Below, one piece after another: positions 1-64,000 of a DNA stretch of 64,000 bases. Every line of letters starts with the position of its first letter. Within the stretch, counting starts at the first letter, position 1. Below the pieces are notes generated by a model. That model saw nothing but the letters and a program-made list of their open reading frames with translations, did no database searches and was not told where the DNA came from. The stretch is from Macrostomum hystrix (lineage: Eukaryota > Animalia > Platyhelminthes), in the NCBI GenBank assembly GCA_950097015.1, contig CATNEN010000007.1, positions 4,960,001 to 5,024,000 on the forward strand. Reading direction: 5' to 3'. A program made the position numbers and the translations under genes.

Positions 1-70
1 TAAGAAATCCAGGGCTTTGACTTTGTGTTGCTAAAAGTCTAAATTCTCCTTTTAAGTCTAAGAAATCCAG
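1..70 (+). repeat. 58-59 bp satellite (left part, interrupted by Harbinger insertion)
   Basis: Unit TAAGAAATCCAGGGCTTTGACTTTG..AAAAGTCTAAATT..TTTTAAGTC starts at 1 and 59; the same unit resumes at 1851. Confidence 0.9.
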
Positions 71-479
71 GGGGTGTTTCATAAATGACTTGTAGAAGGT
101 ACAAGTGGGATCAGTGACAAGTTACAAGTGAATTTTGTTTCATAGACTTTAACGAAACTACAAGTTCCTACAAGCTACAAGAGAGTAGCTACAAGTACTT
201 GCTACAAGCATTTCGTTTCATGAAGCGTCTATGTCTACAATCCCAAACACTTGTAATTGCTGACAAGTTGAATAGTCGCCTTCTTTTACTCGCACTTGTA
301 AACTAAAAGCACAGTTTTCAAAGAACACTTTCTTCTAACCTTTCTCAGCCACCTCTAACCGTATTATAGTAGTATTATATCGCTTAATTGTGACGATGAG
401 AGCGACGGTTCTGTCGAACCCAAGCGACGACGCAAATTGTGCTAGAAAGGTTTCGGCTACGGGAGGAACATGTGCTAGA

Positions 480-605
480 ACTGTGCCCAACACAGATGTG
501 GATGGACTAGAAGACTACGGCGCTGAAGACGAGGACTACACGGAAGAAGTGGACGATGCCGCCGAGGAGGGAAGAAGACAACAAATTGTGCAATTAATGC
601 AATGA
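480..605 (+). pseudogene. Probable 3' remnant of Harbinger transposase
   Basis: Acidic tail ending ..DDAAEEGRRQQIVQLMQ* resembles Harbinger transposase C-termini; tail-to-tail with the Myb ORF; no DDE core present. Confidence 0.4.
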
Positions 606-811
606 ACAACTCGAAAGTGTAGTTTCTAAAGATAGTTGCCAGTTACAAGTTGCGCTGAATGTATTTAGTAACCCGTGCATCATTGAACTGAACTTCAACT
701 TCAACTTCAACATAACAAAAATTTTTCAACCGTGTTTCTAAACGTGACCATGTCAATGCTGCTGAAATAGACTGGAAGCACAGTGAAGCAACTCATTACT
801 CCGAACACCTA

Positions 812-1552
812 CTACAGCTGATTAAAAAGCGTACCAGGTGCACAATTACCTGTCCAGTTGCGCTGTGCTTGGAGATTTTCAATCTCGATCCGTAGCTTTT
901 CGTTTCGCAGTCTCCAGTTTTCTGATCGCATTTCTAGCTCGGTGATTTGCAACTCAATCGTTCTTCTCTTGAGTGCAGCTTCGTCCACAGTAGCTTTGCC
1001 ACTAGAAGCCGTCGAAGTAGATCGCTTAGGCGTCGATTGCGTCGATCCAGAACTTGTGCTCGTTCTCGCCCCGGGCGACTTGCTAGCAGCGGGCGTTTGT
1101 ACGTCACGATAAATTGTACTCTCCAGTAGATGATCATCATTGGCGTGGTGGTCCCTAGCATTGTTCTTCGTGCCTTCGTACGTCTCCGGGACATCCAGAC
1201 CAACCACGATGGCGGACGTCTTGTCGATGATGTCTAGAACCAAATTATCAACTTCGGTTAGTTGCTTGTCCTTTCCACCATCTGCTCCTGTCTTCTTATT
1301 GGCATCCACCTTCTCAATTGTTCGGCGCTTAATATTTGGCCAAACGGTGTCACGCAAGTAGGAAAAGTCTTTGCCGGGACACGGATCGAAACCATATTCC
1401 TCACGGCAATTCCTGACGACATCCTTCCATGCGTTTGTTCGTTTCTCTTTAGTTAGCACCGAGGTGAACTCGCCAAATAAAGTTCCCTTGACGTCGCGAA
1501 TCTTCTCTAACAGAAGCGTCTTCTCACTTGCAGAGAGAGGCATCGTAAGCAA
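812..1552 (-). CDS. Harbinger Myb/SANT-like DNA-binding protein (first ATG at 1543)
   Basis: EKTLLLEKIRDVKGTLFGEFT...KRTNAWKDVV...YLRDTVWPNIKRRTIEK matches the Myb/SANT-like pattern of Harbinger ORF2; C-terminal coiled coil; intact. Confidence 0.8.
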   Translation of the reverse strand: MLTMPLSASEKTLLLEKIRDVKGTLFGEFTSVLTKEKRTNAWKDVVRNCREEYGFDPCPGKDFSYLRDTVWPNIKRRTIEKVDANKKTGADGGKDKQLTEVDNLVLDIIDKTSAIVVGLDVPETYEGTKNNARDHHANDDHLLESTIYRDVQTPAASKSPGARTSTSSGSTQSTPKRSTSTASSGKATVDEAALKRRTIELQITELEMRSENWRLRNEKLRIEIENLQAQRNWTGNCAPGTLFNQL

Positions 1553-1850
1553 AAGCGAATTGACGAATGTAAGAAGCTAGAGTGGATGAAATGAGTTTTG
1601 TTTTTTAGCTTCGAGTCGTTACCACCTACCACTCTATCTCTCTACCACTCCAAATAGGTAGGTTTTTACCATAGACGATGAAGTGAATGAAGATGAAGAC
1701 GACGAAGACGCACAAGCTTGTCAAACTTGTACGATTCTTGGCTGAAATCTACAAGCAGTGTTGTGAAACACTTTTGCTTGTAGCTTGTAGCTTGTAGCTA
1801 TTAAACTTGTAGCTTGTAGCTTGTAACTTGTAAATTATATGAAACACCCC

Positions 1851-2097
1851 CCAGGGCATTGACTTTGTATTGGCAAAAGTCTAAATTCTACTTTTTAGAT
1901 CTAAGAAATCCAGGGCTTCGACTTTTTATTGCTAAAAGTCCAAGCTCCACTTTTTAAGTCTAAGAAATCCAGGGCTTAGACTTTGTATTGCCAAAAGTCT
2001 AAATTCTCCTTTTTAAGTCTAAGAAATCCAGGGCTTTGACTTTGAATTGCTAAAAGTCTAAATTCAACTTTTTAGATCTAAGAAATCCAGGGCTTTA
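1851..2097 (+). repeat. 59-bp satellite, ~4 copies
   Basis: TAAGAAATCC at 1902, 1961, 2020, 2079 (period 59). Confidence 0.9.
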
Positions 2098-3326
2098 CAG
2101 AAAGTCAATGCTTCCTACAGCCTCCTCGGGCCGATTCGAGACAGTTCCCGAGGTCCCCGGCAACTGATTTTGGTGTCGTTCGAAAGGCCTGGAGATGCTC
2201 TATAGATTCCGGTTGAGTCCCCCGAGATTGTCTATTGGGTGCCAACTTGGGCTCTGAGTGGCTACCTAACTTGTCTAAGAGCAATATTAAGTCGAAAATT
2301 TCCCATGTCGAAATTTCCGTCATTGGCGGGCAATGTTGGAAATGACATTTCTCGACTAGAGGTTGACGCCCTGAGTCTAGAGGCGCCAGTCCGGCGCTTC
2401 TAGATGGTCGGGAAAGAAAGTTGTGGCTCTTTTTAGAATTCCATGACTTTGACTTTCAGAAGTCAAAGGCCTGGAGTCAAAGGTTTGACTTTGTCAAACT
2501 TTGACTTTGACATTGTAATCGGTCAATGTCTTTGACTTTACAGAAAGTCAATGCTTCCTACAGCCTCCTCGGGCCGATTCGAGACAGTTCCCGAGGTCCC
2601 CGGCAACTGATTTTGGTGTCGTTCGAAAGGCCTGGAGATGCTCTATAGATTCCGGTTGAGTCCCCCGAGATTGTCTATTGGGTGCCAACTTGGGCTCTGA
2701 GTGGCTACCTAACTTGTCTAAGAGCAATATTAAGTCGAAAATTTCCCATGTCGAAATTTCCGTCATTGGCGGGCAATGTTGGAAATGACATTTCTCGACT
2801 AGAGGTTGACGCCCTGAGTCTAGAGGCGCCAGTCCGGCGCTTCTAGATGGTCGGGAAAGAAAGTTGTGGCTCTTTTTAGAATTCCATGACTTTGACTTTC
2901 AGAAGTCAAAGGCCTGGAGTCAAAGGTTTGACTTTGTCAAACTTTGACTTTGACATTGTAATCGGTCAATGTCTTTGACTTTACAGAAAGTCAATGCTTC
3001 CTACAGCCTCCTCGGGCCGATTCGAGACAGTTCCCGAGGTCCCCGGCAACTGATTTTGGTGTCGTTCGAAAGGCCTGGAGATGCTCTATAGATTCCGGTT
3101 GAGTCCCCCCAGATTGTCTATTGGGTGCCAACTTGGGCTCTGAGCGGCTACCTAACTTGTCTAAGAGCAATATTAAGTCGAAAATTTCCCATGTCGAAAT
3201 TTCCGTCATTGGCGGGCAATGTTGGAAATGACATTTCTCGACTAGAGGTTGACGCCCTGAGTCTAGAGGCGCCAGTCAGGCGCCTCTAGATGGTCGGGAC
3301 AGAAAGTTGTGGCTCTTTTTAGAATT
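2097..3326. repeat. 443-bp tandem repeat, ~2.8 near-identical copies
   Basis: ACAGAAAGTCAATG at 2097, 2540, 2983; third copy truncated at ~3326. Confidence 0.95.
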
Positions 3327-3352
3327 TTCTCGACGTCTGCCGGCAACTGATT

Positions 3353-4382
3353 GGCAGACGGAGTCCACCAGTCGCTGAAAGGCCTGGGCAGCGTTCTTGA
3401 GGCCGAATGGCATTCGCAGGAACTCGAAGAGGCCAAATGGGGTGGTGACGGCAGTCTTGGGCACGTCGGCTGCGGCCACGGGCACCTGGTGGTAGCCGCG
3501 GACGAGGTCGATCTTGGAGAAAACCGAGCAGCCGGCCAGGCGGGCCGAGAAGTCCTGGATGTGCGGCACTGGGTAGCGGTCGGGCACCGTGGCGTCGTTG
3601 AGCCGCCTGAAGTCGCCGCAGGGCCGCCACCCGCCCGAGGCCTTGGGCACCATGTGCAGCGGCGAGGACCACGGGCTGTTGGACCGGCACGCGATGCCGA
3701 GCTGCTCCAGGAGCCGGAACTCCTCCTTGGCCACCGCCAGCTTGTCCGGCGGCAGGCGGCGAGGGCGGGCGTGGACCGGCGGGCCCTGAGTCGGGATGTG
3801 GTGCTCGACCCCGTGGCGCGGCTCCGCTCGCTGGAAGCTGGGCTCGGTGAGGGCGGGGAACTCGGCCAGCAGCTGGCTGTACGGGTCCGCAGCGGCGGCT
3901 GCGGCGAGCTGCAGTCCGGGCCCCGTGCCGTCCAGCAGGTGCACGCTGGCGAATGAGCGGGCGTCCAGGAGTCACCGGTGCGGCAGGTCCACCAGCAGGC
4001 CGTGGTGTCGCAGGAAGTCGGCGCCGATCAGCGGGCGGGAGACCTCGGCCAGGATGAACGGCCACGAGCAGCGCCGGATTCCGAGGTCGAGCGTGAGCTG
4101 GCGGGTGCCGAAGGTGCGAATGAGGCTGCCGTTGGCTGCAAAGAGCGGCGAACCGGGCGTGTGCAGGCGAGCATCCGAGCCATCGACGGGGAAAATGCTG
4201 ACCTCGGCGCCGGTGTCGACCAGGAAGCGCCGGCCCGTCTGCACATCGGGGATGAGGAGCAGGCTGCTGCTGTTGCCGGCCGCCGAGCTGTTCACTGACG
4301 GCCGGCCTGCCCGTTTCCCTGGAAGCTGCATGGAGATTCGCAGCGGCGTGCCTTGGCTCCGAAACGGCGATGGAAGTAGCAC
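3353..4382 (-). pseudogene. Gypsy Pol (aspartic protease + partial RT)
   Basis: FLVDTGAEVSIFP protease; in-frame TGA at 3972-3974; RT motifs [50 protein letters not shown]; truncated near 3353. Confidence 0.9.
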
Positions 4383-4990
4383 AGGCCGTCGTCAGGGTGA
4401 TGTTGTTGCTGCTTAGACGGCCGACTGCCGCCCCGACGGGTCGCCGAAACCACCGGCTGGGTGGGCTCCGCTGCCGGCTGCTGGACGGAGGCCGCGGCGA
4501 GCTGCGGCCGGCTGGCCCACAGCTTGTCGGCGAGCTGCGCTGCTTCCCGCGGGTCGCTGAAGTCGGCGGTCGCCATTGCCATTCTGACCTCAGTGGGCAG
4601 CTGCTGGCTGAACAGCTCTTCGAAGAGCATGCAGGGCCAGTGGTCTCCAAGCAGGGCGAGCATCTCGTCCATCAACTCCGTGGGACGCCTGTCGCCGAGG
4701 CCGGACATGTTGAGCAGGCGGCTGGCCCGCTGTTGTCGGGACAGCTCAAAGGTGCCGAGCAGTCGCTCCTTCAGCCTCTTGTACTTTTCTTCCCTCGGCG
4801 GATTCTCCAGCGCGTCGATGAGCCGCTCGGCGGTCTGCTGATCGAGCGCCGCGATGACGTGGCTGTACTTCGTGTCGTCATCGGAGATCTTCCGCAGAGC
4901 GAATTGAGCTTCGGCCTGAACAAACCAAATACGAGGTTGAGATGCCCAAAACGTGGGCAGTTTGAGTGCAACGGCTGACTCCGTAGTCAT
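4292..4990 (-). CDS. Gypsy Gag
   Basis: LKLPTFWASQPRIWFVQAEAQF N-terminus; C-X2-H-X9-C-X3-C motif CYFHRRFGAKARRCESPC. Confidence 0.88.
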   Translation of the reverse strand: MTTESAVALKLPTFWASQPRIWFVQAEAQFALRKISDDDTKYSHVIAALDQQTAERLIDALENPPREEKYKRLKERLLGTFELSRQQRASRLLNMSGLGDRRPTELMDEMLALLGDHWPCMLFEELFSQQLPTEVRMAMATADFSDPREAAQLADKLWASRPQLAAASVQQPAAEPTQPVVSATRRGGSRPSKQQQHHPDDGLCYFHRRFGAKARRCESPCSFQGNGQAGRQ

Positions 4991-5011
4991 TCCTCAGCTA
5001 CGGCTAGGGTT

Positions 5012-5024
5012 GTCGGGCTCACCA
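5012..5024 (-). promoter_or_regulatory. Primer-binding site, tRNA-Trp-like
   Basis: Minus strand TGGTGAGCCCGAC vs complement of tRNA-Trp 3' end TGGTGACCCCGAC (1 mismatch), just upstream of gag. Confidence 0.7.
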
Positions 5025-5264
5025 ATTTAGCGACTCGCAAAATGAAATGGCGCGAGAGAAGGTCAACTTTTATTTTTTACAATCGCATATAAATACTGCG
5101 CGACAGAGAGGCATGGGGAGGTGCGCATAGTCCGTGCCAGACCCTGCGGCTTAGCGCGCCGGCCGTCTGGGTGCACCCACCCCCCGGGCAGGGTGAGTCA
5201 GGCCGATTGAGTGCAGGTGCACTGCCCGCGCCAGCAGCGTGCTGGTCTGGCCGCCACAGTATTA

Positions 5265-5966
5265 TACATTTTTGCAATTGAATTCGCCGAAACTGCAAAA
5301 CAATTCCCCATAGAAGCCAATGTGGTCTAAAAATAGTAAGCCCATAGAAATTAAGCTAAAAGTCGAGATTGAATTCGCCGAAATTTCATTTGAATTCGCG
5401 TTACGCGCCAATGGCTTGTATTCATTTGACAGGACAAAAAGCTTCGAAGGGGAAACAATCAAAGAGGAAACAAAGTTTGCGAACTGATGTACGAGTAGAA
5501 TGAAGTCAACCGAACGATCAAAGAAAAGAGCAATCAATTATGCCAAAATGTCTTCATGATTCAGGCAGCGATTCAAGTAGGTTGCCGTGTGATTAGCCCA
5601 CTGCAAGCACTTCTGCTGTGTGATCTGCTGTAGGGCGACCGTCACCTCACGTCTCAGAATTCCCATTCTCCAGGTGTGAAATGTGATGCCAAGGTTTGCT
5701 GCTGCAGCCGTATTGAGCAGTTCCGCACGAACTGGCATGGCAAGTCCTCTCAGCATTTTGAAAACAGGATAGAGAAGGACTGCCGAATTTAAATTGCTGC
5801 GATTTTAGCAACATATAGACACCTCACCAGTGCGAATTCAAATGCAATTTCGGCGAATTCAATCTCGACTTTTAGCTTAATTTCTATGGGCTTACTATTT
5901 TTAGACCACATTGGCTTCTATGGGGAATTGTTTTGCAGTTTCGGCGAATTCAATTGCAAAAAGGTA
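5265..5966. mobile_element. Non-autonomous IS630/Tc1-like element with ~135-bp TIRs
   Basis: ~5265-5397 is the reverse complement of ~5835-5966; TA on both flanks; internal minus ORF 5538-5756 (WRMGILRREVTVALQQITQQKCLQWANHTATYLNRCL) resembles the C-terminus of the transposase at 10844-11978. Confidence 0.75.
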
Positions 5967-6429
5967 TATTATTTCTGCTGTGGTTGATCATGAGACGTGT
6001 AACTGAGAAGGTTGTTTTGTTTGTTTGCATAGTTTGTATTTAAGTGTAACTAGAGCGATGGAGGGTACAGTACGGGATGTCTATGGGATGAGCGAATGCT
6101 GAGAGAAGTACAAGCGTAAAATTAAAGTGATAATACACTGCAGTGTGGAATTCTATGGGAATCGGAATGCTAAGTGAGCTGGAGTGCAGCATTGCCTAGC
6201 ATTTTAACGATCATTGTCTGCAGTTTTCTATGCAAGACAATGCATTCTCTGCAGGTTTTCCAGATACGATTTACCGTTATATTTTTGCAAAGACGCACGG
6301 CATAAGTTTAACACATGTAGTTGAACGAGCAGTGGGCAATGCAATAGAAACATGTAGAAAAGCAAGCAGTCACGTCGAAGAACATCGTCAGTTTAATATT
6401 CACTTATTCGAAGAAGAAGTCGATTATAT

Positions 6430-6915
6430 TGGCGCGGCGAAAGCAGCTCCCGAAGCAACTAAGTTGGTCCTGCGTTTCACTACAATATTCAGGTAGCGTT
6501 GTATTCCAGGACGAATACAAACCAGCGACGAGGGTGAATAGGCGCGGCCTTCCTTGCTCTTCAGTCGAAAATAATAGATGCGCAAATATTAATTCAGTGT
6601 GGCGTCACTAACGACACGACTCTTCGAAAAGGCAACAAGCTTTTGTCCATGCTCTTCCATTTGCTTACGACTGCTCGCAGGAAGGCCGGCAATTTCAGCG
6701 TCGTCTAGATCTTTGAGTTCTTGATTGAATTCGGCAGCCAGGTCGGCAATAGATTCATCTTCGCACAATGAGCTTTCCATGTAGGTGATGAAGTCGGCAA
6801 CCACTTCATCCACACGACAGTCGTTCCCGGAGAGCTCGGAGCTTGTTAAGCCATTAAGACTGTTGACAGACAGATTCCGATAATTCATTAAGTGCACAAC
6901 CGGTGGTGTCTTCAT
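6430..6915 (-). pseudogene. Crypton-like YR copy 1, N-terminal fragment
   Basis: After in-frame TAA (6589-6591) reads YLRIYYFRLKSKEGRAYSPSSLVCIRPGIQRYL, aligning with LRFFYGTLRKKDGGLYAPATLVCIRAAIHRHF of the intact copy; catalytic half missing. Confidence 0.75.
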
Positions 6916-6994
6916 TTTGAATATTCTCTCTCTGCTATATGGAATGAAACGCTGACGCTAAAATGTAGCTTCTAATCTGCAGGACTAAATTGTA

Positions 6995-8283
6995 ACGGGT
7001 GTCCCAAAAAGCCTACACAGCTGCCATAGACAATCTTTTGCTTTAAAAAATCTTAAGGAGCGTAGTCTCTGAGATGGTGTGTGGTCAAATGCCAGTTTAT
7101 TAGAAAAATCGCTATTGATTTTTTGAGCTTGTAAGTGTACGCTAGCTTCTCTGCTAAGCTTTGTCATAGACGGAGGCCATAGACAATCTTTTGCGTAAGA
7201 AAAATGACAGAGCATGCATAGACTCTGAGACTGATCTAACGTTACAATTTCCCATCATGGATCATAGCAGCTGCACGATGCAGCTGCAGTTCAGAAACCG
7301 TCAATGGCCTGCAAGTTTGAAGAAGAAACTCGTCTTCGGATCATCCAGTGCTACTACCGAAATGAAGAGAGCGTCACAGCTGCTTCGAGACAGTTCAACA
7401 CTTGGCGAAATGCTCAACCAAACGCTGCTGCCATTCCTCCGCACAAAGAAGAATGTTCATCAACTGGTGCAAAAGTTTCTGACAAAAAAGAACTTACAGT
7501 TGTCACATAAAGGACACAGTGGCAGTCGCAGACCTCGCAGTGTCAGGACAGAAGAGCGCGTTTTTGACGTGATGAGAGAGTTGGAGGGTGAGAGAAAATC
7601 TCTGAGACAAGTTTCACGAGACCTCGAAATGTCAACTTCGACTGTGCAGCGAATCGCGAGACAGGATCTTCACCTGCATGCATATCGTGCAGAGAAGAAG
7701 CACGGACTGCTACCAAGCGACTTTGTGCAGCGAGCAGAACTGTGTCATCTAGTGCTGAACACTCTTGAGAACACCAATCAGCCAATTGTGTTTGTTGATG
7801 AAGCCACATTTCGAACAGACGGCACGGTCAATCTCACGAATGACCAGTTCTGGTTCACACGTGGCACAGCTCCGAACATCCCGCCAGCCGAAGCACGTCA
7901 AAATGCGCAAAGAGCAACAGTATTGCTGCAGTGTCACGAGACTGGCTTGGGGGCCCTATTTTTTTCCTGGAACTGTCAACTCTAGGGCTTATCAGGATGC
8001 ATTGCAGCTTTTTCTGACTCCGGATCTTCATGCGGCTGGCATCCGAAACGTTTGGTTTGTGCAAGATGGTGCTACTGCGCACACTTCCATCTCGACTCGC
8101 CAGTTTCTTAGAGACGCTTTCGGTGCCGATAGAGCGATTAGCAAGTTTTTTAACACACCTTGGCCAGCAAGGTCACCTGAATCGAATCCGGTCGACTACT
8201 TTCTTTGGGGCTTTGCTCGTGAGCTCGTCATCTCGCCTACCGGCGCTCGCAAAACAATAGTTGTCACGCACTGGGGCCGCTGA
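6995..8283 (+). mobile_element. Tc1/mariner element, DD41D (rosa)-like, frameshifted and 3'-truncated transposase (7304-8283)
   Basis: Three frames give HTH region, IVFVDEATF, WFVQDGATAHT...WPARSPESNPVDYFLWG (42 residues counted between 2nd and 3rd D); putative left end TA|ACGGGTGTCCCAAAA at ~6995; no right TIR seen. Confidence 0.8.
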
Positions 8284-8618
8284 TTATTTATACATTGTAG
8301 TACGATAAAAGCGGTCTTTCGCGTCCCTGGGATTTCCCTAGGGAAATCCAAAAAATAGGTTAAACTCAAAATGTCTATGGTCGTTAAGCTATAATATTGA
8401 AAACAGAGCTGTATTTAGAAGAAGTATAAACAACTAAACAAATTACATTATTTCTAACAAGTAAAACTGGTTATTTTCCGTAAATGTCATGCAAAATATC
8501 AAAATGTCACTTATGATAAACGTTGAATGTGCAGCCGGTGAACGTACCACTGAAGCCGCCACTAGAACTAGAACTGCAAGTTGACAGATTGGTGGTTGAA
8601 GCTAAACTTACTTTATTT

Positions 8619-9225
8619 TCACATCCAGCCAGACTTAATGCATCCGAAACGCATGCCAGTTGGGGACTCCTTCTTCTTTGAGTATCTTATGTACCGCTGG
8701 GTTGACACAACCGAACGATGTCCCGTCACATGGCCGATGTCTTCCAGCGAAAAACCGGCGTTGTGCAGCTCCGTCACGACCGTTGCTCTGATGCAATGAG
8801 GCGCATACTTTCTAGACAGTCCAGCCTTCTCAGATATTGTCTGCATCATTGATCCCAGCGTATTGTGTCCAACCGGCTGCTTGGCAAAATACCACGAGTC
8901 TGCGTTAGGCTTAGCCCTCGGCCGAATGAAGACGATGCTGTTCACGACACCTTCTCGGTTCTTAGCATTCGCGATCGTTTCCATGTAGTCTTTGAAGCAG
9001 CCCACAGGGCAGTCAGATAAGCCGGTAGAAACCATCAGCACCTGTTTAGTATTCTTTGCAGCATTTTCCAAGTGTCCTCCATCAGTCTTTGTAGCCATCG
9101 GCCGCAACTTGATAGCCTCTCGCCCAGATGCAGTGATGATCTTTTCGAACAACTCAACTGTTAGGCGTCGAAACCACTCTCTTGCACGCAGCCCAAAATG
9201 AGTCATCATATTGTAATAGAACTCA
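8619..9225 (-). pseudogene. Crypton-like YR copy 2b, C-terminal catalytic half
   Basis: HFGLRAREW, CPVGCF, YAPHCIRAT (HxxR), VTGHRS, QRY; N-terminal half absent. Confidence 0.85.
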
Positions 9226-9259
9226 TGCTGTAACTGTAACTGTAACTAACTGTAACTGT

Positions 9260-10203
9260 AACTCATGCGAAACGTTGACACACGGCTTCGGGAAAAGCGA
9301 CTCGACGCGCAGGTCGTTTAGGCACTGCAGGTACATCTTTAATGCAGCAACGGGACAATTTCGATTTTCGGAATCCGAATACATGCGTGCCTGCTTAGCA
9401 TCATGGAATTCGGTCTTCTTCAGAGATGCCTTCGAATTCTTACTTAGAAGGTCATGATTCAGTGCGACATAGTCACGGCCTTCAGAATCTTCTAAAAACA
9501 CGAAACTCTCCTTAGTCAGCGTTGGTAGAGTTTCTAATTCACGCAGTCCAAAATAATAAATTAGATGAAACATGACCTCCTGCTGTAGTATGACACCATT
9601 TGACCTATCAAAATAGCCCATGATTTTCTGTAGGTAATTAATTTCAATTGCAGCAAATCTGTCTCGGGATTTTGGTTGATTGGCTAGCTTGTACTTGTGA
9701 ACCATCGATACTAACATCTGATTGGCATTCGCGAAAGCAATGTCCGCAATAATATTAATATCCGGACGGTTCAGACAGAAGAAGCGATGCAGTCCGGCTC
9801 GAGTGCAGATAAGACTTGCTGGAGCATAGTACTGCTCGTCCTTTGTTCGCAGTCTCGAATAGAAGAAGCGTAAATAGTTAGCCAAAATAGACTTTGGAAT
9901 TTGTAACAGGTCAGTTGACAGCTTGCTTGCTTCCAAAAATCTCTTGAAGCGGTTCACATTTTCCTCCATCTGCCGTGCAGAAGAATCGGGCAGGCCATCT
10001 CGCTCAAGCTGATTCAACTCCTGCATCACGTCCTCCGGAACGTCTTGAATCTCCTCAGACTCCATCTTGCGCGCGAATTCCTCGCTTAGTTCATCCAAAT
10101 ACCGACTGTTCGATTCTGATGATATCCAAGCTAACTCTTCGGTTGACATACCGGAGACAATTTCTCCAGGCATATTGGAAAAAATAATTAAATGGTTGAT
10201 CAT
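9260..10203 (-). pseudogene. Crypton-like YR copy 2a, N-terminal two thirds
   Basis: LRFFYSRLRTKDEQYYAPASLICTRAGLHRFF, YYFGLRELE, CPVAALKMY; ends at LFPKP before HxxR/H/Y. Confidence 0.85.
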
Positions 10204-10459
10204 GGTTGGACCGTCAAAAAAGAGCTAAATCCTGGCAGAGTTAAAATTACAGCGCTTCTCTAGAAGCCGGGGCAAGTTAAATTTTTTTTTAAAGAAATAT
10301 TTGTCTATGGTACAGAGTGGGGGCTTTGCCCCCTTCTTGTGTGGGCTTCGCCCCCAAACACCCAGATTTCACCCACGCTCCTTCTTTTTGTTGTCTATGG
10401 TAAACAGCGTCTATAATACAACATGGAGCCCGGAATTTTCCTACATAATGACAATAATA

Positions 10460-12195
10460 TAGCCTTTTGCGTCCGACTTAAGTTTATGGGCATTTCACTT
10501 GATCCACAGTGGCAGAATTCCACACTCAAGGGCAACTGCTTTCCCAGTCTATGGCTCAAACGGGTGCCTGGCAGGCGATTGACTTAATCTTCGGGGCATG
10601 AACTTAGTCCATTTTTGCTCTCTAGTAGACCGAAAGCTTTTAAGCAGGCCCTAGTGGGCAGCGTTGCGACAAGGACCAAGTGATTTATTGATGTGATGCC
10701 AGGAGGCTTACCAAAAATGAATGCAAACGAGAAAAGAATCGGGAACGTAGGCAAGAAAGGTTCAGCAACGGGAACACAGGCGGCAATAATTAACAAAATT
10801 TAAATACAAGCGGGAAAACTTCATCGAACTCAGCGACTGAAGGTCACAAAATAGGCTGGCCGGCAATGCAGGCTGGAAGGTGGCGCAGTGAGTGACGGTA
10901 CCATCCGCCGCACTTCGCAGCGTGACCTCCACTGTCGCCTCCTCAGCAATCCTTTGCATGACCAGAATTCGCCACTGGTACAGCGGCGTCTGTGGGGGCG
11001 GGCTGTTCAGCTCACGCTGCACCTCATGCTGCGCCAGTGCGCGCTTGATTGCCGCCTTCACGCATGAGTGCGCCTCCTCGACGGGGTTCAGAAACGGCGA
11101 ATATGGCGGCAGGACCTTAACGCTCCAAACTGCTCCGGCAGTGTGACTCCGTTGTGAAATCGAGCGCCGTCCATCACAATGCAAAACCGTTCAGCGTCGC
11201 CCACATCACCGCGATTATTGACAGCATGCATCAGCTCCTCGACGAAGGTCTGAAACATGGCCGCTGTCATCGTCTCGGAAACCATCTTGTGATACACGAG
11301 GCCAAGGCTTGGGGAGATTGCCTGCACGATGTTCAGTTGAGCTCCGCGCTGTGTAACAACCACGCGCCGAACTCGCTGGCCTCGTCTACTGCGTCCTTGG
11401 GATCGGCGTGTCCACATGTTGAAACCCGTCTCGTCGACGAATAGCAAGTGCTGCTCGGGAGGAATGCCGATCAACCAGTGAGCATATTCTTGCCTCCGAG
11501 CCACGTTCTCTGGCGAGTTGCGCGCTGCCGGAACATCGGCTTCTCGCCCCAGACTTTTCAGCGTGATCAGCTGCTTGTCCAGCGCCCTACTGATGGTGGA
11601 TTCGCATACTTGTAGATTAAACCGATCCTGCAGCTGGTTCCTCATCTCCGCCAGTGTCAGAAGTGGATTTTCGACTATTTTGTCCACCAGGTACTGAACA
11701 TGGACCGCTCCGAGCTTCGGTTCTCTGCCACCGCCATGAGGGAGACGATTGCGACGTCCAGTGACTTCGTACCGCCTTTTAATTGACATGACTGTCTTGA
11801 CGTTAACCTTCATCCATCGCGCGATATCGACCGGCCGCTCACCTCTGTCCAGTGCGTCTACGACAAGGCTGTGCTTCTCATCGCTCATCATTGACCACGT
11901 CCGAGCTTGTGTGCCGTCACCCTGCTCATCAGGGGCAGTTTCATAGCTAGCGTTGCTGCCTTCGTCTTCCGAGCTCATACTGTTGCCGTTGCTCTTTAGG
12001 CTAGAGCGCGAAGCGCAGCTTTCGGTCTACTAGAGAGCAAAAATGGACTAAGTTCATGCCCCGAAGATTAAGTCAATCGCCTGCCAGCCACCCGTTTGAG
12101 CCATAGACTGGGAAAGCAGTTGCCCTTGAGTGTGGAATTCTGCCACTGTGGATCAAGTGAAATGCCCATAAACTTAAGTCACACGCAAAATGCTA
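10460..12195 (-). mobile_element. IS630/Tc1-like transposon with ~175-bp TIRs
   Basis: ~10460-10637 is the near-perfect reverse complement of ~12018-12195; TA on both flanks; transposase inside. Confidence 0.9.
10844..11978 (-). pseudogene. IS630/Tc1 DDE transposase with two frameshifts
   Basis: HTH N-terminus; LLFVDETGFN, IVMDGARFH, VLPPYSPFLNPVEE; frameshifts near 11125 and 10920; restored end KCGGWYRHSLRHLPACIAGQPIL* (stop 10844-10846). Confidence 0.88.
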
Positions 12196-12569
12196 TATAA
12201 ACATTGCTTTTTGCAAGGCATCAATGTAGAATTTAGTTCGGGCGCTTACGCGCCCTCAAAATTCTACATTGTAACACGCAATGCGGTGCATTATAAGGCT
12301 TCAGCAACGTATTATGGTATAAACGATCACTCAGCGATAATGGCATGTCTATGGCACAAACTGCGCCAATCCGCCATGAGCCAGAAGCTGACAAAATTTG
12401 GACGCTTATATTTGTTTCTTTTAATTATCAATTAAAGTATGTAGGAAAAACGGTGCGCAGAAACGGGCAACAGTTTTGGGTGCAGCAAGTTTAGTTCGAT
12501 TGAATAAGGAAAATGTATTTCAGTTTACCAGCTGCGGTGTGACAATCAGTCCTGCTTTCCGACCGTTTG

Positions 12570-14162
12570 TTAGAAGTGACATCCCGTGAAAGTACCACCG
12601 CGTATGATGATGACTCGTGGAACGGTGGCCGCATCATGCAGCGACGTCTTCTGCATCAGCAGCTCCTGAACCAGCACCTCGTCGGTCTCGTGCTCCGCGT
12701 CGATTGCAGTGGATAGGCGGAGCGTCTGGCTGCAAGCAGCATTCGTAACAGAGGATCTCAGCTGCGGTGCACGCAGTTTGCCGGCACGGACGCAGCAGTC
12801 GACGTCCTCATTTCCGGCGCTCCCAATGCAATCACTGCTAGTTGTTGTTGCGGTTGATGACCCAGTTCCGAGTGTGAACTGAAGTGCCTCAGACAACTTC
12901 ACCATGTCGGCATTTCTTTTCCTGCCGAATCGTATGTACCGTTCGGTGGTCCTCGAGCTGACATGGCCTGTGACGCGGGCGATCTCTTCTACTCTGAAGC
13001 CTCTGTTATGCAACTCAGTGGCAACTGTAGCACGAATGCAGTGTGCAGTATACACCCGGCTGAGACTCGCTGCTTGCGAAATGTCCTGCATTAGTGTGCT
13101 GAGCTTTCCAACTCCGAGAGGGCACTTCACGTAGTACCAATCGTTGCCCAGCTTAGCAATCTTTGGCTTGTAAAACAGACCGCGGGATTCGACGTTTTGA
13201 GTACACTTCGACTCATCCACCTTCTCCAGAAACAGTTTAAATCCCTCGAACAGACAACCGGGTGCGCCCGTCTGAGCCATGAGAGGCTGCTTGGTGTTGC
13301 TAGCCGACCCCGGCTTCAGCGAACCTTGTCGGTTTTTGGACTCCATCGGGTTCAACGCGAAGGCCTGCTTACCATTCTCGACATTCACCACGACAAACGA
13401 GTCCCGATCCAGTGTACGTATCCATTCCCGTAGACCGAAGTGGTACATCATGTTGAAGTATGCCTCGTGCATCAGACGAACAGGATCCATACGATTGAAG
13501 TATTGTCCTAGCAAACGTAAATCTGCCTCTTCTATGGCGGCATACTGTTTCGACTCGCCGCCTTCCTTCACAAATAATGCAGCCATTACCTTCAACATGT
13601 CGTTCGCACGCGTGAAGGCAATATCACCGATTATATCAATTGACCGTGTGCGCTTCAGGCAGCGCTAAAGTCTGGCGCGAAAACATGCCAGGCTTGCCGG
13701 CGCATACAGACCACCGTCATCTTTGCGCAGTAGGCCATAAAAGATCCGTAGGTACTTGCCCAGTTGTTCAGTATTGACGCATGCCAGGTCGCACTCAATA
13801 TTCAGTTTCCTCATGCAGACGTTGAACCTCTTGACGGCAGAGTTCTCGTGGACAACAGCAGTGCGATTGCGATTCTGTAGCTCCACCTGATCCAATCCAG
13901 ACAGTACCGTCTCCGTGGCGTCATCATCAGGCAGTTCAGGCAATCCAGACAATAGCGCCTCCGTGACGTCATCCACAGGCAGTTCAGGCAGTTCGTCTGG
14001 CGGCTCATTAAATAGCCGCTGGTTGGCAATGCGCTCCACAATTTGGTCCACAGTGAGACCGACCACGTCCCTTTCTCGCAGGTCTAGTAATCCGGTTGGA
14101 AATGCTGCCATTTCCTCCATTTCAGCCAGAGCCAAGATAGAAGCAGACAAACTTAGTTTCAA
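12570..14162 (-). pseudogene. Crypton-like YR copy 3, full length with one premature TAG
   Basis: ORFs 13665-14162 and 12570-13598 are in the same frame, separated by TAG (13665-13667); HFGLRE, YTAHCIRAT, VTGH, ERY motifs present. Confidence 0.88.
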
Positions 14163-14607
14163 AATAAATTTCGCTCCCTGCTCCTAACCCCCTCCCTCTT
14201 CGCACGATGACTCGCTTGCCCACTCTTAGCCATAGACAAATCAACCCCACAATAATGACGGTCGACAAGCAACGGCGTTATAGGGGGAGTTGATTTGTCT
14301 ATGGCCTGAAGCCTTATAATGCTTTTACCGGTTGGCTGCCTCGCAGTTAATGGCGATTACGCGCCTCGATCGACCGCCATTAACTTGCTCGGCACCCAAC
14401 TGGTAAAGTTCCATTAAACGTTAGACAGCGTGCGTGTAACGCAAGTAGTCTATGGTAGAAACTCAACCGCGCTAAGCGTTTTCATCATGCGTGTAACGCA
14501 TTTAGCGTGCGTCTAACGCTACAAGCACAAAAACAGTTTATTTCAAAAGTGGAACAGATGAAGCATACAACGTTAACAAGTTTTGAGCAAAAGTGTAGTG
14601 CCCATTT

Positions 14608-16173
14608 CTACCCATGAAAATTGCAATTGTAGACAGGCCCATGGAAATGGTACACGACAGATGGCCGGCGACTCTCTGGTGAATCAGCATTGTCCACTTC
14701 ATTTATATTTAGTGACTGGCTCACCATCGTTGCTGCCTCGATCGTAGCCGCCTGCTGTACTGCTTGCACTACCACTCCAGTGGAAGGCGTCGTCCCCATG
14801 ACGGCGGTTGCGGCTTGTCGGGCTTGAATGACTTGCTGTCCACTATGAACTGCTGGTCGCTTCTCCGGACCATGTAGAGCGCTGGACAGACTTTTGGACA
14901 TGCTGCGCATTTCGGCGTCTTCGTCGAATCGGAGATACCTGTCCACAGTCCTAGTCTGCTTGTGGCCTGTGACTTTGCAAATGTCTGGCACGCTGTATCC
15001 AGCGTTCGCCAACTCCTTCACTACTGTCGAACGGATGCAGTGCGCAGTGTACGTCTTGCTGAGACTGGCCTTCTTGGAAATTGTTGTCATCATCTGTCCC
15101 AACGTGTTAACACCAACAGGCTTGCTAGCGTAGTACCACGACGAGGATTGCCAACTGGTAAGCTTCGGCTGTAGAAAAAATGCGGCTGGTTTTGGGGTAC
15201 CAGAGCTGCTACCAGGAATCGACTCGTCGCGCTTCCTCATGTAGAGCTTAAGGGCTTCCACTGGGCATATGCTCCGGTCCGGCAATGCGCTCATGATAGC
15301 CTCCTTCACATCTTCGCAGGAATCACGGGTCAGATCATTTCCGACGTTCTTTATTTTGCCAGCGACGAAGTGTACCACCTCACAACCATCGGAGTCAATC
15401 TCAAACCGGAAGGACTCTTCACTAAGTGCTCGGCACCACTCCCGTCCTCTGTTTCCGAAATAGTACACGATGTTGTAAAACACCTCGTGCTGCAGGGACT
15501 CAGGCGAGCTCCGATCGAAGTAGCGAGAAAGACGCTCCAGATCTGTCGTCTCAATGGCCTGATAGTGTCCTGGGCGGCCTCCAGCGGCAATGAATGTACG
15601 TGCCATCGCCTTCAAAGTGCGGTTTGATTGAAGGAACTCGTCTCCAACTAGAATGTTGATGCGACGTGTGGTCATAAAATGGCGATGGATTGCAGCCCGA
15701 ATGCAAACTAGTGTAGCTGGCGCGTAGAGTCCACCATCCTTCTTTCTCAGCGTTCCATAAAAGAAGCGCAAGATGCGGTCTAGCTCGTTAGGCCATGCAA
15801 CCGACAGATCCTGCGGCAGTGACGAGTGAACACCCAAGAAGCGTCGCAAGCGTTGCATCCAATAATCCGTAGCTCGAACAACACTCTTGCATGTAGCATT
15901 GCCCTCCATCTCCGACACAATCTGCTCCAATTCCTCCAGCTGGGTCTCCTCCGTTGGTAGCTTCGAAAACAGAGCATCGAGAAAATCCACATCGGGACCA
16001 GCGGTACCATCATCAAGCAGCTTGTTCACCTCCAACTGGTCCAGTGCTTGGTCGATCTGTTGCTCAGTGAGCCCTGAGATGGCTCCATCAGGAAACTGAG
16101 CAAAATCAATATAGCGAACTCTCTTTGCAGGGCTATCTTCTTCCGACATATTTATTCTTTGGGGAGTGTCCAA
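14608..16173 (-). CDS. Crypton-like tyrosine recombinase, intact (copy 4; first ATG at 16149, 513 aa)
   Basis: Uninterrupted ORF with YFGNRGREW (R), YTAHCIRST (HxxR), VTGHK (H), DRYL (Y); C-terminal YNCNF motif paralleling TGCHF in copy 3. Confidence 0.9.
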   Translation of the reverse strand: MDTPQRINMSEEDSPAKRVRYIDFAQFPDGAISGLTEQQIDQALDQLEVNKLLDDGTAGPDVDFLDALFSKLPTEETQLEELEQIVSEMEGNATCKSVVRATDYWMQRLRRFLGVHSSLPQDLSVAWPNELDRILRFFYGTLRKKDGGLYAPATLVCIRAAIHRHFMTTRRINILVGDEFLQSNRTLKAMARTFIAAGGRPGHYQAIETTDLERLSRYFDRSSPESLQHEVFYNIVYYFGNRGREWCRALSEESFRFEIDSDGCEVVHFVAGKIKNVGNDLTRDSCEDVKEAIMSALPDRSICPVEALKLYMRKRDESIPGSSSGTPKPAAFFLQPKLTSWQSSSWYYASKPVGVNTLGQMMTTISKKASLSKTYTAHCIRSTVVKELANAGYSVPDICKVTGHKQTRTVDRYLRFDEDAEMRSMSKSLSSALHGPEKRPAVHSGQQVIQARQAATAVMGTTPSTGVVVQAVQQAATIEAATMVSQSLNINEVDNADSPESRRPSVVYHFHGPVYNCNFHG

Positions 16174-16188
16174 TGTGATAAGTACACA

Positions 16189-16202
16189 GGCTTATATAAG
16201 CC
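16189..16202 (-). promoter_or_regulatory. Palindromic TATA box candidate for YR copy 4
   Basis: GGCTTATATAAGCC (14-bp palindrome, TATATAA on both strands) ~45 bp upstream of ATG 16149. Confidence 0.35.
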
Positions 16203-16629
16203 CCACAGGCTTGAGCGTGCATTTAACGCAAGTGTCTATGGCCCAGCTTGCATATTACAATGCAACTAATATATCGCCGCTTTGAACTTTAACGGTAAAG
16301 CACTCAGCGGCGATATATTAATCCTACATTGATGCCTGCAAAAAGCAATGTTAATGTTATAATGCCCTGAATATCTATAAGGCTCACAACATGCTCTATA
16401 AGGGATAAACACGCTGTTTTCCGGGCACTATTTACTTAGTACCTTCGGCTCTCGGGCCCTAAAAAAATAGTGCCCGGAAAAGCGTGCTTTATCTTCTACA
16501 TACTCGTATTAGCAACAGTATATAAAAAGCAAGTAGCAAACTGACATGTTTTATTTTATATGTTAATTTTATAGATTATTAAAACATCATAATAGCGATC
16601 AACGATCAGTCAACACACACGAATAAAAG

Positions 16630-17235
16630 TCAAATTTCGGAAAACTCAAGTCCTCGAATACAGAAGTAGTACAAAACAGCGAAGGGTACTACATGTTGTA
16701 GATGCAATGGAGTGCTTCGATCAAAATAGGTTCGCAGGCGAGCTAGATCCATAGACTCATCCATGTCGATAGCCACGAAGGGTTTGCTCCTGCCACCTTC
16801 ACTCACAAACTTCTTGCCAAGGTTCTTCAGATTCGCAACAAAAAACTCCTCTGTAATGATGTTGAATGCCCGATTTCTTAAAAAAGCGATAGAGACCTGC
16901 TCGAATGCACAGCAAGCTCGCTAGCGAGTATAAACCACCGTTGGCCTTATTCAAAATCCCATAGCAAAGGCGTAGCACACACGCCAGCGCAGAGCGTTCA
17001 CACGTCGCGATGTCAGCTTAAATGGATCCATTCGCGTCGATGAACTGGCAACGTACTCTCTTGATACTCAGAACTGGCAACGCAACACTCCCTATCCAGC
17101 TCGTCAACCGACTGTTCCCAATGCGAATAATTGATCAACATCCTCGAGAGAAAGTGCTTCAGCAGCTTTCTCAAAGCCGAAATCATCCATGTACTTCTCG
17201 ATCTAGCGCCAGTAAGTCCGCATATAGGAGGATAA
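16630..17235 (-). pseudogene. Crypton-like YR copy 5, degenerate (not in ORF track)
   Basis: Manual translation: PICGLT..IEKYMDD; LRLCYGILNKANGGLYSLASLLCIRAGLYRFF; (frameshift) FVSEGGRSKPFVAID..DLARLRTYFDRSTPLHLQHVVPFAVLYYFCIRGLE*, collinear with copy 4. Confidence 0.8.
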
Positions 17236-17309
17236 GTCTGCTGCTAGGAGGACATTGGTTCTCTGTTGGGGGGGGCATTGGTTCTCTGCTGCTTAGGGGC
17301 AGGGGGCAT

Positions 17310-17573
17310 TGGAGAGATGACGCACGGCTTTTGAGTGCAGCAACGACCATAGACACTCCTAGGCACTCCTAGACACTCCTAGTGCCTAGGTCGTTGCTGC
17401 ACTCAAAAGCCGTGCGTCATCTCTCCATTGGTTCTCTGCTAGGGGCAGGGGGCATTGGAGAGATGACGCACGGCTTTTGAGTGCAGCAACGACCATAGAC
17501 ACTCCTAGGCACTCCTAGACACTCCTAGTGCCTAGGTCGTTGCTGCACTCAAAAGCCGTGCGTCATCTCTCCA
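17310..17573. repeat. Two tandem foldback cassettes (39-bp perfect inverted arms, 40-nt loop)
   Basis: Arms 17310-17348/17389-17427 and 17456-17494/17535-17573; an extra right arm at ~18518-18561. Confidence 0.9.
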
Positions 17574-18340
17574 TTGGTTCTCTGCTAGGGGGCATTGGTT
17601 CTCTGCTGCTGGGGGCAGTTCTCTTCTGCTGGGGCAGTTCTCTTCTGCTGGGGGCAGGGGGCATTGGTTCTCTGCTGCTGGGGGGCAGTTCTCTTCTGCT
17701 GGGGAGCAGGGGGCATTGCTTCTCTGCTGCTGGCTCTTCCATTGGTTGTCTTCTGCTGGGGGGGGGCAGAGGGCATTGGTTCTCCGCTGCTGGGGGGGCA
17801 GGGGGAATTGGTCGTCTTCTGCTGGGCAGCAGGGGTCATTGGTTCTCTTCTGCTGGGGTGTGCAGGGGGCATTGGTTCTCCGCTGCTGGGGGCATTGGTT
17901 CTCCGCTGCTGGGGGCAGTTCTCTTCTTCTGGGGGGCAGGGAGCATTGGTTGTCTTCTGCTGTGTAGGGCAGGGAGCATTAGTTCTCTTCTGCTGGGTGG
18001 GGCAGGGGGCATTGGTTCTCTTCTGCTGGGGTGTGCAGGGGGCATTGGCTCTCCGCTGTTGGGGGCAGGAGGCATTGGTTCTCCGCTGCTGGGGGCAGGG
18101 GGCATTGGTTCTCTTCTGCTGGGGTGTGCAGGGGGCATTGGTTCTCCGCTGCTGGGGGCAGGGGGCATTGGTTCTCTGCTGCTGGGAGACACTGGTTCTC
18201 TTCTGCTGGGGGCAGTGGGCATTGGTTCTCTTCTGCTTGGGGGGGGGCAGGAAGCATTGGTACTAACCGTTTTGAGGGGAGAATAAGTTTTCTGCTGCTA
18301 GGAGGACATTGGTTTTTTTGTTGCTGGTTTTTTGCTGCTA

Positions 18341-18381
<41 letters not shown>

Positions 18382-18474
18382 AATGGTTTAGCAAGGTCCT
18401 CGGATTGGTGCCGACCTGATGGAAACATTAGGTCGGATGCTGAGAAGAAGATCAAACTTGAACATTTAGAGGAT

Positions 18475-18507
<33 letters not shown>
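18341..18507 (+). rRNA. 18S rRNA 3'-end fragment (V9/helix 44 region), non-functional insertion
   Basis: CCCTGCCCTTTGTACACACCGCCCGTCGCTACTACCGATTGAATGG...GTAAAAGTCGTAACAAGGTTTCCGTAGGTGAAC; no flanking rDNA. Confidence 0.92.
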
Positions 18508-20559
18508 GCGCACTCGTGCCTAGGTCGTTGCTGCACTCAAAAGCCGCGCGTCATCTCTCCATTGGCTCTCTTCTGCTGGGTGGGGCAGGGGGCAGTGGTT
18601 TTCTTCTGCTGGGGGGACAGGGGAATTGTTTGTCTTCTGCTGTGGGCACGGGGCATTGTTTCTCTGCTGCTGGCTCTTCCATTGGTTCTCTTCTGCTGGG
18701 GGGGGGGCAGGGGGCAGTGGTTCTCTTCTGCTGGGGGGACAGGGGGCATTCGAGTTGTCTTCTGCTGTGGGCACGGGGCATTGGTTCTCTTCTGCTGGGG
18801 GGAGGGGGCATTGGTTCCCTTCTGCTGGGGGGGCATTGGTTCCCTTCTGCTGGGGGGGCATTGGTTCTCTTCTGCTGGGGTGTGCAGGGGGCATTGGTTC
18901 TCCGCTGTTGGGGGCAGGAGGCATTGGTTCTCCGCTGCTGGGAGACACTGGTTCTCTTCTGCTGGGGGCAGTGGGCATTGGTTCTCTTCTGCTTGGGGGC
19001 AGTGGGCATTGGTTCTCTTCTGCTGGGGGCAGTGGGCATTGGTTCTCTTCTGCTGGGGGCAGTGGGCATTGGTTCTCTTCTGCTTGGGGGGGGGCAGCGA
19101 GCATTGGTACTACCGTTTTGAGGGGAGAAAATGTTTTCTGCTGCTAGGAGGACATTGGTTTTTTTGCTGCTGGGGGCGCATATGTGGTAGTAAGAGTGCA
19201 ATTATAGCAATATTAGCATAAATGTGGTTAAAACACGCTTCATGAGGGTTTTGATTATATCATGAATTTTCGCTAAAATTGTTCGTTTAATTCCCTAGGC
19301 CTAAACTTAACTTAAGCAAGCGATGCTATATGAATCAGCTACCATTGACCAATTCATGGCAGTTCATTGCTCGCAAAAGTACTCGCAATAGATAAATGAA
19401 AGCAAGAAGCGGACAATTCTGAAGTATTAGTGTTTCTGGTTCAAGTGGGCCCATTCAGGCGCACTTATCCTGAAATAATGCCAAATACGTTGAACATGTT
19501 TAATCGAAGTCAAAAGGCGAAGCATTTCTTGATTTGATTTTTTCCAATAAAATTACTCGTAGAAATAAGTAAAAACAATTTTTTAACTTGCGCAAATAAC
19601 TGGCGTGTTAATTTCAATAATTGCAAATCAGTGGGCCGAATGTGCGCGAAAAACACGGAATAAGGATGTTTGTTAGCACCAAACTGACAATAAATTGATA
19701 TGTACCTTAATGGTAGATTGGCAGAAACTGGCACCAGCAGTAGTTACTCTGTAACTGGGAATATTGTCTTAAAAGAAATTTCGGACAATAAATCAATACG
19801 CACTCCATTAAAAAAATGGCTACGAGGCACTCGTAAAATCAAAGAAAGACTCATTGGCGATATATTCATTGCGGAAGAAAGCTACTCAACTTGCATTAGA
19901 AGGAAAAGTAATCTCGGAGATGGAAAGATAATTGAATATGATAAAATCTGGAATCATTAGTGCGATAGAAACCTAGATGCGGTGATTAGCAGCACAGTTT
20001 CTTATGAATAAATCAGACAAAATGAATAAGCTCTAAAACGACAACCAGCAATCACCAGAGCAATTGTATAGCAACAGGAAATCAGAAAGACGTCAAGTAG
20101 GACAAATAAACAGCGGAGTTGTCTATGGTCCAAAAAGAGGTGAAAAATATGATCAGGAGAATAAAAAAACATGCGATCAGATCTCAATAACGGCAGAAAC
20201 AAAAATTGTTGATCAGGTTAGCCCCTCCGTCTAACTAATTTTCTGGGAAATATTTCTGATCTCTACTGTAAAATTGTTCCAGGGGAGGGTGGCATCTCTG
20301 GACCAAGCACCAAGGTCCCAAATTGGAATCCGAAATTGTTTGAAATGCTCAATGCAATGACCTATTGGTCAGCTCCGCATCTAGACAGAATTTAATTGCT
20401 CGACGTTTTTAATAACGCAAGCTGGCACTTGCAAAATTCGAATTAGAATCAAATAAATACGCAAAATGACTACGATCAATTTCGTCATGACTCAATTAAT
20501 AATGGCTCGATTTAGCCGGATTCTAGCTATTCGATTTGCATAAAAAAATCTGCGTAAAG

Positions 20560-23399
20560 TCAAGAGCGCGGTGAGCAGGCGGGCTCTGTGGCGCTTCTAG
20601 AGTGGCTGGAGGCGGTGGCGGCGATTTGGCGTAGCTCGTAGAGCAGCCCATCCAGACTGCCCATGGTTTCGTCCAGGGTGCGTCGCCAGATGTCCAGCTG
20701 TTCGCGGCTGAACACGCCGCCGCCGGCGGAAGCGAAAGCGGAAGCCGAGGCGGCATTAAGGCAGGCGGCGCCGGCACTGAAAAGCAGTTGCGAAAAGTGT
20801 GAAAAATGAATTTTTACTTATTCAGATTGCACAAAATAGGTGCTAACCTGCGCTCGTTAACAGAATCAACTGACTGCAATTGAGCCAATGTGAAGTCCAG
20901 AGTTCGAAACCGCAGGTGCAAACTGAACAGACAGCCGAGCATGAGTAGGCAGCTGTAAATTGAGTTGTTTGTTAAGGAAGGTCATTAGGTCACCAAGGCA
21001 AAGTGAGTCTACACTGTTTGACAAAGAAAAATTATGGCGCCCCAAAACACATGCATACATGTGAATTTAGGTGTGTCTGCTCAGGGATCAGCGGAATCGG
21101 CAGAATCGCCTCACGCTGGTTGCGGGTCGACTGCCCCACTCATAAATAATCATGTTGTTAGCTTTGTTTTATTAGCTTTTAGTTCAACCTGTCAACGGTG
21201 TTTTTACAATTCTACAATTTTTAAGGTTATGAAGTCTAACCACTGGGCAGAAAATCCCTGTTCCTTTAAAAGAAGCAAAGGTCTGGAAAACTCAATCCCC
21301 ATTCCATCGAATTCCTGTGAATATATTTCCCCGTTACTCACGCCAGCAGCAAGCAGACCATCAGCGCCCGGTGGCCGCCGCTTGAACGCGACGATTGGTG
21401 CGCTGTGCGACGACTGCGACGGTTCGCAGCAGAAGCGTTCGCGGAGGCGACCGAGGCTCCACCCGTTGGCGAAGCTCCGGCGGCGGCAGCGGCAGCGGAA
21501 GAAGTCGAGAGTCGACGTCGACCGACGCTGTCCTGTCGCTTGGCGGCCGTGGAGGCTGGTGATTCCGTTGAAGCGCCGGACGATGGAGACTGAGCCGGCG
21601 TCCCGGCTGACGCTGAGGCGGGGGTTCTCGGCTTCAATGGCGAGCCGCCGCCATTGTCGCTGCCGCCGTCGTCATCGTTGATTGTCTCTCGACCGGCGGT
21701 CGGGTCAAGCAGCGTTTCCACCATGAGGCGAAAGTAGGTCTGCAGAGTAGTGAGTGGTGGAGCATGCGACATGGAAAGTCAAAGCCAATCTATTGGATTA
21801 TTACATTAGCAATTGGGAATGATGAATTCCCAAGAAGCACTTGTAAAGGAAGCTCTCACATTGACATACCTCAGTGGTTGTGGGTTGCATCACATCTGTA
21901 TTCAGGCCCCTCTATTCTCTGTCGCTAATTGTCCCGTCATTATTTTTCATTGGGAATACCTAAGATGGATTTTAGCAGTCCCTAACATTGAATTTAAGGG
22001 ACTCCCAAATGTGCTTCTATAGAAAAATGTAGAGCAATTTTTCTGGAAATCCTTCAAGTGAATTCCAAGGAATCCATAAAAGTATTAACTCACTAACCCC
22101 AGAATTTCTCAAATGAATTCCCCGGGTCACGGGAGTCTTTCAAAAGGCAAAGCAGTCTCACCTGACTTCCTTCCCGGACATTGGACTCAATGAATCCTTT
22201 GGCCAGGAACACGTGCCTAGTAAACACGGTGCGCGACGTAATTGTCAGGTGGCTGCGGCCGGGACCGCGCGAGGTCAGGCAGAGCCGATTTAGCGTGTGA
22301 AACGATGTGCCGTACGGAATATCTCTATTGTGCACCTCCGAGTCTATAATGTGCACTTTGCCCTGCTCGCACCACCTATCAGGTAAGAAATCAAAGAGCC
22401 GTGATCAACTGAAGTTTATTCAACAGTGGCCGAAATACATGGATAGTTAACAGTATGCGGCTCACGAAAAATAGCAGGAGGGCTGCAGGCAATGGCACAT
22501 TATTTGGTGACACTAGGCCCCCAGCCAGCAAGGAGGCAATTCTGCCCATTTCGCTGACTCCTGAGCACACACGCACACAGTTACTGTATGCAGACACACG
22601 CTTACACAGGTGTGTACATCTGTCCTGACTTTCTAATCGTCAGGCAGTGTACACTCACTGTGCCTTGGGCAAAATTGTACGACAAGCCCCAAAGCCTTCT
22701 CTTCGCGGCTGCGCCCCTAATAACCGTGGCCTCGTCGCGGAATCGAGCTCGGGGACTTTAGTGCTAGAGGCAAACGCTTTAACCGCTCTGCCAATTAACC
22801 CCCGCGGCTCACCGATAGGTCTGAGTCTCCTCAACCAGCGTCTGCTTTGGCCCGATGGCGTAGTTAATGCGCAACCAATAGCGAAGGCTGCGCCGATCGC
22901 CCGGCCGTCTGCCCTGAATACCGCCTCCGCCGCCGCTGCAGCCGTTTTCGTCGACAAAGTCGCCGGCCTCGATGCCAAATGTGCGACGACGTCTAAGGAA
23001 GTCGCGAAACCACGGCCCGTCGGTTAGCAGGCAGGTGGCCAGACGTTCAACGCCCATCGGCAGGTCGGCATCGGCCATCACGTGATCCAGGTGCTCGTGA
23101 CCATCGACTCGATCGCAGGTCGACGCCTCTTCAACCGGGGACGCGGCGGCATATTTGGGACCGTCGCCGCAGCCGAGGCCGGCCAGGTTGAACTCGGAGT
23201 GACGCTTTCGGTGCCCGCTGGCGTTGGTGACTGCCAGCAGCTGCGGCTCCGACTGCTGCTGCCGGTGATGCTGCTGCAGGGCGTGCTGAGGACCTTGGGG
23301 CGTTTGCAGCAGCTCAGCCGCCGCCGTCTGTTGGTGCTGTTCTGATGTCATGCCTTTCTGCGAATGGCTCCTTTGGGTGGCGGCCAGCCCTTCTGTCAG
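20560..23399 (-). CDS. VASt (StART-like) domain membrane protein, GRAMD1/Aster-like, 5 exons
   Basis: Phase-consistent exons 22813-23399, 22162-22375, 21342-21739, 20848-20952, 20560-20776; VASt motifs (TDGPWFRDFL, GPKQTLVEETQT, IIDSEVHNRDIPYGTSFHTLNR, KGFIESN); TM helix LMVCLLLACLLMLGCLF; terminal coiled-coil-like segment. Confidence 0.85.
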
Positions 23400-24133
23400 C
23401 TGCAAGGTCGATCGAATTGTAACCGGTGCATTTTTAAGTCGCTTTAAAACACTGTGGCACTTCAAAGGCGATGCTGAGTATTGGTAACATTGGAATAATT
23501 AGAAGATAAAAATTGTTAACTTAAAATGACTTTATTAACGCCGCTAGTCACTGTAAAGTTTTTTAGGGTATAACAAAGCATTCTTGTTTTAAACAATAAA
23601 CAGATAACTGTACACATGTGCATTGCTCAACAATGAGAAAGTCGAGGCAAAAACAGTGTGCTCACGGCCCCTGCTCTTGTATGTAAAAATGCAATAAAAT
23701 ATATAACAGATTAACTGTCACATAGGGCTCTAACTCACTCAACAATAACAGTGTCACTCAGCAAAGCGACAGCCATATTGAAAGGCATTTAAGCAACTAT
23801 TTTCAGTGTACTCGCTTTAACCCCAGCAATGAATTCTTAATGAACATGCATTTGACAGAAAAAATTCTAATGCAACAATAACAACACCAAAGTATTTTTG
23901 TTTAATTTAAATTCAACACCTTCAATTCAAATGCTTCAACATCACGAGCGTATAACTAGGTGATACGAGGGAAATTTATAGTACTACAACTGTAATAGGC
24001 GAATGCTTTTGTACTAGTATTGAATTCACCTTGAGATTTGTTTGATATTTTATAAAGAGGTAAAAATGCGGATTTATCTAAAAAGTGAACCAACAAGTTC
24101 AGGCAATGGCTTGCGAGTCAGAAGCCGGACCAG

Positions 24134-25063
24134 CTAGTCCAGCACTCGGCTGCACTCAACTACGCAGTCGCAGAGCAGGCTCAAGCCGTTGACGCACTCG
24201 GCTGCCATGGTGCTCTGCGCCAGCTCAACCAGGATCGAATGAGCTGCAGAGTCATCGGCTTCGGCGCAGCTTTCGTCGGATTTTGTGCGGCACGAGACGC
24301 TGAATATACCGACGGGCGAAAATGCGCGCAAGATCGCGTACAAACCGTCTGGATCGACGCTGCTGTTGACGGAGTCAGCGTCGGCGTCTCGCCGACGCGG
24401 CTGCCTGTCGCGCCGAAAGTCGCGATGGAAAGCGTCCAGAGCGGCGCGGCAGAGACCGGAGATGCGGAGCTGGCCAAAGTCCTCAGCGCTGGCGTCAGAG
24501 TGTACTTGAGCGACAGCCTCAACAATGACGGCATCGGAAGCATTGCGAGAGCTTTCCAACTGGGAGTTTTCCAGCTCCACGATCACGGTGTCCTCGACGC
24601 CGTCTATCGGGGATGGATTGTCGGCAAACTGCCAGTCGGCGTCGATTACGGCGTCGCTAGCGCTGGACGGTGATGAGGCTCTCGGTAAAGAAATTTCAAA
24701 CTGCCGAAGGCCGCGACCGCGACTAGACCGGCTTGTCAGTGTCGACGATTGCGACTTGGGCGATGGCGCTCTCGCTGCCGACGATAATGACGGGGTGGAT
24801 TGAACACCGGCATCCGGGTCTAGCGGATGCAGCTGCCGTATTTTGCGACCCCGGCCGCGGCAGCCCATGCGGGACAGCTCGGGTTTCGGGCTAGCGGCTG
24901 CTGACGGCGGCTCGCAGCTGTCAGCGAACACCAGACAGCAGTGACGGAATTCAGCCGGCAGTCGGAGGACAATGTCAGCCCGGCTGGGCAAATTCCGTAA
25001 CGCCTCGTCGGTGAAGTTTTCCCAGATCGGGATCGCCTTTTGGTGGCGATACATGGGAAGAAG
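24134..25063 (-). CDS. Hypothetical protein (~306 aa exon), possibly RRM-like at C-terminus
   Basis: GC-rich long ORF after an acceptor TTTTAG at 25064-25069; ..LYAILRAFSPVG..ILVELAQSTMAAECVNGL pattern is only weakly RRM-like. Confidence 0.55.
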   Translation of the reverse strand, partial: LLPMYRHQKAIPIWENFTDEALRNLPSRADIVLRLPAEFRHCCLVFADSCEPPSAAASPKPELSRMGCRGRGRKIRQLHPLDPDAGVQSTPSLSSAARAPSPKSQSSTLTSRSSRGRGLRQFEISLPRASSPSSASDAVIDADWQFADNPSPIDGVEDTVIVELENSQLESSRNASDAVIVEAVAQVHSDASAEDFGQLRISGLCRAALDAFHRDFRRDRQPRRRDADADSVNSSVDPDGLYAILRAFSPVGIFSVSCRTKSDESCAEADDSAAHSILVELAQSTMAAECVNGLSLLCDCVVECSRVLD

Positions 25064-26074
25064 CTAAAAATGTGACATTTTTCCACATGTTAAAAACTTT
25101 ATCAGAGCAAGCGGTAAAAGTGAATTTTAGCTTCTGGAATTTAGGTCAGAAATGTAATCTTAAAAGAACTTCAATCATTTTTTCTTTTACATCTCTCTCC
25201 TCCATTAGTTAAATCAGTTCATCCAGGTGTAAAATTGGTACCAGCATTAGCTGGGGTTGAAATTTATGTGGGCGTGGCGGCTCGTCTCGAGATTACGGAC
25301 TGAACAGCTGTACACAGCATTTGGCTGCACAGCTCATCCACCTGGGTAAGTGTTAAGTCTGTTTACAGTACGCTTGTAGCAACTGTATGAATCTGTCTTT
25401 TCAATGATGGATAGGTAAAATGTAGGCAATCATCTTATATATATACTCAGAAAGTAATTATACTCTTGATTAATTGTTAACATAGTTAAAGCAGCCTATG
25501 ATATTACAGCTAACTAAATATAGCTAAATATATATTTATGAAAATAAACAAGAATAAAAAACAATTTTCTCGGACAATATAAAATTATTTTGAACTTCAT
25601 TTACTCGTTTCGTTGATTGTATGCTACTTCTTAACGAAGTATTTAGCGCATCTGAGAGTTCTATAGCAATACTAATTAATTACAAGTACAGTACTATTTT
25701 TTCATAAATCTGGGTAGCTCATCCGCTGGCATTAAGGCTGCAAAATATGCAATAATGTGAAGCAACAAGCGTGCAAACACAGCTAAATAAATATAGAATG
25801 GAGTGTATTGTTGGTTCAGTTAAAAGAACAAGCATTTACTTATTTATATTACAGACAAATAAACATTGTAGAGTTGCCATAGATACAATACGCTCAATTT
25901 TAAAAGTCGCTTTCATGCTGTTTTATATCAGCACGAACAGAACAGAAGCTGTGACTGCTTTGGCTTCGACAAGCTTCGACATTTTTCCCATTGATTTTAC
26001 GCAATCCCACGATTTAACTTTAGGGTCAAACCCCTATGTAGCAGTTCTAACAGTGCTTGTCCATTGAATAATTG

Positions 26075-26350
26075 CTACTGCGGATGCTCCGGAGCAGCGG
26101 AAGACGTAGCAGCCGAGCCGAATGGATTGGCCCAGGAGCCCAGGATGCTGTGCAGCAGGCCGATGGAGTGCTGGATGACGGTGTGGTGTGGCACAAACAG
26201 CCAGCTTGTGTAGGCGGACATCAGCAGCAGGATCACAACTAGCGAGTTCAGAGCAGCCCGCTCGTATGGCTCCAGCATGTAGATTGAGGTTTCAACCAGG
26301 TACTTAAAGTAGATGCGGCTGAATATATTGGTTGGCTCATACTCCTTCAT
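26075..26350 (-). CDS. SPTSSA: Serine palmitoyltransferase small subunit (ssSPT/SPTSS-like), 91 aa
   Basis: YFKYLVETSIYMLEPYERAALNS...AYTSWLFVPHH matches the ssSPT signature (YQYLL.T.LYMLEPWER..FNS...YT.YVF.PQH). Confidence 0.85.
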   Translation of the reverse strand: MKEYEPTNIFSRIYFKYLVETSIYMLEPYERAALNSLVVILLLMSAYTSWLFVPHHTVIQHSIGLLHSILGSWANPFGSAATSSAAPEHPQ

Positions 26351-27467
26351 GTCTGCTGTTGTGCTGAAATTGTTTACCACACCATTTGTCAAATTTGAAA
26401 TAATCAGATACAATAATACAAGCAGGGGTGGTGAAGCCACTCTTTAGAAGCTTTTGGATTGGAAGCTAGAATATTGATTCCAAAAGTTTTTTTAACTATT
26501 TGGTGGACTATAACTGTTTGACTGTACAAGCTTGGCCCAGTTGTGAGAGGGGTCCAAAGTTCGGATCTCAGGTCAAAGGTGATCACTCAGGAGGCATGTA
26601 GTCAGACTGTGAAGGGCCATTGGGTTGAGTACTAAATGCATTAAAGTAAAAAATCTATATTGGACAGATAAAATTTGTTTTACTGCAGTATTAAAATGTA
26701 AACAGTACAATCTAACCAAAATGTGTTGTTTCTTAAAATTAATAGGCCCTAATAAAAATATGATGAAATTGTAACTTGAACATGTTTATCAGGCTTTAAA
26801 AACAAATGTGAGGAATTTCAACATGGTTCATCATAGGTATTTTACTTCATTACAAAAAGAATAGAAGGTAGTTTTTGTTTTCCAACATTAAATTTTAAAA
26901 CATTTTCTAAATTTTCTGTTTTTTGCTAGTATACCTGGTGGTCTTACCAAATTTTGCAAGAGCATTGTCCTACACAACCTAACACAAACCAAACACATTG
27001 TGGACTTATTGATAATGAGTCTATTGATATTGATATTGTATAACTCATGCCTAACATTGACAAAATGGTACAATGGAAAGCAAAACGAAACAAAACCAAC
27101 AGCCAGTTTTGAAAATTTCATGAGGCACTGTTTTTTTAAAGAAAAAACAACACTTAAAATTTTTTCTTATTATTGGACTAGTCAATATTCAGAATTTCCT
27201 TTTTGTCTTTTTTATTTACTGCTCTAAAAATAAAAAATAGTGAAAAAAGAGCATAAATAAAAACAATTGTTGAATCCCAAGCTTAATAAAGAAGACATTT
27301 TGAATGGTAGGAATAGAAAAATAATTTTATTATCTGCAGTAGCTACAATACATAGGTAATACAAATCAATAATTACAGAAGGATTGACTAGCAATTTAGG
27401 CCCCCCTTTGGGGACCTTAGCTTGAAGGCAACTTTACAATAATAAAACAGTATTTAGTAAGTCAATA

Positions 27468-30400
27468 GATATCAACTCTGAACTAAGATATCTATCGATT
27501 CTGAGCTTAACTTTCTATCGATTTTGAGCCTAAATATCTATCAACACTGAGCCTAGATGTCTACCCGTGCTGAGCCAAGATTTCTATCAATTCTAATCTT
27601 CGATATCTATCGATTCTTAGCTTAAAATTCTATAGATTTTTAAGCAATGAAGTTAGCTAGATATCTATCAAATCTAAAGTACGATATCTATCCATTCTGA
27701 GCGTAGATATCTACCAGTGCTGAGCCTAGATATCTATAAAAATGTTGAGCCTAGGAATCTATCAATTCTGAGCCTAGATAAATAACAATGCTGTGCCTAG
27801 TTATCTGTAAATATTTTGAGCCTAGATAACTATCAATGCTGAGCCTAGTTTTCTATCGATTCTGACCCTTGGAACCTATCAATTCTGAGCTTGGATATCT
27901 ATCAATGCTGAGCCTAGATATCTATCAATGTTGAGCCTAGATAACTATCAATGCTGAGCCTAGATAACTATCAATGCTGAGCCTAGATAACTATCAATGC
28001 TGAGCCTAGATAACTATCAATGCTGAGCCTAGATAACTATCAATGCTGTGCCTAGATAACTATCAATGCTGTGCCTATATAACTATCAATGCTGAGCCTA
28101 GATAACTATCAATGCTGAGCCAAGATAACTATCAATGCTGTGCCTAGATAACTATCAATGCTGAGCCTAGGTAACTATCAATGCTGAGCCTAGGTAACTA
28201 TCAATGCTGAGCCTAGGTAACTATCAATGCTAAGCCTAGGTAACTATCAATGCTGAGCCTAGGTAACTATCAATGCTGAGCCTAGGTAACTATCGATTCT
28301 GAACCATTGGAATCTATAGATTCTGAGCTTGGATATCAATCGATGCTGAGCCTAGATGTCCATAAAAATTTTGAGCTTAGATATTTATCGATTCTGAGCC
28401 TAGTAATCTATCCATTCTGGGCCTAGATAACTATCCATGCTGAGCTTTAATATCTATAGATTCTGAGCCTAGATAACTATCAATGCTGAGCCTAGGTAAC
28501 TATCAATGCTGAGCCTAGATATCTATAAAAATATTGAGCCTAGATAACTATCACGCTGAGCCTTAATATCTATAAAAATGTTGAGCCTAGATAACTATCA
28601 ATGCTGAGCCTAGATATCTATCAATGCTGAGCCTAGATAACTATCAATGCTGAGCCTAGATAACTATCAATGCTGAGCCTAGTTATCTATAAAAATGTTG
28701 ATCCTAGATATTTATCGATTCTGAGCCTAGTTAACTATCAATGCTGTGCCTAGATATCTATCAATGCTGAGCCTAGATAACTATCAATGCTGAGCCTAGA
28801 GAACTATCAATCCTAAGCCTAGATAACTATCAATGCTGAGCCTAGGTAACTATCAATGCTGAGCCTAGGTAACTATCAATGCTGAGCCTAGGTAACTATC
28901 AATGCTAAGCCTAGGTAACTATCAATGCTGAGCCTAGGTAACTATCAATGCTGAGCCTAGGTAACTATCAATGCTGAGCCTAGTTATCTATAAAAATGTT
29001 GAGCCTAGATAACTATCAATCCTAAGCCTAGATAACTATCAATCCTAAGCCTAGATAACCATCAATGTTGAGCCTAGATAACTATCAATGCTGAGCCTAG
29101 ATAACTATCAATGCTGTGCCTAGAGAACTATCAATCCTAAGCCTAGATAACTATCAATGCTGAGCCTAGATAGCTATCAATGCTGAGCCTAGGTAACTAT
29201 CAATGCTGAGCCTAGGTAACTATCAATGCTAAGCCTAGGTAACTATCAATGCTGAGCCTAGGTAACTATCAATGCTGAGCCTAGATATCTATAAAAATGT
29301 TGAGCCTAGATAACTATCACGCTGAGCCTTAATATCTATAAAAATGTTGAGCCTAGATATCTATCAATGCTGAGCCTAGATAACTATCAATGCTGAGCCT
29401 AGATAACTATCAATGCTGAGCCTAGATAGCTATCAATGCTGAGCCTAGATAACTATCAATGCTGAGCCTAGATAACTATCAATGCTGAGCCTAGTTATCT
29501 ATAAAAATGTTGAGCCTAGATAACTATCAATCCTAAGCCTAGATAACTATCAATCCTAAGCCTAGATAACTATCAATGTTGAGCCTAGATAACTATCAAT
29601 GCTGAGCCTAGGTAACTATCAATGCTGAGCCTAGTTATCTATAAAAATGTTGAGCCTAGATAACTATCAATCCTAAGCCTAGATAACTATCAATGCTGAG
29701 CCTAGTTTTCTATCGATTCTGACCCTTGGAACCTATCAATTCTGAGCTTGGATATCTATCAATGCTAAGCCTAGATATCTATCAATGCTGAGCCTAGATA
29801 TCTATCAATGTTGAGCCTAGATAACTATCAATGCTGAGCCTAGATAACTATCAATGTTGAGCCTAGATAACTATCAATGCTGAGCCTAGATATCTATCAA
29901 TGTTGAGCCTAGATAACTATCAATGCTGAGCCTAGATAACTATCTATGCTGAGCCTAGAAAACTATCAATGCTGAGCCTAGATAACTATCAATGCTGTGC
30001 CTAGATAACTATCAATGCTGTGCCTAGTTATCTATAAAAATGTTGAGCCTAGATAACTATCAATGCTGAGCCTAGTTTTCTATCAATTCTGAGCTTGGAT
30101 ATCTATCAATGCTGAGCCTAGATAACTATAAAAATGTTGAGCCTAGATACTATCAATGCTGAGCCTAGTTATCTATAAAAATGTTGAGCCTAGATAACTA
30201 TCAATGCTGAGCCTAGTTTTCTATCGATTCTGACCCTTGGAACCTATCAATTCTGAGCTTGGATATCTATCAATGCTGAGCCTAGATATCTATCAATGTT
30301 GAGCCTAGATAACTATCAATGCTAAGCCTAGATAACTATCAATGCTCAGCCTAGGTAACTATCAATGCTGAGCCTAGGTAACTATCAATGCTAAGCCTAG

Positions 30401-33400
30401 GTAACTATCAATGCTGAGCCTAGGTAACTATCAATGCTGAGCCTAGTTTTCTATCGATTCTGAACCATTGGAATCTATAGATTCTGAGCTTGGATATCAA
30501 TCGATGCTGAGCCTAGATGTCCATAAAAATTTTGAGCTTAGATATTTATCGATTCTGAGCCTAGTTTTCTATCCATTCTGGGCCTAGATAACTATCCATG
30601 CTGAGCTTTAATATCTATAGATTCTGAGCCTAGATAACTATCAATGCTGAGCCTAGGTAACTATCAATGCTGAGCCTAGATATCTATAAAAATATTGAGC
30701 CTAGATAACTATCACGCTGAGCCTTAATATCTATAAAAATGTTGAGCCTAGATATCTATCAATGCTGAGCCTAGATAACTATCAATGCTGAGCCTAGATA
30801 ACTATCAATGCTGAGCCTAGTTATCTATAAAAATGTTGATCCTAGATATTTATCGATTCTGAGCCTAGTTTTCTATCAATGCTGAGCCTAGTTAACTATC
30901 AATGCTGTGCCTAGATATCTATCAATGCTGAGCCTAGATAACTATCAATGCTGAGCCTAGAGAACTATCAATCCTAAGCCTAGATAACTATCAATGCTGA
31001 GCCTAGGTAACTATCAATGCTGAGCCTAGGTAACTATCAATGCTGAGCCTAGGTAACTATCAATGCTAAGCCTAGGTAACTATCAATGCTGAGCCTAGGT
31101 AACTATCAATGCTGAGCCTAGGTAACTATCAATGCTGAGCCTAGTTATCTATAAAAATGTTGAGCCTAGATAACTATCAATCCTAAGCCTAGATAACTAT
31201 CAATCCTAAGCCTAGATAACCATCAATGTTGAGCCTAGATAACTATCAATGCTGAGCCTAGATAACTATCAATGCTGTGCCTAGAGAACTATCAATCCTA
31301 AGCCTAGATAACTATCAATGCTGAGCCTAGATAGCTATCAATGCTGAGCCTAGGTAACTATCAATGCTGAGCCTAGGTAACTATCAATGCTAAGCCTAGG
31401 TAACTATCAATGCTGAGCCTAGGTAACTATCAATGCTGAGCCTAGATATCTATAAAAATGTTGAGCCTAGATAACTATCACGCTGAGCCTTAATATCTAT
31501 AAAAATGTTGAGCCTAGATATCTATCAATGCTGAGACTAGATAACTATCAATGCTGAGCCTAGATAACTATCAATGCTGAGCCTAGATAGCTATCAATGC
31601 TGAGCCTAGATAACTATCAATGCTGAGCCTAGATAACTATCAATGCTGAGCCTAGTTATCTATAAAAATGTTGAGCCTAGATAACTATCAATCCTAAGCC
31701 TAGATAACTATCAATCCTAAGCCTAGATAACTATCAATGTTGAGCCTAGATAACTATCAATGCTGAGCCTAGGTAACTATCAATGCTGGGCCTAGTTATC
31801 TATAAAAATGTTGAGCCTAGATAACTATCAATCCTAAGCCTAGATAACTATCAATCCTAAGCCTAGATAACTATCAATGCTGAGCCTAGTTTTCTATCGA
31901 TTCTGACCCTTGGAACCTATCAATTCTGAGCTTGGATATCTATCAATGCTAAGCCTAGATATCTATCAATGCTGAGCCTAGATATCTATCAATGTTGAGC
32001 CTAGATAACTATCAATGCTGAGCCTAGATAACTATCAATGTTGAGCCTAGATAACTATCAATGCTGAGCCTAGATATCTATCAATGTTGAGCCTAGATAA
32101 CTATCAATGCTGAGCCTAGATAACTATCTATGCTGAGCCTAGAAAACTATCAATGCTGAGCCTAGATAACTATCAATGCTGTGCCTAGATAACTATCAAT
32201 GCTGTGCCTAGTTATCTATAAAAATGTTGAGCCTAGATAACTATCAATGCTGAGCCTAGTTTTCTATCAATTCTGAGCTTGGATATCTATCAATGCTGAG
32301 CCTAGATAACTATAAAAATGTTGAGCCTAGATACTATCAATGCTGAGCCTAGTTATCTATAAAAATGTTGAGCCTAGATAACTATCAATGCTGAGCCTAG
32401 TTTTCTATCGATTCTGACCCTTGGAACCTATCAATTCTGAGCTTGGATATCTATCAATGCTGAGCCTAGATATCTATCAATGTTGAGCCTAGATAACTAT
32501 CAATGCTAAGCCTAGATAACTATCAATGCTCAGCCTAGGTAACTATCAATGCTGAGCCTAGGTAACTATCAATGCTAAGCCTAGGTAACTATCAATGCTG
32601 AGCCTAGGTAACTATCAATGCTGAGCCTAGTTTTCTATCGATTCTGACCCTTGGAACCTATCAATTCTGAGCTTGGATATCTATCAATGCTGAGCCTAGA
32701 TATCTATCAATGTTGAGCCTAGATAACTATCAATGCTGAGCCTAGGTAACTATCAATGCTGAGCCTAGGTAACTATCAATGCTGAGCCTAGGTAACTATC
32801 AATGCTGAGCCAAGTTATCTATAAAAATGTTGAGCCTAGATATCTATCAATGCTGAGCCTAGATATCTATCAATGTTGAGCCTAGATAACTATCAATGCT
32901 AAGCCTAGATAACTATCAATGCTCAGCCTAGGTAACTATCAATGCTGAGCCTAGGTAACTATCAATGCTAAGCCTAGGTAACTATCAATGCTGAGCCTAG
33001 TTTTCTATCGATTCTGACCCTTGGAACCTATCAATTCTGAGCTTGGATATCTATCAATGCTGAGCCTAGATATCTATCAATGTTGAGCCTAGATAACTAT
33101 CAATGCTGAGCCTAGTTATCTATAAAAATGTTGAGCCTAGATAACTATCAATGCTGAGCCTAGATAACTATCAATGCTGAGCCTAGATAACTATCAATGC
33201 TGTGCCTAGAGAACTATCAATCCTAAGCCTAGATAACTATCAATGCTGAGCCTAGATAGCTATCAATGCTGAGCCTAGGTAACTATCAATGCTGAGCCTA
33301 GGTAACTATCAATGCTAAGCCTAGGTAACTATCAATGCTGAGCCTAGGTAACTATCAATGCTGAGTCTAGGTAACTATCAATGCTAAGCCTAGATAACTA

Positions 33401-35936
33401 TCAATGCTCAGCCTAGGTAACTATCAATGCTGAGCCTAGGTAACTATCAATGCTGAGCCTAGGTAACTATCAATGCTGAGCCTAGGTAACTATCAATGCT
33501 GAGCCTAGGTAACTATCAATGCTAAGCCTAGGTAACTATCAATGCTGAGCCTAGGTAACTATCAATGCTGAGCCTAGGTAACTATCAATGCTGAGCCTAG
33601 TTATCTATAAAAATGTTGAGCCTAGATAACTATCAATCCTAAGACTAGATAACGATCAATCCTAAGCCTAGATAACTATCAATGTTGAGCCTAGATAACT
33701 ATCAATGCTGAGCCTAGGTAACTATCAATGCTGAGCCTAGTTATCTATAAAAATGTTGAGCCTAGATAACTAGCAATGCTGAGCCTAGTTTTCTATCGAT
33801 TCTGACCCTTGGAACCTATCAATTCTGAGCTTGGATATCTATCAATGCTGAGCCTAGATATCTATCAATGTTGAGCCTAGATAACTATCAATGCTGAGCC
33901 TAGATAACTATCAATGCTGAGCCTAGATAACTATCAATGCTGAGCCTAGATAACTATCAATGCTGAGCCTAGATAACTATCAATGCTGTGCCTAGATAAC
34001 TATCAATGCTGTGCCTATATAACTATCAATGCTGAGCCTAGATAACTATCAATGCTGAGCCAAGATAACTATCAATGCTGTGCCTAGATAACTATCAATG
34101 CTGAGCCTAGGTAACTATCAATGCTGAGCCTAGGTAACTATCAATGCTGAGCCTAGGTAACTATCAATGCTAAGCCTAGGTAACTATCAATGCTGAGCCT
34201 AGGTAACTATCAATGCTGAGCCTAGGTAACTATCAATGCTGAGCCTAGTTATCTATAAAAATGTTGAGCCTAGATAACTATCAATGCTGAGCCTAGTTTT
34301 CTATCGATTCTGACCCTTGGAACCTATCAATTCTGAGCTTGGATATCTATCAATGCTGAGCCTAGATATCTATCAATGTTGAGCCTAGATAACTATCAAT
34401 GCTGAGCCTAGTTATCTATAAAAATGTTGAGCCTAGATAACTATCAATGCTGAGCCTAGATAACTATCAATGCTGAGCCTAGATAACTATCAATGCTGTG
34501 CCTAGAGAACTATCAATCCTAAGCCTAGATAACTATCAATGCTGAGCCTAGATAGCTATCAATGCTGAGCCTAGGTAACTATCAATGCTGAGCCTAGGTA
34601 ACTATCAATGCTAAGCCTAGGTAACTATCAATGCTGAGCCTAGGTAACTATCAATGCTGAGCCTAGGTAACTATCAATGCTAAGCCTAGATAACTATCAA
34701 TGCTCAGCCTAGGTAACTATCAATGCTGAGCCTAGGTAACTATCAATGCTGAGCCTAGGTAACTATCAATGCTGAGCCTAGGTAACTATCAATCCTAAGC
34801 CTAGATAACTATCAATCCTAAGCCTAGATAACTATCAATGTTGAGCCTAGATAACTATCAATGCTGAGCCTAGGTAACTATCAATGCTGAGCCTAGTTAT
34901 CTATAAAAATGTTGAGCCTAGATAACTATCAATGCTGAGCCTAGTTTTCTATCGATTCTGACCCTTGGAACCTATCAATTCTGAGCTTGGATATCTATCA
35001 ATGCTGAGCCTAGATATCTATCAATGTTGAGCCTAGATAACTATCAATGCTGAGCCTAGATAACTATCAATGCTGAGCCTAGATAACTATCAATGCTGAG
35101 CCTAGATAACTATCAATGCTGAGCCTAGATAACTATCAATGCTGTGCCTAGATAACTATCAATGCTGTGCCTATATAACTATCAATGCTGAGCCTAGATA
35201 ACTATCAATGCTGAGCCTAGATAACTATCAATGCTGTGCCTAGATAACTATCAATGCTGAGCCTAGATAACTATCAATGCTGAGCCTAGATAACTATCAA
35301 TGCTGAGCCTAGATAACTATCAATGCTGAGCCTAGTTATCTACAAAAATGTTGTGCCTAGATAACTATCAATGCTGTGCCTAGTTTTCTATCGATTCTGA
35401 CCCTTGGAACCTATCAATTCTGAGCTTGGATATCTATCAATGCTGAGCCTAGATGTCTATAAAAATGTTGATCCTAGATATTTATCGATTCTGAGCCTAG
35501 TTTTCTATCGATTCTGAGCCTAGTTCACTATCAATGCTGAGCCTAGATAACTATCAATGCTGAGCCTAGATAACTATCAATGCTGAGCCTAGATAACAAT
35601 TGATGCTGTGCCTAGATATCTATAAAAATGTTGAGCATAGATAACTATCACGCTGAGCCTTAATATCTATAAAAATGTTGAGCCTAGATATCTATCAATG
35701 CTGAGCCTAGATAACTATCAATGCTGAGCCTAGTTAACTATCAATGCTGAGCCTAGTTCACTATCAATGCTGAGCCTAGATAACTATCAATGCTGAGCCT
35801 AGATAACTATCAATGCTGAGCCTAGATAACAATTGATGCTGTGCCTAGATATCTATAAAAATGTTGAGCATAGATAACTATCAATGCTGTGCCTAGATCT
35901 CTATAAAAATGTTGAGCCTAGATATCTATCAATGCT
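27468..35936 (+). repeat. 23-bp satellite (GCTGAGCCTAGATAACTATCAAT), ~8.5 kb
   Basis: Period 23; degenerate left edge; variant blocks recur at 2161-bp spacing. Confidence 0.97.
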
Positions 35937-36079
35937 TTTGCAAGTAAGTAAGCAAGTAAGCAAGTAAGTAAGCAAGTATAATCAAGAAATGTTACTTGCT
36001 GCCAAGAAAGGCCGATCACTTGAATCAATGCAGTTCTCAGCTGTTGCCTTTGGAGTATGCTATGATGTTCCCCATGTTG

Positions 36080-37015
36080 ATGATGATCCCCCAGTTAAAA
36101 ATGATCCCCCAGTTGACAATGATCCCCCAGTTGAGAATGATCCCCCAGTTGACAATGATCACCCAGTTAACAAAGATCCCCCAGTTCACAATAATCCCCC
36201 AGTTGATGAAGTCTCCCCATTTATGATGATCCCTAGTTAACAATGTTCCTCCAGTTGACAATGTTCCCCCAGTTGACAATGATCCCCCAGTTGATGATGA
36301 TCACCCAGTTGACAATGATCCCCCAGTTGACAATGATCCCCCAGTTGACAATGATCCCCCAGTTGACAATGATCCCGCCGGTTGACAATGATCCCACAGT
36401 TGACAATTAACCCCCAGTTGACAATGATCCCCCAGTTGATGATGATCCCCCAGTTGACAATGATCCCCCAGTTGAAAATGATCCCCCAGTTGACAATGAA
36501 CCCCCAGTTGACAACGATCCCCCAGTTGACAATAATCCCCAGTTGACAATGATCCCCCAGTTGACAATGATCCCACAGTATACAATGATCCCCCAGTTGA
36601 CATAGATCCCCCAGTTCACAATGATCCCCCAGTTGACAAAGATCCCCCAGTTCTCAATGATCCCCCAGTTGATGATGATCCCCAGTTGATGATGATTCCC
36701 CAGTTGACAATTATCCCCCAGTTGACCATTACCACCCAGTTGACAATGATCTCTCAGTTCACAATGATCCCCCAGTTGACAATGATCCCCCAGTTGACAA
36801 TGAACCCCCAGTTGACAATGAACCCCCAGTTGACAAAGATCCCCCAGTTGACAATTATCCCCCATTTGACAATGATCCCCCAGTTGACAATGATCCCCCA
36901 GTTGACAATGATCCCCCAGTTGACAATGATCCCCCAGTCGACAATTATCCCCCAGTTTACCATGATCCCCCAGTTCACCATGATCCCCATTTTGATGATA
37001 ACTCCCCAGTTGACG
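36080..37015 (+). repeat. 18-bp tandem repeat (GATCCCCCAGTTGACAAT)
   Basis: About 50 copies with point variants. Confidence 0.95.
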
Positions 37016-37039
37016 TTGATTTTTCAAACGCTGGGTTAG

Positions 37040-40000
37040 CCAAGATTCAAACTCAGGTTTCGCCATGTTTTAAACTCTGGTTGGCTATGATTCAAAGTCT
37101 GGTTTAGCCATGATTCAAACTCTGGTTTAGCCATGATTCAAACTCTGGTTTAGCCATGATTCAGACTCTGGTTTAGCCATGCTGATGATGATGGTTTAGC
37201 CATGATTCAAACTCTAGTTTAGCCATGCTGATGATGATGGTTTAGCCATGATTTAGTCTCTGGTTTAGCCATGATTCAAACTCTGGTTTAGCCATGATTC
37301 AGACTCTGGTTTAGCCATGATTCAGACGCTGGTTTAGCCATGATTCAGACGCTGGTTTAGCCATGATTCAAACTCTGGTTTAGCCATGGTTCAAACTCTG
37401 GTTTAGCCATGATTCAGACTCTAGTTTAGCCATGATTAAGACTCTGGTTTAGCCATGATTCAGACTCTAGTTTAGCCATGATTCAGACTCTAGTTTAGCC
37501 ATGATTCAGACTCTGGTTTAGCCATGATTCAGACTCTGGTTTAGCCATGATTAAGACTCTATTTTAGCCATGATTCAGACTATGGTTTAGCCATGATTCA
37601 AACTCTAGTTTAGCCATGCTGATGATGATGGTTTTGCCATGATTTAGTCTCTGGTTTAGCCATGATTCAAACTCTGGTTTAGCCATGATTCAGACGCTGG
37701 TTTAGCCATGATTCAAACTCTATTTTAGCCATGATTCAAACTCTGGTTTAGCCATGATTCAAACTCTGGTTTAGCCATGATTCAGACGCTGGTTTAGCCA
37801 TGATTCAGACTCTATTTTAGCCATGATTTAAACTCTGGTTTAGCCATGATTCAAACTCTAGTTTAGCCATGCTGATGATGATGGTTTAGCCATGATTTAG
37901 TTTCTGGTTTAGCCATGATTCAAACTCTGGTTTAGCCATGATTCAAACTCTGGTGTAGCCAATATTCAAACTCTGGTTTAGCCATGATTCAAACTCTGGT
38001 TTAGCCATGATTCAGACGCTGGTTTAGCCATGATTCAGACTCTGGTTTCGCCATGATTCAAACTCTGGTGTAGCCATTATTCAAACTCTGGTTTACCCAT
38101 GATTCAAACTCTAGTTTAGCCATGCTGATGATGATGGTTTAGCCATGATTCAAACTCTGGTGTAGCCAATATTCAAACTCTGGTTTAGCCATGATTCAGA
38201 CGCTGGTTTAGCCATGATTCAGACGCTGGTTTAGCCATGATTCAAACTCTATTTTAGCCATGATTCAAACTCTGGTTTAGCCATGATTCAAACTCTGGTT
38301 TAGCCATGATTCAGACGCTGGTTTAGCCATGATTCAGACTCTATTTTAGCCATGATTTAAACTCTGGTTTAGCCATGATTCAAACTCTAGTTTAGCCATG
38401 CTGATGATGATGGTTTAGCCATGATTTAGTTTCTGGTTTAGCCATGATTCAAACTCTGGTTTAGCCATGATTCAAACTCTGGTGTAGCCAATATTCAAAC
38501 TCTGGTTTAGCCATGATTCAAACTCTGGTTTAGCCATGATTCAGACGCTGGTTTAGCCATGATTCAGACTCTGGTTTAGCCATGATTCAAACTCTGGTGT
38601 AGCCATTATTCAAACTCTGGTTTACCCATGATTCAAACTCTAGTTTAGCCATGCTGATGATGATGGTTTAGCCATGATTCAAACTCTGGTGTAGCCAATA
38701 TTCAAACTCTGGTTTAGCCATGATTCAAACTCTGGTTTAGCCATGATTCAGACGCTGGTTTAGCCATGATTCAGACTCTGGTTTAGCCATGATTCAAACT
38801 CTGGTGTAGCCATTATTCAAACTCTGGTTTACCCATGATTCAAACTCTAGTTTAGCCATGCTGATGATGATGGTTTAGCCATGATTCAAACTCTAGTTTA
38901 GCCATGCTGATGATGATGGTTTAGCCATGATTCAAACTCTGGTTTAGCCATGATTCAGACGCTGGTTTAGCCATGATTCAAACTCTGGTGTAGCCATGAT
39001 TCAAACTCTGGTTTACCCATGATTCAAACTCTAGTTTAGCCATGCTGATGATGATGGTTTAGCCATGATTCAAACTCTAGTTTAGCCATGCTGATGATGA
39101 TGGTTTAGCCATGATTCAAACTCTGGTTTAGCCATGATTCAGACGCTGGTTTAGCCATGATTCAAACTCTGGTGTAGCCAATATTCAAACTCTGGTTTAG
39201 CCATGGTTCAAACTCTGGTTTAGCCATGATTCAGACGCTCGTTTAGCCATGATTCAGACGCTGGTTTAGCCATGATTGAAACTCTGGTTTAGCCATGATT
39301 CAAACTCTGGTTTAGCCATGACTCAAACTCTGGTTTAGCCATGATTCAAACTCTGGTTTAGCCATGATTCAAACTCTGGTTAAGCCATGATTCAAACTCT
39401 GCTTTAGCCATGATTCAGACTCTGGTTTAGCCATGCTGATGATGATGGTTTAGCCATGATTCAAACTCTAGTTTAGCCATGCTGATGATGATGGTTTAGC
39501 CATGATTCAAACTCTAGTTTAGCCATGCTGATGATGATGGTTTAGCCATGATTTAGTCTCTGGTATAGCCATGATTCAAACTCTGGTTTAGCCATGATTC
39601 AGACGCTGGTTTAGCCATGATTCAAACTCTGGTGTAGCCAATATTCAAACTCTGGTTTAGCCATGATTCAAACTCTGGTTTAGCCATGATTCAGACGCTG
39701 GTTTAGCCATGATTCAGACGCTGGTTTAGCCATGATTGAAACTCTAGTTTAGCCATGATTCAAACTCTGGTTTAGCCATGATTCAGACGCTGGTTTAGCC
39801 ATGATTCAGACGCTGGTTTAGCCATGATTCGAACTCTGGTTTAGCCATGATTCAAACTCTGGTTTAGCCATGATTCAGACGCTGGTTTAGCCATGATTCA
39901 GACGCTGGTTTAGCCATGATTCGAACTCTGGTTTAGCCATGATTCAAACTCTGGTTAAGCCATGATTCAGACTCTGGTTTAGCCATGATTCAAACTCTGG

Positions 40001-40460
40001 TTTAGCCATGATTCAAACTCTGGTTTAGCCATGATTCAAACTCTAGTTTAGCCATGATTCAAGATCTGGTTTAGCCATGATTCAAACTCTGGTTTAGCCA
40101 TGATTCAAACTCTGGTTTAGCCATGATTCAAACTCTGGTTAAGCCATGAATCAAACTCTGATTTAGCCATGACTCAAACTCTGGTTTAGCCATGATTCAG
40201 ACTCTGGTTTAGCCATGATTCAAACTCTGGTGTAGCCATGATTCAGACTCTGGTTTAGCCATGATTCAAACTCTGGTGTAGCCATGATTCAGACTCTGGT
40301 TTAGCCATGATTCAAACGCTGGTGTAGCCATGATTCAAACTCTGGTGTAGCCATGATTCAGACTCTGGTTTAGCCATGATTCAAACGCTGGTGTAGCCAT
40401 GATTCAGACTCTGGTTTTGCCATGATTTAGACTCTATTGTTGCAATGATTCAAACTCAGA
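37040..40460 (+). repeat. 23-bp satellite (GCCATGATTCAAACTCTGGTTTA), ~3.4 kb
   Basis: Period 23; variant monomer with GCTGATGATGAT; variant blocks recur at ~530 bp. Confidence 0.97.
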
Positions 40461-40879
40461 TTTGCTATGATTTATGATATTTTATTTACGAAATGAAAAA
40501 AATAAATCAAAATAATCTTCAATCACTACTGGCTGAAAATTAGTCTAAATGATTTGACGCAGTGCAGAATCGAACCCTAGCCTAGCCTATAACCTATTCC
40601 TAGTGCCTACACATCGGCTATTCCGACTGTTGGTTAGTGGGTGCAAAAATCAGCCTTATAAAATGAATTATCAAAGTTCTGGCTTTGTACAATGAAGTGA
40701 GAAAATAGAGTACACTCAGTCTCACGGTTGGTTGTGTACATTTATTTCCAATTTGTCTCCAGAGTGCAGGCTTCAAATTCAATCAGCTAGGGGTTGTTGC
40801 GCAATTTGACGATGCAATTCCAATTCAGTGGCAGTCAGTGAATGAAATTCTCAATAGGCCAAGATAGTTTGACCTTTGA

Positions 40880-41090
40880 AATGGTCAAAAAACATGTTTT
40901 TTCGAATATTTAATCCCCTTAGCAATAAAGTTAAGCTTAATAAAAATACGTGTACAATTGTCCCCATATTTAGCATCTTTTGGTGAAGAAATGGTGAAAA
41001 TCGGTTGAGCCGTTCGGAAGAAAATCAATTACAAGCAAGCAAGCAAGCAAGCAAGCATTTCATTTTTAGTATAGTGGATAACTATTATCA
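40880..41090 (+). mobile_element. Possible non-autonomous Helitron/Helentron-like 3' end
   Basis: ..GAAAATCGGTTGAGCCGTTCGGAAG..(CAAG)6..AGTATAGTGGATA, a layout I associate with HINE/DINE-type ends; no full boundary defined. Confidence 0.35.
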
Positions 41091-42879
41091 AAGGCATTTA
41101 GACCAGACCCTGGGCCAGAACCTAAAAATGATATAATACATCATACATGTTCATAATAAAAATAACTGTAGACTATCCAAAATAGTGGGGTAGTCAGGGC
41201 AGGAAAGTTATCAGTAATAAAGTACTAGTACTATAGTTCAATGCAGTCCTGTTGCGATCCGTTATGGTTCATTTTGGTGTTAGGCCTAACATGGACACCT
41301 AGAATACAGTACAAATAGGCCCTATCTTGGGATCTAACTCAAGGCCCCCCAAATATAGTACCATGGCATCAGTGAAACAAACAAGTTAAACAACAATACT
41401 ATTCAAAAAGTTTAAGTGAGCTTTACTGTCAGCAGGCCAAATCAATGCAGCAATGTTGGATAGATAAAAAAAATTTACATAACTTGTCATAAATAAAAAA
41501 TGTACACAAAAAAACAATTTCTAAATCAAATCTACGTGTCATTTCGTCTGCAGCAGAAAATTTGCTGTTTCTGTTAAAGTATTACTTTACAGTTTTCTTA
41601 TCAAAACAAGCCAGCATGTCTATTTCAGAATCAGCCGGTTCGAATATTCAAATCAAAGTATCTAAGAATAATTCTGTATAACGAAAGACAGACGAAAAAC
41701 TTCGCCTGTCTGTCTATTAAGGGTTGCCAAAAATGCGACATTTAAACTGAAATCACAGAATTTTGATAATCTATAGCTATAATTGGATATAAAATAGTTC
41801 TTTTTCTAGGAAATTCAACACTTCTTTATAATGTCAAACTTTCCCGATCAGAATGGTACGCATTAGTATATGCCAAAAAGTAGACGCTGCGGCTTTTGTT
41901 TCGATGTTTAACAATCGTAAACTTGATGCTGGATGTTTGCACGACAATTTACTTTAATCATTTAAGCAATGACACAAGGTCTGGCCGGTAGCGGTGTAGC
42001 AATTTTACAATTCAGTCTCAGCGGCAACAACTACAACACACGCCACACTGGATAAGGGAAGGCAGCATCATAGATTCAGAGAAATCATTTTAATTTAAAT
42101 AATGAGACGGCTCTAAAAATAAATAATAAAATTTTATTTTCTATTCTATGTCATATACTGTATCGTAACAATTTCCAAAGTTCGGAAAATCATCATATCA
42201 CATTTATTGGGTGGCTTTACTGTGTGATAAAAAGATGTTTTCTTATTGGTGTGCCCTGATTGGCTCCACGCGGCCTCTGCAACACCACATCGAGTATTTC
42301 CATTGTTGGTCTTTCCAATTCCAACTTAGGCTTATTGAAGGTTCCTGCAGTGCTATTGATCCTTCGTCTTTGACAAGAAGGATAGGCCTATATCATATTC
42401 TGTCTCACATTACATTAAAATTTACCTTTTACATTAAGGAAACATATTTCAGAAAACTTTTTATTTAAATTTAATAATTTCATTTATTTTTCTACAGGAT
42501 TGTAGGCTTTGTAAGTATTGAAGTAAATGCGTAATATGTCCATAAATTGTGCATTTAATTTATATTTATGCATGCAAACCAAAAATTTATTATATTTACT
42601 GCACAGAATCAAGCAGAGATCCAACTTGTCATCCAGATCTGATGATGCCCAGAAATATGTAATATGGTTCTTTTTACCAATGTCTTTTATTTTAATGTAT
42701 ATTCTTTGTATCTTAGATACGTTGGCATAGTTCTAGTTTACTTTGCGATATTATTTTGCCTTTCGCTAAATTATTTCACCCTGTTTTTGTCATTTTTCCA
42801 GTTCAGCTTAAGTGTCACAAGTCAGAAAAACAGTCAGTTGAAGTTGCCGAGTCACTAAAACAGGGCAATACACGGAAGC

Positions 42880-44125
42880 CTAGTAAAGCACGGCGCCAAA
42901 TGCATTGTTCGGGTACAGGTGACGCCAGATGTACTCTTCAAGATGACTCTTGAAGAGTGCATCGCTTGTACCGTGCATTGCATGCAGGCACCTCTTGGCA
43001 AGGGCCCAGGTGCCCTCAATGCGGTTTGTGTACCAGGGGTTGGCAAACTCTGGCCCGCAGGCCAGATGCGGCCCTCAAAACTCCAAAATCCGGCCCATTG
43101 CTCTTTCCAACACCTCCAGTATCCTGTTTTATCTTTCCCCTGTCTCATCTATCCGGTCTCTCATCTCTCCTGTGTCTCATCTCTACTCGGTCTCATCTTT
43201 CCTGTGTCTCATTTCTAGTGTGTCTTATCTATTCTGTCTCATCTCTCCCCTTATCTCATATTTCTACAGTCAATGCGGCCCGCTGTCATCTTTTAGGTTC
43301 TCTCTTTGGCCCGCTAGCTAGTAAGTTTGCCGACCCCTGGTGTACACCGTCGGATCATTTGGGTCAACAAAGTGCAGCTGGTGGTTCACTACGGCGTGGT
43401 TCTGTAGACCAGCGTAGGCCAACCAGCCGTCGGTGACCATATGTGTACCTGGCAGCATGTGGCGCTGGATCAACAGCATCAGAGTCTTAGCTGCACGGTT
43501 GGGCACCACTATCATCATGGCGGCATTCAACTCACGCTCCACCATGCCAAGGACCCAGTGGCCCTCGTGATAAGCAACCTGGTGGTATTTCCAGTGCATA
43601 AACTTGGACTCGTCGACCTCAACTGTGCAACCAGGTTCACCCAGCTCTATTGGGTGGTCAATGAGATACTACTGGCATATGTCACTGGTGCCATTGGTGC
43701 CAGTCGATGGCAGTCTGTCTCGCGATGTGGACCTGGTTGTGGGCTTCCTGCTGCAACATCCCCGCCACCCAGTAGTACATCAGCTCTAACACTTGGGCCA
43801 GTCACAGGTGTGAATTGGCGAAAAATTAGCCACATGAGATTGAGTGCTGCGCCCGACACTGCCGACAGTCCCAGGCATAGCCATTGACCTACATTGCCCC
43901 TTGGCGCCGCTGCAGGTGCATTTCCACATCGCATCATGCACATGTGGCTTGGTTGGCAATGAGGTGATGCTTCGCCATCCACCTCATGGTTGTTATTTCA
44001 TCGCGACTTGCCTTCACCATCTCCTGAATACCAAAATTTCTTTTGGTATAATTCAGCAAGTTGGCAGCATTGACCAGTTGATTAGGTGGGACAATAAATG
44101 TTGGGGCAGCTGGGCGGCCGGCCAT
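42880..44125 (-). mobile_element. Merlin (IS1595/ISXO2-like) transposase, degenerate
   Basis: VEVDESKF, WVLGMVER, GTHMVTDGWLAY, VNHQLHFVDP; after the MITE continues VYTNRIEGTWALAKR..SHLEEYIWR. Confidence 0.85.
43034..43339. mobile_element. hAT (Charlie/Buster-type) MITE inserted in Merlin
   Basis: TIRs CAGGGGTTGGCAAACT / AGTTTGCCGACCCCTG; palindromic target GTGTACAC; TC-rich interior. Confidence 0.85.
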
Positions 44126-45089
44126 TGTGCAGATTAAGCTGAAAGGGTTGTGGTTCGGGTACAGATGCAGAATATGCTATGTAAATGCAAAAAAACACAT
44201 AAAAATAATAGCGCAAATTAAACTAGAACTATGCCGATAAGTCTAGCTCATTAAAACAAAATAAGGCCCTAGGCTGTAGCCTGTATTGTTTGTTATAGTT
44301 GGTTGCACTTTATATTTTTTAGTTATAATCAAGTCCATGTGGGCAGTGGGCACATGTGAAATACTTATGAGTGAGTATAACAGAGCTAAGAGCTCTTGTA
44401 GCACATATGTACAACACTTGGCAAACTCAGTCAAACTAGCCACCTGAAACAAGGTCTTCAACATCAAGAAAGGTTAATGGCTAATACAAAACAACCCATT
44501 GTCCATTGAACCCAAAGCAAAAAATCTAAGAAATGTTTTACAGATTTCACTTAAAATTTAATATGGAATTACCACATAAGTCATTTACCCAACCCTAACT
44601 AAACTGCCCTACTTATACTAATTCAACACAAATTTATCCTGTCCATGCTGACCATTCCATATTAATGGAATTTATTCATCCCAGCATGATAGCAAATTTA
44701 TAAATTTTATAGTGTCAAAATAAAGTGTGAAAAGAAGATACATTAATTGTTACATTTTAAAGCATATTAAAATGCCAAAAACTACTAAAAATATAACCAA
44801 AAACATTTTTCATATACTTATATATATATAGACTTAGTGCTTTGTTGAGGTACATTAATTTATCAAAGACATGGAGGTTGTAGTTAGAAAATGGTTAGGC
44901 ATGGCTAAGACAGCTTTCATGCTAATGCATATAATAGTATATTGCTGTTAAATAAGCATACTTGAGCAGAACTTGGTACTGGCTTGCATAAGGCTTAAAT
45001 TGTTTTCACTTTTTATAGCAATCATTTTGCTGAAATGTTAGGTTTAAGTTTTATCTGTTAAAATCTTGCACTTGATTTTCAGCTCAAGC

Positions 45090-45730
45090 ATGAGTGGTGT
45101 ACTCGATGACACAATCTCAACTGAAGTCTTGGACAGATGCCTACGCCAATATGAGAAGGAGAGGGAGAGCCCAAGCAGTCAGGAGGCTCTTCAGGCTGCT
45201 CAGTTTGCCTACGCGTGGGGCCTGACTCGCACCCGGCACCGGCCGAGTCTCCGCCTGGCCTGCCAGCTGTTGCAAGATCTCTTCTTGAGTGCCAAAGATG
45301 AGACCGCTAGGCGGGACTACCTCTATTATGTTGCCATCGCCAAGGTGAGTTCGTCTGAGTTTTTCTGCACCTAAAGTGAAAGCAAATCCTTCCAGTGCGT
45401 GGAATCACTTTCAATACTTTCCATTGACCCTTGGGATCACTATGTATTATCCTAGCAACCAGTGACCAGTCAATACTTTCCCATCATCCACCGTTCCACA
45501 TCCCGCAGGTAAAGCTAGCCGAGTACGAAGACGCATTTGAATACCTTGACGGCATCCTGAAGGTGGAGCCAAACAATCACCAGGTGCGACAGCTTCGTCA
45601 GGAGGCTGAGAAGCAGCGCAAACGCGACGGAGCCATCGGAGTGGCGATCCTGGGCGGCGCGGCTGCCGTTGTTGGCATCGGCGCCGCAGTTGGCGCCGCC
45701 ATCGGCATCACCAGACTGGCTAGGCGCTGA
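45090..45730 (+). CDS. FIS1: Mitochondrial fission 1 protein, 2 exons (45090-45344, 45509-45730), 158 aa
   Basis: AQFAYAWGL, RRDYLYYVAI, LKVEPNNHQ, C-terminal TM GVAILGGAAAVVG plus basic tail; GT/AG phase 0. Confidence 0.93.
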
Positions 45731-46198
45731 GCCTACAAGCTGCGGCCTGGGAATGCGCAACCATTGACTTCGTTCTACTCGTACCTTTGTGTGACGTTTT
45801 TGATCACATTGTTTATAACTGCTAACTACAATTATTTGACACGTACTATTCAGAGGCCCTGTCATAGCAGTGCAATCGATTATTGTGTTTTTATCAGATC
45901 AGTTATAATTATCGATAACAGCTGCTTGACTTTGTCGATTATGTGTAAATAAATATTTTATTTTATTACGAAATAAATTTGTGACATGCAGGATTGTAAG
46001 GCCTATTAAAAAAACAGGTGCTCTGCCTATATATACATTGCATTAATTTTTTTTATTACCGCATTTATCTCTGGTAGGTTTTTGACAAATCACGAATCAA
46101 GCAAGCAAATCAATCTGTAACATGGAATATAATTCGAGTCATATAGATTAGATACAATGGCTCCTAATTCCAAATCCTACCACATCCACAGCATCAGG

Positions 46199-47983
46199 AT
46201 GAGCAAGAAAGCGGAGGCCAACACCCCCAAGGCCATCAGCAATCGCATCAAAGCCAAAGGCTTGCAGAAGCTTCGCTGGTATTGCGAAATGTGCCAGAAG
46301 CAGTGCCGCGATGAGAATGGCTTCAAGTGCCACTCAATGTCTGAGGCGCACCAGCGCCAGCTGCTTCTGTTCGCTGAGACTCCGGAGAAGTACATCGAAC
46401 AGTACAGCAAAGAATTTCTGAAGGGTTACACGGATCTGCTGAAGCGACAGTTTGGATGCAAGCGCGTGCTGGCGAATACTGCCTACCAAGAATACATCAA
46501 GGATAGGAACCACGTGCACATGAATGCTACTAAGTAAGCTTGCTGCTGCCCTGTGTTCTCAGGGTCTCACTGCCGAGATAGGAGACTTCACAAACCCAAA
46601 ATTTCATAAATCCGAGTTTTTTTAAGTCGAACACAGTGAGAAAAAATATATTTCGACGATGTGAAATTTTGCCGTTTTGAGATTTCGGGGTTGTGAAATT
46701 TCAGACATATGAAATTTTCGGGTTTATAAAGTTCGAGGCTTCGACGGTATAAAAAGTTCGTGTTTCGCCCTCGCTTGTTCCACCCGCCTCACTCCCCTTT
46801 TCTACCCACCTCACACCGCTTGTTCCACCCACCATACGCCCCATTTCCACCCACCTCACCAGATTTTCCACCCGCACAATTAAACCTCGCGTCGCCACCT
46901 CATTGACCGGTTCAGGTGGCACACCCTGAGCAACCTGGTTCAGTGGCTCGGCCGCGAAGGTATCTGCAAGGTTGACGAAACTGAGCGCGGCTGGTACGTT
47001 CAGTACCTGGAGCGCGATCCCGAGCAGGAGCGCCGCCAGCGAGGCAAGGAGCGCTTAGAGCTGACCGACGCCGAGCTGCAGCAGCGCCAGATTGATCGCC
47101 AGATCGAATGGGGCCGAATCAGAGCTGCAGAGGCTAATGGCGACACCGATGGCGATTCTTCCAAACCGACGGAGCTGCGTCGACCAGACGCCGATGCCGA
47201 AGGCGACGATCAGCAGCAGCCGATCCGCATCAGCCTAGCCTTGAAGCGCCCAGCGCAGCCTCTGCAGTCGGCCGCATCGGCGACTGCTACCAGTGTGCAG
47301 CAGTCGTCGAAGGAGATCGCTGAAAATGCTTTGGCAAAGTAAGACTTTAGAAAGCTAAAACCTAAACTATTGAATTTAGAACTCTCCTACTGCGTCTGTG
47401 CTAGTCCTCGAGAGTCTGAATCTTTAACGGCAGAGTACTAATTAATCTGCAACTTTTCGAATTTAACCGCAGGGCTGAAAGAGAAGCGAAACTGCGCAAA
47501 CTGCAGGAGCAGCAGAGCAGGCAGCAGAAGCAGGAGAAGCCTCGCTCGGCCGTTGAGCAGCTCCGAGATGAGTTGGAACGCGAGAAGGCCGCCTCCAGCG
47601 GCGGTGACAGCGGCGGCTACCGAAGCTGGCTCTCACCCGGCCTGGTGGTGCGGCTGCTCGACCCCAGCAGGCCGGACTGGCATAGGCGAAAGGCCATCGT
47701 AGACGCGGTCACGCCGCGCCCCAGCGTTCGGATTCATTTCCTTGACGACGAAAGCGGCTCAGTCGTTGAGGTGTCGGAATCCCGCTTAGAGACGGTGCTA
47801 CCAGCGCTTGGCGGCCGCATTCGCATAGTTGGCCCGGCCAAGAGCTCTCTGTGGGGCCGCCTGGCCACGCTGGTTTCGCTGCAGGAGGCGGACTTTGCCT
47901 GCACGGCTCGCCTAGACGACGGCCGTGTTTTGTCTGGCCTGGCCTACGAGGATGTGTGCAAAGTGAGCGACTCGGCAACTTAA
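46199..47983 (+). CDS. KIN: DNA/RNA-binding protein KIN17, 3 exons (46199-46533, 46916-47338, 47473-47983)
   Basis: KAKGLQKLRWYCEMCQKQCRDENGFKCH zinc finger, HVHMNATKWHTL winged-helix, C-terminal KOW/SH3-like LETVLPALG; splice phases consistent. Confidence 0.95.
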
Positions 47984-48267
47984 GTTGCTAACAATTAGAG
48001 TTTGTTAGTATTTGTCGACAGTATCCGAGTTCTTCTCATTTGCAGTTCTACGCTCGTAACAAAACGCAAGTCTTACTCACCATTTTTTGTGACTGTTTGC
48101 CATGTGTACGAAATAACATATTGTGTGGCTATAAGAATATTTGCATTTATATAAACTCGTTAATAAATAGCAGCACAATTTCTGCTGTGTTCATGTGTCA
48201 TTGTGGGTGTGAATATAAATCATAAAAAATTAAATGATTTGCACAAGCACGTATTTTAGAGGATTTA

Positions 48268-48430
48268 CTACCTAGTGGTTAGGACGTCGGACTCACGACT
48301 TGAAGGTATGGGGCTTGATTCTCGACTCTAATGCAACAATTTGTGTCCTTTAGCAAGAAACTTATCTTTTCATATCTTCAGTTCGCCCATCTGTTGAACA
48401 GTAGAACTACCAAGGGGGGGTTTTACCATT
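48268..48430 (+). mobile_element. Degenerate tRNA-derived SINE
   Basis: CCTAGTGGTTAGGACGTCGGACTCACGAC head followed by TTGTGTCCTTTAGCAAG.. body. Confidence 0.5.
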
Positions 48431-50269
48431 TTGTGTGCTGCACTCGAACGGAGAACCGCAAGCACACGAAACTCAAGTACACGGCCCAACTTTTTCTTTC
48501 GCATCTTGTGAAACAAGAATCAAGTCGCCAGCTCTTTAGACCGTCGCGTCGAAATATTCAATGGTTCTGGCCGAAGGTCAGATTTTAATCAAAAGCTCTA
48601 GTGTATTTCATACACCCCTATTCACAAATTAGCACTGCGCCTCAGTGCGGCCTCGCCAGGCCATCAATATTTATCAGCATGTCACCCGAATGTGGCCGCA
48701 TCATCTCCGTCTTTGGTGGTCACCTACCTTTATCTAGTCGGATTTTCTGGGCCTTCAAGGGCTAAAACAGGTGGAAATAGGCCACTATGGCACCTATCAA
48801 TGTCTCAAATTTCACAGATCAAGCCTAAATATTAGGCGCAGCTCAACCACAGTACTCAATTGCCTAGTCTGTCAACCAATCAGTCACCACCCAATGCTGT
48901 TAGCATTCAGGTGCTGCCAAAAAATTCAGAGGCGGAATATCCACACAATGGTATAGAAACGGTATACAAAATGGCTTAGTAGTACTACTGTATAGATTAA
49001 AGCAGTAGAAATTTGGGTGCGTGTTGCGTCCGCCCCGCCCAGCTGTAAGCAGCCTTTAGTTTCGCCGCGCGACAGCTAGCTAGTCCATCAACAGTGCGAA
49101 GTAGTGTATAAAGACCTCCCTAACTCAATTACAATTATCTGCTTGTAGACAACTGGGATTCGAGAAAGCTCGATTGGCTGACAGATTCCGAAAGCAATGA
49201 GACGCTGTCAATTATGAATCAATTGCACGAACGCAAGCATAAAGATTGGATGTTAGTGTGGTGCAGGCGCCGCACCCGCCTCAAATAGCGGTGCTCCGAT
49301 TCGTTAGCCGTCGAAGTCACCATTCTCAATTCTATTATCGATTTCGATATTTGGACTTCGCGACACTTGCGCTTGAGGCTGCAGTAAGCAGTCTACGTAT
49401 TTGAAGTCAGTCCTTCGCCCACGTCTCTGAAACATATAAAAATTGAGCTACAAATGGGGTTTATGAAATGGATTAGCTTTGAAGCTTACATCTTTTTAAT
49501 TGTACTTCTAGCTTATATATTAAAACTGAGTTACATAATCGCTAATTATATGAATCGGGTTTGCTTTTGAGTTTTGTGCATGCCCATGCAAGTACGGTAC
49601 TAAAGGAGCAACTCTTGTATGCGGTATTCTTAAGTACTTTGACTACATTCCTTCAATGCACCATTCAATGCTATGTGAATTATGAATATATATATTCATA
49701 TATTCATTATGTAGCTTTGGATAGCGCTTTTCAGATTCGCTAATATGTAAATTCCCGATGCCATGACGAGAATTCTAAATATTGTTCGTATTCTCACCAT
49801 TCACTATATTCACTGCACAGAACTCGTACTTACACATTGCACACTGCGTATTTCCGTCAATTCGTCATGCAAAGATTACAAATTAACTTTTGTGCACAGT
49901 TCAAACTTCTTGTCGATTCTCGAAATTGGAAATTGTGCGTGCGTACAGTGCGAAAGTTGTTTCTACTGCCGAAGTTTCCAGGAAATCAAAGCTCGTGCTT
50001 CATGACTTCAGTCTTTTTTATCGTCGACGTATAGCTGAAAATATTTTGATATTGTTGTGGTTATCTTCTTGCGGGAAGATATTATTTTTTAATATAAAGA
50101 TTTACGTATTTTAACTACCGCTTATCTTGCAGTGGCTTTTTTATAGGTCTAGCTAATTATTCGTAAACCACAGTCCTAAGTCTATGTTAATTGCATTAGC
50201 AAGAAGCTTGGCCTTGGTGTCATCAGCTTGACCCAAATTACAGAGTTAATAATTCCGTGTCACAGTGCG

Positions 50270-53200
50270 ATGTCTCAAAGTTGCAGTAGTATACTGTTTT
50301 GTTTGGCAGTATTTATTTATTTTTTTGGAATAAGCCCTGTGACTACTGAGACATCAACAATGGATACAAGATTGGATAGTAAGAAGCTGCCTATACATGT
50401 AATATATACATTTGTGTTTTTGAAGCACAATTGTTAGGTATATATCATATAATATAAATTATAGATATATATCAAAGTGTCTACAAGTCTTAGTCACTAT
50501 GTCATTCACCCTCTTACACCCTATGACATGTCATCCAGATGACAAAAAGCTATGAAAAAGTGTTGAGGAACCATTAAAATGTCCTATACCATAAAAACAT
50601 TATACAATCAGAAGACTTACTTGGCAATTTCTTATAAAGTCATCAATTAGGAATTGATACAGAAAAACAGAGGAAAGATTAGTGCAACAGAAAGAAAGAA
50701 AATAAAAGCAAACACTGCTAAAATTATTAAGTAATAATTGGACAGCATATACAATTTACAATGGAAACATGATAAATGAATGATTTACTGTATTTATAAA
50801 TTAAACTTGTTAAAAAGTTGAGTGACATGTATTAAAATACAAGTTGTAGGGCCTATATGTTAGAGGGTAGGATAGCAAAATGTGTATCATCAGTTGGAAG
50901 ACTTATTGTTTAATTTACTTATTTTTCTAATACACTTCAAAAATATTCCTAACCAAGCATCTGCTTTAACTAACCTTTATAGAAGGCTTATAACCATTTA
51001 GATTAAGCAGCTTCCTATAATTCCATCAGCATCACTATAGTTACCAATCTAGCATACTAAATTGCTTAGGTTTTATATTTTTTGAGTAGAAACTATTTAG
51101 ATTAATAAAACATTGTAGCTATCAGATTCCTATGCAACTTCCTTATTAGCTAAATTGTTTTTGAAAGAGCTATATGTTTTAGGCCATTGAAATTACTTTA
51201 ATACTATCTTAATACTATTAATATTATCTTATCTTATATATATATATGCTTAGCTAAGGAAAAAACTACTTTATTTACTTGCCAAGTGGGCCTTTATATT
51301 ATTTAGGAACATGCTGCTTGCAATATTTCACAATAAGATAGTTTCTAACTGTAGCTTAGACATGACATGCCATGTGTGCTAGATACATACTATTGGCAAA
51401 GAGTAAGACTTGTACAGATCTAATAGCACATAAAACATTGATTGGAGCCTATGAATTATCTAGTCAATAGCTTGTTTTTTATGATACATAAGCAAAGGAC
51501 AAATGTTTTAGTAATTATATGAGTACTTGCATTAGTACATACCAATATAACATTTTTGTTAAAAACCATTATTTATAAAAAAATTATACTAGCCATGCTC
51601 TGACAATTAAAAAAAAGTGTGGAACAATTTTAAATATGGTAATCATTGCTGATTTTAGCATTTCTTTTCTCCAATGCAGGTCATTTAAATAGCTTGCTCA
51701 CCTCCTATGAGGTGCTGCACCCAGGCAAGATTGTTTCCAAGCGGAGTCTCACAGACGAAACCACACAGCACCTTCACTTTACTGCTTTTAATAGGTGAGT
51801 CATTATTAACTGTGGCACCAGAGACTGCGGAGATTGTGACTTGCAATACTGTCATCACTTTGAACTCCATTTTCCTTCCCTAGGAGTTTTAACCTGGTGC
51901 TCCGCCAGATCTACTCTGGCAGTGTGTCCAGCTCTTTAACAATTCAGTCTGTGAAGGCTGGTGGCAAGCTGGAATCCATTAGAGCTGCTGAACTACTGTC
52001 CGACTTCTATACAGGATATCTTGAAGGTGACTTGGGCTGGGGCATACAGCTCCGACTTCTATACAGGATATGTTGAAGGTGACTTGGGCTGGGGCATACA
52101 GCTCCAGGTGACATACCTGGTGACAGGTGACAGGTGACAGGTGACTTCTATACAGGATATGTTGAAGGTGACTTGGCTGGGGCATACAGCTCCATATATC
52201 TAGCTTACAGAGGCAACATGTTAACTGAAGAAACTAAAAATGACTATTTTTCAAACAGGCGAACCTGATTCCTACGTTTACGGATACAAGGAGGACAACA
52301 AATTTTATTTAACAATGGATAATGGCATTCAATATCTCAACATTGAGGTAAGTCAAATTTGAGGGAGGTAATCTTGCTAGTCTAGTAATAGCAGTTAGTG
52401 GATTTTGTTATTGATAATTTGCTGTGATTTTAAGCTTTTGTCGGTTTTTATGGACACTTTTTTAGCGAAGAGCTTCATAATAATTGCTTATTTTAATAAA
52501 CTAATTTTAGCCACTGTCCAGAATTTCTGGCAATCAATCAGATGTTCGATTGTTAGTTTACTATGACGACGCCATCAATAATACGTAAGTTTCAATACGG
52601 TCAGCGCGTTTTCTGGAACACAACCAATCACAGAAAAGTCACACTTCAACTTCTTCCCACCAACAGCGGCCAGTTCTGCGCCAGCCAATCGGCTTCTAGG
52701 ATCGGCGCGCCAATTCAGGTCAGCCCCGCGCCCCCTTCGTCCTCTTCTGTGGCGTTCTTCAGCGCTTTAAACAACGCAGCCAATAAGAATTCTACTGGAC
52801 TGAGACGGCGTCAGAGGCGTCAGACTGGATCGTCGGCGAGTTCGCAGCCTAAAAGCGTCTGTCGGATGCAGCTGGTGGCTGATTACACCTTCTTTTACAA
52901 CATTTGCGCTAACTCGTTTAGCAGTACGGCCAAGACTTTGATCAAAATTGCAGACGATATTAACCGCGTGTACATGGAGACACAGTTTGTTCATCCGAGA
53001 ACTGGCGAACTGTACACCGGGGTCGGCTTCGAGCTGGCCAACGTGGTGCGTTGATTGCGGCGATGTTTCATGCCCTTAAAAGTAGATCATTCTTGGAAAT
53101 GAAGCTCTAGTAGCGAAACCTGTTCAGTCCACGGACTGGTGGGTCGCCACACCCACCCTGTCCCTGACTTCTAATGATTCGAACTTCAGACCTCTCGGTT

Positions 53201-53629
53201 ATGAGTCCAAAGCTAGCCGTATAATCTCTGTGTTAAGAGTATTTTTTATTAGATCAATGCTTTAAAGAAGTTGATCTAAAGCGAGCGGATTGAGTAGGTA
53301 TTGAACCAAAATAGTATTGAATTTGATTACCCCCACCCCACCAGGTGGTTATGGAGTCGTTCAGTGATCCTGGGTCACATTGGGCGCCGCATTTCAACGC
53401 GCAGCGGCTGCATGACCAGCTGCCACAGCACGCCAGCCAGTACCTGGAGGCGTTCGGTGACACTAAGCAGAACGGCATCGACCTCGGCTCCTACTGCATC
53501 AATCACCTGGTCACATTCAGGCCAATGCAGCAGAACATTCTGGGCCTGGCTTACCTGGGCTCCGCCAATTCAAACAACATCGGAGGCGTGTGCTCCCCGC
53601 CCAGCATGTCCAGCTACGGCAGGCAGAGT
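50270..53629 (+). CDS. ADAM17: ADAM17/TACE-like metalloprotease, exons 1-7
   Basis: Exons 50270-50378, 51680-51794, 51884-52026, 52259-52347, 52511-52584, 52667-53045, 53345-53629, phase-consistent; signal peptide, prodomain, furin site RRRQRR, CRMQLVADYTFF, LGLAYLG..GGVC. Confidence 0.8.
52000..52192 (+). repeat. 52-bp duplication of exon-3 end plus splice donor, 3 copies
   Basis: GACTTCTATACAGGATAT(C/G)TTGAAG|GTGACTTGG at 52002, 52054, 52142. Confidence 0.85.
53100..53225 (-). mobile_element. tRNA-derived SINE fragment in ADAM intron
   Basis: Minus strand TTGGACTCATAACCGAGAGGTCTGAAGTTCGAATC (anticodon arm plus B-box-like). Confidence 0.45.
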
Positions 53630-54739
53630 GTGAGTGGCAGAGTGCACGCACCAAGGTCTCTGAGCTCGATTCCGCCGCGGAGAAATGGCTTGGGGGCTTG
53701 TCCTCTTTAGGCGATTGAAAGCCATTCAGCCTCTATTTGTACGCTGTCTGACAATAAAAAAAGTTAAGATGATTGAACACCCCTGTGTGAGTGCGTGCCT
53801 GAGTAGGGTATCAGTATGCTTGTGTGCTCAGGAGTCAGCTGAATGGCGTAGAGTTACCTCTCGCTGGCTGCGGGTTGACTGTCACCAATCAGTGCCCACA
53901 TTCTTCTATTGCAATAGCATTCTAAGCTTTGCTCGCATGTATTAATCTAAAAGTCTAATTATGTGACAGACAGAGAAACAGATAGATACCACTGTCTGTT
54001 ATTTGCGGTACCAGAGTTTTATAACGCCTTACCTGGACCACCTAGTTTCTAGATAAAAAACGGTCAACGAGTATTGTGCATTTAGGAAACTTCAGCGAAA
54101 GTTATTTTGCATTTCTTGTGGAAACGCACGCATGCCACTTTACTGGAATAGCTGGACCCCTGAAACCCCGATTACGAAAACCAGTAAGAAACTTGTTTTT
54201 AAATGGACAATCACAAACTCGAAGCAAAATTTACAGCGATGCACAGTCTGGGTTAACAGAACAGCAGCAACACCACAGCTTTAAACAGTTGCTACCCAAA
54301 TCTTGCGGCTTAAAAAGCCTGCTCTTGCTCAATTGAACCTAGCATAAACGTACACATTGATCGTTATGAACACGCAAGAATACGCATAATGTGTCACTAA
54401 AACTCCTCCAGTGATAAGTACGAGTAGGAATTAAACTCTTTTTTTATTGTGGGAACTGGTAAAACTGTCAGATTAACGTCATTCCAAGTCGGTAAGGATA
54501 TATAAAAACAAGTAGAAATGCTTTCGACCCAACTAATAACCACGAAGTTGGTAGCCTGAATTAATTAGCTGCCATGAAAGCTTCAAATATGAGAAGCCCA
54601 AAGAAACGGAAAAAAAATTGTGAATAATAAGTTCGATAAATTCGATTGAATTTTAATGGATTGCGAGAAAAATAATTGGGCACTTAAAAATTAGAAAGGC
54701 TGATTTATTTTATTTAGAAGTCTAGAGTTTAAATAACAT

Positions 54740-54900
54740 GGGGGATGTGCGCCATTCAGGTGGCGAGAGTTCAAACCTCGGCTTACCAGCCGGGCTGGCT
54801 GGGTGCACTGACCCCCCTGCGGCTAAACAGGCCGGGAGGGTTGGTGCAGGTACACTAGTCCGGCCGCGATAGTAAATAGGTAAACCCAACTTTAAATGCG
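54740..54900 (+). mobile_element. Possible SINE / structured short element
   Basis: GGGGATGT start, B-box-like GAGTTCAAACC, 14-bp wobble stem. Confidence 0.3.
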
Positions 54901-54999
54901 TTTGTTTACCGTTTAAAGAATCAATTTAAGGATATTGAATAGGTTGCCTACGTTACAAGATAATCACTGAGGAAACCGGAGTGGTGACTGGGTGCGCTT

Positions 55000-56100
55000 G
55001 ATCATTTGCTGGGTGTTCTTTTTTCCCTGCCTTGCTCCAATTTAGCGATGTGCTCAGACCTGTTTTTCACACTGGTGCGCCATTTCTCACGTTCCGTCGC
55101 CAATCGTTCGGCGTCCATCAGGTCAAGACCTCCTTCCTTGAGTATCCTTGAGTATTTCTAGTAGTTGATGGTGTTCAGTTATAGTCCTGCGGCGTCGCTT
55201 TGGTATGGTTTCCAGTCCGCGGAACCAACCTAGCGCGGCTCGTTTAGTTTGACGCGGCCATGTGTCCTAAATGTGTCCAATCCTAGTCAGTTAAGCTGTC
55301 TCTATCTTCGCGCGTATCGACTTAATGTTTAGCTCATATCGGATGTCCTGCATGTTGACCCTTCCGCTTCCATCTCCCGCAGGGGTTCCATGCTTTTGGT
55401 ACTCCACACATATCGGTAGGTCTTGTCGATAAAACGTTGCAGCTTCTTGATTCCCGACATCAGGAGTGCCCGTGTGTTTGCATGAAAAAGAAGGACGCTC
55501 TCTACACAAGCCTCAAAAACATTTTCTTGAGAGATTTTCTTCAATTTGCTGTTAAGAAATTTTTTCCTGATTGTGGTCCAGATTCAAGTTGCTCTTTAAG
55601 TGCTGTTTCTGGTATCCACCTTTCTGCTCATCCAACTGCCAGCATCCGGATGTTCCCTCCTTCTTCGGTGCCTATCACCATAGTTTCCTGCTTCACATCG
55701 GTCGTTCCTTCTTCAAATTGAAGCATGGCCACTGTGGTTGCCAAATAATATTGTGTTGGTGGCAAATAACGATGTATCAAAATTGCGCCTTCGCATTTCA
55801 GAGTTGTATTGGTTGATTCTCTAAGGTGACAGATTTTCCAGGTGGATAGGCCCATGCGATGCCTCACTCGATCCCTTCTTCCTGGGCGTTTGCTTGTCAC
55901 AAGGTTCTCGCAAGGTCGCAAGACTTTTCTTTTTTAATGCTCGCATCGACCGGCTTCAATAGCCAACAACAGTTTTCCTACTTTCGCGAGTTCGATAGTG
56001 TCCTCGTGCAGACGGTAGTCGGTGCAATTTCAAACTATGTCCAAGGTGTTGCGAAAGCTGTCCAATCTCATTTTCGCGAAGTGACAGAGTCTGAGAAACG
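55000..56100 (-). mobile_element. RTE-like LINE 3' fragment, degenerate
   Basis: VFEACVESVLLF..IKKLQRFIDKTYRYVW and EEGGNIRMLAVG resemble the post-RT region of RTE ORF2. Confidence 0.6.
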
Positions 56101-56109
56101 GTAGCGATA

Positions 56110-56620
56110 TACTTCCGCAGGTTGGTTGGATCCGAGTCGATCAGGATACTTCAGATCTTGGCAAGTTAATACACGGTTTATTTGTTTGTTGATGCACGAA
56201 GTGGCCTTTGTTTGTGCCACTGCAGAAAACATAGTCACTCGTAGGAAAAATGACGTGTCTGAATGAGCTTGTCTATTCTCCGATTTCTATCGGGATGAAA
56301 AGCGGAACAGGCCTTTCAGCACGTTTACCCCGAACCTTGATGACAATCAGCCGCTGTAACATACGCGCCTTCAACTTGCTAAGCGCTGACATGGTTTCGT
56401 CCAGTTCTCATTTGCTCCTCTTCGCTCGCTGCCAGGCTGCGATCTGATGTTTAAAAGGCTCAGAAGTGCGATGCTTGTTGAAAATAGACTGACAATTTGT
56501 GACGAATTCAGAGACTTCCTTCCAATAAGAAATGATTCGGAAGTCTTTCAAAGTCAATATATACTTTCAAGGTAGTCGTTGATATGTTTTGTGATCTTTT
56601 GAACATCACTGGTCAACTGG
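56110..56620 (-). pseudogene. Second-family YR, degenerate copy B
   Basis: Manual translation: LTSDVQKITKHI, YWKEVSEF..IFNKHRTSE, IKVRGKRAERPVPLF, LKYPDRL..RKYIAT, collinear with 57925-59103. Confidence 0.7.
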
Positions 56621-57319
56621 AAGGTCTAACCTTTATCCAGTTTGTTCTCCTGTAAGGTGAGTAGCGCGATCGTCGAAATACTCTTCTACATCGACTGTTT
56701 ACAAATTATAACAAGCTAAAGTTTAAAGGAACGTGGGAAAAGCGTTCCAAGTTAATTATGAAAATAGTGTGGTACAAAACGACTACAGAATAATAGGGCT
56801 AACTGCCTCCATGTCACTTCGGTTAGCTAGAATTCTTTAAATAATTGTCTAGCTGCAATTTATTGCTCGAATTGTGCTAGATACATGTACGAGCTATAGA
56901 TTCAAACGCTTTCAATGGCCTTTCACTTATGATGGGCTTACATCTCGGACAACATGTCCGATCTTGTAAGGAATTTTATATTTTGGATGTTTTGGCACAG
57001 CTACTTTTTAGGGTTAAAGTCCTTTGTTTTGGGTACTCTAGTATAGCAACAAATTGTTTTCGATAAATACTTACGAACCGTATGTCTTAGAGACGATAAC
57101 ATAGGATTTTAGTATCGAAGTGACATTGCTTCTTTCAATTAACCTCAGCATCAATTATAAAGGTTAGAGAAAATAACATTGCACGAAGCGTCAGTTCAAG
57201 CAAGAAAATAAAAATTACTCTTGTTAGGGTGAGACTTTGGCCTAACTAGCTACTTATTAAGTTTCTGAATTTCGTTAAAAACTTGCTCTTAAGTTTCAGA
57301 TCAGAACAGATCAGTTCTT

Positions 57320-59450
57320 CTAAGCTGGCTCATCTTGCTTCAGCTTATGCAGTGCATTCAACCCAAGTACTTTCCCACCTGATTCTTCAAGCATTTTGTC
57401 GAAAGCACGGTTGAACGCTGCGTCCTCCGCTTCAGACCACTTGACATGCACCTGCTTCAGTTTCCGGTTCTTCTTCTTGCTAATTTTAGACGGAGGTTCG
57501 TAGGAAAAATCATTCTCGGCCGATTCAGACGGATAATTTAAATGCGAATTCGTCGCTCGCTTGCTCTTTCTCTTAGTTTCTTTAAATTGCTTCACAGAAA
57601 AGTACAGAAAGCGGTGCACCCCAAAAATCCAGCTCCATTGTCTGCTTTTCGTCATAATGTTCTGATGCTGCTCCGGAGGTCTTGAGACATGGACGCTTTG
57701 ATTTTCTTTCGGTAGAATTTGCTGGTTGTGGTCACTTTCTAATCAAAACCGACCTGCTACTCGCAGTTTTACTGCTGCCTTCTTCATTCTCATTTCAAGA
57801 CTTTGCTGACTTCGTTGTCTTGGAAACCACTTTCGCCTCTTTCGAGTCATCCAAGTCAACGTCAATGTCATCAACCTCGATTTCCTCTAGTTTCTTTCCT
57901 TTCAGCTGATCTAGCTTCCCAGATTCAATCGCAAGCATCAGCTTTCCGACTTTTGCTAACTCGATTGTTCGCCTCATGAATTCGATAAAATGTATGATGT
58001 ACTTGGAGGCTGTGGCCTAGATGTCTGGACAGCCAGCCTAATTCGTTTTCATTCAATTCGAGGATTTGTGACACTGTTGTCACATATTTCCTCAGTTTTG
58101 TAGACGTTAAGCGTTCAGGATGTTTTAGGTCTGCACACTTTGAAGTGACATATTGAATGGCTTCAAACGGTGATAGCTCGTAGATAACGCATTCCGTTGA
58201 GCATGCCAAAAACGTACTCGTTGCCCGTTGGTGAATGGCGCGTGCTTATGAGCTTATCTATTAGAGTGGCCACCTCTAGGGGCACGAGCAGAGGAACCTT
58301 TTTTCTGCTCGTTTGCCGTGGACATACGGAAGAAACATTCGCCCTTTAATTTTTAACTCAAGCTCACTGAGTAGAGAGTCAGTAGTGTCGTCATCTTCTT
58401 GATCGAGCTTTTTTGCTGCTTCCCAGTCTTTAAGCGTCAATTTGAAGGTTTCTGACGCTCGCCTTCTGTTCAAAATCATGAGGCGGACTGCAACTAGCTC
58501 AGCAACGTTTTTCCAGTAGGCAGGTTCGGTTAGATTATCATCAGCAACCTGTGCCAGCGCCTGCTTAAAATGGCATGTGATGGTCCTAATGTCCTCCGTC
58601 AATGGCAGAGTTTCGGCTTTGTCCGCTTTTCTTTCCTTTAAAGTTAAATGTGCGATGGTAGTAACTTTTCGCTTCCAAAGACTCTCAAAGACGGAAATAA
58701 AGTTTCTTCTTTCCTCAACCTTTGATTTAAGATCGCTTTTTAAGGCGAAAACCATGGAGACTTTGGCAGCCGTCTTCAGGCTAAAGCCGATTTTTAGCGC
58801 AATCGAATGAATGTCAAAGCTGTCAGATGTCGCTTCGCTTTTCTTGCTCATAAATCCTGCGGCTGTTCTTGTCGCCTCAACAAGATCATCGAAATGACGA
58901 GCGGTTAGTGAATTCTCCAAATCAATGGACGGCTTCTCTACACGATCTCTAAACGCTACTAACAAGCGTGAAAGCTCCCTCATCTTAGTCGAAACAATCT
59001 GTCGGCCTGTCTTTCCAGCTGTGTAGCCTTCAAACCAAAAGTGTCCAAGACTTAAAATTAATTTGTCAGAGCGGACGACTGTGGAAAGATGGTCCTTTTT
59101 CATTCGGCTGAGCAGATCTTGGTATTCTTAAGGAAATGTTGAAGGGAGGCACGACGCCAGCAACAGACAATTTCCTTGCGAAGCAGCATCCGAACGACTT
59201 GTAGATTTCGAGTTGAGTCTAAATTTGCAGCGGTCCCAGGGTCGACTTATTTCGCGTCCATAAAAAATCCAAAGCAGTGAACACAAGGCAGATAGGTATG
59301 TACTTCCACAGACTCCATGGTCACGCTTTTCTCCCGACAGACAATAATTTTACCGTCCTTTTCATCCTTCAGTACAGCAATGTTGTGATGAAAATCGCAT
59401 AGAAGTCGTAGTCTGTCCATCTCCCGATTGTAACCTAACAGAGGAATTAC
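57320..59450 (-). pseudogene. Second-family YR, copy A, frameshifted, with C-terminal Myb-like segment
   Basis: YLPCVHCFGFF N-terminal motif; MILNRRRASE (R); TSTKLRKY; HLGHSLQVHHTFYR (H, Y); ELAKVGKLMLAIE; KWSEAEDAAF. Confidence 0.8.
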
Positions 59451-60649
59451 AAAAATGCAGCCAATTAATACACGATACGATCACAAAAAAATAATAATTG
59501 ATTTTTATCTAATACGAGCTGTGTAGCCTCGTAATTGAAATTATACATCTAGAGGCTCTTAATAGAACCTGTTGCGCAATACTCAAGCACGAGTACATTC
59601 TGACTTGCCTCAGACAAAATTAAGAATAGCTAGTCTTTAATAGATAAGAAAACACAAAAATCTTAACTACGCTCGTATTTATTAAAACAATCTAGACAAT
59701 CTAAACAAAAAAGCTGCTTTAACTTAGACGATGAAAGAAACTTAAAACTTAACTAAAAGAAGCAGATCAACTTAGACTTACCATCTGAATTAGAATCATA
59801 CGAAAGCGCGCGCTGCACGTCCAGTTGATCACTATGACAACGAAAGATATGCCTTCGTATTTTAGAAAACAGCTGATTACAAAAACGCAATTGTGGCGCT
59901 TCTTCTCAAATGATCGGCCGTTCATCTTCTTCTGTGCATTTAACTCAATTTTTTTCATTTTCATCAGCACTCATTTGAAGAGCTGGATGTAGTTCTGACG
60001 ACAACTCCTCGAGCTCAACGTCGCTAAAGTTGAATTCAGGCCCACCATCAACATTGCCAGCAGCAGTACTTTATTCAACACAGGAATTCATCACCTTCTC
60101 AAACTTTTCGTCGTCATCTAAATCACTTACTTTGCTTTCATCGCTCTCATCTAAGTCAACTTTTAATTTTCTAAAGCGAGCAACACCTCCTAACTGCAAC
60201 TTATTCATAACACGACTTCTAAGATCAGTGAGCCTTGAATTTGAAACTTCATTAGTCGACGGGACATTCATCCTCGTAGTCTGCTTCAAGGGAGGACGTC
60301 CGAATGAAGAATTCTGGAGCGCCAAGTTACTGGGAGAGTTCTTCTTGCCTCTAGTATGCTTTTTCTGAGTCTGAAGAGCAGTCGCTGACTCTTGAGTAGC
60401 TGTCGTCAACCTGGCCGATGCTGAGGGCTGTTCACGCGACTTCTGAACTGATGTCGGCTAGGTCACCCCTTCTCTAAACTCGGCTCATCGCGAGACGCGC
60501 ACAGCTCGCTGTCGAAAGCGTCAGCATCAGTAGGTACATTGGAAGATCCCTCTGCTTGTGGGATGGTCACGTCGCTGTCCATCTGCACAATGATTGATTT
60601 CGATGAACTTGTGTAAAAATATAACGCTAAGATACTGACAAACACATTA

Positions 60650-60935
60650 TGACTCAATGAGGGTTTAGCTGGACCCTGCGTCTGAAAGTCTGTGTGGCAG
60701 TCGGTGCTTGAAGCACGCACAGTCAATGTGAGCGAGATTCCATGAGGGTTTAGATGGACCCCACGTCTGAAAGTCTGTTTGGCAGTCGCTGCTTGTAGTA
60801 CTTATTTTGAACGAGATTCAATGAGTGTCTAGCTGGAACCCACTTCTGAAAGTCTGTTTGGCAATCGTTCTTACAGCACTTCAAGTTTGTGAACTGGATT
60901 CAAAGAGGGTTTAGCTGGACCCCGCCTTTGAAATA
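60650..60935 (+). repeat. ~80-85 bp degenerate tandem repeat, ~4 copies
   Basis: GAGGGTTTAG(C/A)TGGACCC..TCTGAAAGTCTG at ~60660, 60744, 60823, 60905. Confidence 0.75.
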
Positions 60936-62643
60936 GGAATGTCTCGAATGAAATTGGGTCTCGACATTCGATTGTGAATTAAGGAGCATTACATCTAAGT
61001 AGCACTAAAGTCAGCAGTTCCTACATTCATTGCTTTGTCCTGCTCGTTTGGTGGGAAGCATTTTTCTGAAATGTTTTGATATTGATGGATTTTGAAAGTC
61101 AGTTTGCTTGGATTGTATTTGATGGTGAATTATCTGACAATGGTTATGACATGTGATCACCAATATTTTTTACCACAAGATGAATGCTGACATAGAATAA
61201 CACTTGTTGGTATGTTGCTTCGTGGCTCCCAAGAATTTTGATTGCTGGAATATAAAAGCACTGTTTATTAGCCGAACACATGGGAATATGCAAACAACTC
61301 TCAATAGTATATAGAAGGAATGGAGTGCAGTGGTAAATAAGTATTTTGAAATTCACCTAGAATATCCTTTCCACTTTATGTAGAGCTTCTTTTCTGTGCA
61401 CTTGATAATCCTTTCAGCGTAGAAACGCCTACTATATAAGGGGCTTTTTCTTCTGCATGCTGGCGTGTAAGGACAACTAGTTGACAGAATCAGTCTGTGA
61501 GGTCAACTAAATCATTTGAAATCTTGTTTTTAGGATTGGGGATTGGTGTCTGTTGTTGTGGTTAGGATGATGTTTATGTAGACCCTCCATCTTTGATTAT
61601 GACTCAGCCAGCTACGGACCAATTAGAGCCCATCGGGAGGAAGAGAAGGGAATGGCCAACGTTCAGACGGACGGATAGAAAGGAATGGAAGAAGGGTTGA
61701 ATGGGTTTAGACACCCCATCATTGACTGTCCGTTTAAACACAGGATTGGCTGATGAACTAGCTGTTTTGGGGTTGGCTTGGACCTCAGTCAGGAGGTTTC
61801 TTAACTTCATTATCTAGCCCATAGGCTGCCGACACTACAAACGTTTGAATGTGAAGCACAAAAACTATTTTTGGAGTCCGTGCCTTAAGCAAGGAAGGCA
61901 GTTGTCTTTTTTGTCTCCTTAAATTAAGCAGTGCTGCAAATGCAGTCATTCGAAATTATTTAGATCATGGCCTTCAATCAGGGTTCTCTAAAACCAACAC
62001 TATGAAGCATTTGTTTCAAGTATGATAGCAACAGGACAATATGTGAACCATTTGAGTTCATAAATCACAATAAATAAACATCTAATCTTTAGTTATTGTG
62101 GACTGCATCGCAGTTTCCTTCGTATGCTCATGGAGTATATGTTAATCTAGTTTTACAATCCACTCACTTCAGCCAGTTCAGCAAGCTCTGCAACTCAGAA
62201 ACGCCACAATGTATTAAAATATTTTCTCAAAAGTGCTTAAATATGCATCCTGAAGAGCTCTGTCATGAAGCAAAGAACTATTCATACAAACAAAACATAC
62301 ACTTTGTTTGTATGAATTTCGTCTATTTTTGGGTTAGGTGGACCTCGGCGATGTGGTTTAGGTGGGCGGAGTAAAAGGTCCTTGTAAACAACAATACTCA
62401 TTACTTAAAATCTAAACTACTTTAAGTAGAGGGACGTTGACCACTGCAATGGCTGCCTTTTAGACTATGCACTCGGTCAAGCTAACCCCCCTCTGTACTT
62501 TCCATTAAAGAAATATGAAGTGGTCCACTTAAATGGTCCATGCAATCGAAAGGTCCCGCTAACGAGGCTTTTAAACCGACGAAGAGTCTACACAAACACA
62601 CACACTAACACAGACAGACAGACGGCCGCCCGTATCTCCGCAG

Positions 62644-63604
62644 ATAATCGGGCGCAACATCGGCATGGCCACCCATGCCAACAAGGACGGCAATCCAATC
62701 CTGAGTCGGCAGGCCCTGCTTGTCAGCGCCCACGAGCTCGGCCACAACATGGGCTCTGAGCACGACCCGTTGGCGGACGACCAGCCCAACCCGTGCAGCC
62801 CGTCCTGGTCAGCTGGCGGTCCCTACCTCATGTACCAGATTGCGGTCACTGGCAATGCGCCGCACCACAGCCAGTTCTCAGAATGCAGCAGGAAGCAGAT
62901 CGCCTTGGTGATCAAGGTGAGTGGGCGGAACGAATCAGAAGGATCAGGGTTTTCCGACCAATCAGAAAGCGTGGTCTAACGCATTTGCCTTATGCACTAA
63001 AGTCCCTGAGCTAGATTACGAAGCGAGACCAGATTTATTTGGCGCGCAGCCGTGGAGAGAAGTCTTTGGGGGCTTGTCGTGCAATTTACGCCTTTGAGGG
63101 CTAACCTCCAAGACACTGAAAGTGTACACTGCCTGACAATGAGAAAGTCAGGGCAGATGTACACACCTGTGAGTGTGTGCCTGCGCGTACAGTATCTGCG
63201 TAACCTGCTAAGTAAGGAGTATTTAGCAGGTGTAACTAGCAATGTTCATTTTCGTAGGCCCGCCAGCTCAGCAACTGCTTCCGAGAGCCGCGCAACAGCA
63301 GCCTGTGCGGCAACTACAAGCTGGAGGAGGGCGAGCAGTGCGACCCCGGGCCTGTGGAGGACCTCTGCTGCACCTCCGGGGGCTGCAGGCTGAAGCCTGG
63401 CGCTGTCTGCAGCGATGCTAACTCGCCCTGCTGCAACAACTGTCAGTTCGCCAGTCCCAGCGTCCTCTGCCTGCGAAATTCGCCGCTGAATCCCTGCCAG
63501 CAGGACACCAACTGCACCGGCCGCAGCGCCGACTGCCCGAAGCCGGCCAACGCCGCCGATGGAACCACCTGCCAGTTTAATGTTGGGATCTGCGCAGCTG
63601 GGCG
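62644..63604 (+). CDS. ADAM17: ADAM17-like metalloprotease, exons 8-9 (zinc site, disintegrin); continues beyond window
   Basis: Exons 62644-62916 (HELGHNMGSEHD, Met-turn YLMY) and 63258-63604 (CGNYKLEEGEQCD, CSDANSPCC); in phase with exon 7 across the 53630-62643 intron. Confidence 0.88.
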
Positions 63605-63724
63605 GTGAGAAATTTACGATTTCTGAATGCTTTTTAATTGACAATTTGGGGCTTTTCAAACTTCCAGTGGTAAGAATTCGGTTTTATCAATGAGTCTAAG
63701 GCACCCTATTCCCTAGAGTTCGAA

Positions 63725-64000
63725 TCTTAAGCACACTATTCCCTACCTTAGGGACACCTTATTCCCTAACTTATGGACACCTTATTCCCTACCTAAGGGA
63801 CACCTTATTCCCTAACTTATGGACACCTTATTCCCTACCTAAGGGACACCTTATTCCCTACCTTATGGACACCTTATTCCCTACTTTATGGACACCTTAT
63901 TCCCTACCTAAGGGACACCTTATTCCCTACCTTATGGACACCTTATTCCCTACCTAAGGGACACCTTATTCCCTACCTTATGGACACCTTATTCCCTACC
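63725..64000 (+). repeat. 23-bp satellite with alternating monomers (CTTATTCCCTACCTAAGGGACAC / CTTATTCCCTAACTTATGGACAC)
   Basis: CTTATTCCC at 63781, 63804 etc.; runs off the window end. Confidence 0.93.

Follow-up and report, generated by a model that had tools for sequence, protein, structure and literature searches.

We conclude that the cluster of tyrosine recombinase (YR) genes in the window (the whole 64-kb stretch of DNA analysed here) is probably a nest of CryptonA-type, DUF3504-class, DNA transposons of at least five lineages, together with non-autonomous derivatives, with crossover at a terminal YAATG and with a subterminal motif, GTCTATGG. The first-pass annotation had proposed that different families integrate serially at GTCTATGG, building an integron-like array of cassettes. 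Serial integration survives, in that divergent, co-oriented Crypton-type YR elements have entered the DNA of earlier residents site-specifically; what does not survive is GTCTATGG as the seam. The motif lies just inside the element ends, and the region is therefore not an integron-like cassette array, so that a tempting eukaryotic-integron reading has to be removed as wrong. Copies outside the window are known from short assembled contigs and runs (L, X and P codes below), rather than from a whole genome. The features are collected in Table 1.

Table 1. Positions, strands and characteristics of the features discussed in the text
Feature	Position	Strand	Remarks
Leftmost motif	1669..1676	-	125 nt upstream of Myb/SANT-like ORF (812-1543, minus)
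D, N-terminal YR fragment	6457..6915	-	tblastn
Two gene-sense motifs upstream of D (7024, 7177)	7013..7184	-	in 19-nt direct repeats 153 bp apart
Tc1/mariner-like DDE gene, frameshifted	7191..8283	+	between motifs 7177(-) and 8373(+)
Motif, A2 3' side	8373..8380	+	possible terminus at 8294, 79-nt tail
Cassette A, chimera	8619..10203	-	A2 3' half (8619-9209) and A1 5' two-thirds (9223-10203)
S1, two direct motifs 90 bp apart	10303..10400	+	fold weak, z -1.1
Tc1-type DDE transposon	10457..12198	-	182-bp terminal inverted repeats (I1)
Hairpin H, left arm and loop, target split by C	12200..12263		inverted repeats I13, I20; reconstruction
C unit	12264..16331	-	1942 nt after subtracting B unit
B unit, complete Crypton	12289..14416	-	2128 nt, nested in 3' tail of C unit
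B 3' subterminal motif	12347..12354	+	58 nt from terminus
B YR gene, pseudogene in window copy	12570..14162	-	
B inverted motif copy	14230..14237	-	109 nt upstream of B start codon
B 5' subterminal motif	14297..14304	+	20-bp-stem hairpin with inverted copy 14230-14237 (I18, z -8.5)
Short cassette S3	14305..14447		composite of B and C ends; fold z -4.7
C 3' subterminal motif	14448..14455	+	58 nt from terminus with B unit subtracted
C YR gene, intact, 513 aa	14608..16151	-	ATG at 16149-16151
C 5' subterminal motif	16234..16241	+	82 nt upstream of ATG; 85 nt from 5' terminus
Hairpin H, right arm	16332..16355		inverted repeats; reconstruction
E, internal YR fragment, frameshifted	16642..17065	-	motif 16749 within coding sequence
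Rightmost motif	20121..20128	+	16 nt (TGTCTATGGTCCAAAA) in common with 5' motif region of P0025 lineage

Exact GTCTATGG occurs 18 times in the whole 64 kb, as against 1.46 expected and a maximum of 5 in 100 shuffles, and an exact recount agreed in position and strand with the first-pass annotation at every site that it had listed. All 18 lie within positions 1669-20121. The remaining 43 kb are empty of the motif. The shorter TCTATGG was found 24 times within the same interval and once outside it in the window; one-mismatch variants of GTCTATGG were enriched only about twofold. The layout of the motifs was also as described. Re-measurement gave long cassettes of 1930, 1950 and 1786 bp and short cassettes of 90, about 210 (Tc1 excluded) and 151 bp, and the matched extensions of the direct repeats were found: TGTCTATGGT twice, TGTCTATGGC twice and a 28-29 nt repeat at 14426/16213.

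Six diverged Crypton-like YR genes or fragments had been reported on the minus strand. tblastn bore this out, placing all six pieces (D, A2, A1, B, C and E) on that strand with pairwise protein identities of 30-43%. No similarity between cassettes was detected at the DNA level; the cassettes are therefore not segmental duplicates, an origin that the protein divergence likewise rules out. Pfam Phage_integrase matched A2, B and C, while DUF3504 (PF12012) matched C above the cut-off and A1 and A2 more weakly; PF12012 is also among the precomputed domains of the relatives P0001-P0004. The tyrosine-recombinase catalytic signature (R, HxxR, H/W, Y) is present, with R, HxxR, GH and RY invariant throughout A2, B and C. 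The HxxR, GH and RY of the C protein align to XerA, as does the YR family profile to the XerA catalytic segment; in a search of solved structures XerA and Int were reached by the profile only, a single sequence giving no match. The B unit (2.1 kb) and C unit (1.9 kb) have one ORF each, and we found in them no reverse transcriptase, LTRs, split direct repeats of the DIRS/Ngaro kind or DDE transposase; an RVT_1 ORF at 3276-3944 is a separate element. The family was visible only in an exhaustive protein search, which gave 12,252 matches at E <= 0.001; word-indexed searches gave four relatives. A scan of metagenome contigs with the YR profile yielded no relative, and the sole match there to a 20-mer from the C 3' end was an unrelated bacterial-looking contig.

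Two units, B and C, could be delimited in the window. The borders of B are CATTA at 12289-12293 and 14412-14416 (TAATG in gene sense). Contig L008, from another run and another context, matches B from TAATG to TAATG at 97-99% identity and has unlike flanks; its ends are as close to B as its body is, the tail agreeing at 98.3%, the ORF at 98.9% and the 5' terminal part at 99.1%. The joint of the empty site, 12288>14412, with CATTA in common, was present in three runs (X1, X2 and X4), and contigs of X2 and X4 begin at 12289. The B gene of the window is interrupted by a TAG stop at 13665-13667 and has a 6-nt deletion at 13428, in the GLRGRE box. Position 13665 is G in four of four runs, giving Tyr instead of the stop, the six extra letters are present in X1 and X2, and P0005 is an intact 525-aa relative. 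The B 5' motif lies 107 nt inside the 5' terminus. S3, previously counted as a non-coding hairpin cassette in its own right, joins the B 5' terminal hairpin (14306-14411) and CATTA to the final 31 nt of the C 3' tail (14417-14447), so that it consists of abutting B and C ends.

C is bordered by a direct repeat, CTACATTG, at 12264-12271 and 16324-16331. Deleting 12272-16331 in silico restores a hairpin, H, with a 46-bp stem (z -11.7) and a dG of -66.1; the native flanks reach -43.6 and -37.7. Contigs of X2, at 12267 and 16332, and a contig of X4, at 12264, part from the window at the CATTG of the C border. The joining core is thus TAATG for B, on the evidence of L008 and the empty site, and CAATG for C, on that of the rebuilt hairpin and the contig breaks; in both of the two elements that can be tested, the boundaries are unrelated to GTCTATGG. 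The C YR region spans 14608-16173 by tblastn, with a TATA-like sequence upstream of the ATG at about 16189-16199, and its product is 98% identical to P0001, a public contig product whose DNA (L001) is 99.1% identical. The C 5' motif and 14426-14455 belong to one subterminal direct repeat of 28-29 nt (D13). Gene-less derivatives of C (joints 14583>16230 and 14552>16200) lack the TATA-like sequence and keep both motifs. The C derivative in X1 reached a depth of 712, compared with 244-390 for full copies, and terminal regions were 15-30x deeper than YR bodies. In X13, B is present and C absent; B and C move independently. Both families are young and have intact members.

B and C are built to a common plan, which recurs in a third lineage. 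In gene sense, a unit begins with YAATG and a 5' hairpin; CCATAGAC, the promoter with the single YR gene, and a second CCATAGAC follow, and a short tail leads to the closing YAATG. The terminal hairpin measures 85-120 nt and the tail about 53-62 nt, both CCATAGAC have the same orientation, and the start codon is often preceded, at about 80-110 nt, by an inverted GTCTATGG partner. In B and C alike GTCTATGG is 58 nt inside the 3' terminus, with a spacing of 85-107 nt at the 5' terminus, and the borders are YAATG microhomologies of 5-8 bp. In the third lineage, P0025 (contigs L012-L015, four samples), a 2077-nt unit runs from CAATG to CAATG, and the contigs start or stop at most one letter from CAATG. 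The 5' hairpin of this unit is strong, an exact GTCTATGG precedes the ATG by 102 nt, and subterminal direct repeats agreeing at 30 of 44 positions contain CCACAGAC and ACATAGAC. A fourth lineage, L011 (P0022), has an inverted motif pair ahead of the gene, and L006 and L016, from other data sets, have CCATAGAT near their 3' ends. Among the distant contigs L002-L006 and L009, a search for subterminal repeats gave AT-rich chance matches only, and in L009 there is no motif within 168 nt upstream. From the common end plan it follows that each short hairpin cassette is either a pair of element ends that abut or a miniature derivative with two motifs.

The rule that CATTR stands 58 nt outside the motif was applied to every motif site and fails at A1, D, E, S1 and 7024/7177, so these units are undelimited. 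Cassette A, formerly taken for a single YR cassette, is chimeric: some 100 homologous alignment columns are occupied by both A1 and A2, with about 27% identity, their nearest relatives differ (P0016 at 50% for A2; P0046 and P0010 at 48-52% for A1), and the junction crosses a (GTAACT)n tract. Likeness to the C terminus suggests CATTGTAG at 8294 as a possible terminus of A2, and S1 may be either a miniature body or a doubled A1 5' motif. D departs from the other units in how the motif is oriented to the gene, both copies (7024 and 7177) being gene-sense, and a fold test of 7013-7184 detected nothing (z 0.0). The Tc1 transposon arrived later than the array DNA. Both of its terminal inverted repeats contain the motif (10547, plus; 12101, minus), which is also found upstream of the Tc1, mariner-like and Myb-like genes, places not expected of a recombination site that serves Cryptons alone. 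Inverted repeats were searched for around the Tc1/mariner-like gene at 7191-8283 and none was found.

All five mapped insertions (5/5) lie in the terminal DNA of Cryptons. In the window B sits in the C tail and C in hairpin H; the B copy of L008 lies in sequence matching B's own hairpin stem, with runs of 10 and 9 nt; and copies of C in X2 and X4 are 2-6 nt from a CCATAGAC. In L014 a unit adjoins the ...GTGTTACAATG end of another, and in this contig, which is from another sample, two units stand head to tail with one short core in common. The ends are short direct repeats that match the target, as in CryptonA (4-6 bp), and mark site-specific insertion, not duplication of a random target: TAATG for B at two independent sites, CAATG for C in the window and in X2, and CAATG for P0025. 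Arrays seem to grow by self-targeting, with crossover at YAATG. The terminal YAATG of a unit would recombine conservatively with a matching YAATG in the target, which would be a hairpin or tail at the end of a resident Crypton; this is reportedly the integration model put forward for Cryptons by Goodwin in 2003. Because the targets are in resident ends, elements would pile into each other in one orientation. As to GTCTATGG, we favour its reading as a putative cis-acting recombination site, to which recombinase or a cofactor may bind as at the arm-type sites of lambda attP. In a circular form, two motifs would flank a junction region of about 150-190 bp. Joints of units closed back on themselves were absent from the contig data, a type of data that drops rare forms.

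A more far-reaching proposal, which we advance tentatively, is that GTCTATGG serves many divergent CryptonA lineages as an arm-type landing signal, making resident ends into preferred integration pads and orienting the incomers. The recombinase or a host factor would bind GTCTATGG on the hairpinned ends of residents, co-oriented arrays of several families would arise through cross-family self-targeting at the common YAATG, and other transposons, such as Tc1, would have acquired the same word. If true, array growth of this kind would parallel, in a eukaryote, the serial integration known from dif or att sites.

We think it rather unlikely that GTCTATGG is mainly a promoter or transcription factor site used by several types of transposon, its clustering being that of packed small transposon genes. 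Seven start codons, from four types of gene (YR genes A1, B, C and D; Tc1; mariner-like; Myb-like), do have the motif 72-125 nt upstream, with the gene-sense copies tightly at 108-125 nt, and placement is alike (79-108 nt) in L008, L011 and L012-L015. However, a second copy stands at a constant 58 nt from the 3' terminus, a place that calls for no promoter, and L006 and L016 have CCATAGAT close to the 3' end. Moreover, the C derivatives that have lost both gene and TATA-like sequence retain the two motifs and outnumber full copies, and the other 43 kb of the window lack GTCTATGG. Promoter and recombination-site roles are nevertheless compatible.

More doubtful still is a passive graveyard, in which elements insert at any YAATG under relaxed selection in a repeat-rich gap and the density of the motif reflects two to three copies per element. 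Most copies are indeed broken (the A chimera, the D and E fragments, the stop codon in B), and other transposons, satellites and a retroelement fragment share the same 20 kb. Yet a target of 5 nt should turn up about once in 500 bp, and the mapped insertions are without exception in Crypton termini; six of six YR pieces are co-oriented, and the youth of the B and C families, with their intact members, also tells against it.

That GTCTATGG is itself the crossover core, at which families insert and excise bodies in an integron- or dif/IMEX-like array, is highly improbable: direct motif repeats with matched extensions of 9-12 nt do flank each YR body, and CryptonS elements mostly end in TATGG (PMC3212892), but the B and C bodies are accompanied, wherever they were seen, by the same terminal regions with equal identity, the joints 12354>14305 and 14455>16242 are absent among the contig joints listed, the abundant derivatives retain two motifs, and the mappable insertions have a YAATG seam. 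Among the copies examined we saw no joints at the motif, no single-motif solos and no bodies between foreign termini. In X2 a single loose end stops precisely at the edge of a motif (16369), as a crossover core would have it and against the reading that we favour. A mobile hairpin platform with bodies swapped at the motif was also considered, and was rejected, since divergence is equal in the body and the terminal regions and no form with a single motif was among those listed.

The locus and its relatives provide a concrete end architecture for CryptonA: YAATG crossover, a terminal hairpin and subterminal CCATAGAC repeats. A survey of animal Cryptons (Kojima and Jurka, 2011) reported no terminal repeats (PMC3212892), and the Glomhoppers, fungal relatives of CryptonA described in 2026, have no detectable flanking repeats (PMC13465315); relative to both, the definition of the ends of animal Cryptons is new. 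This architecture would account for the co-oriented arrays of these elements in this genome, predicts specific circle junctions, and would benefit the annotation of CryptonA elements, including the numerous miniature forms derived from them. The same architecture suggests a eukaryotic site-specific recombinase that is compact and whose substrate is defined.

The elements resemble known CryptonA/DUF3504 Cryptons in having a single ORF, a YR of about 450-525 aa with Phage_integrase and DUF3504 matches, no reverse transcriptase or long terminal repeats, and non-autonomous derivatives more numerous than autonomous copies; they differ in that their ends are resolved. That Cryptons use a short motif at the terminus which agrees with the target is established (PMC9977147; PMC3212892). 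In CryptonF-1_cRei of Chlamydomonas, a terminal CACCG recombines with a near-identical target CAYCG (PMC9977147), much as the TAATG and CAATG units described here share 5-8 nt between terminus and target. That element, however, belongs to another Crypton group and inserts near genes, not into Cryptons, and a subterminal motif and terminal hairpin are unreported there (PMC9977147). The TATGG in which most CryptonS elements of oomycetes and diatoms end (PMC3212892) is contained in GTCTATGG; it is terminal in CryptonS, whereas in the present units 58-112 nt separate it from the termini, and the YR group is another one.

As in bacterial integrons, the units of the window are co-oriented, a short word recurs between them and the spacers hold imperfect palindromes that fold. 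In contrast to integrons, we found no platform integrase with attI and no promoter for promoterless cargo; each long unit encodes its own recombinase, C with a TATA-like sequence ahead of the ATG, and crossover does not take place at the repeated word, since B and C end at YAATG and not at a conserved recombination-site core. The likeness to dif/IMEX arrays is that successive elements enter sites regenerated by residents, although the elements here encode their own recombinase and no host chromosome-resolution site was identified. With the arm-type sites of lambda attP the resemblance is one of layout, the crossover 5-mer of the predicted circular form being flanked by the motif at about -58 and at +85 to +112 nt; binding to the motif, unlike that to the lambda sites, is putative.

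Six pieces of Crypton-type tyrosine-recombinase (YR) genes were found in the window by tblastn with local open reading frames (ORFs) as queries. Their products are 30–43% identical to one another, and no similarity between the pieces was found at the DNA level. Pfam matches to Phage_integrase and DUF3504 place them in the CryptonA class, and the catalytic motifs HxxR, GH and RY, which align to XerA, are kept. The family has very many members in public data, with 12,252 cluster representatives at E ≤ 0.001, and the nearest representative differs for every local piece. As A1 and A2 overlap in homologous columns, with ∼27% identity, and have differing nearest representatives, ‘cassette A’ is a chimera of two lineages. 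It joins the 5′ two-thirds of one Crypton lineage to the 3′ half of another (8619–10203) across a (GTAACT)n-like tract at ∼9225–9260, probably as the outcome of a deletion that spanned two units in head-to-tail order.

Tyrosine-recombinase gene pieces in the window
Piece	Position	Strand	Description
D	6457–6915	minus	YR fragment (tblastn)
A2	8619–9209	minus	YR piece (tblastn)
A1	9223–10203	minus	YR piece (tblastn)
B	12570–14162	minus	YR piece (tblastn)
C	14608–16173	minus	YR piece (tblastn)
E	16642–17065	minus	YR fragment (tblastn)

The 8-mer GTCTATGG (the motif), which the first-pass annotation took as the crossover core of an integron-like cassette array, occurs 18 times in the window, as compared with 1.46 expected. 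All 18 sites lie within 1669–20121 and none in the other 43 kb of the window. One-mismatch variants are hardly enriched. The annotated motif spacings and extended repeats around the YR bodies proved right when checked against the sequence. The rightmost motif (20115–20135) has 16 letters in common with the sequence around the 5′ motif of the P0025 lineage described below; no YR gene follows it, and it could be what is left of a plus-strand unit at the array edge.

Contigs of four public sequencing runs were compared with 12199–17230 of the window. In three runs 12288 is joined to 14412, with the five letters CATTA in common; this joint is the site in its empty form, without the 2123 bp of the inserted B unit. 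Position 12289 is also a contig start in runs X2 and X4. L008, a 2219-nt contig from another run, encodes P0005 (525 aa), an intact relative of B. The contig's match to the window begins and ends at TAATG (14416 down to 12289), and both flanks differ. Its 3′ tail is 98.3% identical to the window, the ORF 98.9% and the 5′ terminal region 99.1%; the similarity of these values indicates that the terminal regions and body of B moved as one. The two copies of GTCTATGGC, earlier read as the borders of B, are both internal: the 3′ end is 58 nt away from one, and the 5′ end 107 nt away from the other.

The flanks of the C body are alike in the window, X2 and X4 well past the motifs, and the similarity between the X2 and X4 contigs and the window ends at 12264/12267 on the left and at 16332 on the right. 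In the window, the direct repeat CTACATTG stands at both limits. Removal of 12272–16331 in silico joins the arms of a near-perfect hairpin, H, with a 46-bp stem (dG −66.1, z −11.7; native flanks −43.6 and −37.7); the C unit is thus an insertion into this hairpin at CATTG. With the B unit taken out, the C unit is 1942 nt long. It contains CCATAGAC twice, at position 91 and at 58 nt from the 3′ end, which gives it the tail length of B.

The B and C units share one plan. In gene sense, each starts with YAATG (TAATG in B, CAATG in C), a hairpin region of 85–107 nt (fold z −4.7 and −5.4) and CCATAGAC, continues with a 5′ region before the ATG, the YR gene, a 3′ UTR and a second CCATAGAC, and ends with a 53-nt tail and YAATG. 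C has a TATA-like sequence upstream of the ATG; B has an extra inverted GTCTATGG, which pairs with the 5′ motif in a hairpin whose stem is 20 bp long (z −8.5). The evidence from outside the window comes from short contigs only. In a third lineage, P0025 (42% identical to B; four contigs from four samples), the plan is repeated in a unit of 2077 nt running from CAATG to CAATG, with a strong 5′ terminal hairpin, subterminal direct repeats that match at 30 of 44 positions and include CCACAGAC and ACATAGAC, and an exact GTCTATGG 102 nt upstream of the ATG. P0025 contigs start or end no more than one letter from CAATG, which is where an assembly graph would be expected to break at the edge of a repeat. 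In a fourth lineage (P0022, contig L011) an inverted motif pair precedes the gene, and CCATAGAT lies near the 3′ ends of the more distant relatives on L006 and L016.

In the large run X13 B is present and C was not found, indicating that B and C act as independent units. The window copy of C has an intact ORF (513 aa); it is probably immobile, because its 3′ tail is interrupted by the B unit. Its gene has six in-frame letters fewer (14920–14924) than the public-run copies. The window copy of B has lost 6 nt of the GLRGRE box at 13428 and carries a stop codon (13665–13667), defects that are both absent from copies in other runs; the box is catalytic.

The short hairpin ‘cassette’ S3 (14297–14448) consists of the 5′ terminal hairpin of B, CATTA and the final 31 nt of the C 3′ tail. 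In run X1 the depth of terminal regions is 15–30 times that of YR bodies, and deletion derivatives of both B and C were found in the runs. Those of C have lost the ORF and TATA-like sequence and kept both motifs; in X1 the C derivative reaches a depth of 712, as compared with 244–390 for full copies. Short segments such as 10303–10393 and 7024–7177, each with two direct motifs about a body of 82–134 nt, fit miniature elements of this kind.

All mappable insertions lie within the terminal DNA of another Crypton. The target of B was the C tail in the window and, in L008, a sequence with two stretches, of 10 and 9 nt, that match the hairpin stem of B itself; that of C was the hairpin H in the window and, in X2 and X4, a site 2–6 nt from a CCATAGAC. 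In a further sample, contig L014 (1–105) has a P0025-type unit whose first letters are the very CAATG at which its neighbour ends, ...GTGTTACAATG; the two are head to tail with one crossover CAATG in common, and the neighbour's ending is that of the C unit in the window. Since every mapped insertion is in such DNA, arrays seem to be built up by insertion of new units at sites that their residents provide. In this respect the earlier proposal of serial insertion still stands, with the crossover moved from GTCTATGG to YAATG.

As to the motif itself, we favour a cis-acting role in recombination, on four grounds: its position is fixed at both ends of units, it occurs at 3′ ends, gene-less derivatives keep it, and it is conserved between lineages that are otherwise unlike in their non-coding DNA. 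Alternatively, and possibly alongside such a role, it may be a promoter element, as it stands 72–125 nt upstream of seven start codons, including those of a Myb-like gene, a mariner-like gene and a Tc1. The motif also lies within both 182-bp inverted repeats of the Tc1, which would not be expected of a recombination site specific to Cryptons. This Tc1-type transposon (10457–12198; repeats 98% complementary, DDE gene frameshifted) carries in each repeat GTTTATGG, a near copy of the motif, ∼25 nt in, and an exact GTCTATGG ∼90 nt in; they may serve as repeated sites bound by its own transposase, or else be a shared signal.

The Myb-like gene is a minus-strand ORF (812–1543) in which PF13873, a Myb/SANT-like domain, is weakly matched (E 0.0026). 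A motif lies 125 nt upstream of its ATG (1669–1676), and a near-motif, GTCTATGA (140–147), lies downstream in the same orientation, so that it resembles the YR bodies in its bracketing without being a YR gene. At 17294–17585, each copy of a 146-bp tandem unit is a perfect hairpin (42-bp stem, z −16.8), and the motif lies where stem and loop meet; a third copy of one arm lies ∼1 kb further on (18516–18571), all within a G-rich minisatellite of ∼30-bp units (17560–19120). A 712-bp element (5260–5971) has 140-bp inverted arms (98%), each with two copies of TTCTATGG, the motif with one letter changed. Further repeats are a 59-bp tandem repeat (1843–2092, and likewise at the window start, 1–72), the adjacent 443-bp satellite (2093–3300; three copies, 99–100% identical, with a 72-aa ORF inside) and a minus-strand retroelement fragment (3276–4990) comprising an RVT_1 reverse transcriptase ORF and a DUF7041 gag-like ORF.

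Terminal repeats were not reported for animal Cryptons in a published survey (PMC3212892), nor flanking repeats for the fungal CryptonA relatives (PMC13465315). The TATGG termini given for some Cryptons in the first-pass annotation hold for CryptonS (PMC3212892). Crossover at YAATG corresponds to the Goodwin model of integration, the same as has been seen for CryptonF-1_cRei of Chlamydomonas (PMC9977147).
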